Below, piece after piece: positions 1-64,000 of a stretch of DNA of 64,000 nucleotides. Positions within the stretch are counted from its first letter, which is position 1; the number at the start of each line of letters is the position of its first letter. The translations under genes were made by a program, and so were the position numbers. The notes below the pieces were generated by a model. That model made no database searches. It saw only the letters and a list, made by a program, of their open reading frames with translations, and had not been told where the DNA came from. This DNA comes from a virus, in IMG/VR virus record IMGVR_UViG_3300033752_000161, positions 458 through 64,457 of that record. The stretch is one strand, 5' to 3'.

Positions 1-92
1 CCGAGTATGTACCGAGGAATACCACGAGGACAAAAATAATAAAGGCGCTCCGCCAGGTGGACCCCAACGTAAGCGCCGCTGATTTCTGTTAA
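1..92 (+). CDS. C-terminal fragment of a small XRE-like HTH regulator (partial, runs off the window)
   Basis: Frame from nt 3 reads EYVPRNTTRTKIIKALRQVDPNVSAADFC*, resembling C-termini of small Bacillales phage HTH proteins found next to lysins. Confidence 0.55.
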   Translation, partial: EYVPRNTTRTKIIKALRQVDPNVSAADFC

Positions 93-148
93 GTAGCGTA
101 TGCAACGCACCGTCCGAAAAATGCAAGTACGACGATGTAATACGCAAA

Positions 149-937
149 TTATTCCGCGGGCAGTCCCGCCGCCTTACGCAGCTCGTTCGCGAGCCAGTGG
201 ATGTAATCGGCTTGTTCTTTGTTCCCCGCGTCGTTCGCTTCTTTCCAAGACGGCGACATCCACGTATTGATGATCGTTTGAGCCACGCCTTTATCAAGCG
301 CCACGTCTTCCGCCTCCTTTGCGCTTGTGCATTGTGCATAAAATTCCGCGTCCATAACGTTAATGTCGACGGTTCCGATGATTCCAGCGCAAGCCCCCGT
401 TTCCGAATATTGGAACACGGACCATCGATTCCATAACGGATTGCTCATCGGTTGCTTGACGCCGTAATGCGCAATCCATAGCGGGAACTCCGCCAGCTTA
501 GCGCCGCAATAGGTTCTCGCAAAGCTTGCGCCGGTATAAAGCATGACGCTCCGATCGGTTCTGTTCTTAACCTCGCTAAGCCATTCGTATGCCCATGCAG
601 TCACCGCGCTAGCACCGATATTAGCCGCTTTTCCTTCGAGGTCGAGAACATGCGGAAGCGACGATGGATACTCGCTAACCGCTGATAAAAAAGCGTTAAC
701 CTCGGAGGCCGCGCTGTTTAATTCGGGATGTGCGTAGTGATAAAATCCGATCGGAAGACCAGCCGCATGCGCTTCGGCGGCGTTACGTTGGAATTGCGGG
801 TCGACGTATCCAACGCCGTCTGTCGCTTTGATAAACGCAAATTTGACGCCGGCAGAAGCTACTTGCGGCCAGTTAACAATTCCTTGATGGCGGCTAACGT
901 CAATTCCCGGTAAGTCTTTCTCTGTTATCGCTTGCAT
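149..937 (-). CDS. Endolysin, GH25 muramidase
   Basis: GIDVSRHQG, FIKATDG, LDLEG, LWIAHY and FQYS...VDIN motifs; position after holins. Confidence 0.93.
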   Translation of the reverse strand: MQAITEKDLPGIDVSRHQGIVNWPQVASAGVKFAFIKATDGVGYVDPQFQRNAAEAHAAGLPIGFYHYAHPELNSAASEVNAFLSAVSEYPSSLPHVLDLEGKAANIGASAVTAWAYEWLSEVKNRTDRSVMLYTGASFARTYCGAKLAEFPLWIAHYGVKQPMSNPLWNRWSVFQYSETGACAGIIGTVDINVMDAEFYAQCTSAKEAEDVALDKGVAQTIINTWMSPSWKEANDAGNKEQADYIHWLANELRKAAGLPAE

Positions 938-945
938 GGTATGCG

Positions 946-1236
946 TTATACTCCCGTATTACTGCCGTCAGACTTTGTTCCGCCTCCGCCGCCCGTGCTA
1001 TTCTTCGTGTAGTGGTATGCGCCACTCGCCGTTAAGCCGATAACGCAAATCAGCGTAACTTTCGATTGGATTTCGTCAGGAACGAGCACGAACACGGCCG
1101 CGATAAACAGCGCAAAGACAGGCGCAAGTTTTCCGACGGTGGCCTCGTATTTGGTCCCGGCCCCAAACGCTTTGATTACGCCGACAATCGCTGCCACCAG
1201 CGCAGCCAGCGTTAAAATATCGTTCGTCATTTCCAT
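946..1236 (-). CDS. Holin
   Basis: Small protein with about three hydrophobic helices and GLTASGAY, directly upstream of the lysin. Confidence 0.75.
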   Translation of the reverse strand: MEMTNDILTLAALVAAIVGVIKAFGAGTKYEATVGKLAPVFALFIAAVFVLVPDEIQSKVTLICVIGLTASGAYHYTKNSTGGGGGTKSDGSNTGV

Positions 1237-1242
1237 TTTGCG

Positions 1243-1443
1243 TCACTCCTTATCGGTGATCCGGTCTTTTAGTTCGCGAATCTCCGAAATGATTACATCG
1301 TACTTATCGGAAAACTTATCGAGCAATGCTTGGAGGCGGGATTCGCGCTCCTTATTCGCCTTCATGACGTAGACGAGCAGCCAGACAAACAAAACCGCAA
1401 ACGGGCCTTGCGTTAGAAAGTATTTCATAATATCGGTTTCCAC
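1243..1443 (-). CDS. BhlA/UviB-family holin-like peptide
   Basis: TQGPFAVLFVWLLVYVMKANKERESRL signature. Confidence 0.88.
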   Translation of the reverse strand: METDIMKYFLTQGPFAVLFVWLLVYVMKANKERESRLQALLDKFSDKYDVIISEIRELKDRITDKE

Positions 1444-1461
1444 GCGCTGCCCTCCGTTTCT

Positions 1462-2430
1462 TCATTTTGGGATACCGTAATAATTCGCTTTCTTCATAAA
1501 TAACGCCACATAGCGAAAGTCCTCGCGGGTTATCGTTTCGCCGCGATCGTACTTTTCCGCCAGGTTAACCCAAAATTCCGGCGTATCAATCACGCGCCCG
1601 CACGATTTCTCGCAAATCTGGCGTATGGTATCGCGTATATCCATTGCGTCGAAGTCCGGTTCTGCCACGTCAAAAGGTGCGCTTAAATCGAGTATCGGCC
1701 ACGGATATCCGCCATAACGCGTGCATTGGCGGAGATAGGCGCGGGTTTCATCGACGCTTAGCCTTCGCCCAAGCGCTCGTTCGGCGTAGTCGCGAATCAA
1801 GAGCGCGGCGGCCGTAACGTGCGGCGCTGCCTGCGAGGTTCCGGATAGTGTCACAAAGTTTCCATACAGCGATGATGATTCAACGTCAACGCCCGGCGCT
1901 AAGCATGTGAGGTTTGCGTTCGTATTTGTAAAGGCGGCAATCTTTCCGGAACGGTCAATCGCGCCAACTTCGATTACGCGTGGATCTCCTCCGGGAAAAA
2001 CGTACTCATCCGTATCGATTCGGCCGTCACCGTTATTGCCCGAGGCCGCAACGATTGGCACGCCGGCGTCGATTGCGTATTGCACGGCGCTTTGCAGGCC
2101 GACGTTATTGTACAGCGTCGAATAGGATACGTTAATCACGTCAGCCCCGCCATCGACCGCGCACCGAATCGCGGAGGGAAGCCCGCCGCATGCGTCGATT
2201 TTTACCGCAAGAATACGGCAATCCGGCGCTATGGACGCGATGATTCCCGCGACATGCGTGCCGTGTCCGTCCGTATCCGTAAAGTCTACGGAACCACCGA
2301 TTACACGGCCGGATAGCAAGCGATGGCTTGCGTCAACCCCCGTATCGACAACGGCGGCTATGCGGCCCTTTCCGGTCGAGCGCGGATAAAACGAAGGAGC
2401 GCCGATATACTCAGCGCCCCAACTAGACAT
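1462..2430 (-). CDS. S8 subtilisin-like serine protease without signal peptide or prodomain
   Basis: Catalytic motifs VVDTG, HGTHVAG and GTSQAAPHV, plus oxyanion ASGN. Start moved to ATG 2430 because the upstream frame is occupied by an XkdX-like gene. Confidence 0.88.
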   Translation of the reverse strand: MSSWGAEYIGAPSFYPRSTGKGRIAAVVDTGVDASHRLLSGRVIGGSVDFTDTDGHGTHVAGIIASIAPDCRILAVKIDACGGLPSAIRCAVDGGADVINVSYSTLYNNVGLQSAVQYAIDAGVPIVAASGNNGDGRIDTDEYVFPGGDPRVIEVGAIDRSGKIAAFTNTNANLTCLAPGVDVESSSLYGNFVTLSGTSQAAPHVTAAALLIRDYAERALGRRLSVDETRAYLRQCTRYGGYPWPILDLSAPFDVAEPDFDAMDIRDTIRQICEKSCGRVIDTPEFWVNLAEKYDRGETITREDFRYVALFMKKANYYGIPK

Positions 2431-2554
2431 AATCATCGCCTGTAATCGCTTTGAACTGGTCAGCGGTGATCCATCCGGCCCGGACAAAGACCTGGACGTC
2501 GGCCTTTGAGTACAGACCATCGTTATAATATTCGCTAATCCAATTGAACCACAT
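2423..2554 (-). CDS. XkdX-family small protein (43 aa, not in ORF track)
   Basis: MWFNWISEYYNDGLYSKADVQVFVRAGWITADQFKAITGDDYV is the typical XkdX pattern; coupled to the upstream stop. Confidence 0.8.
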   Translation of the reverse strand: MWFNWISEYYNDGLYSKADVQVFVRAGWITADQFKAITGDDYV

Positions 2555-2931
2555 CAGGCTCCACCTCCGAGTTGGGCAAGCTGCAACATGATCTGTGCGT
2601 TTTGCTCCTTTAAGTCCGCTACTTGCTCTGTGAGCGGCTTTTGGTATACTGGGGGCTGCTCTGGCTGGGCAGTGTCGGGGTACGAAAAGACGATAGTTTT
2701 TGTTGCAACATCGACTTTGTATCCGTTACATTGGGCAAAATCGTCGGCATACTGTCCGTATTCCAACTGGATGTAATCGACGGTATCCCGTACCCTCTCT
2801 TGTAATACCGCATAAGTCGCAAAGTCTTCATCGACTGATGTTTCCGTTACTGCTCCCCAACGTTCACCTGTATCCAGAATCGGATTTCCTGTTGCTTTAT
2901 CATAATAAATTTTTCTTCCAATTTGAGCCAT
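2554..2931 (-). CDS. Tail fibre-associated hypothetical protein
   Basis: RBS present; lies between tail fibre and XkdX-like gene. Confidence 0.6.
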   Translation of the reverse strand: MAQIGRKIYYDKATGNPILDTGERWGAVTETSVDEDFATYAVLQERVRDTVDYIQLEYGQYADDFAQCNGYKVDVATKTIVFSYPDTAQPEQPPVYQKPLTEQVADLKEQNAQIMLQLAQLGGGA

Positions 2932-2948
2932 TTAAACCATCTCCTTCC

Positions 2949-4067
2949 CTATTCGCAGGCATACCAGTAAACTACTGTGCCTACCGGAATATTCAAACCT
3001 GCCGAAAATCCACTACTGGTTATGCCCCATCCCACAGTGTTAACGTATACCGATCCGCCGGGATAAATTTGGTAATCGTTGGTTCCATTGCTGTTCGGAT
3101 GATAGGACTTCTTGCTGTGCAGTGAGCCGTTGTACCACATAACCAAAATAATTAGTCGCGGTTGAAATCTGAGACCAGAAACCGAAAACGTAATATTGCC
3201 GCCAGTAGAAGGTGTATTACTTCCTTCCGCGTACCGTTTTGCAGTGCCAGATACACCGAAAATGCTACCGCGAATGTTATCCGGTATAAGGTTCGCGTCC
3301 TGGATACCCATGATATTTGCGTCCCAGTACCCCGCGGAGTATTGAACATCCACCGCAGAATCTCCGTTTGAATTTGACCACGGAACAATTCTCCAGCCCG
3401 TATTGACCGGCATGCTGCCTGTATATTTTGCCCCCTGTCGGTAATAAGTCTTGCCTGATTTTACGTCAGGGTCTGTAGCGGTCGCATCAGCGGTAAAATT
3501 ACCCTGCACGTTAAAAATATTAGCCCCGGCTTTGATATTTCCCGGGATCAGGTCCGTGTCCTGTATCTGCACGCCGACCCCCGCGCCGCCAGTCCAGTAT
3601 CCCGCTGGCACAGGTACATATACTTGGGTATTGGAGTCGCCATTTGTCCATCCGGCAATATCCTCCAGACCGTTATGGATCGGCATGGTTCCGGTTTGCT
3701 TGCTCCCGCCCTGGTAAAACGTCTTCCCCGAGAGCACATCTCCCGGCCCCGCGGTTGCGTCGGACGAGATTGCTCGGATAGCCGTTGCCAACTCGTCGAA
3801 TGTCATCGATCCATTCGCTAATTGATTCATGTCAGCAATGGCGTCGGCAACCGTTATTTTCCCATCACTGACATTTTGAAAAAGCTCGTTTACTGCATTA
3901 ACCAGGTTCGATTTATCCGTTGTCCTTAACGTCGACTTGTCGCCGACATCCGCTTGCTTCGCTGCGTTCGTGTCAACCGCGTCAACGAACGCATTATGAT
4001 TAGCTAAGTTAAAATTATCCGTTGACTCCGGCCGCGGAAGGCCGAGTCGAGGCGTTGTTGTCGCCAT
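2949..4067 (-). CDS. Tail fibre / receptor-binding protein
   Basis: N-terminal TTPRLGLPRP...DNFN, KSTLRTTDKSNLVNAVNELF, and two DATA..DV.SGKT.Y....K.TG.MP repeats; follows baseplate genes. Confidence 0.78.
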   Translation of the reverse strand: MATTTPRLGLPRPESTDNFNLANHNAFVDAVDTNAAKQADVGDKSTLRTTDKSNLVNAVNELFQNVSDGKITVADAIADMNQLANGSMTFDELATAIRAISSDATAGPGDVLSGKTFYQGGSKQTGTMPIHNGLEDIAGWTNGDSNTQVYVPVPAGYWTGGAGVGVQIQDTDLIPGNIKAGANIFNVQGNFTADATATDPDVKSGKTYYRQGAKYTGSMPVNTGWRIVPWSNSNGDSAVDVQYSAGYWDANIMGIQDANLIPDNIRGSIFGVSGTAKRYAEGSNTPSTGGNITFSVSGLRFQPRLIILVMWYNGSLHSKKSYHPNSNGTNDYQIYPGGSVYVNTVGWGITSSGFSAGLNIPVGTVVYWYACE

Positions 4068-4079
4068 AGGTCACGCTCC

Positions 4080-4640
4080 TTACGGTTGATATGCTTCGTA
4101 TTGCGCCCACGTCTCGCCGAGCGCGTCAATGTCAGCCCACGTCTGCCCTCGCGAATCAACCTCGCTCCACGTTGCGTAGGTAAATACGAAGTCTATCGCT
4201 AAGTGTGCCGGAACAATCTCGCGGAGTGCATTTTGGATATCCGTCATATTCGAGGGCCGCCCGTATGTGGAAACGAATCGTACGGCAATCGTATAATTCG
4301 CATTGTCCTCGGTTACCTCGACTTCGCCGTTGTTATACGATTCAGCCACGTTTTTAATCAGCGCTACGGTAACGGTTCCCACGCCACGGAGCCTCGCTTT
4401 AATTGCGCTACGCCGCTGGTCGTAGGGCTTCGTTTCGTCCGTTTTAATCCCGCAAATACGCTCCCAATTCGCAAGCCCCCACGTTGCCGTGTCGACGAAA
4501 AATTGCGCAAGCACATCCGCAATCGCCGCGTTCAAATCGGATACCTCTGCGGATTCTTGGTCGAGGAGATTGCCGACGATACGCGAATCATCGTAATAGC
4601 GCGGGAGGTAATCGCTCATACGCTGGCGATAGTCGGTCAT
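4080..4640 (-). CDS. Baseplate protein, XkdU/YmfQ (DUF2313) family
   Basis: QFFVDTATWGLANWE and REIVPAHL motifs. Confidence 0.85.
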   Translation of the reverse strand: MTDYRQRMSDYLPRYYDDSRIVGNLLDQESAEVSDLNAAIADVLAQFFVDTATWGLANWERICGIKTDETKPYDQRRSAIKARLRGVGTVTVALIKNVAESYNNGEVEVTEDNANYTIAVRFVSTYGRPSNMTDIQNALREIVPAHLAIDFVFTYATWSEVDSRGQTWADIDALGETWAQYEAYQP

Positions 4641-5689
4641 GTCAGCGTCACGCTCCCGATAACCGCCACGCTACCGTCCGCTATCGTAATATTCGCAGTG
4701 CCGCCGTTTACCGTCAGATTTGCGTAGTCCAATACGCCGTCTACGTCGAGGATGACGTTGGCGATCTGCGAATAGCGTACGATCGGGTCGACGAACGCCA
4801 GCGTCTTCAGATACGCAACGATTCCGGTTTCAATCGCTCCTTGTACATCAGCGACCGTTTTCCCCGTATCGAGCGTCAGCGTAGCGCTAACATTAATCGG
4901 GACTTCCGTCGCACCGACGACCGTAACCGTAGCGCCGACCGGACGGACGCTTTCGATATGGTCCGCTACGGACGTAACGAGGGAAGCGTCAGGAGCAGTC
5001 TTATCCGTATCGAGGAGTACGACTTTAACCGTACCTGGTCCGTTCCAAACCTCCGTTACCTTGGCGTCAGATATTCCGCTAACTTCGAGCGCCCATTGGC
5101 GGTATTGATTCGCGTTGCCCGACGTCGCCGGACGTCGTACATAATCGAGGTATCGCGCGAGTAAATCCGCGTCTGACTCCGTATCGACACCACCCGTAAA
5201 GTCAGCCGGATTTGTAACGTTAATCACTCCGGAAAGGGTTCCGGTGACCCGCGTAATCGTTCCGACTGCGACGTTGCCCGCCGCTCCCGCTGTCTCGGCC
5301 TCCGCTGTCACCGTGGCGTTTCCGCCTGAAATCGTTCCTGACGTAGTTGTAACGAAGTAAATCGGGATGGCATCAGCGGTAGAGCAGCGCGTTCCCGCAG
5401 GTATTACCGTGCCGTTTGCGCCGGTAAATTTAAGCGAGCCCGTCGCTTTTACCGCTGGTTTGCGAGTAACGCCGTGCTCGCCTACGCGCCGGTCCAAATA
5501 CGTGCCGTATGTCGTGTCTGCGAATCCGAATTTTATGTTGTTATCGAGGTTAGCGTAAGCGAGCGCGAGTTCGATCGCTGCCGGCGAAAGCAAGTCGTAT
5601 GTCGGCGCTCCCTGCCGCTTATCGATATCGGCGGGCGAGGCGTCAAGCATGCGCTGCAATATCGCTGTTTTCGTCTGGTCTTCATACAT
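4637..5689 (-). CDS. Baseplate J protein (XkdT-like)
   Basis: GGVDTESDADL, PATSGNANQYRQWA and WNGPGTVKV motifs. Confidence 0.92.
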   Translation of the reverse strand: MYEDQTKTAILQRMLDASPADIDKRQGAPTYDLLSPAAIELALAYANLDNNIKFGFADTTYGTYLDRRVGEHGVTRKPAVKATGSLKFTGANGTVIPAGTRCSTADAIPIYFVTTTSGTISGGNATVTAEAETAGAAGNVAVGTITRVTGTLSGVINVTNPADFTGGVDTESDADLLARYLDYVRRPATSGNANQYRQWALEVSGISDAKVTEVWNGPGTVKVVLLDTDKTAPDASLVTSVADHIESVRPVGATVTVVGATEVPINVSATLTLDTGKTVADVQGAIETGIVAYLKTLAFVDPIVRYSQIANVILDVDGVLDYANLTVNGGTANITIADGSVAVIGSVTLT

Positions 5690-6162
5690 TACATCGTCAC
5701 CTCCTCGGTGATAACGCCCTCAACGGTGGATACGTCAAATGAAACGTATAGCTTATCGCCCTCTCGCGTGATAGCGAAATTGCCAACGTCTCTTATGCGA
5801 TCATCGTAAATTAGCGCTTCGGTAATAATTCGCGGAATTTCCGTTCGCAAAAATTCCTGCGTCACATCTTGGTCGATTAAATCGCTCAGCTCGCTACCAT
5901 ACAGCGAGTTGTAAATCATGTGGCGGAATCGCGGCGTTATCAACGCTTTTCGGACGACTTGCCGAACCGCGTCCACTCCGTCAATTATGCCGCCGATTTC
6001 GAATGCGTCCGTATCCGTAATGTCATACGTGACGAGCGTTGCCGATTGCGTAGTCTCCGTTCGCGTAATCGGTTCGAATATCGAGTATGTCCGCGAGGTC
6101 TGCGGCTTTGTAGACGCTGCGATTACGCGCGTACTACCGCCGCCTTGCGGTTTCAGCGCCAT
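5689..6162 (-). CDS. XkdS-like (DUF2634) baseplate wedge protein
   Basis: KALITPRFRHMIYNSLYGSEL and EALIYDDRI motifs. Confidence 0.85.
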   Translation of the reverse strand: MALKPQGGGSTRVIAASTKPQTSRTYSIFEPITRTETTQSATLVTYDITDTDAFEIGGIIDGVDAVRQVVRKALITPRFRHMIYNSLYGSELSDLIDQDVTQEFLRTEIPRIITEALIYDDRIRDVGNFAITREGDKLYVSFDVSTVEGVITEEVTM

Positions 6163-6518
6163 TATTCACCGCCTCCCACGATTGCCTTATCGAGTATTAC
6201 GTATGTCTGGCCGTCGTTCATCGACGCGATAATCACACGGTCGCCGGCCGCAAGATTCGAACGGAACGTAATCGTCGAATCGGCCCCGCCATCTATCGAG
6301 ACTGTGCGTGTGTGCTCCGTCAAATGCTCGGCGACGACTAAATCGCTTCCATCGAGGTCAATCGGCGAATTATCCAGTTGTATTTTAAGCGAGGGAGGGG
6401 CGGCAATTACCGTGGCGAGTTCGTATCGATCATAGTCGTTGTATCCGAGTTTGCGAATCATCTGCGCTAACTTTGCGCTACCCGAGCCTTGCAAGTGCTG
6501 CGTTGACATCAATGCCAT
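6162..6518 (-). CDS. XkdR-like (DUF2577) baseplate protein
   Basis: LATVIAAPPSLKI and LAAGDRVII...GQTYVILDK motifs; synteny. Confidence 0.8.
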   Translation of the reverse strand: MALMSTQHLQGSGSAKLAQMIRKLGYNDYDRYELATVIAAPPSLKIQLDNSPIDLDGSDLVVAEHLTEHTRTVSIDGGADSTITFRSNLAAGDRVIIASMNDGQTYVILDKAIVGGGE

Positions 6519-7548
6519 CGGTGGTACCGCCCCCTTTCGCGTTCTGTTTTTTCTGCGTGACAGACGTCGGATCGTTATATTTCAGCGCAGGCAAATCGTC
6601 CGTTGCTGACAGGCGCAGAGACATCGTATGGTTCCCGTTTTCGTAGCGGTGCGAATCGGTCGAAACGTAGTACGCACCGGCAATTTGCGTTATCGAGTCG
6701 TAAGCGTAAACGGAAACGCCAGCGATACAATCCGGGTAACCGAGCGTATCGATATGCGCCTCGTCTGCGATAACCGCCTTTTCCGCGAGAAGGCTGCGCG
6801 CCCGGTCATCGATTTCGGATTGCGTTTTATCCGCGTCAACGATTTCCACGTGCTGCATGACGCCGAACTTCGCGATTAAATCGTCATCTTTGGCGAACGC
6901 AGAAATCGGATTCTTTTCCTCGTCGCCACCGATAACCTTAATCTGCGTGCGCATATCCTCGATGGATTTGCGATAGGTTGCGCCGGTCAAGTTCGTTCCA
7001 TTTTCGAGCACATACGGAAATACCGTCGCTGACCGCTTCGTAAGATACAGCGCGCCGTTTTTCGACGAAATAAAAAAGCGCTCGCCCGTTTGCTTTTGCG
7101 TAACGGTCAGCGCTGTTGTCATCATATCCCATAATGTCATGTTGCGCAGGATTAACTTTGGAATAATATACCCGGTGTCCGCGATACTTCCGATGTTTAC
7201 GCCGAAATCGTTGCATAACGTCTCAACGATGGCCGACGCTTTGACGCTCGTAAACTTTCGGGAATCGGCGTTTTTCATGAGGTAAATATTCTCATCGTAA
7301 ACCGTTACGGACATATTGCCGGCCGCGTCAATCTCGCTCGTGAAGACGAATCCGCGAAAGTATTCCGTGCCATCCTCGTAGAAAATGATTTCCTTTCCGA
7401 GATCAACCGTAACGGCTTGCGATATGCCGTCGATCGTATTTTTCAGCGTCAATTCGAGCGTGCGATACGGCTGCATTACATCGCCGGACCATACCGCGGA
7501 CTGAATGAGCGGCGTAATATCGGTATCGTCGTAAATTACCGTAATCAT
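6478..7548 (-). CDS. XkdQ/YqbQ-like tail hub protein
   Basis: WSGD....RTLEL, YDENIYLMKN and IGSIADTGYII motifs. Confidence 0.85.
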   Translation of the reverse strand: MITVIYDDTDITPLIQSAVWSGDVMQPYRTLELTLKNTIDGISQAVTVDLGKEIIFYEDGTEYFRGFVFTSEIDAAGNMSVTVYDENIYLMKNADSRKFTSVKASAIVETLCNDFGVNIGSIADTGYIIPKLILRNMTLWDMMTTALTVTQKQTGERFFISSKNGALYLTKRSATVFPYVLENGTNLTGATYRKSIEDMRTQIKVIGGDEEKNPISAFAKDDDLIAKFGVMQHVEIVDADKTQSEIDDRARSLLAEKAVIADEAHIDTLGYPDCIAGVSVYAYDSITQIAGAYYVSTDSHRYENGNHTMSLRLSATDDLPALKYNDPTSVTQKKQNAKGGGTTDGIDVNAALARLG

Positions 7549-8228
7549 GCCGGAATCACCAACGCCGTCCCCGGCTTAATCAGATTCGGATCAGGCCCGA
7601 TGACGTCAGCGTTTGCGTCGTAAATCTTGCGCCATTGGTCTGCATTATCGTAAACGTCCGCACGCGCCGCAATCTTCATCAAAAAGTCGCCGGCCTGCAC
7701 GATATACGGATTCACCTTTTGTATATCGTTAGGACGCGTATCACTGCCGGGCGTAATCGTTGTCGTGCCGGCCGAATCGGTAACCTCCGAAACCTTGCGC
7801 AAAGTGACGAAACGGAACTCCTTGAACGTAGCGGTAAAATAGATATCACCGGGAGATCCCGCACGTTCGGCGTCAATTTCCAATCTGCGCAGGGTTACCG
7901 CCTTGTTGATCGGCGTTCCCGTAATCGTCAATCGCATAGGTTTTCCGCTGGTCTGCCATTTGCGGATTAAACTTTCGCATTCCCACGGCGTCGGGAAATT
8001 CGCGTACTCGCAATATGACGGATTGTAGTCACGAGGAAAAAACGACGAGAACGTTAACTCCGGCATTTGCTCGTTGCCAATCACGGTAAATTCGCCAAGC
8101 TGCGTTACTTGGATATCCTCGTATCCATGGGTTGCCGAAACGGAAATTGTCTCGGGATTTACCGGGAGGCGGAGCTTTTCAGCGCCGTTGTTGAACGAGA
8201 GCCAGAATTGAATCGCATTATCCGCCAT
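7545..8228 (-). CDS. XkdP-like LysM tail protein
   Basis: LRLPVNPE N-terminus and C-terminal LysM (YIVQAGDFL..IA...WRKIYDAN...PNLIKPG). Confidence 0.88.
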   Translation of the reverse strand: MADNAIQFWLSFNNGAEKLRLPVNPETISVSATHGYEDIQVTQLGEFTVIGNEQMPELTFSSFFPRDYNPSYCEYANFPTPWECESLIRKWQTSGKPMRLTITGTPINKAVTLRRLEIDAERAGSPGDIYFTATFKEFRFVTLRKVSEVTDSAGTTTITPGSDTRPNDIQKVNPYIVQAGDFLMKIAARADVYDNADQWRKIYDANADVIGPDPNLIKPGTALVIPA

Positions 8229-8229
8229 A

Positions 8230-10373
8230 TCAGCTTACACCTCCGGCTACCGTAAATAATCTGCGTGCCAATGCGTCGGCAATCGCGTCGATATCCGATT
8301 CCTGGCGCACGACAAACGTATTTCCCGTTACGACTACGCTACCGCCATTACCGCGCTTACTCGCCTCGCCGTCGGTCAGCACGCGCTCATCCTTGTGTAG
8401 CAGCGCGGGATAACCGTTGTACGGAACGCGAGAAAGGCCGCCCGCGTGACTGCTGAATCGCGCAGGATTGACGTAGATCGTTCCGTCACTACCCGGCAAC
8501 AAAGCCCCGCTAGATTGCGTGCCGTTTGCGCCAGAATGGAGATTCTCGTAAGGTTTCTTCGACGATCCACCGCCACTTCCACCGAGAACCCCCGCGCCAA
8601 CTGCAGCCGTACCGAGGAATCCAGCGGCAGCCCCTGCGATGGCCCCCACCGCTCCAAAACGAGCGCCAGCGAGCGCTCCGGTTCCTGCTCCGAGGACTAA
8701 CGATAACAGCGGATGGCTTGCGACCATTTGCTGTAGACCTTTCGCTACCCCCGAACCGATACTCTTGCCGATATCGATGGCCGCGGTTGTTATCGGACCG
8801 GATGACGCGCTGATACCGGCCGCGATCGTAGACGTAACGTTCGTTGCAATATCCGTTAGTAGCGACTGCCCCGACGAAGCGTACCACGCCCTAAACGTAC
8901 CCATCAGGTCGCCGATAATGAACTGCACTTTGCCCTCGATGTCCGGAATACGCGTGAAGTCGGGATTATTAAGAAAATGCGATTTAACATAGGTGAAAGC
9001 GCCCTCGAATTTCTTCGCAATCCAATCGGCGGCACCTTGCGCAGCGCTCGCTATCCGTTTACCCCAACGATCAATAGCGTCACCGTTTGTATCGATCCAC
9101 TTCACGATCTGCTCGAAGCGTGGCTTTAACGCGGCGGCAATACCGTTGCCCCACTGAACGAGAAGTTTGTTATTAAACGTATCCTTCATCGTCGACCAGA
9201 GCCCTTGTAGCGAGTGTGATTGCTTTTCCATCATATCGGGAAATTTCTTGTTCATGCCTTCGATAAGTGCGCTAATCGCTTTGTCGGCGGGAATCAAGCC
9301 CTTTTCGGACATCTTCATGACTTGCGCTGTCGTAACGCCCATCTTATCGGCGAGCATTTGCCACGCTGGAATGCCGGCTTCCGTGAGTTGTAACCGTGAA
9401 ACCCCGTGTTTCCACGAGCACAGACTATATCATGGCCTGCGTGAGGCCCCTTGCGCTTCGGACGGTAGCTCAACTTCCGCCCTACTCCTTTCGGATAGTC
9501 GTTACACCTTCCGGAATAATTCCGGCTTGGCACGGTATTGCCCTCGTCTTTACGTTAGGGTTCCACCGTTAGCAGGCCAAATTAAGCGGCCCACACCCAC
9601 GAGCAATATGGTTCACAAGGTTTATTTTTGCTACTGTCGCCAATAGCCGAGACTGTACACTCAATCTCATCACCGCTAACTTTCGCTTTCGCCTGCATTT
9701 GGCCAAGAGCGAGCGTGATCCGGTCGATCCCGTCCTGGCCGAGTCCCAATCCGGACGCTGCGTTACCGACCGCTGTCAACATCGGGAGGACTTTTTCAGC
9801 GCTGAATCCGAACGCCAGCAACCGCTTGGACGAGTCTCTTAATTGCGGGAGCTCGAACGGTGTCGTATTCGCAAATTCCGTTAAATCGGCGAGAAACTTC
9901 GACGCTTTATCCGCGCTCCCGAGCATAGTGGTAAAGCCGATCATCGATTGTTCCGCGTCAGACGAGAGCTTCATCGCTTGTGCCGTTAGCACCCCGCCAG
10001 CCGCCGCTGTGCCGAGAGCCGCATACTTCGCGAAATCAAATATGCCGCCTACAGCCCCGCTAACCATGCCGCCGAGTTTACCGGGGACAGCCTCGACAGT
10101 TTTGCGTATAGAGCCGCGCAGTTTATCGAAGGATGAGCGTGTTTTATCGTTCTCACTACGTACCCTCCGGCTGGACGACGCAAATTTATCGCTCTTGTCG
10201 CTCGCCATGCTCAGCGCAAACGCCGCCAGTTCCGACTTTTGCTCGACGACTCCGAACGTTTTCGCCAGTTCCTCCGCAACCTTATCCGCCTTTTTTAGGC
10301 GCTCTTCAACGGAGCGTAATTTCGGCGACATCAAATCCTGTAGCGTAATTTTCGCTTTTAATTCGTAGGCCAA
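8230..10373 (-). CDS. Tape measure protein in two exons (10373-9664 and 9394-8230), 624 aa after splicing
   Basis: Exon 1 has the tape-measure motif FANTTPFEL...GQMQAKAKVSGDE. Joining AT|G restores KVSGDEMLQLTEAGIPAWQMLADKMG in frame with ORF 8230..9357. Confidence 0.9.
9395..9663 (-). ncRNA. Group I self-splicing intron (269 nt, no homing endonuclease ORF)
   Basis: The 5' exon ends in U (GAGAU) and pairs with the internal guide GUCUC through a U-G wobble. R and S elements ACGACUAUC and GAUAUAGUC form P7, the intron ends in G, and excision restores the reading frame exactly. Confidence 0.92.
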
Positions 10374-10376
10374 CGA

Positions 10377-10532
10377 TTAACCTCCTTCCCGTTCAAGTCG
10401 TTCAAGTATGGCCGCGTACATAAAACGTTTTGATCCTTTGGGGGCGCTGTATATTTCGTGAGGCATTCGCCCTGTGCGCAGGAATATCTCCGCGATTAAC
10501 CACGGCTCACCGCCCCCGCGGATTAGTTTTTT
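10377..10532 (-). CDS. -1 frameshift extension of tail assembly chaperone (gpGT-like)
   Basis: Slippery A AAA AAC (10532-10526) just before the stop; the -1 frame is open to 10377 (LIRGGGEPWLIAEIFLRTGRMPHEIY...). Confidence 0.75.
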   Translation of the reverse strand, partial: KKLIRGGGEPWLIAEIFLRTGRMPHEIYSAPKGSKRFMYAAILERLEREGG

Positions 10533-10924
10533 ACTTCGTCAATCTCCGCGTTCTCGTCCTCTCCGAATCCGGACAATCCGAGGATTTCGTCGGACAGTAG
10601 CTTCAGCTCACCGGCCAACAAGCGTTTTTGCACCGCGTCAATCGGCGTAGGTCCGAACTTGGCGAGGATTTCCGGAGACGACCAATTCGGATTAACGCAG
10701 CCGTACGTAATGACGGACATGCTGAATTTTTTATTGTCAAACGTGCTTCCGCCGCCTTTTTTCGGATATGTGCATTCCTCCGTGATCTGATCGAGCAGGT
10801 TTCCGTCAATGGCGCGTATCCGAAAATTGACACCGAATCTACGCAAATAAACGTCTTTTTCCGGTACCAACTCCGTATCAAGCAGCGCGCGCAAAACATC
10901 GTCTGTATTTTTAACGTTGGACAT
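10523..10924 (-). CDS. Tail assembly chaperone, XkdN-like
   Basis: KRLLAGE..LSDEILGLSGF...IDEVKN; RBS before ATG 10924. Confidence 0.85.
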   Translation of the reverse strand: MSNVKNTDDVLRALLDTELVPEKDVYLRRFGVNFRIRAIDGNLLDQITEECTYPKKGGGSTFDNKKFSMSVITYGCVNPNWSSPEILAKFGPTPIDAVQKRLLAGELKLLSDEILGLSGFGEDENAEIDEVKN

Positions 10925-10960
10925 TCGTATGACCTCCGATATCTTCGAAATCAAAGAGAT

Positions 10961-10988
10961 AAAAAAGAGGAGGATTGCGCCTCCTCCC
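10961..10988 (-). terminator. Intrinsic terminator after tail tube gene
   Basis: Minus strand GAGGAGG/CCTCCTC stem followed by a T run. Confidence 0.55.
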
Positions 10989-10992
10989 ACCA

Positions 10993-11418
10993 TTAACCGG
11001 TAATCCACTCTACCCCGTCACAAACGAAGGGTAACTCCTCTTCCACGATAGAGCCGTGATCGAACTTGAGGTAATCGATTTTTGTAAACTGTACGCCTTT
11101 TACGCGAAGGCGCTGCGTTACACCGTTTTCGGGGTCCGCCACCTTAAAGATAAGTTCGCAGACGAAAGCGCCGTATGCGTCGTTGGTAACCTGCGCGATT
11201 TGTTTAACGAGTTCCGACGTGATTTTATAACCGGTAATCGTGCCGGAATATTTAATCGTTCCGACTTTGTTTCCGGTTGTACGCGTACCGGAACGCTTAA
11301 CGTCGTCGTATGTGATATCTGCGGTGAGCTCAGCGGAATAGAAATTCGAAAGGTGAACCCCGTCCTTCCAGATTTCTCCGAACTCGCCTTTGATGACGCG
11401 CCTAGAATCGATCGGCAT
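10993..11418 (-). CDS. Tail tube protein, XkdM-like
   Basis: RVIKGEFGEIWKDG, SGTITGYKITSE and EEELPF motifs. Confidence 0.9.
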   Translation of the reverse strand: MPIDSRRVIKGEFGEIWKDGVHLSNFYSAELTADITYDDVKRSGTRTTGNKVGTIKYSGTITGYKITSELVKQIAQVTNDAYGAFVCELIFKVADPENGVTQRLRVKGVQFTKIDYLKFDHGSIVEEELPFVCDGVEWITG

Positions 11419-11434
11419 TTATGTTCACCCTTTC

Positions 11435-12481
11435 TTAAACGTTAATAGTGAGGAAAATCCGTTCCATCGAATCGACTTCGACGTAGGAGATCGCCAGGTA
11501 AACGGTATCGCCTACCGATTGGTATTGCGGATCGATCGCGACAACGGGACCGGTCAGCACGTTTTCGGCTTGGAGCGTTTCGAGGTAAACCTTGACCGCT
11601 GCGATGAGCGCCGCTTGGCCGTCCTCGTTGTTATCGATTTTTCCGATGTACGAATCGGCCGCAGTCTTCATGATGTCCGTAGACACCGCTTGACGGGCGC
11701 GAATCGTGCGGATTTTCGTTTTGTTCGTCGTCAGCCCCTGCTCGACTTTGACCTTCGAGCCATCGTTGACGAGTACGAGAGATCCCGCCTGAAGCGCTGC
11801 TTTAATCTGCGCATTCGTCAAACGTTTCGTCACGTCGGCCACGCTAACTTGGGCGAAAGTAATCGACTTGTTAATCGCGGTACCTGCGATGAGTCCAGCG
11901 ATATACGGCGAATATTGAGCGGACGAATACGACGTACCATCGATGACTACGCCGGTAATCAAGTTAACGATGTAATCGTCGGCATTCGTGGTCGAACGCG
12001 TATTGCCAGCCGTCGGATCTGCGTCATCGGTCGAGTCTCCGCCGAATACCGCCATAAAGTGCTTGCCGTCATCGCGATTCTGCGCTACCCACGTTTTGGT
12101 ATTCGCTTGCTCGGTGTCGTTTGCCTCACCGTCGAATACGAATACGTTGAAATCGTAAGCGTCGAAAGCCGCGCGCATATCCGCGTAATCGGCGGTTGTG
12201 GGCGAGGCCGGCATGGTGTAAACGAGAACTTCCTTCGCGCCACCACTCAACGCGAATTTAATCGATTGGATATTGTCCGAGCCGAAGAGATCAACCGCGT
12301 CCTTTTCGGTTTCAACGGTGTAAATCGTTTTGGCGGCCGCTGTTCCGCCGCTGTACGTCAGCAACGGAATTGCGACAGTCCCACGATCGCCACCGTTGAT
12401 TTGCGCGGCTGCGGCTTCTTTAAAGTTAATGTATAGACCCGGTTCAATCGGCAAAGCCGACGGGTCCCAACTGCCTGCCAT
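11435..12481 (-). CDS. Tail sheath protein, XkdK-like
   Basis: PGLYINF, RGTVAIP, YIGKIDNNEDGQ and VDSMERIFLT motifs. Confidence 0.9.
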   Translation of the reverse strand: MAGSWDPSALPIEPGLYINFKEAAAAQINGGDRGTVAIPLLTYSGGTAAAKTIYTVETEKDAVDLFGSDNIQSIKFALSGGAKEVLVYTMPASPTTADYADMRAAFDAYDFNVFVFDGEANDTEQANTKTWVAQNRDDGKHFMAVFGGDSTDDADPTAGNTRSTTNADDYIVNLITGVVIDGTSYSSAQYSPYIAGLIAGTAINKSITFAQVSVADVTKRLTNAQIKAALQAGSLVLVNDGSKVKVEQGLTTNKTKIRTIRARQAVSTDIMKTAADSYIGKIDNNEDGQAALIAAVKVYLETLQAENVLTGPVVAIDPQYQSVGDTVYLAISYVEVDSMERIFLTINV

Positions 12482-12494
12482 TTAGTGGCCCCCT

Positions 12495-12950
12495 TTAAAT
12501 TTCGAGAGTAATGCGACTGTAAACATGCATAATCTTGTCGTAAGTCGCTTGGTCGCGAGCCTCGCGGATCTCCGTCGATAGCACGCCGATACAGGCGTAT
12601 AAATCAGCGGTTTCCTCGCGGAATGGCTGCGATATAGAAAACGACTCGACGCGGATATACCGCAGCGAGTCGTCATTTAGCGGGATTAATTTCGTTTGAT
12701 ACAGCGCTTTGCTCAGCGAGTCCATTTGCGTTAACACGTCGGGAGCGTCCGTACCGATATAGATCACTTGGTACTCGCGGTCTATCCGGTAGGTCTTCGT
12801 GGTTTCCAATTCCCGCGAATCGCTCAAAAACCGAATCACAAACGTATTCGGGGCGGGCTTGCGCGGCACATCCTGCTTATACGTGGCCGCCGATGGAAAC
12901 GCGGATTTCACGAAGTCCTCGATGGACGTAATATCGGTGATTAGCGACAA
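12495..12950 (-). CDS. Putative tail terminator protein
   Basis: Size and position between neck and sheath genes. Confidence 0.6.
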   Translation of the reverse strand: MSLITDITSIEDFVKSAFPSAATYKQDVPRKPAPNTFVIRFLSDSRELETTKTYRIDREYQVIYIGTDAPDVLTQMDSLSKALYQTKLIPLNDDSLRYIRVESFSISQPFREETADLYACIGVLSTEIREARDQATYDKIMHVYSRITLEI

Positions 12951-12951
12951 G

Positions 12952-13377
12952 TCACCACCCCTTCCGTTTCAGTTCCGATTCAATTTCGGCCTCAATTTTG
13001 CGGAGCCATTTATCGCCGTGTTTTTCCGCAGGCTGGTCGAGGAATTTAAGCGTAGTGCCCGGCGTCCGAGTATTTATACCTTTTCCCGGAGCGACTTCGT
13101 GCAGGTAGTACGCGTAATTGAAGCGCCGGCCCTTGTTGGACTCGATCGCGTTAGCGACGACTTCGCCCGTCAGGTTCGCGCCATCACCGCTAATTTCCCC
13201 GACGTGAATCGACCGCCGCAACGTACTTTTATCGATGGGCGCAACGTCAACGGATTCCGCTTTCCACTCGTCGAGAGCGTCGTGCATTCCGCGCTTGGCT
13301 GCGTCCGCCACCGTTTCCGCTGCGTCTTCTATCGCATGGATAAAGCGCGAGATATCGAGTTCTAACGATTTCATCAC
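12952..13377 (-). CDS. HK97 gp10-like neck protein
   Basis: APIDKSTLRRS and NYAYYLHE motifs. Confidence 0.8.
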   Translation of the reverse strand: MMKSLELDISRFIHAIEDAAETVADAAKRGMHDALDEWKAESVDVAPIDKSTLRRSIHVGEISGDGANLTGEVVANAIESNKGRRFNYAYYLHEVAPGKGINTRTPGTTLKFLDQPAEKHGDKWLRKIEAEIESELKRKGW

Positions 13378-13715
13378 AAATACACCTCCGTGAGAATCGG
13401 CTTGCCGCTCAACATGCGCTTAATCTCGATTCTGACGGGCTTTCTCGCGACCGCCACGCCCGTTTCGTTCGTATACGTTATTACGTCGTCATACGAGACA
13501 TCCGCCAATTTATCGAGGATTATGCGCAGCGAGGTTACCGCTTCTTCGCCGGCTTGATTCGTGACTACTTTCGTTTCTTCCGTTACCCGCGCGTCCAGCG
13601 TGATTTCGTCGCCGGGAATCGGTCGGCCCCATCCGTCGTACATGTCGCTTATCGGATCATTAACAGTCTTCACGCGCTTAACGGTGATTTTCTGCTTGAG
13701 CGGAATGATCGGCAT
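13374..13715 (-). CDS. Putative head closure protein
   Basis: YDGWGRP...VTNQAGEEA; synteny in the neck module. Confidence 0.6.
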   Translation of the reverse strand: MPIIPLKQKITVKRVKTVNDPISDMYDGWGRPIPGDEITLDARVTEETKVVTNQAGEEAVTSLRIILDKLADVSYDDVITYTNETGVAVARKPVRIEIKRMLSGKPILTEVYL

Positions 13716-14116
13716 TATAACACCGTCCATCCGACGCTACGCTTGCTCAGTTTCACGCCGCCGTTTTCAGTGCTAATCAAGTCGAGCGCAGACTGCGGAA
13801 TGAACTTCGCGAGGTCTTCGCCAGGCCGCGTAACCAGATCGGGTTTAAACCCGAAAGTCGCCGTGTTAGGCAGCGAAAACTGTATAACGCCTTGCTGCTG
13901 CAAGCGATTCGTATCGTTGAAAACCGTTGCCAATACATTCGCGAACTCATAAACCGCGTTGTCCGGTATCGTGAGTGTCGAATACTTTACCGAAAGCGTG
14001 CGTCCGGCCACGTTTAATATTCGTTGTTTGCGTGCCTCGTCGCTTCCCGTCCAGTCCTCCACGTCGATACAGTTCAGCGAGATATATGCGTCAGCGTCCG
14101 TAATCGAAACCGCCAT
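13715..14116 (-). CDS. Putative head-tail connector
   Basis: SITDADAYI N-terminus; synteny. Confidence 0.6.
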   Translation of the reverse strand: MAVSITDADAYISLNCIDVEDWTGSDEARKQRILNVAGRTLSVKYSTLTIPDNAVYEFANVLATVFNDTNRLQQQGVIQFSLPNTATFGFKPDLVTRPGEDLAKFIPQSALDLISTENGGVKLSKRSVGWTVL

Positions 14117-14132
14117 CTAGCGCTCACCTCCG

Positions 14133-14345
14133 TTATTTTGCGGAGGCTGCGCGCTTCGACTTAGCGGGTACCTCCGGCTTTTCTTCCGATTCTTGCGGCG
14201 GGTCAACGCACACGGCGTCCGCTAGCGTATCGAGCACGGCAATTTCCGCTTTATCTTCCGTTGCGTAGTAACCGCCAGAAAACTTGCGTCTCTTTCCGTC
14301 CACGTAGAACGTAAAGCCTGCGTATTGGGACGTAAATTGCGCCAT
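14133..14345 (-). CDS. Hypothetical head-associated protein
   Basis: RBS GGAG before ATG; downstream of the capsid gene. Confidence 0.55.
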   Translation of the reverse strand: MAQFTSQYAGFTFYVDGKRRKFSGGYYATEDKAEIAVLDTLADAVCVDPPQESEEKPEVPAKSKRAASAK

Positions 14346-14408
14346 TATAGCAACTCCTTCCGGTATAGAAAAGGCCCGCAACCAAACGGCTACGGGCGCG
14401 ATTCGTTA

Positions 14409-15494
14409 TTAGGCGAGCTTTTTAATGCGAGCGTGCGCCTTTTCTTGCAGGAATTCCAGCGTGTACTCGCCGACCAGCATACCTTGCACATAGTCGCCTT
14501 TGTCGCCGAGGAACTTATGGAAGAACTCGCGGCCATTCAACGGGCGCAGGGATACGCGGTTGATGTCGACGATAAACAGTTCGTCAGGTTTCAGGTTGTT
14601 GTTCAGCGTAATTTCGAATTGACCGAAGTCGGATACGAACATATCGACTTTTTGGCCACGGACATTCTCGGCTTGAGTAATGTAAATTTGGCTATTGCTA
14701 AACCCGGAGATGGCGCGCTTTTGCTTGGCCGGAACGATGATTTTGTAGTTTCCGCCAGTTTTGAAGCCGCCAGCTTCGAAGATATCTTGCAGGGAATCGT
14801 TAATCATGTCGGCAGTCAGAGCGTTGTTGGAAGCGTCAGTAACGTTGGACGCGATCCAGTTCCGAATGCCCTTCATTTGGCGAACGTTCCCGTTTTGGTA
14901 CGCTACACCGTTAATGGCGGCGTTTTCGAGTTGCAGCGCCAGTTCGAGTTGCTTCTTCACTTTCTCGTTTTGGTACAGATCGGTAATGCCGTATTGCGTT
15001 ACACTTTCGGCGGTGCCGGTAACTTCGACCGTATCATCGAAAATTTGCGTATAGTTAGATTTGGCAACGCGTGCTTTGTAACGAGCGGCACGTGCGTCGG
15101 CTCCTTCGGTGCCTTCAACGAACATTACGTCAACGGACGCGCCGTCTGCGATTGCGGCAGCCGTGGTGCCAGCGTAGCCACGCGTAACGGTCAGCGTTTT
15201 AGTTCCAGCGTTAACAGCGGTAACGAGCAACAACTCGTCGCCAATTTTAACGACTTGATTTGCACGGAACGGCTCGGCGTCAGCGACAACAATCGCGGTA
15301 TCGGAGGCGAGTTTAGCGCCATTTACCGTGGATTGAACCGCGAACATTTCGTCTTCGAACCATTGGTGCGTGGTTTGGGTAACCGGTTGACCGAAGCCAA
15401 TCAGGTTAATCAGCGGCGTTTGGTACGCGTTCAGCAGCAGGATTTCGTCGACGACCGACTGTTTCTTACCGATAAGACTGGAATCATAAATCAT
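14409..15494 (-). CDS. Major capsid protein (SU10-like/DUF5309)
   Basis: HQWFEDE, EGADAR...NYTQIF and GEYTLEF motifs. Confidence 0.88.
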   Translation of the reverse strand: MIYDSSLIGKKQSVVDEILLLNAYQTPLINLIGFGQPVTQTTHQWFEDEMFAVQSTVNGAKLASDTAIVVADAEPFRANQVVKIGDELLLVTAVNAGTKTLTVTRGYAGTTAAAIADGASVDVMFVEGTEGADARAARYKARVAKSNYTQIFDDTVEVTGTAESVTQYGITDLYQNEKVKKQLELALQLENAAINGVAYQNGNVRQMKGIRNWIASNVTDASNNALTADMINDSLQDIFEAGGFKTGGNYKIIVPAKQKRAISGFSNSQIYITQAENVRGQKVDMFVSDFGQFEITLNNNLKPDELFIVDINRVSLRPLNGREFFHKFLGDKGDYVQGMLVGEYTLEFLQEKAHARIKKLA

Positions 15495-15547
15495 TTAAAA
15501 TTTCCCCCTTAGTTTTTGTGCATTAAAAAGCGACCCAGTTAGGCCGC

Positions 15548-16249
15548 TCAGCTCTTTTCAAGTTCGACTTTCAATTTCGAGTAGTACGCGAGGTCTTCGC
15601 TTCGCCCGGTTCGGCGCGCTTTTTCGGCGGCCTCTTTCAATAGTTGCTCCTTCGTTTTTTGCGGAGCCTTATCGTTGGGCGGACTGTTCGGATCGCCGAT
15701 TTGTTTCGGCTGCTCCTTTTTAACCTCGACGAGATACGGCTTCGACGCGATAAGCGCGTCTACAACGTCTTTGGCGCCGACGATATTTCCGTCATCGTCA
15801 ACGGTAATGCTGCTGGTATCCGCAAGCTTAAACGCGTCTTCGAGGGCGTCAGCGCGGATTCCGGATTCTTTCGCGAGCAACTTAAACTCCGACTTAATCA
15901 GTCGTTGATTTGCGGCAGTCAGCGCTCTTTCGCGTGCTTCTTCGGCTTCTTGCGCACGTTTCAGCGCTTCCGCCTTCTCCGCTTCCAAGCGTTCCTGTGC
16001 AGTCATTTCCGCTTTCTTGCGTTCCTCTTCCGCTTTTTGTAATTCCGCAAGCTGCGCTTTCAAATCGTCGTAATCCGCGAATTTCTTGGCCTGGCGGCTC
16101 AAGCGTTCGGCGACGATTCGGTCGATTTCCTCTTGCGTAAATGTCTTCGGCGGTTCTTTCGGCTCCTCGGGCTCTTTCGGCTCGTCGGCCGGCGGCTCCT
16201 CAGCGAAAGTTTGCAAATCGAGAACTAGCGTAAATTTTTCGTTTGACAT
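15548..16249 (-). CDS. Capsid scaffolding protein
   Basis: LDLQTFAE, KTFTQEEIDRIV, coiled coil and KPYL. Confidence 0.88.
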   Translation of the reverse strand: MSNEKFTLVLDLQTFAEEPPADEPKEPEEPKEPPKTFTQEEIDRIVAERLSRQAKKFADYDDLKAQLAELQKAEEERKKAEMTAQERLEAEKAEALKRAQEAEEARERALTAANQRLIKSEFKLLAKESGIRADALEDAFKLADTSSITVDDDGNIVGAKDVVDALIASKPYLVEVKKEQPKQIGDPNSPPNDKAPQKTKEQLLKEAAEKARRTGRSEDLAYYSKLKVELEKS

Positions 16250-16325
16250 CGTTATTCCTCCCGCGTTTTAGCGCCGCGTAGCGCATTATCTCCGTTGCAG
16301 TTTAACGTCATAAACGTTCGGACAC

Positions 16326-16355
16326 GAAAAAAGACACCGGGGTTAGCGGTGCCTT
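16326..16355 (-). terminator. Intrinsic terminator downstream of the acetyltransferase moron
   Basis: Minus strand AGGCACCG/CGGTGTCT stem followed by TTTTT. Confidence 0.55.
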
Positions 16356-16411
16356 CGGGGATATGCGTGTGAAGCTAACGAACTTCGTTTGCGTCAGATC
16401 GACCCATTATC

Positions 16412-17068
16412 TTATCCGTGACGGTTTTTATTTATGAATTCGTCGATGTTGTAAAACGAATCCAATTTACTTTTGATTTTGTCTTCTTCCCAACTAGTCC
16501 AATCAATTTCCAAAAGTTCTTTTATTATCTCCGAGCTAAACCTTTTCTTTATAACTTTTGCCGGCACTCCTCCTACAATGCTATACGGAGGAACATCCTT
16601 TGTTACAACAGAACCAGCTCCTACAATAGCTCCTTTTCCAATTGTTACGCCTGGCAATACAATAGCGTTTAATCCAACCCATACATCATCCTCTAAAGTT
16701 ACCGATTTTGATCCTTCTCTAATAACATCGTCTTTGTTTTCTGAAACAAAACCATATGATTTATCGTAAAGAAAAGGGTGTGTTGTAACGAAGTGATATG
16801 GGTGATTCATACTTCCTATTCGCACACCAGGAGCAACGCTACAAAAAGACCCTATTGTTGTTCCGGGTTCAACACTATAATCAAGTTTAAAGCAGCCGTA
16901 ACTATGTTTGCCGATCTCAATATTGTAGTGTTTTTTCATTAGATCTCGGGCTGTAGATAATAGAGGGTCATCTAATCTCAAAATTAACTTTAGAACGGTT
17001 GTTCTTGTTCTTATGTTCTTAATTTTTGGGAAGATAACTGCTAATAAATGTTTGATTTGCCTTTTCAA
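16412..17068 (-). CDS. CatB/Vat-related O-acetyltransferase (left-handed beta helix), low-GC moron
   Basis: [13 protein letters not shown] and DDVWVG...[40 protein letters not shown] hexapeptide motifs; AT-rich relative to flanks. Confidence 0.88.
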
Positions 17069-17155
17069 TACCGTACACCCCTATATAATTATTGGCAAAT
17101 TAATTATAGCAGTTATATGAAAAACAATCGTTCTTTAAATTATTTTTTATTACAA

Positions 17156-17350
17156 TTAGTTAGTTTCCAAGTACGGAACCAAATCATCGTATGAAAATGT
17201 GCTATATTCGACATTGTTCTCGTTGAAATATTCGCGCACTTTATCAACGAGTAAGTGATTTTCTTCGCTTGCTTTATGCACAAAACCAAACTCGTCTGTG
17301 TATTCGTACTGCAAAGCCCAATTGACTGCTTGTTGCGTTTCGGTTGGCAT
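17156..17350 (-). CDS. Hypothetical protein
   Basis: Coupled to the upstream gene; plausible composition. Confidence 0.5.
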   Translation of the reverse strand: MPTETQQAVNWALQYEYTDEFGFVHKASEENHLLVDKVREYFNENNVEYSTFSYDDLVPYLETN

Positions 17351-17922
17351 TAGTTAGGCACCCCCATTAATACTCCCGTTATCGATCCGGTTGTCGGAGC
17401 GGCGGCAGGTGTTAATACAAAAAGAATTTTTTGAGGCATTCTCGTGATCCCCAAGTCGTCCATTTTAAAATAAAATCGACCTGCTCCACCCGGTGGTATA
17501 GCAATAGATTTTGATGCGAAAATCGTGCCGTTCCAAATAGAAGTACTCATGGAATTTATAGAAGTTGAGCCGATTTGAAAAGTCAAATTAATCGTTTGGT
17601 CATGCGAGTTTGTAAAAAGTAAGGAAAACTCGCGGTATTTCGAGATATCTTTAGTACCGGATGTCTTATAGGTTGTATCCGTAAATGCTATTGCATTAAA
17701 AAGCATTACTTCTTCAACATTTCTCCCCGTTAGCGACACATTACCTGCAACCTGCAACGGATTGCTCGCGCCGACTTGCGTAAACGTCGAATCGTCCGCT
17801 GCCTTCGTTACGAGCTCGACCGGCACCGCTTTTAATCCGTTATTCGCTTCGTCTACGATGGCCTTTGCGTTATTCGGGTCAGCCCCGATTGCTGTTTTCA
17901 TCGTTTGCTTAATCGTTGACAA
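17350..17922 (-). CDS. Hypothetical protein in head module
   Basis: GGAGG RBS with TTG start; beta-rich C-terminal half. Confidence 0.6.
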   Translation of the reverse strand: MSTIKQTMKTAIGADPNNAKAIVDEANNGLKAVPVELVTKAADDSTFTQVGASNPLQVAGNVSLTGRNVEEVMLFNAIAFTDTTYKTSGTKDISKYREFSLLFTNSHDQTINLTFQIGSTSINSMSTSIWNGTIFASKSIAIPPGGAGRFYFKMDDLGITRMPQKILFVLTPAAAPTTGSITGVLMGVPN

Positions 17923-17939
17923 TTACGCTACCTCCTTCG

Positions 17940-18767
17940 TTATTTATCCGGATTCCTCACCGGACTAAGCACGTGTTTACAATTTGGGTGGAAAATCTCG
18001 TTTCGCGGCAAGTCGCCAACATACGGATAATCGCCAGGAGCGTCAGGCGCAAGCTTCACGATTTTGCCCTCCCACTTTCCGCAACCATCCGCTGCACCGT
18101 GGCGCGAGATCCGCGCATACATCACGTCACGTGCGAGCGCCTCGTTAATTGACGCCTCTTTATGAGCGGCGAGTAACTTTGTTCTGGTTACCATATCGAC
18201 GTAAACTTCCGGTTTCCACCGACGGCCTGCCGCGTCAATAATTCCGGTATCTGCGGCACTACCGAGCGCTCGCCGAATCCCCGCGAGCGTATCCCGGTTG
18301 ATCGTACGCCGCCCGTTGATTCCCGCTGCCATGTTCGCTCGTTGCGCGTCTGCCACCGCTTTTCTCACGGCCTGCTTCGTGCGGCGATCGATATTTTGCG
18401 TGACGGCGAGGAGATCCGCTTGCGTGTCGGCGATAACGGCCTTGACCATATTCGCGTTGACCCGGCTAAACTTGGCGATTTTCTCCGCCTCGGCCACGGT
18501 ATCAACGACGCCGAGCGATACGATTGCGCGAACTACGCCGTCACGCGCGGCCTTCGGAATATTCTCCTCGACCCATTTCGCGGATTCAGCGTTCAGTGAG
18601 GCGAGGATTTTCGCGATTTCTGCGAGCGCCGCCTGCGTATTGGCGCGAGAGGTATCGGTGGCGTCAAAACTATCGAGCTCCCGCTGAATCGCTTCGACCG
18701 CGGATTTAAACGCCTTAACGATTTCCGCGACGTTGTAATCGTAATTAGGCGCGGGGATTTCCGGCAT
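17940..18767 (-). CDS. Minor capsid / head morphogenesis protein
   Basis: DAAGRRW...YVDMVTRT, ISRHGA..GC..WEGKI and FHPNCKH motifs. Confidence 0.85.
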   Translation of the reverse strand: MPEIPAPNYDYNVAEIVKAFKSAVEAIQRELDSFDATDTSRANTQAALAEIAKILASLNAESAKWVEENIPKAARDGVVRAIVSLGVVDTVAEAEKIAKFSRVNANMVKAVIADTQADLLAVTQNIDRRTKQAVRKAVADAQRANMAAGINGRRTINRDTLAGIRRALGSAADTGIIDAAGRRWKPEVYVDMVTRTKLLAAHKEASINEALARDVMYARISRHGAADGCGKWEGKIVKLAPDAPGDYPYVGDLPRNEIFHPNCKHVLSPVRNPDK

Positions 18768-20398
18768 TAGTTAGCACCTCCGCCTCCTCCGTTAAATATC
18801 GATGAATCCACTGTGCCGTTGACACGCGTTTCATCATCGTCAATTCGGCGGATAACCTCGTCAGCCTTTTCGTCGTCAACGCCGTCCATGCGCTTGATTG
18901 CGGACCTGACGTCAATCGTCGGCTTGTTTCCGGTGCGGATTTGGAAGACCTCGGCTTCAAGCTTCTCGTCCTTCGGAATGCCATCGCGCCAGTTAATCTT
19001 CGGGTAAATCGGCTCGTACGGTTCGAATCCGTCAACGCCTTCGTTTGCGTAATTTTCGAGTTGCATTGCGATATACAGCGCGTCGCGAATCGCACGGTCA
19101 ACGTGGACGCGGATACGTTTTACCTTCGAGAGTATCGGCATTAAGCGCATTTGTATCGCTGCGCCGTCCGTATGCGACGTTCCCGAACCGCCCTTATCCT
19201 CGGCCATCGTCGTACCGAATAGCCATTGCGGCGTTTCGGACATTTGGAAAACGATTCCGAGCAGAATATCGAGTTCCTTAAACGCGGAATCTAATTGCGC
19301 CGTCCACGTCATGTAGCCGGGCGTCACGTCTTCTTTGCTTACCGGGATATACTTTCCGCCGAATCTAACGCCGCCATCCGGAGTCTGATCAATATCCGGC
19401 CCGTACGCAATCGGGTCGCTATGTTTCCACAGGATATAGTCGATTTGCACGAGGCGATCGTTTATTGCGGCGAGCACGCTTTCCAACTTCTCGATACCGC
19501 CGATGCCCTTCCAGTCGTCATCCAACGTTTTATAAGGCACGTGCTGCACGAGAATTTGTGGAACACCCGTTGGCACAACGTCTCTTTCGCGGCCGGTCGC
19601 TACTTGTTCGAGCAGCGTAAACAACTCAATCGGCGCGCCATACGTATTATCGACGCCATTCGCCTGCAACCGATAGCGCGAGTATACGATATAGCCGGGA
19701 ATATGGCGCTCAACGTTAAGATACGGGACTTCGCCCTCTTTCCGCGAAAACTCCCATTCGACATATGCGATATTTATCGCTTTGAATTTCTTCGATGAGC
19801 CACGCGATAACTCCGGAAACACGTACATTGGATTTATCGCCTCGATAATCGGCTCGGGCTTTACACCGCTTGGAATCGCCGGCAAATCGCTAAAATCCTG
19901 CCGATACGAGTAATACGGCTTAATAAACGATTCTCCGCGAATGCCGCCGCCGATTACGATTTCGTGGATAAGCTGATTCAAATCGTTTTCCTCGACAATC
20001 GAGTTCAACCGTTTCTGCTGTACCGATGAATCAGGAAGTCCGCTCTCATACGACGGGGGCTCGCCGACCATCAAATCCGCCGGCTTCGTCATCAGGATAT
20101 CAACGATATTCACCGCGATATACAGCTTTTGAATCTGCGAGGCAAACGGCGTATCCTTGAGTAAATCGCTGGCCCTCTCGTACACTTCGTAAAGTTTCCC
20201 GTCGAATATCTTGCGACCGCGGTAGTATTTCGCCAAGCGCTCCAAGTCGCTTTGAGGCGGAAACTGTGCGCCCTGGACGAATAGTGCGCCAGCCTGGTAT
20301 ACCGCAATGTCCTCGATGTTTTCGATAACGTCGAAGTCTCTCGGCGGAAACTGCGCGCCGGGCCTTACGATGGATGATTCGGGTAAATATACGGTGAT
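18767..20398 (-). CDS. Portal protein (SPP1-like); predicted ATC start
   Basis: Frame open upstream of TTG 20245 to AAAGGAGG-N8-ATC at 20398, giving two GAQFPP motifs; follows the terminase. Confidence 0.88.
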   Translation of the reverse strand: MTVYLPESSIVRPGAQFPPRDFDVIENIEDIAVYQAGALFVQGAQFPPQSDLERLAKYYRGRKIFDGKLYEVYERASDLLKDTPFASQIQKLYIAVNIVDILMTKPADLMVGEPPSYESGLPDSSVQQKRLNSIVEENDLNQLIHEIVIGGGIRGESFIKPYYSYRQDFSDLPAIPSGVKPEPIIEAINPMYVFPELSRGSSKKFKAINIAYVEWEFSRKEGEVPYLNVERHIPGYIVYSRYRLQANGVDNTYGAPIELFTLLEQVATGRERDVVPTGVPQILVQHVPYKTLDDDWKGIGGIEKLESVLAAINDRLVQIDYILWKHSDPIAYGPDIDQTPDGGVRFGGKYIPVSKEDVTPGYMTWTAQLDSAFKELDILLGIVFQMSETPQWLFGTTMAEDKGGSGTSHTDGAAIQMRLMPILSKVKRIRVHVDRAIRDALYIAMQLENYANEGVDGFEPYEPIYPKINWRDGIPKDEKLEAEVFQIRTGNKPTIDVRSAIKRMDGVDDEKADEVIRRIDDDETRVNGTVDSSIFNGGGGGAN

Positions 20399-20418
20399 TG
20401 TCGCCGCCTCCTTTCCGT

Positions 20419-22185
20419 TTAGCGATAAAAGATTCCGGGTTTATCAAGGACTATTCGTTTCGCACGCGCCACGTTTTCGACCGCAAGCTGCAGCGCGTCA
20501 ATCGAGTCGACGTAGTCGCCGTGAGGATACTGCGCCATTTGATCGAGCAATATCGTATGGCTCCGATTGAAAACGAGCGTTTTATTATGACAAAGCGGCT
20601 CTAACGATTCAATCCGCTCCTCTTTCGAGGATTTGTGCGATTTGATATCGTTGAGCCGCGTTCGATAAATGCCGGCCTTTCGCAACGCTTCTTGTAATTG
20701 CCGATAAAACTCGTGCTGCGCCTGAATCGTTTCCACGCTGAATACGTTGTGTCGCCACTCGCGAATCTTATTGACGATTAGGTCGATGTAAACGTGCGGC
20801 TGCTCTTTCGACGCGTATTCGTCCAGCACGAAGATATGACCGGTTTTCTCGTATCGGCCAACCGTGATGACTGCGTTATAACAAGACCGCGAGTTCTTGC
20901 CCTGCGCAATGTCCCATGCGCCGCTAATCGTTAATTCATCGACAGGAATGCGCATGTCTTCGTACACAACGAATCTGCGCCCGTTGACGTATTCGAACCG
21001 GTAATAAGCGAAATTTTCCGGGAAGAAAAATTGCTCGTCTTCGCTGAACGCGAGGTTGCGAAACTCCGAATTGAAGGCGCGCGTTCCCATATTGACCTTT
21101 TCGTGCATAAGCGCACGGTACGTCCAGCGCCACGGCCACGCGAGAACTATACCGGCTTCGAGCGCGTCTTTATGCGCTTCGTAAAACGCGTCAGCCTCCG
21201 TCATATCGTCGAAACGCGCATAAATTTCGCAATATTCGTCCCACAATTTCGGATTATCCGGCTCTTTGACAACTGCGCCATGAAACGAAGCGCGGAAGTC
21301 TTTGCGTTTTAATACGTGGTTTAATAAGCCGGTTGCGCTGACCATCGTACCGACGAGGATTATCGCGGTCGATTGCGTCCCGATCGGCACGACAACCGAG
21401 TTAAACCAGTGTATGAGCTTTTCGCGCGCCTCTTTTGTGCCTTCGTTGTTTATCGACGACGGATCATCGACAATTACGAGGTCCGGCCGGTAGGAACCGT
21501 GGCGCTTACCGCGGAGTTGTTTACCGGACGATGACGCCTCGACCAGCGTATTTGACTGCGTGATAAAAAGTTCTTCGTTGTCCTTCTCGTTCTGCGTATT
21601 CTTTTCGTGCAGCAGCGGTCCGAAGTCCTCGCGCAGCTTGGCGTTAAATTTAAGCTGCTTATTTATCCAGCCGATCAACTTTTTTGATAGCGTATCGGTT
21701 TCGGAAATAACGAGAATATAGCGCCGCTTGCGATAAACGACTTGGTGCAACGGAAAAGCGTTCGAGAATACGCCGGATTTTGAGTGTCCCCGCGCGGCTG
21801 CGATTGCGAGGCGGGCGTTACGCTCTTCATGGTCAACGTAATCGCATAAATCGAAGAACTCGCGATGAATCTGCGCAATATCTTCGAGTGAATCGTGCGG
21901 CGTTCCGTCTTCTGCGTGCCGGATAATGTTATCTTCGTTGTGGGCGTTAAGCTCGTCGGATAGATATTCATAGGCGAAATAGGCGCTATCGTACTCGGCG
22001 CGATGAATCCGTTTAAGGCGCTTTAGCTCCGCCAAGTCCGCGCGCAATGTCTCAACGTGGTAATCCGTTGCGCGGCCGGCGTCATACAGCGCTCTTAACT
22101 TGCGGGCACGCTCCGTTATAAGGGATATACGCTCGGCCCGCTCATCGCGATTTAGCCAGCGACCGTCCACATAGGCCAAGCGCAA
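20419..22185 (-). CDS. terL: Terminase large subunit
   Basis: Walker A AARGHSKS, LRGKRHGSYRPDLVIVDD and nuclease motif DYVDSIDAL. Confidence 0.93.
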   Translation of the reverse strand: MRLAYVDGRWLNRDERAERISLITERARKLRALYDAGRATDYHVETLRADLAELKRLKRIHRAEYDSAYFAYEYLSDELNAHNEDNIIRHAEDGTPHDSLEDIAQIHREFFDLCDYVDHEERNARLAIAAARGHSKSGVFSNAFPLHQVVYRKRRYILVISETDTLSKKLIGWINKQLKFNAKLREDFGPLLHEKNTQNEKDNEELFITQSNTLVEASSSGKQLRGKRHGSYRPDLVIVDDPSSINNEGTKEAREKLIHWFNSVVVPIGTQSTAIILVGTMVSATGLLNHVLKRKDFRASFHGAVVKEPDNPKLWDEYCEIYARFDDMTEADAFYEAHKDALEAGIVLAWPWRWTYRALMHEKVNMGTRAFNSEFRNLAFSEDEQFFFPENFAYYRFEYVNGRRFVVYEDMRIPVDELTISGAWDIAQGKNSRSCYNAVITVGRYEKTGHIFVLDEYASKEQPHVYIDLIVNKIREWRHNVFSVETIQAQHEFYRQLQEALRKAGIYRTRLNDIKSHKSSKEERIESLEPLCHNKTLVFNRSHTILLDQMAQYPHGDYVDSIDALQLAVENVARAKRIVLDKPGIFYR

Positions 22186-22342
22186 TCACCTCCGTTAGAA
22201 TGATGTTGACGTAGTGTATGGCGGATCGCCGACTACCCACGGAATTTTCGGAGTAAGTTTATCGCCGAAATCCGTTTTTGTTATGGACATTTTGCGTTGA
22301 TACTCGATAATCTCATCTACCGTTCCTTCAACGGTGACTCCG

Positions 22343-22798
22343 TTAATTGTCGCTTTCATTGGCGTCATCTCCCGTCAATAAATCGTCAAGTTCTTCGAGA
22401 TCCTTCGCGATATCTTCGTTACTGCGGGAACTCCCGCCATCTTTCGTTTCCACGACTTGGCGCTCCGTTAACAATCCGTGGCGGCGCAAGTACAAGTCGA
22501 TCCCTTTAACGGAGGGCTGCGATCCTTCGATAAGCTTCATAAGCTGGCGATAGACAATCGCGCGCTTCGATTCGAGGAAATCGTCGCAGAGCAGATTCAC
22601 GTATTCGATAAACGCTTTGTTTTGCGTGCGCCACTTCCACAGTTCCTTTCGCGAGTATCCGATACGGTCCGCAATCTCGTCGTAAGTCAAGCGCGATTCC
22701 GTATCTTCGGCAAGTTCACGCTCCACACAGAGCAGCGCGGCCTCGCGTTGTTTAACGGTTAACTTCGCCTCTAGCGCTTTTTGTCTAGCGGTAGACAT
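22343..22798 (-). CDS. Terminase small subunit candidate (phBC6A51-type HTH)
   Basis: LTYDEIADRIGYSRKELWKWR HTH and PSVKGIDLY; upstream of terL. Confidence 0.78.
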   Translation of the reverse strand: MSTARQKALEAKLTVKQREAALLCVERELAEDTESRLTYDEIADRIGYSRKELWKWRTQNKAFIEYVNLLCDDFLESKRAIVYRQLMKLIEGSQPSVKGIDLYLRRHGLLTERQVVETKDGGSSRSNEDIAKDLEELDDLLTGDDANESDN

Positions 22799-23590
22799 GT
22801 GCGTCCTCCTTCCGTATGGTTTTCGCTTAAAATTAGCGTTGAATTAGCGCGGTTTAGCGTTAGGCAATGGTTTTATACCTTCGGGAGATGAAAGGCGCTA
22901 AATCAACGGTAAAATTAACGCCCTGACTTCGAAAAATTGTGCGCTAATTCCGTACGGCTGACGAGGGGGTACGGACCGCCCGCCTGGGGGTCTGCGCCAA
23001 ATCACCGCGTTGATTCGCTGACATATGCACAAAATTCTTATTTTACGCATATCTCCGTTCGCATGCGATATCGCCGTAAACCCGCGCCATTATTGCGTTT
23101 TATCGCGATCGATACGAACACTTTCGCATGTAATCAGCGCTAATTCAGCGATTATGCAGCGCTATGCACTCGTTTATTCACCGAAACCCCGTGAGTTTTG
23201 CGCGGTCTTCCGGTCCGCGCCGTCCAGCCGATGTCCCCGTAACCGCACGCTACGTCCACGCTAACCGCGCGCTTCATATGATGCGGCGGGAAATTGGCGT
23301 TAAATTGTAGCGGTAACATTAGCGTTAAATTTCGCTGCGTAATCGCCATACTCACGAATTTCGTGAATATGCGGGTAAAGCGGATATTGACGCCTACATG
23401 AACAATCTTCTTTGAGGAACTTCATGAGAAGCAATCAGGCCTGCCGGCCCCGTCCGTCGCTTCGCTCCGTCCGGACTTATAGTGTATATGACGCTAATAT
23501 TACGCTTATAAAAGATCAGCGTAGAAATGTATTATTGGCACGAGGCGGGCGCTTTTCCCGCCGAAGTCCGGCGCTAGCCGGTTACACTCG

Positions 23591-23785
23591 TTAGACCATC
23601 GATGGATTAACGAAATCTCTTCGCTCTCCGTTGCCGAACGCCTCGCAGCGCATTACGAATCCAGCGCGAGTAAGCTCCTGCATAACGCTAGCGTCCTCGT
23701 TAATCAATTCCGCTAGTTCCTCTTGCGTTAAGTGACGAATAAGGCCGCCTCTGCTCTCGTTAGGATTTGCGCAAAGATAATAACG
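23591..23785 (-). pseudogene. Remnant of a RepL-like initiator C-terminus
   Basis: YLCANPNE...IRHLTQEELAELI...FVNPSM parallels LVCDDPF...IRFLSDKEIGQIV...LNPYVF of the adjacent gene; no convincing start. Confidence 0.45.
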
Positions 23786-23895
23786 CGATCCCTTCCGTTT
23801 TTTAACGCTGTATAAGATAAGAATCAATTTTCCGTTTTTGACGCTAAAAAGTGCCGCAAACCCTTGCGGGACGCGGCTTTCCGCGTTTTTATCAA

Positions 23896-23950
23896 CGTGC
23901 AAAAAAGGGTACCTATTTGGCCGATTTCGTGCAAAAAAGGGTACCTATTT
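23896..23950. repeat. Two perfect 23-bp direct repeats CGTGCAAAAAAGGGTACCTATTT (period 32), iteron-like
   Basis: Copies at 23896-23918 and 23928-23950, overlapping the end of the RepL-like gene. Confidence 0.8.
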
Positions 23951-24787
23951 TTTGTTCGCGAAGAGTGCCCGCAGCATTCCGTCAGGCTCCCCTTGTTTGC
24001 GATAGAAAACGTAAGGGTTCAACGCTGTGAACTTTTTGCGCTTATCATCTGCGTCAATCCATTCGCCAATAATCCGCGCTTTCCGCAACCTGGCGAGAGC
24101 CTCTTTCGTTTTCGTCTCGGACATTCCGACGATCTGGCCGATTTCCTTATCGCTAAGAAAGCGGATATCCTGCGGTTCGGCGAAAGGATCATCGCAGACA
24201 AGATTCGTATCATAGTGGATATACGGTAGAAGCTTGTATACGAATCCGAGGTCGGCCGCGTTCATATTAAACGATTTCAGCGTTGTGAAATACGTTTTAA
24301 TCAGCGCTTCAACGTCGCTCGCCGCTTTCTTGCGGAAGTGGTAGCGATCGTTAACCGAGAACATTCCGCCTGTCTCGAATAGAATGCTGCGCGCCTCTAA
24401 TTCGCTGACTACTGCGCGAGCCGTGCGCTTGCTGACGCTCCAGATCCGCGCCAAGTCATCGATAGTTAGCGGAGTACCTTCGCGCCCCTCTTTTACGAGG
24501 AGATTCGTTTTAAACGCAACGTGCGGCTGAATCAGCAGAATGTACCCGCAGTATTTATTCGATAAGTCCCGCGTAATCTCGCGGATATTTTGCATATGCG
24601 AAAACGAAAAATAGCGCTTATCCCTAGCGAGGGACTTGCGCTTCCTTCGTGCTTCTATTCGTTCGAGTTGCGTGTACTGATAAATACGGCCAGCGTCATC
24701 TCTACCGTATCGCTTGCTAATCGGGGTTATATTGCCAATTGGCTCCCCGTTGAGAACGCGACGGGCACGCAAGGCATGCTCTTTCAA
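23945..24787 (-). CDS. RepL-like replication initiator / HTH DNA-binding protein
   Basis: Two HTH-like segments and the C-terminal LNPYVFYR motif; iterons at the 3' end. Confidence 0.6.
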   Translation of the reverse strand: MKEHALRARRVLNGEPIGNITPISKRYGRDDAGRIYQYTQLERIEARRKRKSLARDKRYFSFSHMQNIREITRDLSNKYCGYILLIQPHVAFKTNLLVKEGREGTPLTIDDLARIWSVSKRTARAVVSELEARSILFETGGMFSVNDRYHFRKKAASDVEALIKTYFTTLKSFNMNAADLGFVYKLLPYIHYDTNLVCDDPFAEPQDIRFLSDKEIGQIVGMSETKTKEALARLRKARIIGEWIDADDKRKKFTALNPYVFYRKQGEPDGMLRALFANKK

Positions 24788-25065
24788 ACGCTGGCACCGC
24801 CTTTCTTGCGAAGCCTATCCGTTATTTCCCGCACAATTGCGTCGACGTCGTCGGATTTCACCGAAAAACATTGTTCCCCGCTAATCTGTACGATTTCAGC
24901 GCATTTAGCGCGTTTGTCGAGGTAATCCGAATAGGCAGTCGACATTTCCGCCAGTTCCGCAGCCGCCTTCCGTGCTTCGCGTTGGAGCGCCTTAAGCCCC
25001 CGCAAAGCCTCCGATACATCAACATTAACCTTTACGCTTAATCCGCTAGACTTTTCGTCAGCCAT
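24784..25065 (-). CDS. Hypothetical protein
   Basis: AGGGG RBS; VDVSEALRGLKALQREA. Confidence 0.6.
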   Translation of the reverse strand: MADEKSSGLSVKVNVDVSEALRGLKALQREARKAAAELAEMSTAYSDYLDKRAKCAEIVQISGEQCFSVKSDDVDAIVREITDRLRKKGGASV

Positions 25066-25272
25066 TTACAACGTCCCCTTTTCGCTGAAAATAAAAAAAG
25101 CGCCCGTTATGGACGCTACAGTATTTCTCACATCTATTATCGTGACAAATATAAAAAAGCAAGGAAATTTACGTAAGTTTATCGAACATATTTTTCATTT
25201 TTTATACTCTCATTTGCGCCTATGCGCTTGGTTTTATTTTATTTTATCCTATAAAAACAGTAATTTATAAGG

Positions 25273-25545
25273 TTATTTCTTCTCTAAAATATTCAAAAGC
25301 TCGGGAATTGTTTTGACTTTTGCAACTTCCAGAATATTGATTATATCTTGTTCGCTTTCGTTGGCTAGTGCTTCCCAATGTTTCGCTTTTTCTTTATACC
25401 ATTCCAATTCTTTTCTAAGTGCCAAAATATATTTATCGTTTGTGTTCATTGATAAAGCTTGATTCAATATTTCGTCACGTTGTCTTTTGAATACATCACT
25501 TCTTTGTTGTTCTGCACGCAACCAACTTTGTCCATACAATGCCAT
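25273..25545 (-). CDS. Hypothetical coiled-coil protein, low GC
   Basis: RBS before ATG 25545; AT-rich island. Confidence 0.5.
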   Translation of the reverse strand: MALYGQSWLRAEQQRSDVFKRQRDEILNQALSMNTNDKYILALRKELEWYKEKAKHWEALANESEQDIINILEVAKVKTIPELLNILEKK

Positions 25546-25704
25546 TTTGTAAAACCCCCTCATGTATTGACTTTATTTACTTATTATCACACACTACGTT
25601 TATTTTGCGGAAACCAGTGTAATACGTGTTAATCGTTAAGGAGGCGAATCTTGAATTTGCGCTAAACCATCGCTATAATACGAATATACGTTCTTATTAG
25701 CGAG

Positions 25705-26052
25705 GTGGACGCGTTGAATAAATTAACGCCAGGATCGAATTTACGATGGGAAGCGTCGCGCATGATGTTGCCCGAGCACGTTGAGCGCATACAGGAGTAC
25801 CGCAGAGAGCGCTTGAGACGCGAAAAGCCCGCTCTTGACGAGCAGGCGTTAGAGGAAATCGCTAGAATTATCGCTGAATCCACGCAGACCGGCGAAGATA
25901 TCAGCGTGCGTGTCTTCGATCCTTTCGAGGACATCGAAGTTACGGGACACGTGGCGCGAATCGACCATTATCAGCGGCGATTCCTACTTGTTCACGGCGG
26001 CCAGCGGACGTGGGTTTCGTTTAGCGACGTGATAGGCGTTAACCAGCGTTGA
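25705..26052 (+). CDS. YolD-like protein
   Basis: WEASRMMLPEHVERI and KPALDEQALEEI motifs. Confidence 0.8.
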   Translation: MDALNKLTPGSNLRWEASRMMLPEHVERIQEYRRERLRREKPALDEQALEEIARIIAESTQTGEDISVRVFDPFEDIEVTGHVARIDHYQRRFLLVHGGQRTWVSFSDVIGVNQR

Positions 26053-26073
26053 TTAATTGGTGGGCTACTAATT

Positions 26074-26274
26074 CTATCTCCAAATTGTACAATCACTGGA
26101 ATCTACCCAGGACTTCGGGGCGCCTTCCCACCTGACCAAAATATCTTGACCAAATTTATAGTTGTAAATCTCTTCTACTTCTCCTTTATCGCCATAAACC
26201 AAGCCGCCATCTTCATAACTTGTGCTAATCAACTCGACATAATCTCCAACTTCAAAAAGGTTAATGGTTTTCAT
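26074..26274 (-). CDS. Hypothetical small beta-barrel protein
   Basis: FEVGDYVEL...GDKGEV...ILVRW. Confidence 0.55.
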   Translation of the reverse strand: MKTINLFEVGDYVELISTSYEDGGLVYGDKGEVEEIYNYKFGQDILVRWEGAPKSWVDSSDCTIWR

Positions 26275-26905
26275 TTATTGATCTCCTCTCAAGAATTGTT
26301 GGTCTAATAGCATACTTATAAGCGTTAACCAGCGCTAATATATCGTCAATCCTCGCGTCAGTGTAGACGAGTGATAACTCGTTGGCCCACCGTTCGCCCA
26401 ATCCGCGGCAAGCCACGAAATCATCGCCGAGCTCCCCGTCGGTATCCCGCAGATTATACGTCTTAATTTCGCCGGGCGACGTATCTTTCTTATATTGGGC
26501 GGCGCTCTCCTTATTGCGGATCTTGGCGTGGTAGTCTACGTACCAATTTTCGTAATTATTGCGCCTCCTTCGTGTCGGTACACGGTGATTTCGCCCGTCT
26601 GTGCCTTCGTAATGGGCCGCATGCGACGGCGCTTCCCGGTTGTGGCGGCGCTGCAGTTGTTGGTCGCCCATAAACGGATATTCGTTATGAGTGATTTTAT
26701 ATGAGTCCGTATCCGTCAACTCCTCCCGCAAAATGTAATCGGTCAATCGCTCCAATTGCGCTCCATCCGGCCGCTTGCCTACGCTATCGACGTAAGCGTC
26801 AATCAGCGCATGGACGGCGGCTATTCTTTCCGTTCGGTCTGCGATTCCCTCCGCGATAAGATCCGTTACTGCTGCCGCAAATTCCGCTTTGTAGTCGTTA
26901 TTCAT
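26261..26905 (-). CDS. Hypothetical protein
   Basis: RBS; QLERLTDYILREELTD...EYPF. Confidence 0.65.
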   Translation of the reverse strand: MNNDYKAEFAAAVTDLIAEGIADRTERIAAVHALIDAYVDSVGKRPDGAQLERLTDYILREELTDTDSYKITHNEYPFMGDQQLQRRHNREAPSHAAHYEGTDGRNHRVPTRRRRNNYENWYVDYHAKIRNKESAAQYKKDTSPGEIKTYNLRDTDGELGDDFVACRGLGERWANELSLVYTDARIDDILALVNAYKYAIRPTILERRSINENH

Positions 26906-27293
26906 TGGCCGCGCCCTCCTCGTCAAATTCGATGGTTACGTCGTCGTATTTCCACCAGCGATAAATTCGCGCTATCTTCGCATAGGCTGTATCGAGGGCC
27001 TGTGCCACCGCTTGTCGCGTAATTCCGAGCTCGGCTGCTGCGTCGCTTTGCGTCAGGTCCAATCCGTGAACCAACGTAATCGCCAGCGCTTGGCGATCGG
27101 TAATTCGCGCCATGGCGATCGCTTTATCGAGGTCAAGCAGAATATCGGACGCCGCCGTATCGCCTTTAAAGCGGCGTTCGCCAATTCGGTGGCGGTCACG
27201 CAAAAGCTGCGCAACGCCTTCCGGCGAGCTTAGCGAGTAAGTTTGCGTTAACTTGCGTTCCTTGGCGCTGATATCGATTTTAACGTGTCCGAT
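26898..27293 (-). CDS. Sigma-70 region-4-like HTH regulator; predicted ATC start
   Basis: ITDRQALAI...LTQSDAAAELGITRQAV HTH; AAAGGAG precedes ATC ATC GGA CAC. Confidence 0.7.
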   Translation of the reverse strand: MGHVKIDISAKERKLTQTYSLSSPEGVAQLLRDRHRIGERRFKGDTAASDILLDLDKAIAMARITDRQALAITLVHGLDLTQSDAAAELGITRQAVAQALDTAYAKIARIYRWWKYDDVTIEFDEEGAANE

Positions 27294-27369
27294 GATAATC
27301 GACTCCTTTGCGTTGTATTCTCCGTCCATCTTGCGTATAATTAACGTAAAAAGCGTTAGAGGTGAAAAT

Positions 27370-27753
27370 ATGCCGTTAGTTCCGTTTAGCAATAGCACGC
27401 GCGGGGATAAATTTGTAACGGTGGATCGGCTCGGCCGCTTGTGCCTATCGGTGGGCCTGCGCCGTGAACTCGATTGCCTGACGTCGCCTATCGAACTGTA
27501 CGTCGCGTACGATAAGGTGAATCAGCGCATTGGCCTTGCGAAGACACACGTTGTTCGCCTCGTTGGCGTGCGGCCATACCGATTCGATAGGACGCGCGGC
27601 TATGCGTATGCGCGGAATTTCCTGAAAGCGAACCAGATTCCGCACGGCGAGCCCCGCCGCTACAATTACATCGGACGGGAAGATCCGGGATGGCTTACGT
27701 TTCAACTTGCGGGATACGTTGCGCCGGATCAGCCGGAACTTCCGGAGATTTAA
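27370..27753 (+). CDS. Hypothetical protein
   Basis: GAGGTG RBS before ATG 27370. Confidence 0.6.
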   Translation: MPLVPFSNSTRGDKFVTVDRLGRLCLSVGLRRELDCLTSPIELYVAYDKVNQRIGLAKTHVVRLVGVRPYRFDRTRGYAYARNFLKANQIPHGEPRRYNYIGREDPGWLTFQLAGYVAPDQPELPEI

Positions 27754-27895
27754 ACCGTTGGCCCGGCGTGCGGCTATCATAGGGCTTCCGTTTCATTTCG
27801 TCGATTCGGCCGTACATATAGCCCGCCTCGTAGCCGCGCCGGTAGGCTTCCAGCGGAGTTTCCGCATATACCTGCGTGAATTTAACCTCGCTCAA
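27695..27895 (-). CDS. Hypothetical protein
   Basis: In operon order; GGAGG RBS with TTG. Confidence 0.45.
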   Translation of the reverse strand: MSEVKFTQVYAETPLEAYRRGYEAGYMYGRIDEMKRKPYDSRTPGQRFKSPEVPADPAQRIPQVET

Positions 27896-28454
27896 TTCCG
27901 ATCGCCTCCATTATCGCGTCAATCTGCGCGTGTAATTCGCTGAGCGCGCCGCTATTGTCGATTTCGTAATCGACCGTGAATATATCCACGTGGCGCTCGG
28001 TTTCATGCGCAATGTCCGCGTCGGTGAAATCGTCTCCAGCGGACCGAGCGCGTGCTAGACGGATATCGTCCGGACAGTTTATGCGGATGATAACGAATCC
28101 CTCGGAGCGGCAGCGGTCGCATTCGTTAGGCTGGCGGAGATCCGTGATGACGGCGCGGAATTCATCCGGGTCCTCCTCGTAATCAACGCGGTTGTAATGG
28201 CAGCGCGCGATGGCTTCGAAACACTTCCGCACCCATACGTCAGGGTCTCGCTGCCTCATCGTTTGTCCGAACCATTGGTACAGCTCGCGAGGCTTTGACG
28301 CAGAATCGACATCGAATAACTCGTGGGCGTAGCGCTTCAATTCGTCACCGAACGCGAATCGCGTGTATCCGTAATTGGCGCAGAGATAGCGGCCGACCGA
28401 GTCCTTTCCCGATCGGAATTTACCGGTTAGGGCGATGTTCGGTATGTCGTTCAC
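27882..28454 (-). CDS. dNMP kinase-like P-loop protein
   Basis: IALTGKFRSGKDSV, ITDLRQPNE and HETE motifs. Confidence 0.82.
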   Translation of the reverse strand: MNDIPNIALTGKFRSGKDSVGRYLCANYGYTRFAFGDELKRYAHELFDVDSASKPRELYQWFGQTMRQRDPDVWVRKCFEAIARCHYNRVDYEEDPDEFRAVITDLRQPNECDRCRSEGFVIIRINCPDDIRLARARSAGDDFTDADIAHETERHVDIFTVDYEIDNSGALSELHAQIDAIMEAIGIERG

Positions 28455-28807
28455 TTCGCGTCACATTCCCCTTTTTTCGCGACGTAACCAACGTTAAAGG
28501 CGCTGTTTCCCTTCGTCATCTTAATCCGCTCACCAATCCGTGCTTTCCGCCTGACTTCGCGGTACTCGCGTTCCACACTGCCGAGGGATTCGTCGGGTAA
28601 TACGGTTGTCATACTTGCGTCCTCCTCCGAGATAATTTCGCAATCCTTAGCGTAGACAATATGCGTCGTGTCATCGTCATTTTTCGGATGTGCTACGGGA
28701 TATACGTCAGCGCCGTCCGGAATACGCGGCCCCATTACGTTTTCGAGAACGTCGAACACTTCGCCAGCAACGTACCAATGACGGGAATTTGTTACGCGGA
28801 TTTTCAT
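28451..28807 (-). CDS. Hypothetical protein sharing the YREV.R.A..GERI motif with ORF 43670-44620
   Basis: EYREVRRKARIGERIK versus QYREVKRPAKVGERIR. Confidence 0.55.
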   Translation of the reverse strand: MKIRVTNSRHWYVAGEVFDVLENVMGPRIPDGADVYPVAHPKNDDDTTHIVYAKDCEIISEEDASMTTVLPDESLGSVEREYREVRRKARIGERIKMTKGNSAFNVGYVAKKGECDAK

Positions 28808-29254
28808 TCAATCGTCTCCTTTACGGATAATTTCGACTTTCAATCTCTGGCGTCCGAATTGTAACGCCGCCTTTTTCGTCGTCATGTACAAGTCGATGTG
28901 CCTGCCGCGTATTCTCCCGCCTCTGTCCGTGCAAGTCCGCCGCCCTACGCCCTCAATACGCAGCTCCGTTCCAAACGGTAGTTCGCGAGGGCACGCCGCT
29001 GTGTACCCGGCCTTCACGCGTTCGCCTGACGCTGTGATCCCGTGGCTCGGCGTATAATCGTCGCCAACGGTATATGCGGTGATTACGTAGGTTTCGGTGG
29101 GCGGCGGTGGTGGCGGTGGTGGTTCCGGCTCTGGCGACGTAGCGTCTACTTGCGGTAAATTTAGCGTTAAAGGTAAACGTGCGGGCGGTGCATGCGCGAT
29201 GTTGGCGAAGAGTGTTAGCGCAAGGACAATGACAAAGGCGCTAAGCCTCGTCAA
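28808..29254 (-). CDS. 3D-domain (lytic transglycosylase-like) secreted protein
   Basis: Signal peptide, poly-Pro linker, and ITAY, GITASG, LPFGT and DRGG..GRHIDLY motifs. Confidence 0.85.
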   Translation of the reverse strand: MTRLSAFVIVLALTLFANIAHAPPARLPLTLNLPQVDATSPEPEPPPPPPPPTETYVITAYTVGDDYTPSHGITASGERVKAGYTAACPRELPFGTELRIEGVGRRTCTDRGGRIRGRHIDLYMTTKKAALQFGRQRLKVEIIRKGDD

Positions 29255-29990
29255 AAAACCTCATTGTCCATGCGTCTACTTTCGTTATCTCTTCGCGTAA
29301 CTTTTCGGCAAGATCAGCGATCTCCCATTGCCCGCCCCGCCCGGGCTTGCGTTTACCGTAAAATTCGAGGATCGCGCGGAGATTCGCGGTCATAACGAGA
29401 TTGCATGCGGCGGCATTCGGTAGGACCATTCGGGCGTCTTCGGGCGGGACTCCGGCTTTTCGTAATAGATCGTAGTACATTTGCGCGAATTCCATAGCGC
29501 GCTTGAATACTTCCGTTGCCGTATCGCAAGCTAATGGACTATACGCTTTGCCTTCGAGTGAGTCCGGCATCACATAATCGAAGCCTCCGCTCTTATCCGC
29601 GCTGCCGAATCGCACATAGCGCTGACTCTGCACGCTGAACGAAAATTGGCGGTGCCGCGTTAGTTGCGCCAGTAACGCTCTGCTAACGCCTTCGACGGCG
29701 AATGTGTACGTGATATGCTCCAACGTAGAGGTATGGCGGCTGCGGAAAATGTGACGGAACAATCGGTCGGCGTCCGTTCCTCCCTCGCCGTCAGTCGCTT
29801 CCGAACCGAAGTATTTAGCGCCTTCTAGCGGAAGGATCTCCGTCGGTTTATTGGCGCTGTAGCACGTACGAATCGCGGTGAGAGCGACGGCGGCGCGATC
29901 GAGTCCGTCATACACGCCCGCCCCTTCGCGAAGTAATTCCGTTTGAAAATCGTCGGCAAGCGTGGTGTATGCGATAAGTTTAACGTTCAT
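29241..29990 (-). CDS. thyX: FAD-dependent thymidylate synthase
   Basis: HTSTLEH and QLTRHRQFSFSVQSQRY motifs. Confidence 0.95.
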   Translation of the reverse strand: MNVKLIAYTTLADDFQTELLREGAGVYDGLDRAAVALTAIRTCYSANKPTEILPLEGAKYFGSEATDGEGGTDADRLFRHIFRSRHTSTLEHITYTFAVEGVSRALLAQLTRHRQFSFSVQSQRYVRFGSADKSGGFDYVMPDSLEGKAYSPLACDTATEVFKRAMEFAQMYYDLLRKAGVPPEDARMVLPNAAACNLVMTANLRAILEFYGKRKPGRGGQWEIADLAEKLREEITKVDAWTMRFFDEA

Positions 29991-30190
29991 TCATCGTCCT
30001 CCTCTTTCGTTATCGTTATTTTCACGATTCCGACGAGTATCATCGGCAACCAAAACAGCGCAATGATTACTGCTGCGATTGCGATTGCCTTTTCGCCGAC
30101 CAACGTTTTTAACTCGGAAAAGTCACCGTATTTCACAGCCAGGAGCGCGAGTATTGCGCCGATGATGATATAAACGTTGAATATGATCAT
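29987..30190 (-). CDS. Small membrane protein
   Basis: Two hydrophobic helices; coupled start and stop. Confidence 0.55.
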   Translation of the reverse strand: MIIFNVYIIIGAILALLAVKYGDFSELKTLVGEKAIAIAAVIIALFWLPMILVGIVKITITKEEDDE

Positions 30191-30696
30191 TCAACGCCCA
30201 CCTCCGCTTTTACTCCTGTACTCCCGAGACCTCCCGCGCCCCTCTCCGTTTCGCTCAATTCGCTAACCTCTTCAAAAGCCGCCCGGTAGACTGGCGCGAT
30301 AACGCCTTGCGCGATTCGGTCACCTTTACGGATAATGTACGTTCCTTCCCGGTTCGCCGTAATGTTCCACTGTGACGGATGACGGAGAAAGAAACGCGGA
30401 TGAGGCTTCGAAATGTTATCGATAATCACCGCAACTTCCCCGCGAAAATCGGCGTCGACCGTGCCCGGCGAATTAGCTACGCGCAGCTTCGTTTTAAGCG
30501 AAATACCCGAGCGCGGCCGTATCTGCAATTCGTAGCCGGACGGGATTTCGAACGCCAGCCCCGTGCGTACAAGCTTCGTCTCGCCTGGCGCAATAATTAC
30601 GTCCTCACACGCTACCAAATCGAAGCCGGCCGATCCCTCCGTTGCGTATTGCGGTATGCGTGCGTCTTCGTGTAATTTGCGTATTTTAACGTCCAT
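30187..30696 (-). CDS. dut: Trimeric dUTPase
   Basis: AGFDL, RPRSG, GTVDADFRGE, RIAQ and RGAGGLGSTG motifs. Confidence 0.95.
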   Translation of the reverse strand: MDVKIRKLHEDARIPQYATEGSAGFDLVACEDVIIAPGETKLVRTGLAFEIPSGYELQIRPRSGISLKTKLRVANSPGTVDADFRGEVAVIIDNISKPHPRFFLRHPSQWNITANREGTYIIRKGDRIAQGVIAPVYRAAFEEVSELSETERGAGGLGSTGVKAEVGVE

Positions 30697-30702
30697 TCAT
30701 CG

Positions 30703-30990
30703 TCACCCTTTCGCTATTTTTAAAAGTTGCGTGGCCTTCCGCTCGACCCAATCGCCGTATAGCGGAAGGTGATACCCGCTAGTTCCGTCCCAATTTGCGA
30801 AGTCCTCTGCGTAAGGGCACGCCGCGGCAATCTCCGGATACTGGCGTTGCAAGTCGCGCAACTCGTATGCCCATTTATCGAATTGCTTATCGGTGATTAG
30901 CGACGTGCCCATGCGGTAGTAAAGAAACGAGTGTACGAGCATTTGGCGGCGGCGCTGCGAGATGAGCGCGGCGATTTCTTCGTTATTCAA
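30703..30990 (-). CDS. Stand-alone LigA N-terminal (domain Ia)-like protein
   Basis: HSFLYY...LITDKQFDKWAYELRDLQRQYPE resembles domain Ia of NAD-dependent ligase. Confidence 0.65.
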   Translation of the reverse strand: MNNEEIAALISQRRRQMLVHSFLYYRMGTSLITDKQFDKWAYELRDLQRQYPEIAAACPYAEDFANWDGTSGYHLPLYGDWVERKATQLLKIAKG

Positions 30991-31699
30991 CGTTTCCCCG
31001 CGCCTCCAACGCTTCAAACTCAGGCGGCACCTCATTATTCCGCAGAATCCGCTCAACGATATCGGCGACGGGATGACGCTCGACTTTCGTTAAATTAACG
31101 TGGTCAAAGTATTCATGCGCACCATGTTCGTATAGTCCGCTGAGTAAGCGGTAGAACCCGTTTCGTTCCGGCTTGCGCAGCTTATCGTTATCGATTTGCG
31201 CGAAATTTCCGCAGAATACCATCTTCGTATTGCTTCCCGGCCGCGTTCCTACGCCTAACATCGTATGAGTATCGATGTTTTGCGTTTCATCAACGATAAC
31301 GTAAGCGTTGTGGAACGTTCCGCCTCTTAGCGTTTGAATCGGGTCGAAGAAAAGCTTTCGCCTTTCCTCGTCCCCTTTCGTCCATTGTTCGATGGCCGAT
31401 CGCTTATCCGACGTTAGCACATCGAGATTATCCAGGAACGGGCGCATGAACGGGTACGTTTTCTCGTTGAAGTCGCCGGGAATTGCGCCGATATCAGCGC
31501 CTAATTGCGTCTGTAGTCGCGTGTAAACGATCTTGCGGAACTTGCGCTCCTCTACGCGGTGGATTCCGACGGCTTGCGCGAGTAGCGTCTTGCCGCAACC
31601 GGCTGGCCCCGTTAGAAAAGTAAACGGCTTATCGTTAGCCAACGCCCGTAATGCCGCGGCTTGCGCTTCGTTGCGTGCTGATATTCCCCAATATGCGAT
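30983..31699 (-). CDS. phoH: PhoH-family ATPase; predicted ATC start
   Basis: GPAGCGKT, LRGGTF and IVDETQN motifs; upstream WGISARNEAQ is in frame after AAGGAGG-N8-ATC. Confidence 0.88.
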   Translation of the reverse strand: MAYWGISARNEAQAAALRALANDKPFTFLTGPAGCGKTLLAQAVGIHRVEERKFRKIVYTRLQTQLGADIGAIPGDFNEKTYPFMRPFLDNLDVLTSDKRSAIEQWTKGDEERRKLFFDPIQTLRGGTFHNAYVIVDETQNIDTHTMLGVGTRPGSNTKMVFCGNFAQIDNDKLRKPERNGFYRLLSGLYEHGAHEYFDHVNLTKVERHPVADIVERILRNNEVPPEFEALEARGNVE

Positions 31700-31823
31700 G
31701 GTCGCCGCCTCCTTCGTTAATCTTTAAGCATTAGCCATGCGATGAGCCCGAAGAATCCAAATATGCACACATTAACGTGTTATCGTCCACCGTCTCACCT
31801 CCTCGATTTTTCGCGGCTTATAC

Positions 31824-31856
31824 TTATTTAGACGCCGCCCGATTTGGTGCCGTACA
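31824..31856 (-). promoter_or_regulatory. Phage promoter class A (TGTACG-N16-CGTCTAAATAA)
   Basis: Same elements and spacing recur at 46564-46596. Confidence 0.6.
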
Positions 31857-31903
31857 CTTTCGCGGCCTACATATTTAATCGTTGGAAATCGAGAGTTCGC
31901 ACA

Positions 31904-32938
31904 TCACAAATCGTCAAATCCGTTATCATCCGAAACTTTCGTGTATTGACGCACCTTATTCTCGAAAAAGTCTGTTTTGCCGGCGTTAGTATCCTCGTAC
32001 GCCTTGATCCAACGCATAGGATTCCGACGATATCCGTCAAACGGCCGATCGATTCCGAGCTCGTTCACGCGCTTGTTCGCCATAAAGCGAATGTAATCCG
32101 ATAAGTCGCTCATCGAAATGCCGTCGAATTTGTTCCCGATGATATATTCGCCCCACTTGATTTCGAGTTCGGCGGCCTTGCGGAAGGTTTCGCGGACAAA
32201 TTCGTGCGTTTCCGGCGTGTTGAGGGCCGGGTACTCGGCGAGGAGTTCCCGGAATATCTGCGTAAACAAGCGCACGTGCAACTCTTCGTCGCGGTTGATA
32301 TACGAGATCATCGTAGACGTCGCAACCATCTTTTGGTTCCGCGCAAGGTTATAAAAGAACGCGAACCCGCAGTAAAAGAACAAGCCTTCGAGGATGATAT
32401 CGTAAACGATCGATTCCATAAACGTTTGGGGCGATGGGGCCGCGTCGAACCGTTCATATGCTTGCGCAATGAAATCGTTTCGTTCGCGCAGCACGGCGTC
32501 CGTCTTCCAGTATTCAAAGATTGCGTCTTGGTCCGGTTTAGTGACCAGCGATGACAATACGTACGAATACGATTGATTGTGGACGACTTCCTGGAACGAT
32601 AGCACGCTCATTAGCGCAGACAGCGAGGAATCCGTAAGATAGGCGGAGACTTTACCGGAATAGTCCGTTTGAATCGAATCGAGGAACGCGAGAAGTCCGA
32701 TAATCTTGCGGAAAGTCTCGCGCTCATCTCCCGTTAGCTTCGCCCATTGCCTAACGTCGGCCGTCATGTTGATCTCGGAGGGAATCCAAAAATTCCCGAG
32801 CATATTGCGGTACATCGGGTAGGCCCACGGGAATGCGCAGTCGTCCCAGTTGAGGACGTTAGAGGAACGCCCGTTAATAATTCCGGTGCTGCGATTGGGT
32901 GCGGTCACATCGTAAAGTTTGCGTCGTTGAAGCGTCAT
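31904..32938 (-). CDS. nrdB: Ribonucleotide reductase class I beta subunit
   Basis: LDSIQ, EVVHNQSY, LEGLFFY.GF and RDEELH motifs. Confidence 0.93.
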   Translation of the reverse strand: MTLQRRKLYDVTAPNRSTGIINGRSSNVLNWDDCAFPWAYPMYRNMLGNFWIPSEINMTADVRQWAKLTGDERETFRKIIGLLAFLDSIQTDYSGKVSAYLTDSSLSALMSVLSFQEVVHNQSYSYVLSSLVTKPDQDAIFEYWKTDAVLRERNDFIAQAYERFDAAPSPQTFMESIVYDIILEGLFFYCGFAFFYNLARNQKMVATSTMISYINRDEELHVRLFTQIFRELLAEYPALNTPETHEFVRETFRKAAELEIKWGEYIIGNKFDGISMSDLSDYIRFMANKRVNELGIDRPFDGYRRNPMRWIKAYEDTNAGKTDFFENKVRQYTKVSDDNGFDDL

Positions 32939-32958
32939 AGTATCGTCCTCCTTTTAAA

Positions 32959-35235
32959 TTAGCTTGCGCAGACTTCGCATTCTTCGATTTCCGTCGAGGT
33001 AGAACGCGTATAATACGTCGATTTCAGACCGCTTTCCCACGCGAGCATATGCAAGTCGAGGAGTTCGCGCGCCTTAATCGTATTCTTGACGTAAAAATTG
33101 AACGAAATCGATTGGTCGACATGGCGCTGGCGGGCGGCGTTCTGGCGGATTGACCACGTTTGATCGATATCATACGCCGACTTATAGAACCAAAACGTAT
33201 CCGGCGAAAGGTCGGGCGCGGTTACCGGAATCTTGTAGTTCTTCTTTTCCTCGGAATATTCGCGCTTGAATATCGGGTCAATGGACGCGGTGCTTCCCGC
33301 GATGGTCGCCGTGGACATATTCGGAGCGACCGCCATGAGGTACCCGTTGCGGATCCCGTGCTCCGCGATTTCTATCAACAAATCGAGCCATTCGGATTGT
33401 TCGATTAAGTCGGTATATCCGCGGCTAACGAAATACTCGCCCGTTTGCCACTCACTGCCTTCGAACGCCGGATATGCGCCCTTTTCTTTCGCTAGATCCA
33501 CGCTGGCCTTAATCGTGAGGTACGCGATTTTCTCGTACAATTCATCCGCGTACTTAACGGCTTCTTCCGATTCCCATTTAATCCGTTTCAACGCGAGCAA
33601 GTGGTGCCAGCCGAAGGTTCCGAGGCCGATCGCGCGGTATTTCTTATTCGTTAACTGTGCTTGCGGCACTTCAATCGTATTCAAATCGATGACGTTATCG
33701 AGCATGCGCACCTGAATCGGAATTAAGCGTTCCAGTATATCATCGATAACGGCGCGGCCGAGATTAATCGACGAGAGGTTGCAGACAACGAAGTCGCCCG
33801 GCTCCTTAACGATGATGATTTTCCCGTCATCCGTGTACTCCTCTTTAACGCTGGTCGGCGACATGTTCTGGATAATCTCTGTACAGAGATTCGAACAGTA
33901 GACCATGCCGGCGTGCTTATTCGGATTGGCGCGATTTGCGGTATCTCGATAGAACATGTACGGGGTACCCGTTTCAAGCTGCGATTTCATAATGCGCTTG
34001 AATATTTCGATGGCCGGTACGCGAACCTTCGAAAGATTCGGATTATCCACGCATTCAGCGTATTTCTCACGGAATGAGCCACGGCCGCGTTCCTCATCGT
34101 AATAATCTTCGAGTGAGAATCCACATACCTTGCGAACCTCATGCGGGTCAAACAGATACCAATCGGCGCGGTCCCGCACGGCCTCCATGAAGATGTCGGG
34201 AATACAGACGCCGGTGAACAAGTCGTGTGTACGCAGCCGTTCGTCGCCGTTATTCAGCTTAGCGTCAAGGAACGCCTCGATGTCGCGGTGCCATACATCA
34301 AGATAGACGGCAATCGATCCTTGGCGCTGCCCGAGTTGGTCAACGGATACCGCGGTATTATTAAGCTGCTTCATCCATGGAATGACGCCGGACGATATGC
34401 CCTTAAATCCCTTGATATCGGAGCCGCGCGCCCGAACTTTACCGAGATAAATACCTAAGCCGCCGCCGCCCTTCGAAAGTGTCGCAACGTCCGTATTGCT
34501 ATCGAAAATTCCACGCAGGCTATCGTCGACCGTATCGATAAAGCATGAAGAAAGTTGCCCGTACGATTTGCCTGCGTTGGCGAGCGTTGGCGTCGCGACC
34601 GTCAAGTACAGATTCGATAGCGCCCAATACGCCTCCCGAACGAAATCCAAACGCTCCTCTTTCGGTTCCTGCGACATCAGCGTCATGGCGATAACGAGGA
34701 ATCGTTCTTGCGGGAGTTCGTAGACATCACCTTCGTGGGATCGCGCCAGGTAGCGGTCGGCCAGCGTGCGGAGCCCGATGTACGTGAATGAGTTATCGCG
34801 GACCGGTTCGATGATTTGCGCTAACTCGTTGATTTCCTCTTTCGTGTAGTCGCGCAAGATTAGCGGCGAGTAAATGCCCTGCGTGGTGAGCTCTTTTAGC
34901 AACGCATAGAAACATCCGTATTTTTGCGAAGCGTCGTACACGCGGTTATTTGACGCTTGTTTGTAGAGTTGACGCAAATATACGCGCGCCGCAACGAATG
35001 TCCATTCGGGCTCCTCTGCGCTAATATTGTCCAGCGCGTTCAGAACGAGAAGATTCGTAATTTGTTCCGCCGAATATTCATCTTTTTGATTAATCGCTTG
35101 GACAGCGCGGTCGGCGTATTCCTGTGCGTCAAGCTTCGCGTAGTCTTGCGTAACATCAGCGATAAATCTACGCAGTCTCGGCTCATCGAATGGCAAGCGG
35201 CGGGCGCCGTTATTCTTCGTGATTTGCGTTGCTAT
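32959..35235 (-). CDS. nrdA: Ribonucleotide reductase class I alpha subunit; predicted ATA start
   Basis: ATPTLANAG, LSSCF, CSNLCTEI, VCNL, YY and C-terminal CEVC; upstream in-frame IATQITKNNGARRLPFD. Confidence 0.94.
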   Translation of the reverse strand: MATQITKNNGARRLPFDEPRLRRFIADVTQDYAKLDAQEYADRAVQAINQKDEYSAEQITNLLVLNALDNISAEEPEWTFVAARVYLRQLYKQASNNRVYDASQKYGCFYALLKELTTQGIYSPLILRDYTKEEINELAQIIEPVRDNSFTYIGLRTLADRYLARSHEGDVYELPQERFLVIAMTLMSQEPKEERLDFVREAYWALSNLYLTVATPTLANAGKSYGQLSSCFIDTVDDSLRGIFDSNTDVATLSKGGGGLGIYLGKVRARGSDIKGFKGISSGVIPWMKQLNNTAVSVDQLGQRQGSIAVYLDVWHRDIEAFLDAKLNNGDERLRTHDLFTGVCIPDIFMEAVRDRADWYLFDPHEVRKVCGFSLEDYYDEERGRGSFREKYAECVDNPNLSKVRVPAIEIFKRIMKSQLETGTPYMFYRDTANRANPNKHAGMVYCSNLCTEIIQNMSPTSVKEEYTDDGKIIIVKEPGDFVVCNLSSINLGRAVIDDILERLIPIQVRMLDNVIDLNTIEVPQAQLTNKKYRAIGLGTFGWHHLLALKRIKWESEEAVKYADELYEKIAYLTIKASVDLAKEKGAYPAFEGSEWQTGEYFVSRGYTDLIEQSEWLDLLIEIAEHGIRNGYLMAVAPNMSTATIAGSTASIDPIFKREYSEEKKNYKIPVTAPDLSPDTFWFYKSAYDIDQTWSIRQNAARQRHVDQSISFNFYVKNTIKARELLDLHMLAWESGLKSTYYTRSTSTEIEECEVCAS

Positions 35236-35404
35236 CGTTAATCATCCTCTCGATTTCGATTAGGCGCTGCTCAATCTCCGCTTTCTGCCGGCGTAATCGC
35301 TCGACGTCTTCTTCGCGGATGGTGAGCGCGGCGTCAACGTGGTCCAATTCGTACAGATACGACGCTTTTAGCGCAATGAGTTCGGTAAACGTGTACGAGG
35401 TCAT
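35210..35404 (-). CDS. Hypothetical coiled-coil protein
   Basis: Coupled with neighbouring genes. Confidence 0.5.
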   Translation of the reverse strand: MTSYTFTELIALKASYLYELDHVDAALTIREEDVERLRRQKAEIEQRLIEIERMINDSNANHEE

Positions 35405-35898
35405 TTATCGATCATCCCCTCACGTATCAACCACGCCAGCACAACGGCCGCAGCGTCCGATTCATCATCGGTCCCGAACGCGTAATCATCAGGAAGTCGG
35501 AGATATTTTCGCACCGAATCGGCCACTTTCGCTTTATCCGCCTTCCCATCGCCGGTCAACGTCTTTTTAATGGTGGAGGGTACGAGTATCTCGTCAACTG
35601 CGTAACCGTATCGCCCGAGCGCGCGGTCTACTGCCGACCATGCGCCGAATATCGTTGCATTCGTGTCAACGCGGCGGTCTGGCGGATAAGACTCGCGAAT
35701 AATGGCGTCGAACGGTTTGTGTTCACGTAGAAAGAGCAACGTAAATGCCTCGATAACTTCGTAGCGTTGCGCGCGCCCTTCTTTCGCGTCCGTCTTAACG
35801 TGAGTCGCCGTGAGAAGTGACGCTTGCCTATTGCGTACTTCTACGACGGCGAATCCCGGCGAGGATAGTGATAAATCGAGGCCCAAGTAACGGGCCAT
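35401..35898 (-). CDS. RuvC-like Holliday junction resolvase
   Basis: LGLDLS, IIRE, PSTIKK..TGDGKADK and DDESDA motifs. Confidence 0.85.
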   Translation of the reverse strand: MARYLGLDLSLSSPGFAVVEVRNRQASLLTATHVKTDAKEGRAQRYEVIEAFTLLFLREHKPFDAIIRESYPPDRRVDTNATIFGAWSAVDRALGRYGYAVDEILVPSTIKKTLTGDGKADKAKVADSVRKYLRLPDDYAFGTDDESDAAAVVLAWLIREGMIDK

Positions 35899-36890
35899 TA
35901 TTCGCTCACCGCCATTTCCAATTGATCCGCTTGCGCTTCTTGTTCCGCCATTTGTAGGTTCCTTATCGCGGTTCTGTAATAACTTTCTTTTAACTCGACG
36001 CCGACGAAACGACGCCCCATTTTAATCGCCTGATATCCTTCGCTGCCAATACCAGCAAACGGAGAGAATACGACGTCGCCCGGATTGCTCCACAATTCAA
36101 CACCGCGAGCAATCACGTCAAGCTGCAACGGGCAGATGTGTTTTTCGTCCTTTTCTTCGCGGGCCGACCGATATTGGAGCGTATTTGACGGATTAATATC
36201 CATCCATACGGGTGATGCGTATTTCTGCCATACGAATACGGAACGCCACATTTCGAACGGCCACGGTTGTTTACCGGCTTGACGTAATTTTTCCGCATGC
36301 GCTTCGTATGCTTCGCGGCTGATGTCCAATCCTTCGCCGATAAATTCTTCAAATTCGCCGCTGATCGGCTCCGGATTTTCGCCGGGCTTGCGCATAGTTA
36401 CAAGGTAATCCGGAATGCCTTGACGGGACATTGCGCTGTCTTTTACGACTTGTTTATGCAACAGGCCGAGCGCCTTCGTACGTTGCTGCGCAACTACGGG
36501 ATCTTTCCAAATGCAAACTTCGCTATGGTAGATAAACCCCTCCGACTCAAATGCGCGGATCAGCTCACCGCGAAAATCGCGGATTCCGATATATCCGTGG
36601 TGCGTTTTAGATGTAGGGAGATTCATGCAATGGAACGATACGAGACGGCCGGGGACAATAATCCGGAACATCTCCTTTATCAAGAACCGGAAATGTTCGA
36701 AAAACTCTCCGTCGCCGCGGCAATTCCCCATATCGCGATCACTGTTAGAGTACGTATATAGCGACGCAAAAGGCGGCGAGAAAATGGAGTAATGAACACT
36801 ACTATCCGGTAATCCGCGCGTGATTTCTACGCAATCTCCGTTATAAAGTGCAAAGTTCGATCCAACAACTTGATCCAATACTTTAAACAT
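35898..36890 (-). CDS. DNA methyltransferase (N4C/N6A, beta class)
   Basis: FSPPF catalytic motif, HICP, and FSPFAGIGSE SAM-binding motif. Confidence 0.9.
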   Translation of the reverse strand: MFKVLDQVVGSNFALYNGDCVEITRGLPDSSVHYSIFSPPFASLYTYSNSDRDMGNCRGDGEFFEHFRFLIKEMFRIIVPGRLVSFHCMNLPTSKTHHGYIGIRDFRGELIRAFESEGFIYHSEVCIWKDPVVAQQRTKALGLLHKQVVKDSAMSRQGIPDYLVTMRKPGENPEPISGEFEEFIGEGLDISREAYEAHAEKLRQAGKQPWPFEMWRSVFVWQKYASPVWMDINPSNTLQYRSAREEKDEKHICPLQLDVIARGVELWSNPGDVVFSPFAGIGSEGYQAIKMGRRFVGVELKESYYRTAIRNLQMAEQEAQADQLEMAVSE

Positions 36891-36920
36891 TCAAGCGCCA
36901 CCTTTTCTCATTTTTTATAC

Positions 36921-36974
36921 TTGACATGCGTTAACGCATACTTTACACTAAGAATATAAAATGCGTTAACGCAT
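36921..36974 (+). promoter_or_regulatory. Sigma-A promoter with two ATGCGTTAACGCAT palindromic operators
   Basis: TTGACA-17-TACACT; perfect 14-bp palindromes at 36926-36939 and 36961-36974. Confidence 0.85.
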
Positions 36975-36993
36975 AATCGAAAGGATGATAAAC

Positions 36994-37167
36994 ATGGAAA
37001 TCAAGGTATTTAACGACGGTGCCGAAGTCTTCGACGGCCTGCTTGCGGATTTCTTGGCCGACAATGATAATGACGAGTGGTTGACCAAAGAATGCAGCAA
37101 GCTCGAAAGCGCTCGTCAGATTGAGTTTCGGGAAATCTCTGGTGATTGGGTGATAATTAGGAAATGA
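36994..37167 (+). CDS. Small acidic hypothetical protein (57 aa)
   Basis: AAAGGATG RBS; first gene of an inverted cassette. Confidence 0.65.
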   Translation: MEIKVFNDGAEVFDGLLADFLADNDNDEWLTKECSKLESARQIEFREISGDWVIIRK

Positions 37168-37337
37168 GCGTCCTCGACCAGATTATGGGGGTGAATGAAG
37201 CCTCCGAACGATGGGGGCTTAAACCCGGAACAATCAAAAACCTCTGTGCGGCTAGGAAAATCCTTTCCCGTAAAATCGACAACCGATGGATCATTGACAA
37301 GAATCAACCGAACCCATCCGTGAAGATCGCTGATTAA
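37164..37337 (+). CDS. Small HTH DNA-binding protein (57 aa, not in ORF track)
   Basis: MSVLDQIMGVNEASERWGLKPGTIKNLCAARKILSRKIDNRWIIDKNQPNP fits a MerR/Xis-like HTH pattern; ATGA coupling. Confidence 0.75.
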   Translation: MSVLDQIMGVNEASERWGLKPGTIKNLCAARKILSRKIDNRWIIDKNQPNPSVKIAD

Positions 37338-38701
37338 GCGATCTTTTCTGTCTTCAACCACGACGGAATAATGATCGGTGTTTTTGCTTCGTACTCGGTC
37401 ACGTCGCGCTCCGCCTTCCGGATCGCCTCCGACGTTATATCCTTGGTGTATTTGACCATTTCGCCAACCATTTTCTTAAAGTCGGCTTCCTTTCGCTTGA
37501 TGTTTTCGGCTGTCGCCCCCTCGCGACTGGACGTAATCATGTGGATGTTAACCGGCCGCGTCTGGCCGAACCGGTAGCAGCGCCGAATCGCCTGGAATAC
37601 TTGCTCGAAGCTATCCGATAGTCCAACGAACGCCATATCCGCGCAATGCTGCCAGTTCATACCGAATCCCGCTATCGACGGTTTCGTAACGAGTACGCGG
37701 ATTTTACCGGCCGCAAAGTCGAGCATTGCGCGTTCTTTGTGCGCTGGCTTGTCAGAACCTTTAACCTCGACCGCTCCCGGTATCGCCTTCGTCAGCAACT
37801 CGGACTCGACGTTTAAATCGCACCATACGATAAACGGTCGGTCCGTTGCGTTAACGATTTCGGCGCATGCAGCCACACGCTGCTCGACCGTCTCCCGGCG
37901 TGCCTTCTGCCGTTGCGACAACGTAACGGCCGGATCTCCTTCAACGTCGATGACGAAATCATTTATCGTAAGAGGCGGTAAAATATATCCGTCATCTGCG
38001 TATCCGAGATCGGACGGTTTTTCTAGTACAACGCCCCAGGACGCCACCCACCGCCAGAAGTCGTTTTCTGCATGACCTTTTAGCCGCCATTTACTCGTAT
38101 CTCCACCATCATGCACGAAGAACATCGATAGCATTTCCGACCGGCTCATAACACCAAGGAACTCCGCGTGATTGCCGATCTCCATAAAATCGTTGGGCGC
38201 AGGCGTCGCGGTACACGCAAGACGGTACGGCGTAGACGCGAACGAATCAATGAGCGCCGTACGTACTTTTCCGGTAAACGACTTTAGAATCGATGATTCG
38301 TCCAGTACAACGCCAGTGAACGTTTCAGGGTTAAAATGCGTCAGCATTTCGTAGTTCGCGATGTTCAATCCCGGTTTAACGTCGTTTTGACTACGGCAGA
38401 TCGTGACATCATGACCGAGTATAGCGCCTTCGCGGACGGTTTGCGCGGCAACAGCAAGTGGCGCTAACAGCAATATGTCTCCGCCGGTCTGGCGGTGTAC
38501 GTTCATCGCCCACTCGATTTGCATCCGCGTCTTGCCGAGACCCGTTCCGGCGAAGATCGCCGCCCGCCCGCGCCGCAGCGCCCATCTTACGATATCCTTT
38601 TGAAAATCGAATAGAGACGGGTGAAGCGTTTCACGATCGACCGTGAACCCTGATGGAGGCATTGTCGCCTGTTTGTTTTTGATGAAGGATTCGTAATTCA
38701 T
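37334..38701 (-). CDS. SF2 (SNF2-like) helicase
   Basis: GTGLGKT, LDESS, TATP and QAIRRCYRFGQ motifs. Confidence 0.9.
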   Translation of the reverse strand: MNYESFIKNKQATMPPSGFTVDRETLHPSLFDFQKDIVRWALRRGRAAIFAGTGLGKTRMQIEWAMNVHRQTGGDILLLAPLAVAAQTVREGAILGHDVTICRSQNDVKPGLNIANYEMLTHFNPETFTGVVLDESSILKSFTGKVRTALIDSFASTPYRLACTATPAPNDFMEIGNHAEFLGVMSRSEMLSMFFVHDGGDTSKWRLKGHAENDFWRWVASWGVVLEKPSDLGYADDGYILPPLTINDFVIDVEGDPAVTLSQRQKARRETVEQRVAACAEIVNATDRPFIVWCDLNVESELLTKAIPGAVEVKGSDKPAHKERAMLDFAAGKIRVLVTKPSIAGFGMNWQHCADMAFVGLSDSFEQVFQAIRRCYRFGQTRPVNIHMITSSREGATAENIKRKEADFKKMVGEMVKYTKDITSEAIRKAERDVTEYEAKTPIIIPSWLKTEKIA

Positions 38702-39741
38702 CGCTCCTTTACCGCCTTCCTTATCGTCTTAATCGTGTTGAATGCATCGTAATATGCTTGCTTCTTGAAATCCGGAAGACCCGAACGCATAATTGCGTTT
38801 ACCTTACGCTGTATTGCGTCGAACTCCTCGCCTGACAACGATTGCGCACACGCCGTTTTATACGAATTGAACGTCCATTTATCGATATCGAGCATAGGCG
38901 GTTGTTCGTGTGCTACGGCCGTTAATATCTCCGCAAAGTAATCGCAGACGCTCGACCGCATTCCGTCGTCAATCGCGATCCCGAACGCTTTGATATCCGG
39001 GTACTTTGCGCGATCCTCGTCCGTCATTTCCCACGCCTTTTTTGCAGCATTGACGTAAAGTATGACGTAGTAATCGACACCGTACATCAACGAGTAACAC
39101 ACCGTTTGCTTGACGTGATCCTCTTTCGGCCCGTTTCGCATAGAGTAATCGCCGGTTGCGTTATACGACGTTTGCTTACTCTTGACTTCGAGGCCAACAC
39201 GTATAATCTCGCCGTCCTCGGTTGTATAGCGCATAATTCCGTCACACGTTCCGTATAACGCAAATTGCTGGCCGTTGCAATCGACGATTTGCGCCTTTTT
39301 TGCGAAATCCTCGAACATAGGCTCGCCGTATTCGTTGCGTTCGAACGTGAAAACCGGTGCCTTACTGTGCTTCTCCGCAAAAAGGATATCACGCTGAATC
39401 ATGTCACCGATTGCTGTGCCCAAACGTTTCCATCGTCCCTGGTGCGGAGGCGTATCCGTTTTGTCGCGCTTGGCTCCGCGAAGCTTTTCGTAGAGTTCAC
39501 GCGGACAACTATTCGCGGATGACGGCGAGAAATACGGGATGGCTATCGGCGGCCATACCTTACGTTGCCTATTCGTAAGGTAATCCGCGTACCATCGGTG
39601 AATCTGCGCGTCGAGATCATCGTCGAATACTTCGGGGGCAGCGTGCCATGCGTTAAGATACGCTTCGAAATCTGCCGCGATTTGTTGCGCTAATTCTTCG
39701 TCATTTGTGCGCCCTCGTAATGCTGCGGCTCCTGTCGTTAT
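38698..39741 (-). CDS. PD-(D/E)XK exonuclease-like protein; predicted ATA start
   Basis: GTCDG...LEVKS; frame open 106 codons upstream (FSPSSANSCPRELY) to GAGGAGG-N9-ATA. Confidence 0.75.
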   Translation of the reverse strand: MTTGAAALRGRTNDEELAQQIAADFEAYLNAWHAAPEVFDDDLDAQIHRWYADYLTNRQRKVWPPIAIPYFSPSSANSCPRELYEKLRGAKRDKTDTPPHQGRWKRLGTAIGDMIQRDILFAEKHSKAPVFTFERNEYGEPMFEDFAKKAQIVDCNGQQFALYGTCDGIMRYTTEDGEIIRVGLEVKSKQTSYNATGDYSMRNGPKEDHVKQTVCYSLMYGVDYYVILYVNAAKKAWEMTDEDRAKYPDIKAFGIAIDDGMRSSVCDYFAEILTAVAHEQPPMLDIDKWTFNSYKTACAQSLSGEEFDAIQRKVNAIMRSGLPDFKKQAYYDAFNTIKTIRKAVKER

Positions 39742-39742
39742 T

Positions 39743-39922
39743 TCAATCGCCCTCCTCTTCGTCCTCTAAGCCGGGATATCCGTAATCATCGTCATAAGGT
39801 GCCCAGCCGCAAATACACGGATGGTCCCCGTATTCGTCCGCGAGTACGCGAATCTGGCGGCCGCAGCGTGGGCAGCGGTAAGTTGAATACTCACGCAACG
39901 GCGTTGTGTGCAGTCGTTCCAT
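39743..39922 (-). CDS. Small Zn-finger-like protein (59 aa)
   Basis: YRCPRCG...CICGW; TAATG coupling. Confidence 0.55.
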   Translation of the reverse strand: MERLHTTPLREYSTYRCPRCGRQIRVLADEYGDHPCICGWAPYDDDYGYPGLEDEEEGD

Positions 39923-40557
39923 TACGCGGCCCTCCTATAAGGTAGGACGATTACGTCAATACCGTTTTCTTCGTCTGTTAAAAGAATCGGTGATACCGGA
40001 CCGTTTAATCCAATGCGAACTTGCGTTGACCCAGCGTCTTTGAAAACGTTGAGCGCTGCGAGAAAATACTCAGCGTTAAATGAAATCGTCGTGTATTCGC
40101 CTGTTCTATCCGCACTAATTTCCGCAGAAAAGATTACGCTAGGGTTGTCGTAATCCGCCGATATTGTCACGCTATTTTCCGAATGAGTCAATACGGCAAT
40201 AAACCTTTTGTCTCTCGCGATTTTCGCGACATCAATCGCAAGTTTAACGCGGTCAATCGCTTCTTTAACGCCATTTGCTAACGTGATTTTCGTCTTAAAA
40301 TCCGTTGGGATAAGTTTTGACGTATCCGGATACGTGCCGTCAATCGGCGCGCCGGTAACGATGTGCGACGTAAATGGTTCCGTGAACGTATGTGCGTCTC
40401 GAATGCGTAGCAATTTATGGCGGTCGCATACCGTAATGGAACCGTCCGCTGCGTAATGTGCGCCTTCGAGAATCGGCGTTCCCCCACCGGATTTAACCGC
40501 AAATTTTCGTCCGTGTTTCGTAATCAATTCGAGTTTCTTCGCTTGGCTAATCGCCAT
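39922..40557 (-). CDS. Beta-clamp-like protein
   Basis: PILEGAH, CDRHKL, GTYPDTSKLIP, ISFNAEY and VIVLPYR motifs. Confidence 0.72.
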   Translation of the reverse strand: MAISQAKKLELITKHGRKFAVKSGGGTPILEGAHYAADGSITVCDRHKLLRIRDAHTFTEPFTSHIVTGAPIDGTYPDTSKLIPTDFKTKITLANGVKEAIDRVKLAIDVAKIARDKRFIAVLTHSENSVTISADYDNPSVIFSAEISADRTGEYTTISFNAEYFLAALNVFKDAGSTQVRIGLNGPVSPILLTDEENGIDVIVLPYRRAA

Positions 40558-40561
40558 ACAA

Positions 40562-40828
40562 TCACTCCTCTTCGTCTTCGTTCTCATCGATAAATTCGTA
40601 TTCCAGCGGCTCGCCACGTTTACCGGCCTCGTACGCCAACTTGATCGCGTCGGCGATACGGAAGGCACCGTTCAAGTCACGGTAGAACACGGCGTCCTCC
40701 GGTTCTCCTGCGTAAATCGTTACGCTTTTGCGGTTGCCTGCGTCATCTACGACCGTGACGTCGAGCGAACCCTTACCTGCGTATTCGTCGTAACCTCCGC
40801 CGATATTGTGCGTTTCCGTGACTTTCAT
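40562..40828 (-). CDS. Hypothetical protein
   Basis: RBS; GEPEDAVFYRDL. Confidence 0.6.
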   Translation of the reverse strand: MKVTETHNIGGGYDEYAGKGSLDVTVVDDAGNRKSVTIYAGEPEDAVFYRDLNGAFRIADAIKLAYEAGKRGEPLEYEFIDENEDEEE

Positions 40829-40832
40829 ACAA

Positions 40833-43643
40833 TCACACTCCTAATCCGTATTTTCCGTACTTATCCGCAAACTCCGGTAGCGGACGTCCGGCTGCGTAAT
40901 CCCACTCCTCGCGGGAAAACTCGCACATCCACCGGGTTTCGATGACCGTATCGCATTTCAGCGGACACGCAAGCGTAACAGTTTGCGTCATAATGTCATC
41001 GTATAACGCGACCGCTTCCGGCGTTAATTCCGCAATCGGTAACGCGTGTTTCTGTTCGTCGTGAAGCGTTAGCGGAAATTCCCACCCACGTCCGAGCGTA
41101 CATTCGTAATAGCTGCGTATCATGCAAAGCTGTAGAACGTTAGCGCCGGACCCTTGTATCGTGTGGTTAAACGCGGCCCTTTCGTCGCGCCCGGTTTCGC
41201 GGATAAGACTCCAAAACTCTGTGCGTTCTTTCGGATGGAGTCTGCGCGATTTCTTGCCAAGTTCCGGATCGTTCTTATCGCGAATGCCGGCCTTTTTCAT
41301 CAGTGCACACAGCCGTTTCCAGTTTTCGATGTACCGCGGAAATCTGCGCTTTTGGTGCCAGAGCGTCGCCGTCCACCCATGCTCGCGCAAGTGCTCGAAG
41401 GCCGATTCGACCATTCGTTTAAATCCCGGAAGCACTTCGTCAAACTTGCGATAGGCTCTTAGCGCATGTTCCTCGGTAATTCCGAATGGTTGGACCGATT
41501 TATAGAATTGCTCGAATGCTTGGCCGTAGCCTTCCGCGAGAAATAGTTGTTTCATCAGTTTCCGATACGGCGGAACGGCTTGCGACGTCCCCTTTACGCT
41601 TTTGTAATAATCCTCGAAGCAATGTTCCTTGGGGACATCGAAAAGCATTGACGCAAATTCTACGTAAGGGTCGAGCCCTTTCCGGAAGATTTCGGCGAAT
41701 ATGTCATCGCCAAACTCAACAGACATAATATGCGCTTGGAGGCGTGGTTCGATCGCTGACAAGTCGCTACCCATGAACACGTGGCCGGGCGGTGGAATAA
41801 ACATCATCCTGACGCGCAGTCCTTCGTCATTTCGCGATGGGATGTTCTGGATATTCGTTCCTTTTTCCACCGATTTCTCGGCCGTTTCGACCAGGCGTCG
41901 CATGACATCGAGATAGGTTTCGTCGGTTACGGTATCAGGACGCACATCGTTCGGCTTGCCCGTATATCCCTTCGATGAGTAGCGCCCGGTACTTACCGTA
42001 TCGAGCTGCGTATGGAGGCGGCCGTCTACGTCGAGTGCGTGCGGAATCTTATCGACGTAAGTTCCGAGCAGTTTTTCGAATTTCGATACTTCGGCCAGTG
42101 GGGCAAGCGATTCCTCTTCCGCAAAGTATCGTTCAAGTACGTCCTTCGATACGGCGCGTTCTCTTGATTTATCCTTAACGATTTCTTTCGTCCGGTCCTT
42201 GATTCCGAGTCTGTCGTAAATCAGATATGCGACGTGATCGTTGGACGAAAGATTAAATTCGCGAATAAAGTCGGGAGCGTTTTGCGGAATCGGATCCGCT
42301 AACTCCTCGGATTCGTATCGCTGAATCCGTTCGGCAAGCTGCGCATACTTCTTCGTTGTCGGATTCGCCCCAGCCAATTCCGCCTTGCAACGCGCTAACA
42401 TCTCGTCTCGTTTTGCGATTCGTTGCGCCTGTTTATCGCACCAATCGTGAATCTTATCGCCCTTTAGCGCCATCGACATATCGTAGAGGAACGAATCATC
42501 GATGTTGTATGCAGTGATTAGGTCGCGTTTTGCCTTTTCCAGTCGTGGCCGGTACTCGTCACCTAAACGTTTGAGGCCGGGCAGGTCGATAACGAAGCCG
42601 GTTCTCTCGATATTCACGTTAATTTCTGTGAGATATTGGCGTATCTCGAAGAAAGGAACGTAAAGGCTATCCGTTGCGACCATCGTATCGATCTGCCATT
42701 TGGTCAGCGCCCAGCCTTTCCAAACGTCCTTTATCGCATAGACTCCGACGACTTCGATCGGCTTCAACATCGGCGACTCGCTGCCGAATAAATCCTCGAA
42801 GGTATAGTCGTCAACGTCGATTCCGATTAGTGATTTGTACTTGGCGACAAGCGGTTTTAAGCCGAACGATTCCTCGTGTTCATTGAGGATACGCTGCGCC
42901 GCCTGCGAATCGTAACGGACGCCTTGCGGCCTGAGTCCATCGTTAAGGAGAATCGATAAGTCGTATTCCGCGTTGTGAAACGATTTAATATGCTCGGGCA
43001 ACGCCATGAATCGCTCAATCGCCGTCAGCGCCTTCGACCTCGTGCATTGGCGTTCTCCCGTCAAGTGTCCGTACGCTACGTAATATCCTTCGTTAAGGAT
43101 CGGAAGCCATACCGAGTATCCACCGGACAAATCGATCATTTTATCGAGGCCAGAAGTCTCCGTATCCCATACCGTTAGCGACATGGCCGCGGGGATATCG
43201 ATTTTCCGCCGAATCAGCGTGTTATTGAACAGTCCGAATACTTTGCGGAACCAGGGGTCGCGTTGCTGCCGCCGAACCTCTTCGCGCAACCTATCGACCA
43301 TTTTCGGAAGTTCCGCGTCATCCGTTATCACGTGGAAGTTGCTCGGCTTCGTCCGCAAGGTTTCCGCTATGCGCTTTTCACGCTCGCCCTCCGCTTTCTT
43401 GCGAAGGATCGCCATTCCCGCGCTTACAACGTCGGCCTTCGTCCACTTGGCGTTGTCGCTCCGGGGATTGCCTATTTCCCCGGAGATAAACGCCTGCTTG
43501 AACGCTCCGAACGCTTGACGCTCGCGGTCCGTTAGCGACATCGCGCCGATTCGCTGGAACGCTTCGTCCGGCGTTTCAGGTTTCGCCGCCTCCCGCCTCT
43601 TCACCGCTTCCTTAACGCGGTCTTCCGCCGTCGGATCTCGCAT
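40833..43643 (-). CDS. Family A DNA polymerase with 3'-5' exonuclease
   Basis: WDTETSG, FHNAEYD, YAIKD, STGRYSS, NIQNIP, SDLSAIEPR, NHTIQGSGA and TLHDE motifs. The start may be ATC 43664. Confidence 0.93.
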   Translation of the reverse strand: MRDPTAEDRVKEAVKRREAAKPETPDEAFQRIGAMSLTDRERQAFGAFKQAFISGEIGNPRSDNAKWTKADVVSAGMAILRKKAEGEREKRIAETLRTKPSNFHVITDDAELPKMVDRLREEVRRQQRDPWFRKVFGLFNNTLIRRKIDIPAAMSLTVWDTETSGLDKMIDLSGGYSVWLPILNEGYYVAYGHLTGERQCTRSKALTAIERFMALPEHIKSFHNAEYDLSILLNDGLRPQGVRYDSQAAQRILNEHEESFGLKPLVAKYKSLIGIDVDDYTFEDLFGSESPMLKPIEVVGVYAIKDVWKGWALTKWQIDTMVATDSLYVPFFEIRQYLTEINVNIERTGFVIDLPGLKRLGDEYRPRLEKAKRDLITAYNIDDSFLYDMSMALKGDKIHDWCDKQAQRIAKRDEMLARCKAELAGANPTTKKYAQLAERIQRYESEELADPIPQNAPDFIREFNLSSNDHVAYLIYDRLGIKDRTKEIVKDKSRERAVSKDVLERYFAEEESLAPLAEVSKFEKLLGTYVDKIPHALDVDGRLHTQLDTVSTGRYSSKGYTGKPNDVRPDTVTDETYLDVMRRLVETAEKSVEKGTNIQNIPSRNDEGLRVRMMFIPPPGHVFMGSDLSAIEPRLQAHIMSVEFGDDIFAEIFRKGLDPYVEFASMLFDVPKEHCFEDYYKSVKGTSQAVPPYRKLMKQLFLAEGYGQAFEQFYKSVQPFGITEEHALRAYRKFDEVLPGFKRMVESAFEHLREHGWTATLWHQKRRFPRYIENWKRLCALMKKAGIRDKNDPELGKKSRRLHPKERTEFWSLIRETGRDERAAFNHTIQGSGANVLQLCMIRSYYECTLGRGWEFPLTLHDEQKHALPIAELTPEAVALYDDIMTQTVTLACPLKCDTVIETRWMCEFSREEWDYAAGRPLPEFADKYGKYGLGV

Positions 43644-43669
43644 GTTTAGCGTGAGTTTAACGATAAGCG

Positions 43670-44620
43670 TCAGCCCCTTTCTGCGTTGTCAAAACGGGAT
43701 TCAACGGGGCATACGAGCTCCACCGTAGCGTATTGTGTGTCCCCACCTTTCGTATACACAAGCGGAGAGTTGGTGCCATCGGTCTCGGCGACCGTTACGA
43801 TATCCCCTACAGATATCACTCCCGCGCCAAGCGCGTTTTTAACCCGTACGATATCGCCTTCCCTCAACTCGCCAACCTTGCGGCCGATTCGCTGCCATTT
43901 CGCGCGTTCTTCGGCTTCCTGGCGGGCCTGCGCGACTTCTTCGTCGGTTGCGCGTACCAGGCGCTCCGCCTTAAACCATTGTCTGCGTCCATCCGTGATT
44001 CTCTCCGCAAAATACGGAGTCATAGATTCGTCATCTTCCATGATCTCGAAGATGTCACCGACTCTAATCGCGGAGTCAAGCCGCTCGGTATTAACAACCT
44101 TCGCAAAGTCGCCGACGGTCAGTCGTTTCTCTTTCGCGTCTTCTATCGGTTCGAGTACGACGTATTCGGAGTAAACAACTCCGCAATCTTCCCCGTTAAT
44201 CAGCGCTCGTACGTTGTTTTCTCCCCAATCCCTCGTTACGATCCCTTCATCGCCGTTACTGTAGCGATGCTCAATGCGAGATGTGTTTACGATTCGAATC
44301 CGCTCGCCTACCTTCGCCGGACGCTTGACCTCGCGATACTGCGGCTTTTTCTCTCTAACCCTCCGAAATACCGTAAATTCATAATCTTCGAACGCCGCGG
44401 TATTGAACATATTTCCATCATCGTCGATAATCTGCGCGTCTTTCCGCGAATCAACGTCGACCACTACGTAATATCCGCCGTCCGTGAGAATCCCGCAATC
44501 CACATCGCCAATTCGGATGATGTCGCCGACTTGCGCTTTCCTCCAGTTAACCTCGACGTACTCCGCGCCATCATACGTAATCCGAGCGGCCTTTGTTTGC
44601 ACACCGTTCAATTTCGCCAT
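43670..44620 (-). CDS. Hypothetical protein with repeated SH3-like modules
   Basis: Repeated KVG(D/E)..R segments. Confidence 0.65.
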   Translation of the reverse strand: MAKLNGVQTKAARITYDGAEYVEVNWRKAQVGDIIRIGDVDCGILTDGGYYVVVDVDSRKDAQIIDDDGNMFNTAAFEDYEFTVFRRVREKKPQYREVKRPAKVGERIRIVNTSRIEHRYSNGDEGIVTRDWGENNVRALINGEDCGVVYSEYVVLEPIEDAKEKRLTVGDFAKVVNTERLDSAIRVGDIFEIMEDDESMTPYFAERITDGRRQWFKAERLVRATDEEVAQARQEAEERAKWQRIGRKVGELREGDIVRVKNALGAGVISVGDIVTVAETDGTNSPLVYTKGGDTQYATVELVCPVESRFDNAERG

Positions 44621-44636
44621 TTAATCGACTCCTTCG

Positions 44637-44825
44637 CTAATTTATCGATTTGTCAGCGCTAATCACGCCGTAACTCTCACGATACATCTCATCGCACCAA
44701 CCGCGCCAACAGTCCGCATGGACGATATCGTCCTCGTACGTCCGCACAACCTCGTCGCCTTCGCGTATGTCCTCGTCGCAGTATGCGCATAGGCACAAGC
44801 GGCGGGGCTCTATGTCGCCGGGCAT
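44637..44825 (-). CDS. Small Zn-finger protein
   Basis: CAYCDEDI...VHADC. Confidence 0.55.
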   Translation of the reverse strand: MPGDIEPRRLCLCAYCDEDIREGDEVVRTYEDDIVHADCWRGWCDEMYRESYGVISADKSIN

Positions 44826-45241
44826 ACCACCGCGTCCCCTTCGAACAGTTCGCGATTCATTTCGACGGGCAACTCGACCCACCGTTGGGCGGCGTGTGTT
44901 TGGCGGCACCAGTACTCTCCGAGCCCGCGATTCTCAAACATGTATACGCGGGGCGGCGCACCCTCCGCTCCCAAAACGCCAACGATATAGTCAGCGTCGG
45001 ATAGCGTATAGGGCTCGCCATTCGATTTCTTTGCGTTGACCACGAGGTCGCCCCCGCGATCATGCCGCTGCCGAATGCACTTTACCTGGAACGTGCGCCA
45101 CTCGCGGCTTACCGGATCTCGCGCAACGATATCGAACGCTTCGTCCGTATCGGTTTTGCCCGTAATCCATCCGTTGGCGAGCAGCGCAGTCCTTGCGATG
45201 AGCTCGGCGTGCTTGCCGACATTTTCGGTCCAATGCGCCAC
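44810..45241 (-). CDS. PD-(D/E)XK endonuclease-like protein
   Basis: GKHAEL, AFDIV and FQVK motifs. Confidence 0.6.
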   Translation of the reverse strand: MAHWTENVGKHAELIARTALLANGWITGKTDTDEAFDIVARDPVSREWRTFQVKCIRQRHDRGGDLVVNAKKSNGEPYTLSDADYIVGVLGAEGAPPRVYMFENRGLGEYWCRQTHAAQRWVELPVEMNRELFEGDAVVCPAT

Positions 45242-45453
45242 TACTCGTCGCCCTCCTCGTAATATTCTTCTTCCGGTTTGAACCCGATTGCTCCGGTCTG
45301 GCCGAGTTGAGGCTGCGGCCCCGGCACCGCGATCTGAACGTCGAGAACGAAATCAACGTTTGTCTGCTCGCGAATAACGTTAATCGCCTCCGCGATATCG
45401 TACGCCACCGAGCCGAGTTTATCGGCGGATTCCGCGTTGACTGCGATCGTCAA
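45241..45453 (-). CDS. Hypothetical protein
   Basis: RBS with TTG; in operon order. Confidence 0.45.
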   Translation of the reverse strand: MTIAVNAESADKLGSVAYDIAEAINVIREQTNVDFVLDVQIAVPGPQPQLGQTGAIGFKPEEEYYEEGDE

Positions 45454-45501
45454 GCGATCGGATACGACGATTTCATCCTCGCTAATAGCGCTCGCCCTCC
45501 T

Positions 45502-46233
45502 TTAAAATCCGAGATTATCGGCCGCCGCGCTCTCTCCACCGCCGAGTACCGATTTATCGAGTCCGGCACGTTCGTCCGCTTCCTCGATGATTTTGCGCAA
45601 ATCGTCTTCTTCGCGGAAGTTCGCGAGTTCTTCGTAAGGGAACGCAAATCCAACGAGTTTCTTCGCTTCTTCTAGCGTGGACTCATCGTCGACCTCACCG
45701 GATTCAAGCGCGTATGACTTGCCATCGGCCGTTTTCTTAACGACAACCGCGTCGCCGACGAGAGTGTACGTTTTATCGAACTTCTTCGCGGCCTTTTCGA
45801 GCTTATCGTAATCCCCGATGAGGTTCGACGCGTGGTACTCTTTCATATCGAGTACGCGCCAGGTTCCGTATTCGAAGTCGAACACCGGAATCATAAAGTA
45901 GAGTTTCCGCTTGGCCTTCGCTTTGCACGAAAGGCACGCTCCGCCGTTAGGTCTAGCGTACAAATCGAAATCAGCGCCAGCCTCCCGCGGAGAATGCAGG
46001 CACGTATGCTTGCGGATAAACTGCGATCGCGTTGCGAAATCGCCGTCTTCGTGGCAATAGTAGAAGTACCAAGTGTCAGGATCGGCGAGAATTACGAATT
46101 GCTTTCCGCTTGCCATCTCGCTAGCTCGCACATACCGCGTTACGCCTTCCGGGAGCCCTTCGCTAAGGCCGCCGCCCTGCGCCGACTTGCTGCGCCTCTC
46201 CTCGCGTTCCTGCAATTTGTTGCGGATGGACAT
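45502..46233 (-). CDS. Putative single-stranded DNA-binding protein
   Basis: HTC...CLSC and acidic tail ending DNLGF; heads the polymerase operon. Confidence 0.6.
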   Translation of the reverse strand: MSIRNKLQEREERRSKSAQGGGLSEGLPEGVTRYVRASEMASGKQFVILADPDTWYFYYCHEDGDFATRSQFIRKHTCLHSPREAGADFDLYARPNGGACLSCKAKAKRKLYFMIPVFDFEYGTWRVLDMKEYHASNLIGDYDKLEKAAKKFDKTYTLVGDAVVVKKTADGKSYALESGEVDDESTLEEAKKLVGFAFPYEELANFREEDDLRKIIEEADERAGLDKSVLGGGESAAADNLGF

Positions 46234-46260
46234 CGTGTACATCGACTTCCTTTCGGTTGA

Positions 46261-46558
46261 TTTCGGGAAGGATTGCCTCTCGCCGCACTCCGGATATGCG
46301 GTTCGAGGGCTTACGCTTCGGCCTGTGGTAGTTAGCGAGGCCCTCGTAAGGATCTCTCGCCGGGTCCGTGGAACCTCCCCACAGTTTTACGTGCTCGACG
46401 GTCACCGGCGTCGATTGGTACACGGCTCCTTCCCGATTAGAGCGCAAATTTCAGCGCCCGCCTACGCGACACTAACGCTTACTTTCCGCATTAACAGCGG
46501 AAGTTCGGGGAAAGGCGCTAATGTCGCGTGGCCGACGCGGAAACCTCCGCGCCTTCCC
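46261..46558 (-). ncRNA. Candidate structured leader RNA upstream of the SSB-like gene
   Basis: Several stems: 46465-46528 with G-U pairs on the minus strand, TCGGGAAGGA/TCCTTCCCGA closing 46263-46436, CGAGGGC/GCCCTCG, and a possible CTGTGG/CCACAG pseudoknot. Confidence 0.45.
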
Positions 46559-46563
46559 TACGT

Positions 46564-46596
46564 TTATTTAGACGACGCCCGAAAGCGTGTCGTACA
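46564..46596 (-). promoter_or_regulatory. Phage promoter class A (TGTACG-N16-CGTCTAAATAA), abutting the cas12f stop
   Basis: Matches 31824-31856. Confidence 0.6.
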
Positions 46597-46597
46597 G

Positions 46598-47905
46598 TCA
46601 TTCCGCAAATTTTATCGCGTGCTTAACGCGCTCCAATTCGCTTTCGATGATGGACTCGATACCTGGCGTTGCGATATTTCTGGCCGCGTTGTAGTCTGCG
46701 TTTGTTTTGTATCCGCACGCCACGCATTCGAATTTCGATTGCGACTGCGTAATATCCCTATTTGCTTGGGCGATATGGCCGCAATTCGAACAGCGCTGCG
46801 ACGTGTACTTCGGATTAATCTTGCGCACGACTATACCGACTTCTTTCGCTTTGTACGTAATCTTCTGCTGCAAATCGTAGTAAGTCCACGATTTCAAAAA
46901 CATCGAATCCGCGCCGATTCCCGTTAAATCTTCCATCTGAATTACGCCGCAACCTTGCCGAATCGCCTCATCGACGATCTTTCGCGAATACCGGTGGTTT
47001 ACGTTTGCTTTAAAATCCTCGACACGGCCCCGCAGCTTTTCAATCGGCTGTATCCGCGTTGCCCTTCCGTGCCCAATACGCCCATCTCCGCAATGTTTTC
47101 CTTGTCGTAGCATTGCGTTGCGTCGCGCCTCAACCCTCGCCCGGAATGCGCGAATCTCGTCACCCTCGAAGAAATAGCGGTCCTGCGAATTGTTGTACGC
47201 AAGAACGGCCGCATTCACTACGCCCAAATCGATTCCCATTACGTTGTCTTGTGATAATTCTTTCGGCTTCGTTTCGTGCTTATACGTAAGGTTCACGTAC
47301 CATTTGCGCTTTACTTGGAGAACCTCCGAATCGCATAACGTGTACTCTCCGGTTAGCAAGCGATCGAATATCGACTTGGCGGACCCTTTTGCGCGAACCT
47401 TTACGGTGAACGACGTTGGCGAATCGTATTCCTTAGCGCCTTTTTGCGATAATAACGGGAGTCTTACCGTATAATCTCGTGCGTCTTTCGCTAATTTAAT
47501 ACCTTGCGCACGGACTGGAATTGGAACATCGCGTTTATACGAAGGTATCGAAGCTTTACCGGATAATACGTCTTTAGAAAGAGCTTTGAACCGCTGCTGC
47601 GCGTCACGGATTGCGCAATCTACTGTTCCTGTAGGAATGTGTGGCAATTCTCCCGTAACCAACTCATAGATATCCGAATGTTGCGTTTTTCGTCCTGTTC
47701 CTAGTGATTCAAATTTCAGTGATTCCCCAAACCTAGCGCGATACCCGAAAGTTATTTGCTGAAAATCCCATGTCATTTGAATCGTGCGATTATAAATTCT
47801 CCATACTGCATACTGAACATCTCTGAGCGTCTTACCCAATTTATCCCAGGTGCAGTCTACGGGGCAAATGATTTCATACCTCATCGCCTTTATATTAACG
47901 GGCAT
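46598..47905 (-). CDS. cas12f: Type V-F CRISPR effector Cas12f1 (435 aa), RuvC intact
   Basis: RuvC-I MGIDLG, RuvC-II IQMEDL, Zn finger TSQRCSNC...CVAC and RuvC-III NADYNAARNI. SIPSYKRD, GHGR..RI.PIE.LR, NHRYSR and WTYYDLQQKI match AsCas12f1 as recalled. GGAGG RBS before ATG 47905. Confidence 0.93.
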   Translation of the reverse strand: MPVNIKAMRYEIICPVDCTWDKLGKTLRDVQYAVWRIYNRTIQMTWDFQQITFGYRARFGESLKFESLGTGRKTQHSDIYELVTGELPHIPTGTVDCAIRDAQQRFKALSKDVLSGKASIPSYKRDVPIPVRAQGIKLAKDARDYTVRLPLLSQKGAKEYDSPTSFTVKVRAKGSAKSIFDRLLTGEYTLCDSEVLQVKRKWYVNLTYKHETKPKELSQDNVMGIDLGVVNAAVLAYNNSQDRYFFEGDEIRAFRARVEARRNAMLRQGKHCGDGRIGHGRATRIQPIEKLRGRVEDFKANVNHRYSRKIVDEAIRQGCGVIQMEDLTGIGADSMFLKSWTYYDLQQKITYKAKEVGIVVRKINPKYTSQRCSNCGHIAQANRDITQSQSKFECVACGYKTNADYNAARNIATPGIESIIESELERVKHAIKFAE

Positions 47906-47974
47906 TTGGTGCGAACCTCCATGTATTTTTATGTGCGCTTCACATTCGCACATGTTGATTTATTCGATTTTGTC

Positions 47975-48376
47975 ACACGCTCATTGCGACCATTACTTTC
48001 CGGACGGATACTCGCAACTAACGCCTACACGCTCATTGCGACAACTATCCGGTAAGCGACGGGGTTACATCGGTTCTCGCAACTAACGCCTATACGCTCA
48101 TTGCGACATCCATCGCTTTGTCGTACGACCAAACGTGTGATCTCGCAACTAACGCCTACACGCTCATTGCGACGGAGATTATGGGCAAGCGTTCAAATTT
48201 TCTACCTCTCGCAACTAACGCCTACACGCTCATTGCGACATTCGAACAGGAGATTGCCGGGGCGGGCGCTGAAAGTCTCGCAACTAACGCCTACACGCTC
48301 ATTGCGACGTTGAAAAGGCACGCACTCATTATCAAAAGGCACGTCTCGCAACTAACGCCTACACGCTCATTGCGAC
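47975..48376 (-). CRISPR. CRISPR array: six repeats GTCGCAATGAGCGTGTAGGCGTTAGTTGCGAGA (33 bp) plus a truncated terminal repeat; spacers 35, 36, 33, 33, 32 and 19-20 nt
   Basis: Repeats at 48344-48376, 48276-48308, 48207-48239, 48141-48173, 48075-48107 (1 SNP) and 48011-48042 (last base variant), with a 16-nt remnant at 47975-47990. Orientation follows from tracr pairing and the degenerate trailer. Confidence 0.97.
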
Positions 48377-48393
48377 GGTCCGCGCTTGCCATA

Positions 48394-48543
48394 ATCGCAT
48401 ATATTGCGTTAGTTTGGTTCGCGGTATTTGTGCGAACCGTTTCATCAGCGCTAGTTAGCGCTTCTACCTTATCGAGCGTTATTCGCGTGCCTGCCTATCG
48501 CCAGCGAACACTTCTCGATTTAACGCCGCCGAGCCGACGTAAT
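48394..48543 (-). ncRNA. Cas12f1 tracrRNA
   Basis: Minus strand AUUACGUCGGCUCGGCGGCGUUAAAUCGAGAAGUG...UAACGCUCGAUAAGGUAG...UGAAACGGUUCGCACAAAUACCGCGAACC mirrors the AsCas12f1 tracrRNA as recalled. Anti-repeat segments AACUAACGC and UGCGAU pair with repeat GCGUUAGUU and GUCGCA. Confidence 0.88.
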
Positions 48544-48572
48544 AGGTGGCGGGGATTCCCGCCTTCCCGCAT

Positions 48573-48713
48573 TTACGCAATCACCACCCCGCGAATCACA
48601 CCGGTTTTAATGTAATCGGCGGGATCTTCGTTCTCATCGCAACTTCCGTTATAAAGGAAGTAAGCGTCGACCGGCCGTTTCGGGAATTTCGCGTTGCGTT
48701 TGCGTTGTTCCAT
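48573..48713 (-). CDS. 46-aa peptide upstream of tracrRNA
   Basis: AAAGGAACGGTG RBS; MEQRKRNAKFPKRPVDAYFLYNGSCDENEDPADYIKTGVIRGVVIA. Confidence 0.55.
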   Translation of the reverse strand: MEQRKRNAKFPKRPVDAYFLYNGSCDENEDPADYIKTGVIRGVVIA

Positions 48714-48811
48714 CGTATATCACCGTTCCTTTATCGTAAATTAATCGTGAACATTTCGTGACAATTCAGTGAAAACTTGTCACACTTTTTATGGGCGCGC
48801 TTTAATAAGCG

Positions 48812-48852
48812 TTGACATTCGTATTTTTTTAAAATAAAATAACGAATGTAAA
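48812..48852. promoter_or_regulatory. Plus-strand sigma-A promoter inside an inverted repeat; possible overlapping divergent promoter for the CRISPR operon
   Basis: TTGACA-17-TAAAAT at 48812-48840; inverted repeat TTGACATTCGT...ACGAATGTAAA gives TTTACA on the minus strand. Confidence 0.6.
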
Positions 48853-48920
48853 GCAATATGAAAGGAATTATTTACCGGTATAAATCCGAACGCCATCGGA
48901 TATACTGAATTAATGAGCTG

Positions 48921-49056
48921 AGTTTGACGTAATGCCTAAACGTCAAATTTTAACCTAATTCTAATCGTTAGTCTAGCACGTAGTCGCCAACTCTGTGCTA
49001 TACTAACAGGTGAGGGTCGAATCAACGTCATGCCTAAACGCTGATTCGTTTCCCTC
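48921..49056. ncRNA. Candidate three-hairpin small RNA
   Basis: Hairpins at 48923-48947, 48967-49007 and 49012-49056; first and third share the loop ATGCCTAA. Confidence 0.45.
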
Positions 49057-49066
49057 GAAAGTAAGG

Positions 49067-49645
49067 CTACGCCAAAGCCTTGCTGCATTCCTTTTTGAAT
49101 CGTGTGACGTATCTTCTATATGATTCCGCTTTTCCACCGTACTGTTGCGCCAACAACGTAGCGATGGAGGAATCAATTAAATTTCCACGCGTCCACTGAT
49201 TCAAAATCATCACTTTTTTTGGATCGCCTCCCGCCAAGGGGGCGATTTTTTCTTTAAAAAGAAGATTTTCTTCAACAAGCGCCAACTTGTCGTCGATCTC
49301 TGGAAACACTTCATTCCCTTCGTCATCTCGTCGATAAAACTGGTAGTCGATCGCTACCCCGCGGCACTGCTTCTTGTACTTCTTCGTTTCCCTTTCTAAG
49401 TACCTTTTTATCGATCGGTCCACTATCGTCTCCAGCGACGACTTATCCGAGTTAAGCAATAGTACCGCAGTTTCAATTCTTTGGAAGCACCCTTCCTCGA
49501 AATTTGCGGTGTTCCGAAGTTTGTTACGGTTTCGCTCCGAGATTTCGTAAACAATGGATGAAAAATGCCACTTAATCATCCACATCGAATCTTGGCAGCC
49601 TGCTCTTGCCTTCTCGGCCAAACTATTCAATTTTTCTTTGTTCAA
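49067..49645 (-). CDS. Sigma-factor-like phage protein
   Basis: N-terminal LAEKARAGCQDSM (region 1.2/2-like) and a C-terminal helical DNA-binding segment; GGAGG RBS. Confidence 0.55.
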   Translation of the reverse strand: MNKEKLNSLAEKARAGCQDSMWMIKWHFSSIVYEISERNRNKLRNTANFEEGCFQRIETAVLLLNSDKSSLETIVDRSIKRYLERETKKYKKQCRGVAIDYQFYRRDDEGNEVFPEIDDKLALVEENLLFKEKIAPLAGGDPKKVMILNQWTRGNLIDSSIATLLAQQYGGKAESYRRYVTRFKKECSKALA

Positions 49646-49678
49646 TCTTCCTTTGCCTCCTTTTTGTTCCTTATACTA

Positions 49679-49714
49679 TATATAGGGCAACGTTTTTTCG
49701 AAATTGGGACATCG
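49679..49714 (-). promoter_or_regulatory. Phage promoter class B (TGTCCC-N16-TGCCCTATATA)
   Basis: 36-bp element repeated with one mismatch at 59659-59694. Confidence 0.7.
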
Positions 49715-49843
49715 TTTTTAAAAAGATTTTTATTGTGATACAATTTCCTTGAATCTTTTTCCAAACGTTGCCGTATGAATCAAATATAAAGTATGCCTTT
49801 ATGTTTGTAAAGGTTCTCCGGGATAAACGGGCGGAGGTGCTTC

Positions 49844-50044
49844 GTGATTAGTTTTAAGCCGTTATTCAAGACGCTGGTTGACTTGGACTTGAGCCTTACC
49901 GACCTTGAAAAGAAATGCGGCTTTTCCTCGGCAACGACCGCGAAATTAAAGAAAGGAGAATCCATGCGGCTCGATACGATTGAGCGCATTTGTATCGTTT
50001 TAAACGTTCCGATCGAGAAAGTCGTCGAAATCATCGCTGACTGA
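49844..50044 (+). CDS. XRE/Cro-like HTH regulator (YozG-like)
   Basis: ISFKPLFKTL...LDTIERICIVLNVPIEKVVE. Confidence 0.85.
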   Translation: MISFKPLFKTLVDLDLSLTDLEKKCGFSSATTAKLKKGESMRLDTIERICIVLNVPIEKVVEIIAD

Positions 50045-50067
50045 TTAATTATGTACGGAGGCTACCT

Positions 50068-50322
50068 ATGGCGAGATTGCGCGCCGGTAGCTGTCTCCTC
50101 GCAAAACGTCTAAGCGAAGCAGGCTTGACGCAGCAAGATTTAGCCGATCGCCTGGGCATGAATAAACGCCAGGTTTCCAACTATGCGACAGGTAAAATAA
50201 AAGAAATGTCGCTAACTACAGCCGTTATGATATCGGATATTATCGGGTGTAGTCCAAGGGACCTATATGAGTGGATCGAAGTGCCACGAGGGGATAAGCG
50301 CCGAAGAGGTAAAACTACGTGA
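50068..50322 (+). CDS. XRE HTH regulator
   Basis: LTQQDLADRLGMNKRQVSNY...CSPRDLYEW. Confidence 0.85.
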   Translation: MARLRAGSCLLAKRLSEAGLTQQDLADRLGMNKRQVSNYATGKIKEMSLTTAVMISDIIGCSPRDLYEWIEVPRGDKRRRGKTT

Positions 50323-50406
50323 ATAACGTGGGTTTACCGGCGCGATAGTCTAGTTCGAATTAGACTACGACTATCCATATCTCGCTGAACGCACATCTGT
50401 ACGCCG

Positions 50407-51498
50407 TCATAGCGTAATTTTACCCTTTGTCCCCTTTTTTGCCAACTGATAAAATCCTACACTATTCGACAATAAATGTAGTTCTAATCTCCTGCTTCGA
50501 CTGACGGCCCCTGCCACCTTTTCGCGCCCCTCGTTAACGTCCTTGTATCGACCGGGAACGGCCGCTATCCTCACGCTCATATACGGGGATAACTCCGCGA
50601 TAACCCTCCGCTGCCAATCGCGCCCCGCCCGATCATTATCGCGTATCACGATAATCTCCTCGATCGGGCTGCGGATAATCAAATCTCGTTTGGTCGCGGT
50701 AAACGCAGTCCCACCGGTGGCAATCGCCGGCATTCCCGCCGTCCACAACGTCATCGCGTCGATTTCGGCCTCAACGATGGCCGCCCGCTTGATTTTACGC
50801 TCATACACGAAATTTAGCGCATAGACCATCTCGCGTATCGGTCGCCCCCGCAATGGATTCTCGGTAATTATTCCGCATGAAGCGCAATTGTACACACGCC
50901 CCTTGCGAAGAATTTTATCGCTAAGGCACGCCGGGCATTTCGTTAGGTACCAAAACGTTTTTTCGTTGACCCTGCGGTACTTGACGTTGCCGAGCGATCC
51001 ATCCGCATTGAACCATGGGATCGTAACGGTATTGCTGCGCTGATCGTATCCGATTTGACATAGGCGTTGTACCTCCTCGCTAATGCCGCGCTCTCCGAGG
51101 TATGGGTGGCGGCGTTTATAAGCGTCTAAAAGCGTTGAGTCTAGCGGCTTATATCGTTCAGGTACCGTAAGCCTCATCGGACGCAAAACAGGCAAATCCG
51201 AAGGTTCTTCGCCGCCAGAATCGCCATATACAGCGGTGAGGTATTCTAGCGTTTCCTCTTGCGTTTCGTTGCGGAGGAAGGATAGAAGCTTAACGATTCC
51301 TCCCGAACGGTAATTCGGATCTGTTGCGCCTGAATCCGTCCATACGCCAGCAGGGAACCCGTTATACGGCTCCAAGCGGCACATAAATGACGGATGGCGA
51401 TCGTAGCGGAACGGGCTCGGAGCGATGATTTTGTCGCCGTGAAAATAAACGGGGTCAAAGTATGGCGCGAGCTCGGCGCGGATGTCTATATTAAGCGT
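50407..51498 (-). CDS. DNA primase (Toprim); predicted ACG start
   Basis: YLGERGI, IVEAEIDAMT, RDNDRAG and YKDVNE motifs; upstream frame IDIRAEL...SPFRYDRHPSF after AAAGGAGG-N8-ACG. Confidence 0.85.
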   Translation of the reverse strand, partial: TLNIDIRAELAPYFDPVYFHGDKIIAPSPFRYDRHPSFMCRLEPYNGFPAGVWTDSGATDPNYRSGGIVKLLSFLRNETQEETLEYLTAVYGDSGGEEPSDLPVLRPMRLTVPERYKPLDSTLLDAYKRRHPYLGERGISEEVQRLCQIGYDQRSNTVTIPWFNADGSLGNVKYRRVNEKTFWYLTKCPACLSDKILRKGRVYNCASCGIITENPLRGRPIREMVYALNFVYERKIKRAAIVEAEIDAMTLWTAGMPAIATGGTAFTATKRDLIIRSPIEEIIVIRDNDRAGRDWQRRVIAELSPYMSVRIAAVPGRYKDVNEGREKVAGAVSRSRRLELHLLSNSVGFYQLAKKGTKGKITL

Positions 51499-51500
51499 GG

Positions 51501-51962
51501 TTACCGCCTCCTTTTTGATAGACGTTTTAATGCGAGACGTTGAGCCGCCAGCATTTCCCTTACGATAAAAGCGATATCCTCTGCGCTCATATCGGGATGT
51601 TCGCGAGCGATCGCTGTTTCTATGATTCCTTCTAACGGTTCGTAAGAGGCCGCCGCGGTTTCTCTCATTGCAATCTCCGTTTGCTTCGGAATTAATTTAT
51701 CGAAGATAACAGGTAAGCTCAAGGCGATTTCTTCTTTTATCTCCTCGTTAATAATTCCGGCCAGGACAAACAGTTCATACCTGTCGACTTTTAGTGCGAA
51801 CGCTAGTTGATTAAGCGTATCTTCCGTAGGTTTTGACAGACCGCGCTCAATCTTACTTAATTGAGACGGACTAATACCAGCGGTTGCGGCTAACTCACGC
51901 ATAGAGAACCCCATTATTTTTCGACATTCTTTGATGAACTCGCCGAGTAAGTTGTCGCCCAT
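51501..51962 (-). CDS. XRE-family repressor
   Basis: LGEFIKECR...SMRELAATAGISPSQLSKIERG. Confidence 0.85.
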   Translation of the reverse strand: MGDNLLGEFIKECRKIMGFSMRELAATAGISPSQLSKIERGLSKPTEDTLNQLAFALKVDRYELFVLAGIINEEIKEEIALSLPVIFDKLIPKQTEIAMRETAAASYEPLEGIIETAIAREHPDMSAEDIAFIVREMLAAQRLALKRLSKRRR

Positions 51963-52142
51963 TGCTGAATCAACTCCATTGGTAATTGTTACATGTCCTA
52001 TATTATACCAATGTTTTCTACCAGTCAACAGAAAACTAATATAAGTGTTTCCTGCGAAGAAATATTTACTATATAACAATACTTATATAGTAACTATGAG
52101 CATAATTTTGTAAGATTTCACAAAAGCGACTGTAGCAATTAC

Positions 52143-53483
52143 CTAGAACAAGTTGGCAAACTGCGCCGCGACCGCCTCACCTTTCGGCAATTCCCGCAGC
52201 ACTCCGTAATCCATTAGTGCAATAAGGTCAACGGTAATCCCCTCGCCACCATTACGCCCCTTCTCGATTCCGATTCGACCGTTACCGTCCACGGCGTCAA
52301 ACGCAAACAGAATCGTTGCGATTTCGAGTACGGCCTTCGTGGTTTTCACTTGGTTGCGCTTGGGCAACTTGATTTCTCGCCGGCCGTCTTCGTCGGTATC
52401 GCTGCGCTCGGTACTCGCCTGGATTGCGAATATCCCGACGACATCGTTTGCACCGATAATCCGCTCGAAATACCGCGCGGCCTGTTCCGCTGCGCCTCCC
52501 GCCGTACGGTTCGAATTGCGCCCGTACACATCGTCAAGCCCGTAGAACGGATCGATGACCACCGCGTCAATATCCGGATTCTGCGCCAATTCCCGGTCGA
52601 GATCCGCGAGTGTCCGCGTTAATTCCGGCTCGCCCTTTGCCTGCAAAATCAGCGTACCCGGATAATATTGGTTGAGCGCGTCGACCATGGCGAGAAAGTA
52701 CGATTCGTATTCGGCGTCAACCTTGCCGGAAAGTATCGATTTATTCGGAATGCCCAGCGCTTGGTGCGTTTCTTCGTCGGTCAGCGCGCCCTCTCTCGCC
52801 GTGATAATCGATATGAGCCGCGCGAGCCATGGGTACGCCTTGACTTCATAGGACTTGACGAGTACCTTCGCGCCCTGACGCAGGAGCTCATCGACAAATA
52901 CCTCGATGAGATACGTTTTGCCGCGGCCGCTCTCCGCCATGACACCGTAAATGTCGCCAGAATAGAGCCCGCCGATTTCAGCGTTGAGCGTTTCGAATGG
53001 CGTGCGCCAGAGTTTGAACGACTTGCCGGCCTTGCGTTTTTCGTACTCGGCGCGGAAATCGTTGCGCAATTCGTCTAGCGTTTTGCCGGCGGTTTTCTTA
53101 ACCTGTGTACTCATTTTAATAGCAAACATATGTTCGGTCAATTGCGAAATAAACGATTCTGTGTCGAGCCGCTCGAAGTCTTTCGCTAATTCCCCGTTAA
53201 AATAATCCGCTAATCTTCTTTTTCCTGCGAAATCCTTAATTTTCCGCGCAAGGTACTCGAAGGAATCGGTGACGCCCGGAAGGTATTCGAACCGGCACTC
53301 GGCGGCGACCGTTACGTAAGATGGCGCGTTCCCGCCGTTCGCCTCTGCGTAAGCCTTGATGAACCGATAAGTCTCGCGTTCGCCCTCCGTTGGAAAGTGG
53401 TCCTCGTCGATCGCATAGCGCTTGAGCGCGCCGACATCGTTCTCGTCGATGATTTTCGAAAGAAATTGCGCCCCTGCGGACAT
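52143..53483 (-). CDS. DnaB-like replicative helicase
   Basis: AESGRGKT, VVIDP and IEKGRNG motifs. Confidence 0.85.
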   Translation of the reverse strand: MSAGAQFLSKIIDENDVGALKRYAIDEDHFPTEGERETYRFIKAYAEANGGNAPSYVTVAAECRFEYLPGVTDSFEYLARKIKDFAGKRRLADYFNGELAKDFERLDTESFISQLTEHMFAIKMSTQVKKTAGKTLDELRNDFRAEYEKRKAGKSFKLWRTPFETLNAEIGGLYSGDIYGVMAESGRGKTYLIEVFVDELLRQGAKVLVKSYEVKAYPWLARLISIITAREGALTDEETHQALGIPNKSILSGKVDAEYESYFLAMVDALNQYYPGTLILQAKGEPELTRTLADLDRELAQNPDIDAVVIDPFYGLDDVYGRNSNRTAGGAAEQAARYFERIIGANDVVGIFAIQASTERSDTDEDGRREIKLPKRNQVKTTKAVLEIATILFAFDAVDGNGRIGIEKGRNGGEGITVDLIALMDYGVLRELPKGEAVAAQFANLF

Positions 53484-53484
53484 A

Positions 53485-54291
53485 TTAGCGTTCACCCCCG
53501 TTAGTCTTTCGCATGCCACGCTTGCTCGTTCCGGTAAAGTTAAGCTCCACGCATTGGTCGCGAATCCGATCGGCCAGGCGCGCGTCGAACACGTCGGCCA
53601 TCTCCGCCATCGGCAAATTTGACGTATATACCGTTGGACGTCCGCTAGTCACGCGCTCATTGATTATCGCGTGTAAATCGCCGCGGAAGCCCTCGGACGC
53701 CTCGCGGAGACCAATATCGTCGAGGACAGCGAAGGGTGCGCTCTTGGCGGCTTCTTGCGCTTCGTAATAGCGGGCGGCGGCGGGCTGTGCGATTGAATCC
53801 GGGACCCGCGGCCGATTGAATTGGTTATACAACGATTGCCACTCGTTCACGTCGAGAAATACGGCCGGCCGATCAAACGGCTGCCTACCCCGCTTGAGCG
53901 ATCCGATATAGTTAACGATGAGCCATTCGTTAATTAGCGCTGCGGCCGTTGTTGTCTTTCCGGTGCCGGGCGATTCGCTATAAAGGTACAGCGATTTGAC
54001 CCGTTCGCCGCCATCGAACATTCGCGTGAACGTTGAGACGTATTCGCGTATAATTGCGTTGAGTTTGCGCTTGTCAGGGCCGACATAAACGTCGATATCC
54101 GCTTTGGCTACCGGCGACGTTGCCAGCGTCAGCAACCGGTAATCGGCGGGGACTCCTGCGCTGCCTACGCGTCCGCCTGTTCCGCTGAAACCGTGCATAG
54201 CGACATATGACGGGCAGCGAGCGTTGCATGAGTCACCGCTTGCTAACGTGCAGGGTCCGCGGAGTATGCATTTCGAAGCGTGGTTATTCAA
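53485..54291 (-). CDS. DnaC/IstB-like helicase loader ATPase
   Basis: PGTGKT, VLDDIG, YTSN and RLADRI motifs. Confidence 0.85.
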   Translation of the reverse strand: MNNHASKCILRGPCTLASGDSCNARCPSYVAMHGFSGTGGRVGSAGVPADYRLLTLATSPVAKADIDVYVGPDKRKLNAIIREYVSTFTRMFDGGERVKSLYLYSESPGTGKTTTAAALINEWLIVNYIGSLKRGRQPFDRPAVFLDVNEWQSLYNQFNRPRVPDSIAQPAAARYYEAQEAAKSAPFAVLDDIGLREASEGFRGDLHAIINERVTSGRPTVYTSNLPMAEMADVFDARLADRIRDQCVELNFTGTSKRGMRKTNGGER

Positions 54292-54518
54292 CGCTTGGAC
54301 AGCCTCCTTTTCGTCTTTCATATTAATACGAATTTTTATTGGGATAACGATTTTCTTCACACGGAAAACTGGTACTCCTTAGCAAACTCATAAACACGAT
54401 CATGGTCAATTAATTCGAGGACAGTATCCATTTTTCTGAAAGGAAACTTCCCTTGCTTATCTTCGTTGCCGATCAATTTACTTTTGTGTGTTTGCGATAT
54501 GTTTATTCCCGAATACAC

Positions 54519-54890
54519 TTACAAATCAGTGTAGAATGGTCGGAGTTTTTGCGAACACGGTCCACCAGGCATTTTGTCGTACAGCATGGCGATTATTTCG
54601 CTGCCTTTCTTTTCCTTGGCAAGTCCGCTTATCTCTTTGGCAACGGGAGACGGAGAAGAAAAGTGAGGTACGACATGAGTTGCGTCAACAGTTTTGGCGA
54701 GTCGCAATTCCGCGATTTGTTCAATCATATCGTCCAATTTCGAAATTAATGTTCCTACCAATGCCTCGTTTCGCTGAACGATTGCGGTCATACCGCGAAC
54801 TGTAGCGTGTAATGCTACATTCTCAGATTGCAAATCAGTCAAACGTTTCTCAACAACCGCCATCGAATTTCCTTTTCCCCATACGCTCAT
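54519..54890 (-). CDS. Hypothetical protein
   Basis: GGAGG RBS. Confidence 0.55.
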   Translation of the reverse strand: MSVWGKGNSMAVVEKRLTDLQSENVALHATVRGMTAIVQRNEALVGTLISKLDDMIEQIAELRLAKTVDATHVVPHFSSPSPVAKEISGLAKEKKGSEIIAMLYDKMPGGPCSQKLRPFYTDL

Positions 54891-54905
54891 TTAAATTCCT
54901 CCTTA

Positions 54906-55721
54906 TTATCTTATAATAAATTCAGCGTCAATAACGGATCTTCCCTTATCAACGCAATTGAAATCATCCGCCAAATCACGTAAAGCTTGCGTAGCCTCGT
55001 TATATTCGCTGCGAGTTATTTCGTCCAACGTGCTTATTACGTGTTGATATTGTATTAAGTAGGCGTGGCGCTTCGCGAGATCGCGTACGGCTTTCGAGAA
55101 CGACATTATCGACGTAGTTAATTCCTGCGAATTGGTTGCCGTATATCTGTCCGTATAGTTTTCGATATCGCCGAATTTTTCTTCGTATCGACGTAATCGT
55201 TCCTCTGCGGATGTATCGCGTACATACTCAACTTTCGGCGATTGTCCCTGCACGGATTCGAGAGTATCTCGTATAACTTCGTAGTCTGCTTCCGCCTTCT
55301 CCCGCGCCGCCCTTTCCGCCTGTAACGCCTTCTTTACTTCTCGTAATTCCCGCACGGTCATTTCATCGACCGTTTTCGTTTCGCCTGTTGACGGAACGGT
55401 GTGTGGCCGTTCGCGTTCTTCGGGTGGTAACGACGATATAAGATACAAAATGTCCACGCTTGCGATCGAATCGAAAGACGTCTTTCGATTTCCCAACCGG
55501 TCGAGTACGATTATGAAACGGTTTGCATACTGCGGGGTCATGTTGATATTCTCACGACACCACCGTTCCCAATGCCCGTGCGCCAAATCGTTTTCCTTAA
55601 CGTGCTTCAACCGCCGCCCAATCTCGAATATCGCTTCGCCAGCGACTCGTTTGTAGGCGTTGATTTCGGCGGTAATCACGTTGATATCCGTTGATAACGC
55701 TAATTCCGTTGCTACAGCCAC
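54906..55721 (-). CDS. DUF3102-domain protein
   Basis: AIFEIGRRLKHVKE...HGHWERW and MTVRELREVK motifs. Confidence 0.85.
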   Translation of the reverse strand: MAVATELALSTDINVITAEINAYKRVAGEAIFEIGRRLKHVKENDLAHGHWERWCRENINMTPQYANRFIIVLDRLGNRKTSFDSIASVDILYLISSLPPEERERPHTVPSTGETKTVDEMTVRELREVKKALQAERAAREKAEADYEVIRDTLESVQGQSPKVEYVRDTSAEERLRRYEEKFGDIENYTDRYTATNSQELTTSIMSFSKAVRDLAKRHAYLIQYQHVISTLDEITRSEYNEATQALRDLADDFNCVDKGRSVIDAEFIIR

Positions 55722-56110
55722 GCCATCACCTCATCGAAACCCGGCCCCGCCTTTTGCGCTTCCTCCCGTTTTTCCCGCTGCGCCTTTTCCGCCTGCAGCC
55801 GCGGTATAATCGCATTAATCCGGTAGGCCACGCAGAACCCCGCCGTCAATATCGGATACTCGCGCGTCGGCCGGTATGTCCGGAAACACTCATCGAATGC
55901 CTGGCGCAGAATTTCCGCGCCGTATTGATCGAGTGCCCGCTTGACTAGCGCCCGTTCAAACGCCCAATTCCGCATAGGTACGTATTGCTCGACGCCGAAT
56001 TGTTCGCGGTTCATATCGGCGAAATAAGCGAGGACCGTCGCCGTGTTCCATTGGTCCAGCGGGAGATTGCGCCAGTCTTTACGGTCAACCTTCGCTTTCT
56101 TCGCGGCCAT
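55712..56110 (-). CDS. Hypothetical protein
   Basis: RBS; DWRNLPLDQWNT. Confidence 0.65.
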   Translation of the reverse strand: MAAKKAKVDRKDWRNLPLDQWNTATVLAYFADMNREQFGVEQYVPMRNWAFERALVKRALDQYGAEILRQAFDECFRTYRPTREYPILTAGFCVAYRINAIIPRLQAEKAQREKREEAQKAGPGFDEVMAWL

Positions 56111-56606
56111 AAATGATTAGCACCCTCCTTAACGTTGAATATTCGTCTAACAAGTCAATCGGCCGGATATTCTTCGGTTCGTCTACGGTACCACTCAGCG
56201 CCTCCAATCGCTTTATAAGCGCCAAGCCAGCGGAGCGCAAACGCTCGTTTGCCGCCTTTAATTCCGCAATTTCCGCATCACGCTCCACAATCTCCAGCCA
56301 CGCCGCGCTAACCTCCGCCTCCAACGTATGGCAGCGGTCTTCTGCGTCCAAAGCGCGCCGTATTGCGATCGGCCAGCCGGTACGGGCAAAGCGGAAAAAT
56401 TCGTTATCAAGATTGGGATTTCCGATATCCCAACGCTCGCAAATCGCCAAGTCTGCGCTAAGATCACGTTTCATATCGGGATTCGCGTCGTAATATGCGT
56501 CTACGCCCGCCGCGATTTCTTGCGCGATTTCGGCGGCTTCCCTGCGCTGTAATTCTTCCGTAAGTTTGCGCTCTAATTCGCGTATTTGCGGTTCAAACAA
56601 TACCAT
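56085..56606 (-). CDS. Hypothetical protein (paralog-like to 57287-57733)
   Basis: RDLSADLAIC...ARTGWPIAIRRAL motif shared with the neighbour. Confidence 0.6.
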   Translation of the reverse strand: MVLFEPQIRELERKLTEELQRREAAEIAQEIAAGVDAYYDANPDMKRDLSADLAICERWDIGNPNLDNEFFRFARTGWPIAIRRALDAEDRCHTLEAEVSAAWLEIVERDAEIAELKAANERLRSAGLALIKRLEALSGTVDEPKNIRPIDLLDEYSTLRRVLIIYGREESEG

Positions 56607-56706
56607 TAGCATACCTCCGCAGTTTATTTCGTAATGATCGCAAGACCCAGTATAACGGCGGCAATAACGATCAAGAATACGGAACCCAAAATTGCTTCCG
56701 GCCAAT

Positions 56707-57303
56707 TCATTCCACCATCACCCCGATTTCACGCAGGATGTCGCGGGCGCGTTGGCCGCTATCCTTCTCAATTTCCGATAATCTAAATTCGCTTCCGTCA
56801 TAGTTTTCTTCACTCGCATACCACAACAATGCCTCGACCAGTTTTTCCCGGTCTTGTACTGCCTTCCATCGCGCATAATAGTGTTGTGCAAGTTCATTTG
56901 CTTCATCTGCGTTTCGTTTCAAAGCACTAATTTGTTCCCGGAGTTCACCGGCATATTCGGCATGACGATAAGACGACATTTCTTTTTCTTTTTCCAGTTT
57001 CCGTGCGTAGCCTTCTGCCTGTTCCGCGATCTGCCTTTCTCGCTCATAGAGTTTGTGCAACCGCTCAATCTCCGCTTTCAATTCCGAAATATAGCGGTAA
57101 GCCTCATTAGTGCTCAACGCCCCTTCCCTCACTTTGATTTGAAAACACTCGAAATCTTCGCACATATCTGCGGCACCCGTTTCGTGCCCGTGCAGAGCGC
57201 AGATTCCGTAGCCTGCGAAACCCTTACCGCTTCCCAACCCGTTATCGCGATAATGTTCGCAGAAATCGCAGACAGCAGCGCAGCCATCACCGCATAGTTT
57301 CAT
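56707..57303 (-). CDS. Hypothetical Cys-rich / coiled-coil protein
   Basis: RBS; coupled with neighbours. Confidence 0.55.
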   Translation of the reverse strand: MKLCGDGCAAVCDFCEHYRDNGLGSGKGFAGYGICALHGHETGAADMCEDFECFQIKVREGALSTNEAYRYISELKAEIERLHKLYERERQIAEQAEGYARKLEKEKEMSSYRHAEYAGELREQISALKRNADEANELAQHYYARWKAVQDREKLVEALLWYASEENYDGSEFRLSEIEKDSGQRARDILREIGVMVE

Positions 57304-57733
57304 TGGCGGCCCTCCCCTCAAAGATTTCACCCAACCGAAAAGCCAGCGCTACATCCTCAAGCGACTCAACGTAGTACGCACGCCGTATACTCTCAATCTC
57401 TTCTCTCAACCGCGCAACCTCCGCTTCTGCCGCCAGCGCCCGTCGTATAGCGTGAGGCCAACCGGTGCGCGCTTCAGCTATGAATCGTGCGTCCCATTCT
57501 CTACGCCATACGTCTACAACCGTTCCCACATGGCACTTTACGGTAATGTAATCGTCAGACTTCGAACCATCCAAACTCCACGGTCCCGCCGTAGCCGCCG
57601 CGCATATCGCAAGGTCAGCGTTGAGATCCCGAACAGGTTCGCACGGGACATCTCCGACATTCTGTCCGATTGGACATTTGTTTTCAGCGACAATTCCGCA
57701 CGTCAAGCAATGTTTTCCCTTTGATTTATCCAC
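57287..57733 (-). CDS. Ead/Ea22-like hypothetical protein
   Basis: AATAGPW...DARFIAEARTGWP motif. Confidence 0.6.
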   Translation of the reverse strand: MDKSKGKHCLTCGIVAENKCPIGQNVGDVPCEPVRDLNADLAICAAATAGPWSLDGSKSDDYITVKCHVGTVVDVWRREWDARFIAEARTGWPHAIRRALAAEAEVARLREEIESIRRAYYVESLEDVALAFRLGEIFEGRAANETMR

Positions 57734-58106
57734 GGGGTTCCTCTCCTTCCATAACAGCGAGTAAGGCGGCTTTGCAAATGGCTTCGGGGGCTGTTATCGC
57801 AAATGCGCTATATGGCGTTCCGAAGATTGCCTCATACTGCCTCTTATGAACAAGTCTCTTGTGATTTTTTAAGGTGAAATCCCATTGGTTCTCCTGCATC
57901 TTCTCCACCACTCCCCATGCTACGGAAATGTCGGTGGAATAGTAATCGACGATATATCCTTCCTGATCGGATACTGGATACTGGTCTGTAATTAAATCCT
58001 GTACCCACCTAACTTTATTTCCAAACACGTACTGCTCTACCAGCGCATCTAGCTCTCGCCCCGGCTGCATGGCCCGTATGCTTTCCCGATCCGGCTGTTT
58101 ATTCAT
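57726..58106 (-). CDS. Hypothetical phage protein (YSTDI..AW.VVEK family)
   Basis: PGRELDALV, YSTDISVAWGVVEK and APEAICKAALL motifs. Confidence 0.7.
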   Translation of the reverse strand: MNKQPDRESIRAMQPGRELDALVEQYVFGNKVRWVQDLITDQYPVSDQEGYIVDYYSTDISVAWGVVEKMQENQWDFTLKNHKRLVHKRQYEAIFGTPYSAFAITAPEAICKAALLAVMEGEEPRG

Positions 58107-58632
58107 ACTCTTCTCCCCTCGCTTCTTTTCCACATTCGGACATGGTTTCGATAAGCTTATCCAGCAATTCAGTTCGCTTGGTTCCCGGTGGCATGATGGC
58201 GCGAGCAGGTTCATGCGGAACCTCCAGCAGATCGGGATTCTCGTAGATGTTGCCGATGACTTCGAACCTGCATTTTCCGTCGTCCTCGACGTACTGCCAT
58301 AGTGGGAAACAGCAGTTCTTACTAAGAACTGATTTCGTGTGCTCGATTTTGGCCTTATATTGGGCACTTTCGTCGTCCCATTGAATCGAGTACGTCGCAT
58401 GCTCGCCTTGCGCTATGTCCCCCTCATAAATCTCTTTCCCGTTCCGATCTTTCAGGCCGATGTATTGACCTACAGTCTCCGGTCTTACTTGGTAAGCAAA
58501 CGGCATACCTACAATGTTAGAGATGTAGTGACCTTGCTTATAACCTTGTGCAACGTCTCTTGTCAAAACAGCAAGATTCCCGTAAAACCATCTGCCTTGT
58601 ATGTCCATTCCGCGAAACTTAATCTCTCTCAT
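58099..58632 (-). CDS. YopX-family protein
   Basis: MREIKFRG, TVGQYIGLKDRNGKEIYEGDI and EVIGNIYENPDLL motifs. Confidence 0.9.
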   Translation of the reverse strand: MREIKFRGMDIQGRWFYGNLAVLTRDVAQGYKQGHYISNIVGMPFAYQVRPETVGQYIGLKDRNGKEIYEGDIAQGEHATYSIQWDDESAQYKAKIEHTKSVLSKNCCFPLWQYVEDDGKCRFEVIGNIYENPDLLEVPHEPARAIMPPGTKRTELLDKLIETMSECGKEARGEEYE

Positions 58633-58730
58633 TCCGTTTTCCCTCCTCGTTTAACTTTACGTTGATTTCCCTTTGAATTAGCGCGATTTATCCCCGCAGG
58701 TATAAAACGTCTACCTTGCGCTGAAACCGG

Positions 58731-59051
58731 CTAATTCGCCGTCAAAATCGCCTCATACGAAGCCTTTAACTCCTCGCTTATCCTGCGCACCTCCGCCACG
58801 AACGCCGGCAGCGTCTTCTCGCCATCCTCGGCGGCCACTTTGCGGAATGCGACGCAATCGATGGCGGCGGCGAGCCCCTTCGTTGTTAGCGGGAAGAATC
58901 CGTTATCGCGCCACTCTTCGCGCACCACCGTGCCGTGCTTGGCGGGATCATAAGCGGGCGATTTCGTCGGATCGACGAGCACGCGGCGCTGCACGATGAT
59001 GTTGCGGTCATCCGATACCAAGCGGAAATCATTTGTAATACTAACGTTCAT
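58731..59051 (-). CDS. Hypothetical protein
   Basis: RBS; FRLVSDDRNIIV. Confidence 0.6.
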   Translation of the reverse strand: MNVSITNDFRLVSDDRNIIVQRRVLVDPTKSPAYDPAKHGTVVREEWRDNGFFPLTTKGLAAAIDCVAFRKVAAEDGEKTLPAFVAEVRRISEELKASYEAILTAN

Positions 59052-59198
59052 TAGCGTCCCCTCCTGGAATAAGCGTATATTAGCGTTAACTAACGTCAGT
59101 ATGCGTCATTAATACATTGTGACGCGGAGTCTTTTTATCTGCGGTAGATAACGCTTATTAAAACCATTGTCTCGACGACAATTTATTGGCGTCGAAAT

Positions 59199-59302
59199 GT
59201 TTTTTTAATTAAAATTATTAATAATTAAATTATTCTTATTTAGGGTTCATGTGGTGAAGGGGGCCCCTTCATGAGGTGAACCCACCCCCTTCATGAGGTG
59301 AA
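59199..59302. repeat. Putative replication origin: three iterons TTCATG(A/T)GGTGAA (period 22) plus AT-rich tract
   Basis: Copies at 59246, 59268 and 59290; almost pure A/T at 59199-59241. Confidence 0.7.
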
Positions 59303-59637
59303 CCCCGTGCGAATGATTCGGGTATATCGAGTAGAACGTAAAGATTCGAAGTCTGCCCGCCGCTCGATTTGTTCTGCGGCTCGATCGCAATCAATCCGAT
59401 ATCTCGCAGACTACGTAAAGCTTTGCGCACAGTGTTCTCGGAACAGAACGCCTCTTTAGCGATAGTCCCTACGGAAGGAAACGCTTCCTTCGTCGACCAA
59501 TTCGCGTATTTGCAAAGGATCACGTATACGAGTTTTTCGTATGCGTTTGTAAAGTTCTCCGTATCGCTGATAACGTAGTAATCGACTTGAACCTTGAGCC
59601 TTCCGGACATATCGAGTTTATCCATTTCGGCGCTCAT
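59269..59637 (-). CDS. HTH_36-type replication initiator-like protein (short)
   Basis: KLVYVILC...AFPSVGTIA...SENTVRKAL..L...GLI...QTSNLY. Confidence 0.75.
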   Translation of the reverse strand: MSAEMDKLDMSGRLKVQVDYYVISDTENFTNAYEKLVYVILCKYANWSTKEAFPSVGTIAKEAFCSENTVRKALRSLRDIGLIAIEPQNKSSGGQTSNLYVLLDIPESFARGSPHEGGGFTS

Positions 59638-59658
59638 TTCGTTCCCCCCCCTTACTTT

Positions 59659-59694
59659 TATATAGGGCAACGTTTTTTTGAAATTGGGACATCG
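59659..59694 (-). promoter_or_regulatory. Phage promoter class B (second copy)
   Basis: Matches 49679-49714. Confidence 0.7.
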
Positions 59695-59842
59695 AGATTA
59701 AATTTTTTCTTTCTAATCGCTTAGACGAATGTCGTACACTTTTCGCGAAAAATATTTTATTTATTCGCACTTGTTCCCCTATACAATTACGTATAGTATG
59801 GATATAATAATTACATCAAGAACAATACGGAGGCGGTCGAAT

Positions 59843-60184
59843 ATGAAAAGCGTAATGATTAGAGCTTGGGAAATCGCAGAAAAAACTTCGGATAAGTTTG
59901 GCGGGAAGAAGTCGGAGTATTTTGCTGGTGCTTTGAAAATGGCATGGGAACAATATAGAAAAGAAAACCGCGTACATAAAATGGTCGTCATCGGAAATAA
60001 GGACAACGGCAAATATACCATCGAGCGTTATATGGGAACCGAGTGTGTACAGGTTGTTGAAACTACGAGAAAGCGTGAATATTTTTCCTTGTACCAAAGT
60101 TTTTACAAAAGAGGAGCGCATATCATCGATTTTTATGTGATCGAAAATGGCGTTAAAGTATTCAAGGGGACGAAGACGGCATAA
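59843..60184 (+). CDS. Hypothetical early protein
   Basis: GGAGG RBS; VMIRAWEIA...FGGK..EYFAGALKMAW N-terminal domain. Confidence 0.7.
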   Translation: MKSVMIRAWEIAEKTSDKFGGKKSEYFAGALKMAWEQYRKENRVHKMVVIGNKDNGKYTIERYMGTECVQVVETTRKREYFSLYQSFYKRGAHIIDFYVIENGVKVFKGTKTA

Positions 60185-60852
60185 TGAAGCGGATCGATTT
60201 GACGGGGCAGCGCTTTGGCAGACTGGTTGTAATTGAAGAGGCAGAGCGAAGAGGATACACCCGCCGATGGAACTGCAAATGTGATTGCGGTAATTCTGCG
60301 GTGGTGGATATGGGGCAATTAAGGAGTGGGAAAACCAAGTCTTGCGGATGTCTCAACCGCGAACGAACATCTCAAAAGAATCTGCGTAATCTAGCCGGAA
60401 GACGTTTTGGGAAATTATCGGTGATTAGAAGAGCATCTTCCGATGATAAGCATAAAACGCAAAAGGGGAGGGCCATTTGGGAATGCCGTTGTGACTGCGG
60501 TAAGGTAGTAAACGTATTATCGACTTACCTTACCAATGGAGATACCCAATCCTGCGGTTGCCGCAGATCCGAGGTAGGCCATCAGGTTTATGAACACGTG
60601 GAAGAGACTTATCGTAAGGATGGAGTGCTCACAACAACACTCAAGCGCAAAGTGAGATCAGACAGCTCGACCGGAATCAAAGGCGTTACTATCGTTTCGA
60701 AAACTGGGAAATATCGGGCCTCGATTTCCGTTAAAGGCAAACGCTATTGGTTAGGAGATTTCACCAATCTCGAAGCAGCGGTGGCTGCGCGCAAAGCTGG
60801 TGAAGAAAAATATCATCAACCTTATTTGGAGGAGAAAGACAGTGGAAAATAA
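60184..60852 (+). CDS. AP2-domain DNA-binding protein with two DL.G.RFG.L...W.C.CDCG repeats
   Basis: Repeated motifs and C-terminal TGIKGV...YRASI...WLG.F...AVAARK. Confidence 0.82.
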   Translation: MKRIDLTGQRFGRLVVIEEAERRGYTRRWNCKCDCGNSAVVDMGQLRSGKTKSCGCLNRERTSQKNLRNLAGRRFGKLSVIRRASSDDKHKTQKGRAIWECRCDCGKVVNVLSTYLTNGDTQSCGCRRSEVGHQVYEHVEETYRKDGVLTTTLKRKVRSDSSTGIKGVTIVSKTGKYRASISVKGKRYWLGDFTNLEAAVAARKAGEEKYHQPYLEEKDSGK

Positions 60853-61087
60853 ACTTCCGGGAGTATGGGCCAATTGGAAGATTACCGATAAGAATCTTAT
60901 CAGTCCTACAGGGAGATCCTATAAGCCCGAGGACATCGAACCGGAATTTTATACCCAATCCGATCTAGCAAAAGCACTGGGCGTTACTCGCGGCGCGATT
61001 GCTGATCGTATTCGTCGCGGAACTTTACCACCTTTTGACAAGGATAAGGTTTGGCGGCGCGAAACGATTCAGTATTTGCTCTCGTAA
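60842..61087 (+). CDS. Small HTH protein
   Basis: LISPTGRSY and YTQSDLAKALGVTRGAI. Confidence 0.65.
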   Translation: MENKLPGVWANWKITDKNLISPTGRSYKPEDIEPEFYTQSDLAKALGVTRGAIADRIRRGTLPPFDKDKVWRRETIQYLLS

Positions 61088-61195
61088 TTCACAATTCGTT
61101 CGTTTATGTTCCCCTATACTTTTATGTGTAGGTGTGATAATATTAAGACATCAGCAAGAGCGACAAAAAATAAAAAACCAAAGGAGCGAATGAAA

Positions 61196-61405
61196 ATGAG
61201 AAATTGGAAGCGCGAGGGTTACGAAGTTGCCGAAAAGGAGTTTGACCGAGACCTGCATGAATTTGAGGTTGTGAAAAGAGGCGAAGTGATCGCGACGATC
61301 ACCCCGGCGGACATCGACGATATGCAGCGAATTGTTGCCGATCTGGATAACGGCGAAGATGTTAACGGTTGGGAAGACGGAATGGGCAACACAATTTCCG
61401 TATAA
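61196..61405 (+). CDS. Small acidic hypothetical protein
   Basis: AAGGAG RBS and own promoter-like region. Confidence 0.65.
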   Translation: MRNWKREGYEVAEKEFDRDLHEFEVVKRGEVIATITPADIDDMQRIVADLDNGEDVNGWEDGMGNTISV

Positions 61406-61410
61406 GGCAG

Positions 61411-61450
61411 ACCCCCGCCAACCTTAGAGGCTAAGCGGGGGTTTCGTTTT
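61411..61450 (+). terminator. Intrinsic terminator between convergent genes
   Basis: ACCCCCGC/GCGGGGGT stem followed by TTCGTTTT. Confidence 0.6.
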
Positions 61451-61451
61451 A

Positions 61452-62036
61452 TTATATCCCGAGATCAATCGCTTTCGTGTTCACGTTCCAAACGAAATTA
61501 TCCGATACCCTTAACGCTAACCCTTTCGCTCCGGCCGGCACCTCGAATACCACAACGCCGCTTTGCGAAAGTCCCGGATTAATTTTATCGACGAATGAGA
61601 ACGCTTTGACCCCGTTGACCGGCGTAAATACCGCTTTCGGATCGTATTTGTTTCCGTTGCCATCGATCACAACGAAATTCCCGTTATCAACGGCGAGCGC
61701 TTCCTTGCCGAGATTTTTCACCGTAACGTTAACGATAAGAAATTGATTGGCGGATTTTTGTTCGCCAAACCCCGTATTGTATGATGTAGCGAGGGTTGCG
61801 TTCGTTACGAAGAACTCCGCGTTATTCACATCGACCGCTTGATTCGTTTTATAGAGCGCTGCGTTTCCGCCAGCCCCTGTTGTACCGCCCAACCCGTTAA
61901 CGAACCATACAACGAAAAGAATAACCGCAACGACCGCAACCATGATCTCAATTTTAATAAACGAGTGGCTATTCGATGTAAAAACCGGTGCTTCCTTCTC
62001 TTCGAAACGTTTCGAGAAATCTTTATTTTCAGCCAA
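61452..62036 (-). CDS. DUF4352-domain membrane-anchored protein
   Basis: N-terminal TM helix, FLIVNVTVKN and INPGLSQSGVVVFEVP. Confidence 0.8.
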   Translation of the reverse strand: MAENKDFSKRFEEKEAPVFTSNSHSFIKIEIMVAVVAVILFVVWFVNGLGGTTGAGGNAALYKTNQAVDVNNAEFFVTNATLATSYNTGFGEQKSANQFLIVNVTVKNLGKEALAVDNGNFVVIDGNGNKYDPKAVFTPVNGVKAFSFVDKINPGLSQSGVVVFEVPAGAKGLALRVSDNFVWNVNTKAIDLGI

Positions 62037-62089
62037 CGGAAATCAACTCCCTCATCGTTAATTATACGATACAGCGCCAAATTATGGAA

Positions 62090-62126
62090 TAAAAAACGTC
62101 ACCCTACAATACGTAAAGGTGACGTT
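62090..62126 (-). terminator. Terminator downstream of integrase
   Basis: Minus strand AACGTCACC/GGTGACGTT stem followed by TTTT. Confidence 0.6.
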
Positions 62127-62136
62127 AAGGTTTCGC

Positions 62137-63093
62137 TTAATCCCCGTCTTCCAGATGTTCCAACGGCGAAAATTTGCGATGTTGTTTTGCGATGTCTGTT
62201 CCGAAAAGGTTAACGTAAACTCGAACGATTTCTAGCGAAGTGTGGCCGAGGATTTTCTGAAGGGAAAACGGGTCGCCACCGTTCATTACGTAAAACTTTG
62301 CGAAGGTATGCCGGAAGGTATGCGGCGATACCCGCACGTCTTTAATGCCAGCCGCCGCGCCATACTTCGCGATTTCCTGCTGCATGGTGCGCTTCTTGAG
62401 CGGTCCATCGTCAATATTGACGAAAAGGAAATCGTGGGGCAGAACGCCACGTATCGATATATACTCGCGAAGGTGCTTTTCGAGCGTGCCCTGGAACGGG
62501 ACAAATCGCTCCTTGCGCCCCTTGCCGAACACTTTAATCGTATGGTTCGCCCAATCGATATCCGTCGTTCGTATACCTTCGGCCTCGGTAATTCTGACGC
62601 CGGTATCGAGGAGTAGCAGCATAAGCACGTAATCGCGGTACCCAGTAAACGTTGTGCGATTCGGCGTATCGAGCAGCCGCTTGACTTGCGCTTTGGAAAA
62701 CGTCTGAATTACGCGCTTCTCGGCCTTGATTAGCTTTACGTTAGCCATCGGGTTATCAACGATAAATCCCTCGTTATGGAGCCAATTGAAAAAGGCGCGC
62801 CAGCCCCGCAGATACATATTTATCGTGCTATCCGCGGCTCCTTCGCTTTGCTTTTCCTCGATTAGGGATTCGATATGATCGCGCTCAACATCGATCGGCC
62901 GCAAATCGACCGCCATCTTCTTTAATCTGCGCAAGATATCCGAGTAATAATCAACGGTATCCTTCGTCAAGTTCCGTATTCGACAATGCCGCAGAAATGC
63001 GCTAATCGCCGCGTCAAAGTCTTCCGATATCGGCGATAGTCCTCCTGTATCCGCGGATATTACGTTTTGTCTGCGTCGTTTGCTACTGTTAAT
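62137..63093 (-). CDS. int: Tyrosine integrase (318 aa); predicted ATT start
   Basis: LDTGVRITE, GKGRKER, SPHTFRHTFA, LGH and Y motifs; frame open upstream (FLRHCRIRNL) to AGGAGG-N8-ATT. Confidence 0.92.
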   Translation of the reverse strand: MNSSKRRRQNVISADTGGLSPISEDFDAAISAFLRHCRIRNLTKDTVDYYSDILRRLKKMAVDLRPIDVERDHIESLIEEKQSEGAADSTINMYLRGWRAFFNWLHNEGFIVDNPMANVKLIKAEKRVIQTFSKAQVKRLLDTPNRTTFTGYRDYVLMLLLLDTGVRITEAEGIRTTDIDWANHTIKVFGKGRKERFVPFQGTLEKHLREYISIRGVLPHDFLFVNIDDGPLKKRTMQQEIAKYGAAAGIKDVRVSPHTFRHTFAKFYVMNGGDPFSLQKILGHTSLEIVRVYVNLFGTDIAKQHRKFSPLEHLEDGD

Positions 63094-63299
63094 ATAAAAC
63101 GCCTCCTACGCGTAATATTCGTCGTTGTAACGAACAAAACGCAACCGGAGGCGTCCGTGTACGGTGGACATCGCCTAGACTCAACGTAAGCGATTCGCGA
63201 TAAGCGGAAATTTATCGTTATTGGCAGCGGGATAGACTCCCGAAAATGCGCGCCAGGCTTGCGTTAGGCTATCGGTGGGCTCACGTAACCCATCGGAAA

Positions 63300-63339
63300 A
63301 TCCTAAGTCTAGTGCGTCTGCCAATTCCGCCACACGCGC
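63300..63339 (-). pseudogene. 5' half of tRNA-Leu(UAG), truncated at the anticodon loop; att junction
   Basis: GCGCGTGTGGCGGAATTGGCAGACGCACTAGACTTAGGAT followed by non-tRNA sequence. Confidence 0.85.
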
Positions 63340-63343
63340 CTGG

Positions 63344-63419
63344 TGGTGAGCCATGAAGGACTCGAACCTTCGACACCCTGATTAAAAGTCAGGTGCTCTA
63401 CCAACTGAGCTAATGGCTC
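63344..63419 (-). tRNA. tRNA-Lys(UUU)
   Basis: Full cloverleaf, anticodon TTT, CCA encoded. Confidence 0.96.
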
Positions 63420-63459
63420 ACAAGATGGCAACCAAAATTGTTTGCCGAAAATACAAAAA

Positions 63460-63531
63460 CTGGGGATCTAGGATTCGAACCTAGGCATGACGGAGTCAAA
63501 GTCCGTTGCCTTACCGCTTGGCTAATCCCCA
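63460..63531 (-). tRNA. tRNA-Gln(UUG)
   Basis: Cloverleaf, anticodon TTG, no encoded CCA. Confidence 0.95.
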
Positions 63532-63539
63532 TCAATTTA

Positions 63540-63615
<76 letters not shown>

Positions 63616-63624
63616 TCAGGCATA

Positions 63625-63700
63625 TGGTGGACGCTGAGGGGATCGAACCCCCGACCCTCTGCTTGTAAGGCAGATGCTCTCCCAGCTGAGCTAAGCGTCC
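63625..63700 (-). tRNA. tRNA-Val(UAC)
   Basis: Cloverleaf, anticodon TAC, CCA encoded. Confidence 0.96.
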
Positions 63701-63761
63701 GAGCAGCAAATCAGCTTACAGGGTTAATGTTCCCATCGCAGCAAATACAATACATATAAAA

Positions 63762-63833
63762 TGACCCGTAGGGGATTCGAACCCCTGTTACCTCCGTGAA
63801 AGGGAGGTGTCTTAACCCCTTGACCAACGGGCC
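63762..63833 (-). tRNA. tRNA-Glu(UUC)
   Basis: Cloverleaf, anticodon TTC. Confidence 0.95.
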
Positions 63834-63839
63834 AAATAA

Positions 63840-63912
63840 AGCTTCCAACCGGGATCGAACCGGTGACCTCATCCTTACCATGGATGCACTCTACCTACTG
63901 AGCTATGGAAGC
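63840..63912 (-). tRNA. tRNA-Thr(GGU)
   Basis: Cloverleaf, anticodon GGT. Confidence 0.95.
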
Positions 63913-63913
63913 A

Positions 63914-63989
63914 TGGCTCCCCGAACAGGACTCGAACCTGTGACAACTCGGTTAACAGCCGAGTGCTCTACCAACTGAGCTATCAGGGA
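63914..63989 (-). tRNA. tRNA-Asn(GUU)
   Basis: Cloverleaf, anticodon GTT, CCA encoded. Confidence 0.96.
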
Positions 63990-64000
63990 ATAATGATGTT

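What the first reader, a model, noticed from the sequence alone, without database searches (positions are those of the whole stretch)
46598..48543. Complete miniature CRISPR-Cas12f1 system carried by a prophage (tracrRNA, array, cas12f; no adaptation genes)
Seen: a 435-aa RuvC nuclease with all three catalytic acids (GIDLG, MEDL, NADYN) and a Zn finger, a 6-spacer array and a tracrRNA with anti-repeat. All are co-oriented in under 2 kb between the phage regulatory region and the SSB/polymerase operon, with no cas1, cas2 or tnpA. Known: Cas12f1 proteins are compact, tracrRNA-dependent dsDNA nucleases with T-rich PAMs. Inferred: the prophage uses it against competing phages or plasmids, and it is a candidate new compact editor with its guide scaffold readable from the sequence.
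Basis: partly seen in the sequence, partly recalled or inferred. Interest (0 to 1): 0.95.

Follow-up and report, generated by a model that had tools for sequence, protein, structure and literature searches.

The report
Prophage-borne miniature CRISPR-Cas12f1 system
A complete tailed-phage genome integrated in a bacterium carries a small, intact CRISPR-Cas12f1 gene-cutting system with its helper RNA and guide array, a new example of a known kind that also sits, unrecognised, in a cultured Bacillus phage.

Summary
Window 46598-48543 (minus strand) holds, in this order:
- a tracrRNA (48543-48392);
- a CRISPR array (48376-47975) of six full 33-nt repeats plus one truncated repeat;
- a 435-aa Cas12f1 gene (47905-46598).

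The protein matches PADLOC Cas12f/V-U3 profiles over its full length (E 2e-130). It is 44% identical to the protein of PDB 8j12/7wju (AsCas12f1 by my recall). It keeps D226/E325/D404 and the CxxC..CxxC zinc finger. The tracrRNA is homologous to the one at that reference locus, with strong covariation: 88.7% of cells paired against 34-42% in slid controls.

The record has no cas1, cas2, cas4 or tnpA. It is a complete provirus with terminase, portal, capsid, tail and integrase genes, next to a tRNA cluster. The host is probably a Paenibacillus.

The cassette sits at the same place in the replication module of Bacillus phage Mgbh1 (gp53, annotated 'transposase') and of one IMG/VR contig. These form a well-supported Cas12f1 subclade.

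I found no target for any spacer and no RNA data, so use against rival elements is inferred. A more distant prophage relative has a perfect spacer match on another contig of its own genome.

This is a new member of a known kind. Bacterial V-U3 systems without adaptation genes, and phage-borne compact type V systems, are already in print. This scan has also noted prophage Cas12f1 on other DNA.

The parts
46598..47905 (-). cas12f1 coding sequence, 435 aa plus stop (the maximal ORF runs to 47953)
   Evidence: ORF. PADLOC Cas12f E 2e-130 and Cas12u3 E 9e-127, both full length. PDB 8j3r/8j12/8dzj/7wju E about 1e-113. 44% identity to the L033 protein. Motifs.
47916..47920 (-). Shine-Dalgarno GGAGG, 10 nt before the ATG at 47905
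   Evidence: Read. Homologues start here (P0001 covers 100% of the 435-aa query).
47975..47990 (-). Truncated terminal repeat (only the 5' 16 nt of the repeat), the copy nearest cas12f
   Evidence: Degenerate copies lie at this end, so the array is read on the minus strand from the 48376 end.
47991..48376 (-). CRISPR array: six 33-nt repeats (starting at 48376, 48308, 48239, 48173, 48107 and 48042), five spacers of 32-36 nt and a last 19-nt spacer
   Evidence: The repeat starts GTCGCAATG and ends TTGCGAGA on the gene strand, the same polarity as the repeats of orthologous loci.
48392..48543 (-). tracrRNA: stem 1 with pseudoknot loop CTCG, two nested stems, a variable hairpin, a stem around ACAAA, and an anti-repeat (AACTAACGC plus TGCGA) ending about 14 nt before repeat 1
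   Evidence: Model R1 hit of 126 bits, E 2e-31. Alignment A2 and RNAalifold: 18 of 25 pairs compensatory. Pair counts and controls.
48548..48563 (-). GC-rich hairpin (GGCGGG/CCCGCC) between the small ORF and the tracrRNA 5' end; function unknown
   Evidence: Read. Not reported as a terminator by the scan.
48573..48713 (-). 46-aa ORF directly upstream, same strand; no family match
48823..48852 (-). Promoter-like site (TTTACA, 18 nt, AAAAAT) that could drive the small ORF, tracrRNA, array and cas12f as one unit; consensus match only
   Evidence: 5 sites found against 3.5 expected, so this is weak.

Best explanation
This is a functional-looking type V-F1 (former V-U3) CRISPR-Cas12f1 system. It is carried in the replication/early module of a complete temperate tailed phage, probably of a Paenibacillus, integrated next to a tRNA cluster.

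Shown:
- an intact 435-aa Cas12f1;
- a tracrRNA homologous to that of the reference locus L033;
- a co-oriented array;
- no adaptation genes;
- the same cassette at the same place in related phages.

Inferred mechanism: tracrRNA, array and cas12f are transcribed on the minus strand, probably as one unit, because only about 14 nt and no leader separate the tracrRNA from repeat 1. The tracrRNA 3' anti-repeat pairs with each repeat. The loop of tracrRNA stem 1 (CTCG) pairs with the repeat 3' end (CGAG) to form the pseudoknot typical of this family. Cas12f then binds the guide, as a dimer in the solved relatives, and cuts double-stranded DNA that matches a spacer next to a 5' PAM.

Inferred role: the phage uses a fixed set of guides to destroy competing phages or plasmids in its host. 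New spacers, if any, would come through host Cas1-Cas2 or through recombination.
For: Protein:
- PADLOC Cas12f at 433.6 bits and Cas12u3 at 421.7 bits, both full length.
- PDB chains 8j3r/8j12/8dzj/7wju at E about 1e-113 over residues 17-438 of the 451-aa ORF.
- D226, E325, D404, C372, C375, C394 and C397 are invariant in 26 aligned relatives.

RNA:
- 25 consensus pairs, 88.7% of cells paired against 34-42% when partners are slid. 19 pairs change on both sides. 0 of 500 shuffles reach the observed values.
- On 48 distinct model hits, 91.5% of cells are paired (that alignment is fitted to the model).
- The stem-1 loop and the repeat 3' end co-vary in the 7 loci: CTCG/CGAG, TTCA/TGAA, CCCA/TGGG, CCAG/CTGG and GTTCA/TGAAC (read).

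Context:
- Terminase, portal, major head, tape measure, baseplate and integrase genes are present.
- Replication genes flank the locus.
- The record is classed a provirus, CheckV 100%.

Conservation:
- Bacillus phage Mgbh1 and IMG/VR locus L010 keep the order helicase, primase, cassette, neighbouring genes.
- Window, Mgbh1, L010 and L040 form a clade with 100/99 support.

Family-level function:
- As and Sp V-U3 systems interfere with plasmids in E. coli (PMC7229846, passages).
- In genome G007, a spacer of a 39%-identical prophage relative matches another contig 37/37. The target's 5' flank is T-rich, TTTC then AA.
Against: - No spacer of this window found a target. There was no match in 50,697 phage records or 72,556 plasmids at E<=1.
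- In 401 Bacilli genomes only chance-level hits appeared: 7 genomes, best E 6e-4 per genome, 20-38 nt.
- Nothing in the window itself matched beyond a 14-nt stretch.
- There is no evidence of expression. No RNA run is listed, which is uninformative.
- The arrays of Mgbh1 and MMB025 also found no target among phage records.
- The last spacer is short and the terminal repeat is truncated.
- No promoter or terminator is convincingly identified.
- The host genome is not available, so host- or self-targeting and trans adaptation cannot be judged.
- Characterised relatives prefer 45-55 C in vitro (PMC8548392, passage). Activity in a mesophilic host is not known.
Confidence: 0.75

Rival explanations
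1. It is a decaying or silent remnant. The cassette is inherited but no longer used, and the array is frozen and eroding.
For: The terminal repeat is truncated and the last spacer is 19 nt. There is no adaptation module. No spacer targets were found. Mgbh1 keeps only two repeats.
Against: The ORF is full length. All catalytic and zinc residues are invariant among 26 relatives. The tracrRNA keeps every helix and the pseudoknot complementarity. Five of six repeats are identical in their 32-nt core. The cassette is retained in phages whose flanking replication proteins have diverged to 35-57% identity.
Confidence: 0.1
2. The system is active but aimed at the host or at the phage's own programme. 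It might degrade host DNA, silence a host defence, or control the lysis-lysogeny switch, rather than attack rival elements.
For: The cassette sits in the early/replication module beside regulators. Spacer 2 shares 14 nt with 46449-46462, just downstream of cas12f (E 0.005). Earlier notes of this scan describe a phage dCas12f guide matching hsdR in another genome (e1-5840894, not checked here).
Against: The nuclease triad is intact, so binding-only regulation is not expected. The 14-nt match has a non-T-rich 5' flank and may be chance. In the one relative with an identified target, the match is to a different contig, not to the prophage.
Confidence: 0.1
3. It is an IS200/605-type TnpB with an omega RNA, a transposon passenger in the phage, and not a CRISPR system.
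For: Databases name the relatives 'transposase' or 'TnpB family'. NCBIfam guided_TnpB scores 196 bits.
Against: There is no Y1 transposase in the record. The guide scaffold lies upstream as a separate tracrRNA, not at the 3' end of the gene (one hit only). A multi-spacer array is present. 61 of 80 related loci have an array within 1.5 kb. The best profiles are Cas12f/V-U3.
Confidence: 0.01
4. Cas12f works with the sigma-like protein encoded just upstream (49067-49645) in RNA-guided transcription, as dCas12f-sigmaE systems do.
For: Protein Atlas places the 192-aa neighbour nearest to clusters of sigma-70 family factors (score 0.96; a lead only). A 33%-identical homologue holds the same position in L010.
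Against: dCas12f systems lack part of RuvC and mostly lack arrays (PMC13472631, section 5). Here RuvC is intact and an array is present. Pfam gives no sigma domain for the neighbour. Mgbh1 gp52, at the same position, shows no similarity (E 14).
Confidence: 0.02

Closest known systems
AsCas12f1, type V-F1 (former V-U3): PDB 8j12, 7wju, 8dzj; genome locus L033 (G066:C78). The name As is by my recall and by earlier scan notes; the PDB titles say only 'OrfB'.
   Same: Size is 435 against 422 aa. Identity is 44% over 425 residues. The RuvC triad and zinc finger are the same. The tracrRNA is homologous, with the same helices, pseudoknot logic and split anti-repeat. Neither has adaptation genes (PMC7229846, passages).
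   Different: The gene order is tracrRNA, array, cas12f here, against cas12f, tracrRNA, array in L033. Here about 14 nt separate the tracrRNA from repeat 1, against 137 nt in L033. The repeat sequence differs. There are 6-7 repeats here against at least 18 in L033. This locus is inside a provirus. It belongs to a different subclade.
Bacillus phage Mgbh1 gp53 locus (NC_041879, a cultured phage), annotated 'transposase'
   Same: Protein identity is 50.6%. The position is the same, between the primase-side genes and the 'DNA binding protein' and polymerase. A mini-array lies directly upstream of the gene, with a 13-nt anti-repeat before it. It falls in the same 100/99 clade.
   Different: It has only two repeats. 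Model R1 finds no full tracrRNA in it at E<=0.01. Its publication does not mention this locus (PMC5135824 passages: 0 occurrences of 'transposase', and all 13 of 'CRISPR' refer to other things, mainly host spacers against the phage).
Other phage-encoded compact type V systems: Cas12j/CasPhi, Cas-lambda, Cas12r of Thermus Lalka phages, 'Cas12 hacker', and V-F1/V-U3-like effectors in landfill viromes
   Same: The effector is carried by a phage, there is no adaptation module, the arrays are small, and the presumed role is inter-element conflict (10.64898/2026.04.20.719267, 10.1101/2025.01.20.633832 and PMC12607003, passages).
   Different: Those are other Cas12 subtypes, or were only placed on a tree. 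This one is a close, tracrRNA-dependent member of the well-characterised As-like Cas12f1 group.
IS200/605 TnpB with omega RNA
   Same: It shares the RuvC-TNB core fold family (Pfam PF07282, and PF01385 below its cut-off; NCBIfam NF040570).
   Different: Here there is no TnpA and no 3' omega RNA. A CRISPR array and a separate tracrRNA are present.
dCas12f-sigmaE RNA-guided transcription systems (PMC13472631)
   Same: A Cas12f-family protein sits next to a sigma-like gene.
   Different: Those are nuclease-dead, truncated at the C terminus, mostly without arrays, and found in Bacteroidetes. This one is catalytically intact with an array, in a phage of Bacillota.

Membership tests
Type V-F1 CRISPR-Cas12f1 (former V-U3) | Compact effector (about 400-700 aa) matching Cas12f1/V-U3 profiles over its full length | tested here: met
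   435 aa. PADLOC Cas12f E 2e-130 (residues 5-423 on profile positions 4-398 of 399) and Cas12u3 E 9e-127. PDB relatives at E about 1e-113.
Type V-F1 CRISPR-Cas12f1 (former V-U3) | Intact tri-split RuvC (D, E, D) and a zinc-ribbon TNB domain | tested here: met
   D226, E325, D404, and C372/C375/C394/C397. Pfam Cas12f1-like_TNB at 83.9 bits.
Type V-F1 CRISPR-Cas12f1 (former V-U3) | Adjacent CRISPR array, co-oriented, with repeat polarity as in characterised loci | tested here: met
   Six full repeats plus one truncated, 16-70 nt from the gene. Same polarity as the repeats of 13 other loci.
Type V-F1 CRISPR-Cas12f1 (former V-U3) | Long tracrRNA with an anti-repeat and a pseudoknot to the repeat 3' end | tested here: met
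   R1 hit of 126 bits. Covariation. Anti-repeat of 9+5 nt and CTCG/CGAG pairing read. Expression was not tested.
Type V-F1 CRISPR-Cas12f1 (former V-U3) | No cas1/cas2/cas4 in the locus (typical of the V-U3 branch) | tested here: met
   No family match in the whole 64,457-b record. The host genome was not available.
Type V-F1 CRISPR-Cas12f1 (former V-U3) | PAM-dependent dsDNA cleavage by a protein dimer on one guide | not testable with these tools
   No protospacer was found for this window, so no PAM could be read. No dimer job was run.
IS200/605 TnpB element | TnpA partner or transposon ends, with an omega RNA overlapping the 3' end of the gene | tested here: not met
   No Y1_Tnp match in the record. 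The only scaffold-RNA hit lies upstream of the array. Transposon ends as such were not searched.
Provirus of a tailed phage | Structural, packaging, replication and integration genes in one block next to an attachment site | tested here: met
   PHROG hits for terminase, portal, major head, tape measure, baseplate and integrase. Polymerase, primase, helicase and loader. Seven tRNA genes at 63344-63989 beside the integrase. Classed a provirus, CheckV 100%. The att sites themselves were not mapped.
dCas12f-sigmaE RNA-guided transcription | Nuclease-dead, C-terminally truncated Cas12f with an operonic ECF sigma factor and usually no array | tested here: not met
   The RuvC triad and C terminus are intact and an array is present. 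The neighbour is sigma-like only by an Atlas lead.

The most novel reading that the evidence does not exclude
Cas12f1 is a long-standing, vertically inherited 'core' gene of a lineage of Mgbh1-like temperate phages of Bacilli. It is fixed at one site of the replication module. It is expressed as a single leaderless transcript of tracrRNA, array and cas12f, in which the first guide can fold in cis like an engineered single guide.

Without an adaptation module, the phage carries a hard-wired, recombination-shuffled set of guides that it fires early in infection or induction against rival elements. Mgbh1 is a cultured phage with a known host. It would therefore be a ready native model for a phage-borne Cas12f, which the papers I read do not mention.
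Probability: 0.3. Interest if true: 0.55.

Novelty: new member of a known kind. Interest (0 to 1): 0.35.

Why it matters
As an editor candidate, this is one more As-like Cas12f1 orthologue: 435 aa, 44% identical to the reference. Its guide scaffold can be designed directly by homology, and its PAM is unknown.

Biologically, the more useful points are these:
- This Cas12f1 subclade is tied to temperate phages.
- The cassette sits at a conserved place in their replication module.
- The cultured Bacillus phage Mgbh1 carries an unrecognised copy. The natural role of a phage-borne Cas12f could therefore be tested in a real phage-host pair rather than from metagenomic contigs.

None of this changes what is known about how Cas12f works.

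Tried and rejected
**Spacer targets.** I searched the whole array against phage records and plasmids in distant mode at E<=1 and got no match. Against 401 sampled Bacilli genomes there were 7 weak hits, which I read as chance. Against the window itself there was only a 14-nt match. The arrays of all surveyed loci against all fetched loci gave only near-identical sister loci, plus the G007 case. The arrays of MMB025 and Mgbh1 against phage records gave only self hits and chance 22-30-nt hits.

**Expression.** No RNA holder is listed for the locus (5 DNA metagenome runs).

**Laying four runs.** This gave only short unitigs that break at the repeats. One joint skips 334 bases between the first and last repeat, which I read as repeat collapse, not a variant. 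It told me nothing on spacer turnover.

**Rfam.** No family matched within 45500-50500 at E<=1.

**Second tracrRNA.** I looked for a second tracrRNA copy downstream of cas12f. There is none: one R1 hit in the window.

**Closer relatives in genomes.** 5 of 64 genomes of one order and 9 of 401 Bacilli genomes carry a homologue, none above 48% identity over its full length (a partial match in G007 covering residues 171-421 shows 53%). The 59-65% relatives come from assemblies I could not fetch.

**Is the whole family phage-borne?** Not in general. Of 20 flanking proteins from 11 related loci, those of L011, L012, L018 and L038 matched phage-type DNA-metabolism or phage-only families. Those of L016, L047 and L054 matched none. 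L017 has a transposase neighbour.

**Papers.**
- Al-Shayeb 2022 (Cell) is not held. I know it only through citing passages in PMC12607003.
- 'c2c10' gave nothing relevant among the 12 papers listed of 35 that hold the term.
- 'V-U3' with 'prophage' gave 3 papers, seen as a listing only.
- Supplements are closed. The sgRNA and locus tables of PMC7229846 and PMC8548392 may hold the exact reference tracrRNA ends, which I inferred from L033 instead.

**Not run.** No structure or complex prediction, because the solved relatives match at E 1e-113.
Full report
**What is there.**

On the minus strand, window 48543-46598 holds three co-oriented parts.

The gene. The ORF 46598..47953 is 451 aa. The closest relatives begin at its Met17, and GGAGG lies 10 nt before that ATG (47905). 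The protein is therefore 435 aa. It carries GIDLG (224), MEDL (324), NADYN (402), CSNC (372) and CVAC (394).

The array. Directly upstream lies a CRISPR array. The 32-nt repeat core occurs six times on the minus strand, five exact and one with one mismatch. A reversed control pattern occurs 0 times. A seventh copy next to the gene keeps only its first 16 nt. With a 33-nt repeat this gives five spacers of 32-36 nt and a last one of 19 nt. The degenerate copies lie at the gene-proximal end. The repeat starts GT... on the gene strand, like the repeats of 13 other loci. The array is therefore read in the same direction as cas12f.

**The protein is a Cas12f1.**

- PADLOC's Cas12f (CAS-V-F) and Cas12u3 profiles match end to end, at E 2e-130 and 9e-127.
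- Pfam gives the Cas12f1-like TNB domain.
- NCBIfam gives only the broad guided_TnpB subfamily; the Cas12f2 model is far below its cut-off.
- Among solved structures the best chains are 8j3r, 8j12, 8dzj and 7wju, at E about 1e-113 across the whole length. A preprint I read in passages calls 8J12 'Cas12f'. That these are AsCas12f1 is my recall, and is also stated in earlier scan notes.
- A genome locus, L033 (G066:C78), encodes that protein. The window's protein is 44% identical to it over 425 residues, with the D-E-D triad and the four cysteines aligned.
- The same seven residues are invariant in an alignment of the window protein with its 25 best database relatives.

**The tracrRNA is real and homologous to a characterised one.**

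In AsCas12f1 a 169-nt tracrRNA lies between gene and array (PMC8548392, passage). In L033 that interval resembles window 48543-48392 closely enough to align by eye.

- A 7-locus alignment (A2) gives a consensus of 25 pairs, 18 with compensatory changes.
- In a pair count, 88.7% of cells pair, against 34-42% when the 3' partners are slid by 1-3 columns. 19 pairs change on both sides. 0 of 500 shuffles reach the observed values.
- A covariance model from A2 found 54 matches at E<=0.01 in the 90 sources I gave it. I left out L003-L009, L029-L032 and L101-L116. Of these, 53 lie on the strand of the Cas12f gene (the weak second hit in L066 is antisense), and the window has exactly one, at 126 bits.
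- On those matches 91.5% of cells pair, with the caveat that the alignment is fitted to the model.
- The loop of stem 1 is complementary to the last bases of the repeat in each of the seven loci, and the two sides change together.
- The window's anti-repeat (9 nt, an internal loop, then 5 nt) ends about 14 nt before repeat 1.
- Rfam has no family for this RNA.

**What is absent.**

No Cas1, Cas2, Cas4 or Y1 transposase family matches anywhere in the 64,457-b record. The control genomes gave hits in each of these searches. There is one Cas12f copy.

**The carrier is a complete integrated phage.**

- The record is classed a provirus with a CheckV estimate of 100%.
- PHROG matches identify large terminase, portal, major head, tape measure, baseplate, integrase, ribonucleotide reductase and methyltransferase genes.
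- Around the locus lie a helicase loader, a DnaB-like helicase, an HTH regulator, a primase, a 'DNA binding protein' and a family A polymerase.
- Seven tRNA genes follow the integrase at the window's end.
- The named proteins closest to the terminase (80-86% identical) are all from Paenibacillus species, so the host is probably a Paenibacillus.
- A P. macerans entry for the terminase (P0147) and one for a 60%-identical Cas12f (P0007) report the same longest-contig length. This hints at a related prophage there (not verified).

**Relatives and architecture.**

The best match among phage records is Bacillus phage Mgbh1 gp53, annotated 'transposase', at 50.6% identity over 97% of the protein. Next is Alicyclobacillus phage MMB025 at 39.4%, where a CRISPR is annotated beside the gene.

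Mgbh1 and IMG/VR locus L010 share the window's gene order. Identities to the window proteins are:

| Protein | Identity to window |
|---|---|
| DnaB-like helicase | 35-37% |
| Primase | 38-41% |
| Cas12f | 51% |
| DNA binding protein (Mgbh1) | 57.5% |
| Protein of 44810-45241 | 34-56% |

Cas12f has thus diverged about as much as the phage's own replication genes.

In a tree of 40 proteins, the window groups with Mgbh1, L010 and L040 at 100/99 support. I had dropped ORFs under 400 aa, loci after L076 and identical sequences. That group is sister (90/91) to L012, L037 and L038. The L033 reference falls in a different group.

Of 80 related loci with a long ORF, 61 have an array within 1.5 kb: 19 upstream only, 40 downstream only and 2 on both sides. 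The other 19 have none, and many of those are short contigs. The upstream order seen here is therefore a common alternative to the reference order.

A tracrRNA that abuts the first repeat is also common: 18 of 30 loci have a gap of at most 35 nt, some of them near-identical pairs. I therefore do not treat the leaderless junction as special to this window.

Phage carriage is recurrent but not universal in the family.

**Function.**

For this window the role is inferred, because no spacer found a target.

For the family there are two supports. First, V-U3 systems from two bacteria interfere with plasmids in E. coli (PMC7229846, passages). Second, I confirmed a lead from earlier scan notes. In genome G007, which carries an MMB025-like prophage, one spacer matches another contig of the same assembly 37/37. 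The target lies inside a DUF6744 gene next to a MoxR-type ATPase, with a T-rich 5' flank. That relative is only 39% identical to the window's protein, so it supports the kind of use, not this locus.

**Comparison with what is known.**

- A landfill virome study places most of its virus-encoded type V-like effectors 'proximal to or with' TnpB, Cas14j/k, V-U1, V-U5 and V-F1/V-U3. [quoted passage not shown]
- A gut study lists V-F1 among the cas types in viral contigs (PMC12012184, passage).
- Many As-like orthologues have been mined as editors (10.1101/2025.08.14.670346, passages). That paper and PMC7229846 do not contain the word 'phage'.
- The Mgbh1 paper discusses host spacers against the phage, but not the phage's own locus (PMC5135824, passages). 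Of the six papers that mention Mgbh1, I read only this one.

So the system is a new member of a known kind. The modest new points are its fixed place in an Mgbh1-like phage lineage and its presence in a cultured phage.

**Verdict.**

This scan had already noted prophage-borne Cas12f1 systems on other DNA.

Noticed in passing
window 49067-49645 (-): The 192-aa protein just upstream of the cassette has no Pfam match. Protein Atlas places it nearest to sigma-70 family factor clusters (score 0.96; a lead only). L010 has a 33%-identical homologue at the same position. Mgbh1 gp52, at that position, shows no similarity (E 14).
   Followed up: partly
window 46449-46462 and 46461-46490: The first 14 specific bases of spacer 2 recur about 150 nt downstream of the cas12f stop (blastn-short E 0.005). 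Beside them lie a repeat-like fragment and a 10-nt match to the last spacer. This may be a relic of an array unit or chance. The 5' flank is not T-rich.
   Followed up: partly
window 47921-47974; L010 4425-4480; L001 5945-5990: Between the last repeat and the cas12f start, all three related phages keep a similar motif: GTGCGAA, a few bases, AAGC, ACAT, then GGAGG. In the window it forms a 7-bp hairpin. It could be a degenerate terminal repeat end or a processing or translation signal.
   Followed up: no
L001 7400-7560 and L010 5880-6040: Downstream of cas12f, Mgbh1 and L010 share a conserved non-coding stretch of about 150 nt with complementary GTTGTGG / CCACAAC segments. The window's equivalent region aligns poorly (alignment A4).
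   Followed up: no
L016 (3937-4071, 5653-5786, 7288-7420) and L073: Some relatives carry several tracrRNA copies around one cas12f: three in the Alicyclobacillus macrosporangiidus locus and four in L073. This agrees with earlier scan notes on multi-cassette Cas12f loci.
   Followed up: no
L035 2994-3030 and L125 1501-1537 (G007:C2:20796-20832): A spacer of the MMB025-like prophage matches another contig of the same genome 37/37. The target is inside a DUF6744 gene next to a MoxR-type ATPase. The 5' flank reads TTTC, then the AA shared with the repeat end.
   Followed up: yes
window 49844-50322 (+): Two small HTH genes lie on the opposite strand inside the otherwise minus-strand replication block. 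L010 and Mgbh1 likewise have small genes on the opposite strand there (in L010 one is a 55%-identical homologue of the first HTH gene). A strong promoter-like site (TTGACA, 17 nt, TAAAAT) at 48812-48840 faces them.
   Followed up: no
L001 5770-5795: Mgbh1 has a 13-nt anti-repeat (one G-U pair) directly before its two-repeat array, and a hairpin whose loop holds CTCG. The tracrRNA model does not detect a full scaffold there, so its tracrRNA may be much shortened or rearranged.
   Followed up: partly

Follow-up and report, generated by a model that had tools for sequence, protein, structure and literature searches.

In this study, we found that a 64-kb provirus carries, in this order on its minus strand, a tracrRNA scaffold, a CRISPR array and a cas12f gene, and that the scaffold abuts the first repeat of the array. 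The 64,000-nt stretch of DNA that was analysed is referred to as the window. The element probably supplies the guide RNAs of a nuclease-competent type V-F1 system that belongs to the AsCas12f1 clade and is carried by a prophage, and, taken jointly with this identity, a single precursor with the topology of a single guide RNA (sgRNA) would be the best reading of the locus. A fused transcript of about 220 nt is plausible from the layout. The less ordinary part is the layout, with tracr abutting repeat 1, and not the pseudoknot, which is already a published feature of AsCas12f1 and is not new here.

Organization of the locus

The coordinates, read from the sequence, are given below.

48394..48544, minus strand: predicted tracrRNA scaffold (stems 1-4 and anti-repeat) of the AsCas12f1 type, about 150 nt; 103.4 bits with covariance model R1, in which the window is a seed
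48523..48540, minus strand: stem 1; 48540-48535 with 48528-48523, loop GCUCGG at 48534-48529
48533-48530, minus strand: pseudoknot 5' strand (R:AR-2), loop bases CUCG, assigned from complementarity and covariation
48471..48519, minus strand: stem 2; base AUCGAG at 48519-48514 with CUCGAU at 48476-48471, pairs kept among relatives
48447..48462, minus strand: stem 3; AGCGCU with AGCGCU, 4-nt loop, from sequence reading and the centroid fold
48416..48438, minus strand: stem 4; GGUUCGC with GCGAACC, compensatory changes at 7 of 7 pairs in 23 sequences
48396..48414, alternatively to 48394, minus strand: anti-repeat (R:AR-1 strand), from complementarity to the repeat and duplex energy
48414-48406, minus strand: anti-repeat core AACUAACGC, pairing with repeat bases 19-27
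Next to the core, minus strand: anti-repeat extension UAUAUGC, pairing with repeat bases 11-17
48377..48393, minus strand: linker between anti-repeat and repeat 1, 17 nt, G or C at 11 of 17
48376-48345, minus strand: repeat 1, followed by an A at 48344; CGAG at 48348-48345 is the pseudoknot 3' strand
48309..48343, minus strand: spacer 1, 35 nt
47975..48376, minus strand: CRISPR array with 6 full repeats and spacers of 35, 36, 33, 33, 32 and 19 nt
47990-47975, minus strand: truncated seventh, terminal repeat at the far end of the array
46598..47953, minus strand: cas12f gene, from PDB and Pfam matches; ORF from 47953

The original prediction had put only 17 nt between the tracrRNA and repeat 1 and had noted that an AT-rich leader is missing, and both points held: the linker at 48393-48377 is mostly G or C, and no leader lies between tracr and repeat 1. 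The trailing A was present behind five of the six full repeats. No cas1 or cas2 was found with this provirus-borne system. The spacers gave no match in the phage collection searched, and none of at least 16 nt beyond chance against the window and the collected loci.

Contigs of four metagenome runs covering 46600-48900 contained no letter differing from the window. The junction between tracr and repeat 1 was bridged by contigs in three of the four runs, and the contigs broke within the array. One contig (run X1) joined 48010 to 48345, reflecting either repeat collapse in assembly or a single-repeat variant. Because the runs may include the source sample, these contigs were not counted as independent support. 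A search for RNA sequencing runs containing the sequence returned none.

The true start of cas12f is likely the ATG at 47905, which is preceded by GGAGG. The protein showed about 45% identity to AsCas12f1. Its top PDB matches were the AsCas12f chains 8j3r, 8j12 and 7wju (E ~1e-113 over query residues 17-438; 1.2e-113 for 8j3r), and it matched Pfam PF07282 at E 8.4e-24. In the alignment to PDB AsCas12f, the stretches IDLGV, QMEDLT and NADYNAARN, which we take to hold the RuvC catalytic residues, were intact. The guide module thus lies beside a Cas12f1 effector in which the RuvC nuclease domain is intact and a zinc ribbon is present.

Identity of the scaffold

Covariance model R1 was built from the window scaffold and 10 relatives, and the native AsCas12f1 locus (L170) was not among the seeds. 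Over residues 1-419, the 422-aa protein of L170 agrees with PDB AsCas12f except at four positions, presumably the engineered enAsCas12f substitutions. R1 matched the tracrRNA of L170 at 94.2 bits (E 4.7e-24). Since the model retrieves this non-seed AsCas12f1 tracrRNA, the tracrRNA identity proposed earlier passed the covariance-model check, and the window scaffold is, judged by sequence and structural conservation, a genuine AsCas12f1-type tracrRNA and a homologue of the experimentally defined Cas12f1 tracrRNA.

Stem covariation pointed the same way. In an alignment that was fitted to the model and so leans towards structure, 96.0% of 494 cells were paired, compared to 71.2% in shuffles and 31-44% in slid controls, and 17 of 22 stem pairs were compensatory, with both sides changed. 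Stem 2 bears a CGAGAA ... AAGGUA motif whose columns were unchanged throughout alignment A1. Stem 3 is missing from the R1 structure because the alignment was poor in that region.

A search of Rfam gave no match at E <= 1 across 46000-50000, so this RNA is evidently not covered by any Rfam model. Public collections scanned for the motif gave 24 viral and 118 metagenome stretches, most of which were rejected as chance matches in coding DNA. Among loci L021-L162, R1 matches at E <= 0.01 were found in L034, L037 (twice), L044, L092, L094, L114, L129 and L151.

Pseudoknot between the stem 1 loop and the repeat end

It had been proposed that the loop GCUCG can pair with CGAG, the last bases of the repeat. 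The core of this pairing stood: CUCG (48533-48530) is complementary to CGAG (48348-48345) over 4 bp, and the leading G has no partner. The AsCas12f1 pair GUUCA/UGAAC, which the original prediction had cited, was found at native locus L170 with loop GUUCAG and repeat end GUGUGAAC.

Because 4 bp alone are weak, and non-cognate loop/tail pairs attain 4 bp in 54% of cases with G-U allowed, the complementarity could be a chance match in a non-functional element. The comparison among relatives argued against this. In 17 distinct loop/repeat-end combinations the two sides changed together, and only 2 of 10000 permutations reached the observed mean. There were nine different loop cores, each opposite a complementary repeat end. 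L009 and L011, whose repeats were truncated by the automatic caller, were excluded from this count and are complementary too by eye; the loops of L171 and L020 were corrected by hand.

A second test used 13 contiguous tracr-repeat units. Here 94.2% of 52 cells paired compared to 75.1% in shuffles, a value reached by 0 of 500 shuffles, and pairing was 29-64% when the partner was slid. The number of cells with changes on both sides and the covariation score were likewise reached by 0 of 500 shuffles. Two of the five measures were not above shuffles: 285 of 500 shuffles reached the observed number of pairs changed on both sides, and 430 of 500 that of further pair types. L171 and L172 are one column off in alignment A3, which adds unpaired cells to this test. 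The same pseudoknot is described as structurally solved and essential by mutation in AsCas12f1 (PMC11246509). A chance match is therefore extremely improbable and, as far as sequence data reach, is refuted by the permutation and shuffle tests. These results indicate that the pseudoknot is real and that the change relative to AsCas12f1 is compensatory, as had been predicted.

Anti-repeat pairing and folding

The long anti-repeat is complementary to the 3' two-thirds of the repeat (R:AR-1). The duplex comprises 9 bp and 7 bp with a predicted energy of -21.3 kcal/mol, compared to -14.5 kcal/mol for the repeat's own hairpin. It had been claimed that tracr, linker, repeat 1 and spacer 1 can fold in cis like an engineered sgRNA. 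In the local 77-nt segment the minimum-energy fold pairs the anti-repeat with repeat 1 (z = -1.31, equalled by 24 of 200 shuffles). In the ensemble of the whole 220 nt, the cis pairs had a probability of only about 5% and the repeat's own hairpin about 90% (z = -1.97, equalled by 6 of 200 shuffles). Neither fold clearly beats shuffles. The joining of tracr 3' end and repeat 5' end in the layout is the same as in the engineered sgRNA. The 220-nt minimum-energy fold disrupts the covariation-backed stem 1; it is therefore a weak witness and was not relied on.

An ordinary dual-RNA system also has to be weighed, in which the precursor may be joint but the R:AR-1 duplex or the linker is quickly cut, for example by RNase III, the functional complexes contain tracrRNA and crRNA as separate molecules, all spacers are loaded alike, and the abutment reflects compaction of the phage genome. 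The 16-bp anti-repeat:repeat duplex would suit such cutting. In pull-down RNA-seq reported in PMC8548392, AsCas12f1 RNPs contained a separate 169-nt tracrRNA and crRNAs of 40-50 nt, so a fused precursor here may be merely transient. Six near-identical repeats are retained, which is sensible only if the tracr acts in trans too. However, one tracr per six repeats in each transcript would make the tracr limiting unless there are extra tracr-only products, and tracr units with a single repeat, described below, suggest a stand-alone fused unit. We regard the dual-RNA explanation as a substantial possibility that nonetheless falls short of being probable.

Recurrence of the abutting layout in relatives

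Among 24 tracr matches with an array behind them, repeat 1 lay at most 26 nt from the model end in 10, namely the window, L015, L001b, L171, L172, L007, L004, L005, L092 and L129. L004 was placed by eye because an N run misled the automatic caller. In these loci the model match ended -1 to 26 nt before repeat 1; in the remaining 14 loci the gaps were 79-316 nt. The linkers of the abutting loci shared no motif or length, which speaks for the dual-RNA explanation. The abutting state occurred at a minimum of four places of an unrooted tree of 26 effector proteins, from which the fragments L018 and L020 were excluded and in which L034 and L129, with no effector ORF in the available DNA, are not represented. 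In the passages covered by our literature searches, we found no description of this layout for a nuclease-active Cas12f1.

Three solo units consisting of a tracr and a single repeat (L001a, L001c and L165) were found in one genome, that of Alicyclobacillus macrosporangiidus. As read from these sequences, the fused tracr-repeat unit exists alone in DNA. The guides of the three units gave nothing beyond chance against their own genome (best E >= 0.1). One scaffold per guide with no array was found only in these solo units; the window has six full repeats.

The array-less relatives L173 and L174 gave full-length matches to the scaffold model, and the match of L175 was limited to model positions 96-129. 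Their three proteins were nested within the same unrooted effector tree. The original prediction had likened the layout to an intermediate between TnpB omegaRNA and split tracr/crRNA. Array-less relatives with a homologous scaffold fit this idea, but the unrooted tree gives no direction of change, and the omegaRNA-splitting hypothesis has already been put forward in PMC10097598 and PMC13472631.

Promoters and the tracr-repeat junction

The scan called no promoter-like or terminator-like site from 48545 to 48344, and it was also empty at the tracr-repeat 1 junction of L015 and in L001 on the strand of the array. The scan is insensitive: it also called no promoter ahead of the AsCas12f1 tracr of L170, whose expression is established, so little weight can be given to its negatives. 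No convincing promoter was found immediately upstream of the window tracr, and the nearest promoter-like sites on the same strand were at 48852-48823 and 48975-48947.

Extended -10 promoters lacking a good -35 are common in Bacillota. A string of this kind (TG, one base, GATTAT) lies at 48399-48391, 14 nt ahead of repeat 1, and could be the start site for a separate pre-crRNA. The array promoter would then sit within the 3' end of the tracr, and tracrRNA and pre-crRNA would be separate primary transcripts overlapping in DNA. However, the hexamer agrees with the consensus at 4 of 6 positions, with the first T absent, and the string was not called by the scan. The GC-rich junctions of L015, L001b and L171 contain nothing comparable, so an internal promoter cannot account for this layout in general; their gaps of -1 to 4 nt are also too short for the array to have its own promoter there. 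We consider an internal promoter improbable.

Proposed single precursor

We propose that one precursor, transcribed from a promoter upstream of 48545, would carry the tracr, the array and perhaps cas12f. Repeat 1, emerging from the polymerase, could pair with the anti-repeat of the same molecule. The tracr 3' end would then be joined to the repeat 5' end exactly as in an engineered sgRNA, with about 30 nt of loop where the sgRNA has its GAAA tetraloop. A Cas12f dimer would then bind the fused RNA, and the spacer would be trimmed to about 20 nt by host RNases; these might leave the loop intact or cleave it. Repeats 2-6 would be served by the anti-repeats of other precursors or by tracr-only products. 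In the AsCas12f1 sgRNA, the distal part of R:AR-1 is described as truncatable with activity retained (bioRxiv 10.1101/2023.07.03.547593), so that end tolerates change. Natural loops of about 16 to about 47 nt indicate what the sgRNA junction can accommodate. Spacer 1 may, as the original prediction suggested, be loaded preferentially.

A bolder extension is that the abutting tracr acts as a priority device. With one tracr per precursor and repeat 1 met first, the tracr-proximal spacer would be loaded in cis with no need for RNase III, and its RNA would act as a natural single guide. Since the truncated repeat marks the far end of the array, this spacer should be the newest and would be the privileged one. 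The solo units would be the limiting case, and the locus a living stage between omegaRNA and tracr/crRNA. We hold this extension to be unlikely. If it is true, the newest spacer of a leaderless phage array without adaptation genes would have priority in reaching Cas12f.

If the fused precursor works in cis, a nuclease-active Cas12f1 would possess a natural single guide. This would bear on crRNA maturation in type V-F and on spacer position as a determinant of the strength of immunity, and the route from TnpB omegaRNA to dual RNA could be tested in living loci, beyond inference. If the precursor is simply processed, the locus is a compact prophage-borne system that is otherwise ordinary for the AsCas12f1 clade.

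Comparison with known systems

Cas9 tracr-L and the phage vsgRNAs likewise obtain an sgRNA topology from tracr and repeat parts (bioRxiv 10.1101/2020.05.21.102756; 10.64898/2026.06.01.729453). These type II RNAs, whose RNA and protein families are unrelated to those of the window, serve in regulation or as anti-CRISPRs.

The PDB chains of LaTranC matched the window effector only at E ~4e-4 and therefore represent a different clade. In the TranC transposon-CRISPR intermediates that Jin et al. are said to have described in Cell in 2025, the splitting of omegaRNA into tracrRNA and crRNA is reportedly the key step from TnpB to Cas12. A passage in PMC13565253 cites this TranC splitting idea.

The TnpB omegaRNA, or reRNA, is described as a 'natural sgRNA' in PMC10097598. 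The window resembles it in the RNA order of scaffold, pseudoknot 3' strand and guide. In contrast to omegaRNA, which has one guide fixed by the transposon end, the window scaffold precedes an array of six repeats whose spacers are of adaptive length.

Compared with AsCas12f1 (PDB 8J12, 7WJU, 8DZJ), the window has a homologous effector, scaffold stems 1-4, the invariant stem 2 motif, a long R:AR-1, and a short R:AR-2 stacked on stem 1 in the same loop-to-repeat register. The stem 2 region of AsCas12f1 forms base triplexes according to the bioRxiv report on its sgRNA cited above. The two differ in order: native L170 runs cas12f, tracr, array, whereas the window runs tracr, array, cas12f. L170 has an extra hairpin after the anti-repeat and about 145 nt between the model-match end and repeat 1, whereas in the window the 17-nt linker follows directly and the hairpin is absent. 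In the window the pseudoknot consists of CUCG:CGAG (4 bp), in AsCas12f1 of GUUCA:UGAAC (5 bp). Unlike AsCas12f1, the window system is provirus-borne and lacks cas1 and cas2.

Nuclease-dead Cas12f-sigmaE systems have natural chimeric single guide RNAs (PMC13472631), and the authors propose a path from omegaRNA to split tracr/crRNA and back to a single guide. As that report describes them, the dCas12f-sigmaE proteins are RuvC-dead, mostly array-less transcription activators with guides of 14-16 nt, for which it reports no tracrRNA-like species; the window, in contrast, has intact nuclease motifs and both tracr and array. Both belong to the Cas12f lineage; scaffold and guide are joined in one natural RNA in the dead systems, and the DNA layout of the window would allow the same.

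An AsCas12f-like effector and its CRISPR array lie in a provirus

The window covers nearly all of a 64,457-bp IMG/VR provirus record, one end of which is bounded by seven host tRNA genes. The features of the CRISPR module and of the provirus end are as follows.

63344-63989: tRNA run (Lys, Gln, Thr, Val, Glu, Thr, Asn) marking the host flank
48713-48573, minus strand: 46-codon ORF of doubtful reality
48544-48394, minus strand: structured RNA region (tracr scaffold)
48393-48377, minus strand: linker, 17 nt
48376-47975, minus strand: CRISPR array, six complete repeats (32/33 nt) plus a truncated seventh
47953-46598, minus strand: cas12f ORF, 451 codons

The best solved relatives of the window protein were the AsCas12f chains 8j3r, 8j12, 8j1j, 8dzj, and 7wju (E about 1e-113, residues 17-438). 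The protein has a Cas12f1-like TNB domain, and alignment to AsCas12f showed that its IDLGV, QMEDLT, and NADYNAARN stretches, which we take to contain the RuvC catalytic residues, are intact. Translation of cas12f probably starts at the ATG at 47905, which follows GGAGG. The same-strand neighbours are phage replication genes (DnaC-like loader, DnaB-like helicase, HTH regulator, primase, and DNA-binding protein), Cas1 and Cas2 are absent from the provirus, and within 40000-64000 the phage-collection matches were confined to the tRNA stretch. A minus-strand promoter-like site (48947-48975), some 400 nt upstream of the tracr, lies between two copies of a 16-nt motif (48927-48942 and 49025-49040), and an oppositely directed near-consensus promoter (11/12 positions) is found on the plus strand at 48812-48840. 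These elements may make up a divergent, regulated region that controls the CRISPR module.

The upstream RNA is a tracrRNA of the AsCas12f1 type

Relatives of the effector were collected from genomes (13 loci) and viral contigs (6 loci), and in several of them the array was preceded by a conserved non-coding block. A covariance model, R1, was built from eleven aligned upstream blocks, in which RNAalifold found 22 pairs, 13 with compensatory changes. Searching the window and 161 loci with R1 gave 29 matches at E ≤ 0.01. In 23 model-aligned matches, which are biased towards the structure by being fitted to R1, the scaffold stems were paired in 96.0% of 494 cells compared with 71.2% in shuffles (0/500 reached this value) and 31-44% in slid controls, with both-side changes in 17 of the 22 pairs.

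Of 64 genomes from the same order as Alicyclobacillus macrosporangiidus, 7 had a match to the protein at E ≤ 1e-40, including the one carrying locus L170. Over the alignment portion compared, the 422-aa L170 protein matches PDB AsCas12f except at four residues, which are presumably the engineered enAsCas12f substitutions; L170 is therefore the native AsCas12f1 locus. Its tracr, which lay outside the seed set, was found by R1 at 94.2 bits, bearing out the tracrRNA of the original prediction. This match is the independent link between the window RNA and an experimentally defined tracrRNA. Stem 2 of the eleven-block alignment carries an invariant CGAGAA ... AAGGUA motif, and this region corresponds to the base-triplex region described for AsCas12f1 (bioRxiv 10.1101/2023.07.03.547593). 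By every sequence-level criterion, the window RNA is an AsCas12f1-type tracrRNA.

The pseudoknot co-varies between loop and repeat end

The stem-1 loop of the window RNA is GCUCGG, of which CUCG is complementary to the repeat-terminal CGAG. The AsCas12f1 counterpart given in the original prediction, GUUCA/UGAAC, was present at L170 (loop GUUCAG, repeat end UGAAC). Across 22 loci we found 17 distinct loop/tail combinations with nine loop cores (CUCG, CUUG, CUUU, UUCA, UUCG, CCCA, CCAG, CUGG, and UUUA), each opposite a complementary repeat end. The longest loop/tail helix reached 4 bp or more in 15 of the 17 combinations and 3 bp in loci L005 and L172. The mean helix was 4.18 in cognate combinations against a high background of 3.56 in non-cognate ones, and the observed mean was reached in 2/10000 tail permutations. 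In an alignment of 13 contiguous tracr and repeat units, the four pseudoknot pairs were formed in 94.2% of 52 cells, compared with 75.1% in shuffles (0/500 reached the observed value) and 29-64% in slid controls; three of the four pairs had both-side changes, and two of five measures were not above shuffles. The co-varying pseudoknot of the original prediction was thus upheld. It is the published R:AR-2 of AsCas12f1, a short repeat/anti-repeat pairing that is stacked on stem 1 and essential for targeting (bioRxiv 10.1101/2023.07.03.547593; PMC11246509), so its covariation is real but expected. Taken together, the window element is a real, well-supported tracrRNA with a known pseudoknot.

The tracrRNA gene abuts repeat 1

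The anti-repeat (48414-48396) pairs with repeat bases 11-27 through 9 + 7 bp, and this duplex has an energy of -21.3 kcal/mol, compared with -14.5 kcal/mol for the hairpin formed by the repeat alone. Repeat 1 starts 17-19 nt after the anti-repeat, and G+C makes up 65% of the linker. In 48545-48344, no promoter-like or terminator-like site was called. At the other end of the array (47975-48009), the last spacer is just 19 nt and the terminal repeat ends after 16 nt, 37 nt from the first ATG of the cas12f ORF. Since no terminator-like site separates the array from cas12f, the two may be co-transcribed. Spacer 1 (48309-48343) contains the 10-nt string CGTGCCTTTT twice, 20 nt apart. In one metagenome contig (run X1), window position 48010 is joined to 48345, giving an array with a single repeat; this junction reflects either a collapse of the repeats in assembly or a genuine variant with one repeat.

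We propose that the tracr and the array would be carried on one precursor, in which the anti-repeat could pair in cis with repeat 1. [quoted passage not shown] The natural loop would sit at the distal region of the long duplex, R:AR-1, which tolerates truncation in AsCas12f1 (bioRxiv 10.1101/2023.07.03.547593). A promoter for the array within the tracr 3' end is improbable: a weak extended -10-like string does occur inside the window anti-repeat, but at three abutting loci with GC-rich junctions the gap is -1 to 4 nt, too short for a separate array promoter. Because these tight junctions leave no such room, they point to read-through as the general solution. It is possible, though we hold it somewhat doubtful, that no stable fused guide exists and that tracrRNA and crRNA are separate in the complexes, as in AsCas12f1 RNPs (PMC8548392); the 220-nt RNA ensemble also favours the repeat's own hairpin, although this fold wrongly breaks stem 1. 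We put cis loading forward as a testable hypothesis. With one tracr for six repeats per transcript, a bias towards spacer 1 is plausible.

The abutting layout recurs among relatives

No more than 26 nt separated repeat 1 from the end of the model in 10 of 24 tracr matches with a same-strand downstream array (the window, L015, L001b, L171, L172, L007, L004, L005, L092, and L129; L004 was placed by eye). The other 14 had gaps of 79-316 nt, with 145 nt in AsCas12f1 itself. AsCas12f1 and its nearest kin (L170, L034, L044, L003, and L037) have an extra conserved hairpin after the anti-repeat, with a roughly 10-bp stem that begins GUCGUCGA and with no U tract, followed by an AT-richer leader, whereas the abutting loci do not have this hairpin. 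On the minus strand of L172 (G006; oriented positions 229-900) there is a tandem pair of tracr and mini-array units. Each tracr adjoins the array of its unit, at a distance of about 19 nt in the first, and the repeat sequences of the two units differ.

In an effector tree of 26 proteins, from which two fragments were dropped, the window grouped with L015 as its sister (99/98 support). Four changes were needed to account for the abutting state, and well-supported branches force two or more of them; these changes carry no direction, as the tree was rooted at the midpoint only. Three array-less relatives (L173-L175) were nested among CRISPR-associated effectors. Their scaffold-model match was full-length in L173 and L174 and partial in L175 (model positions 96-129). 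The L173 scaffold is on the opposite strand to the gene, and the L174 scaffold overlaps the gene's 3' end, as an omegaRNA does.

One contig of the A. macrosporangiidus genome G001 carries five R1 copies: one mini-array head, three solo units, and one interrupted copy. Each solo unit consists of a full tracr scaffold, 4 nt, and one repeat-like sequence, with no further repeat.

L001:1936-2107: solo unit (L001a), 1.7 kb upstream of the only cas12f gene
L001:5287-5455: solo unit (L001c), directly downstream of that gene
L165:1501-1671: solo unit, 24 kb from that gene
L168:1501-1671: fourth non-array copy, interrupted by an IS605 TnpB-like ORF

The sequences downstream of the solo units had no targets beyond chance in the A. 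macrosporangiidus genome itself. The solo units resemble natural single guides or elements made up of an omegaRNA alone.

Comparison with published systems

In earlier reports, omegaRNA is described as a natural sgRNA from which tracrRNA and crRNA arose by splitting (PMC10097598; Jin 2025, as cited in PMC13565253), Cas12f relatives are described as having reverted to chimeric single guides (PMC13472631), and natural sgRNAs are already published for Cas9. The window element differs from a natural single-guide RNA, which has one scaffold, one guide, and no array. In the text passages searched, no nuclease-active Cas12f1 was described with its tracr next to the array. The arrangement seen here, in which the tracr abuts the array and a leader is lacking, is a variant of a known system that recurs among relatives.
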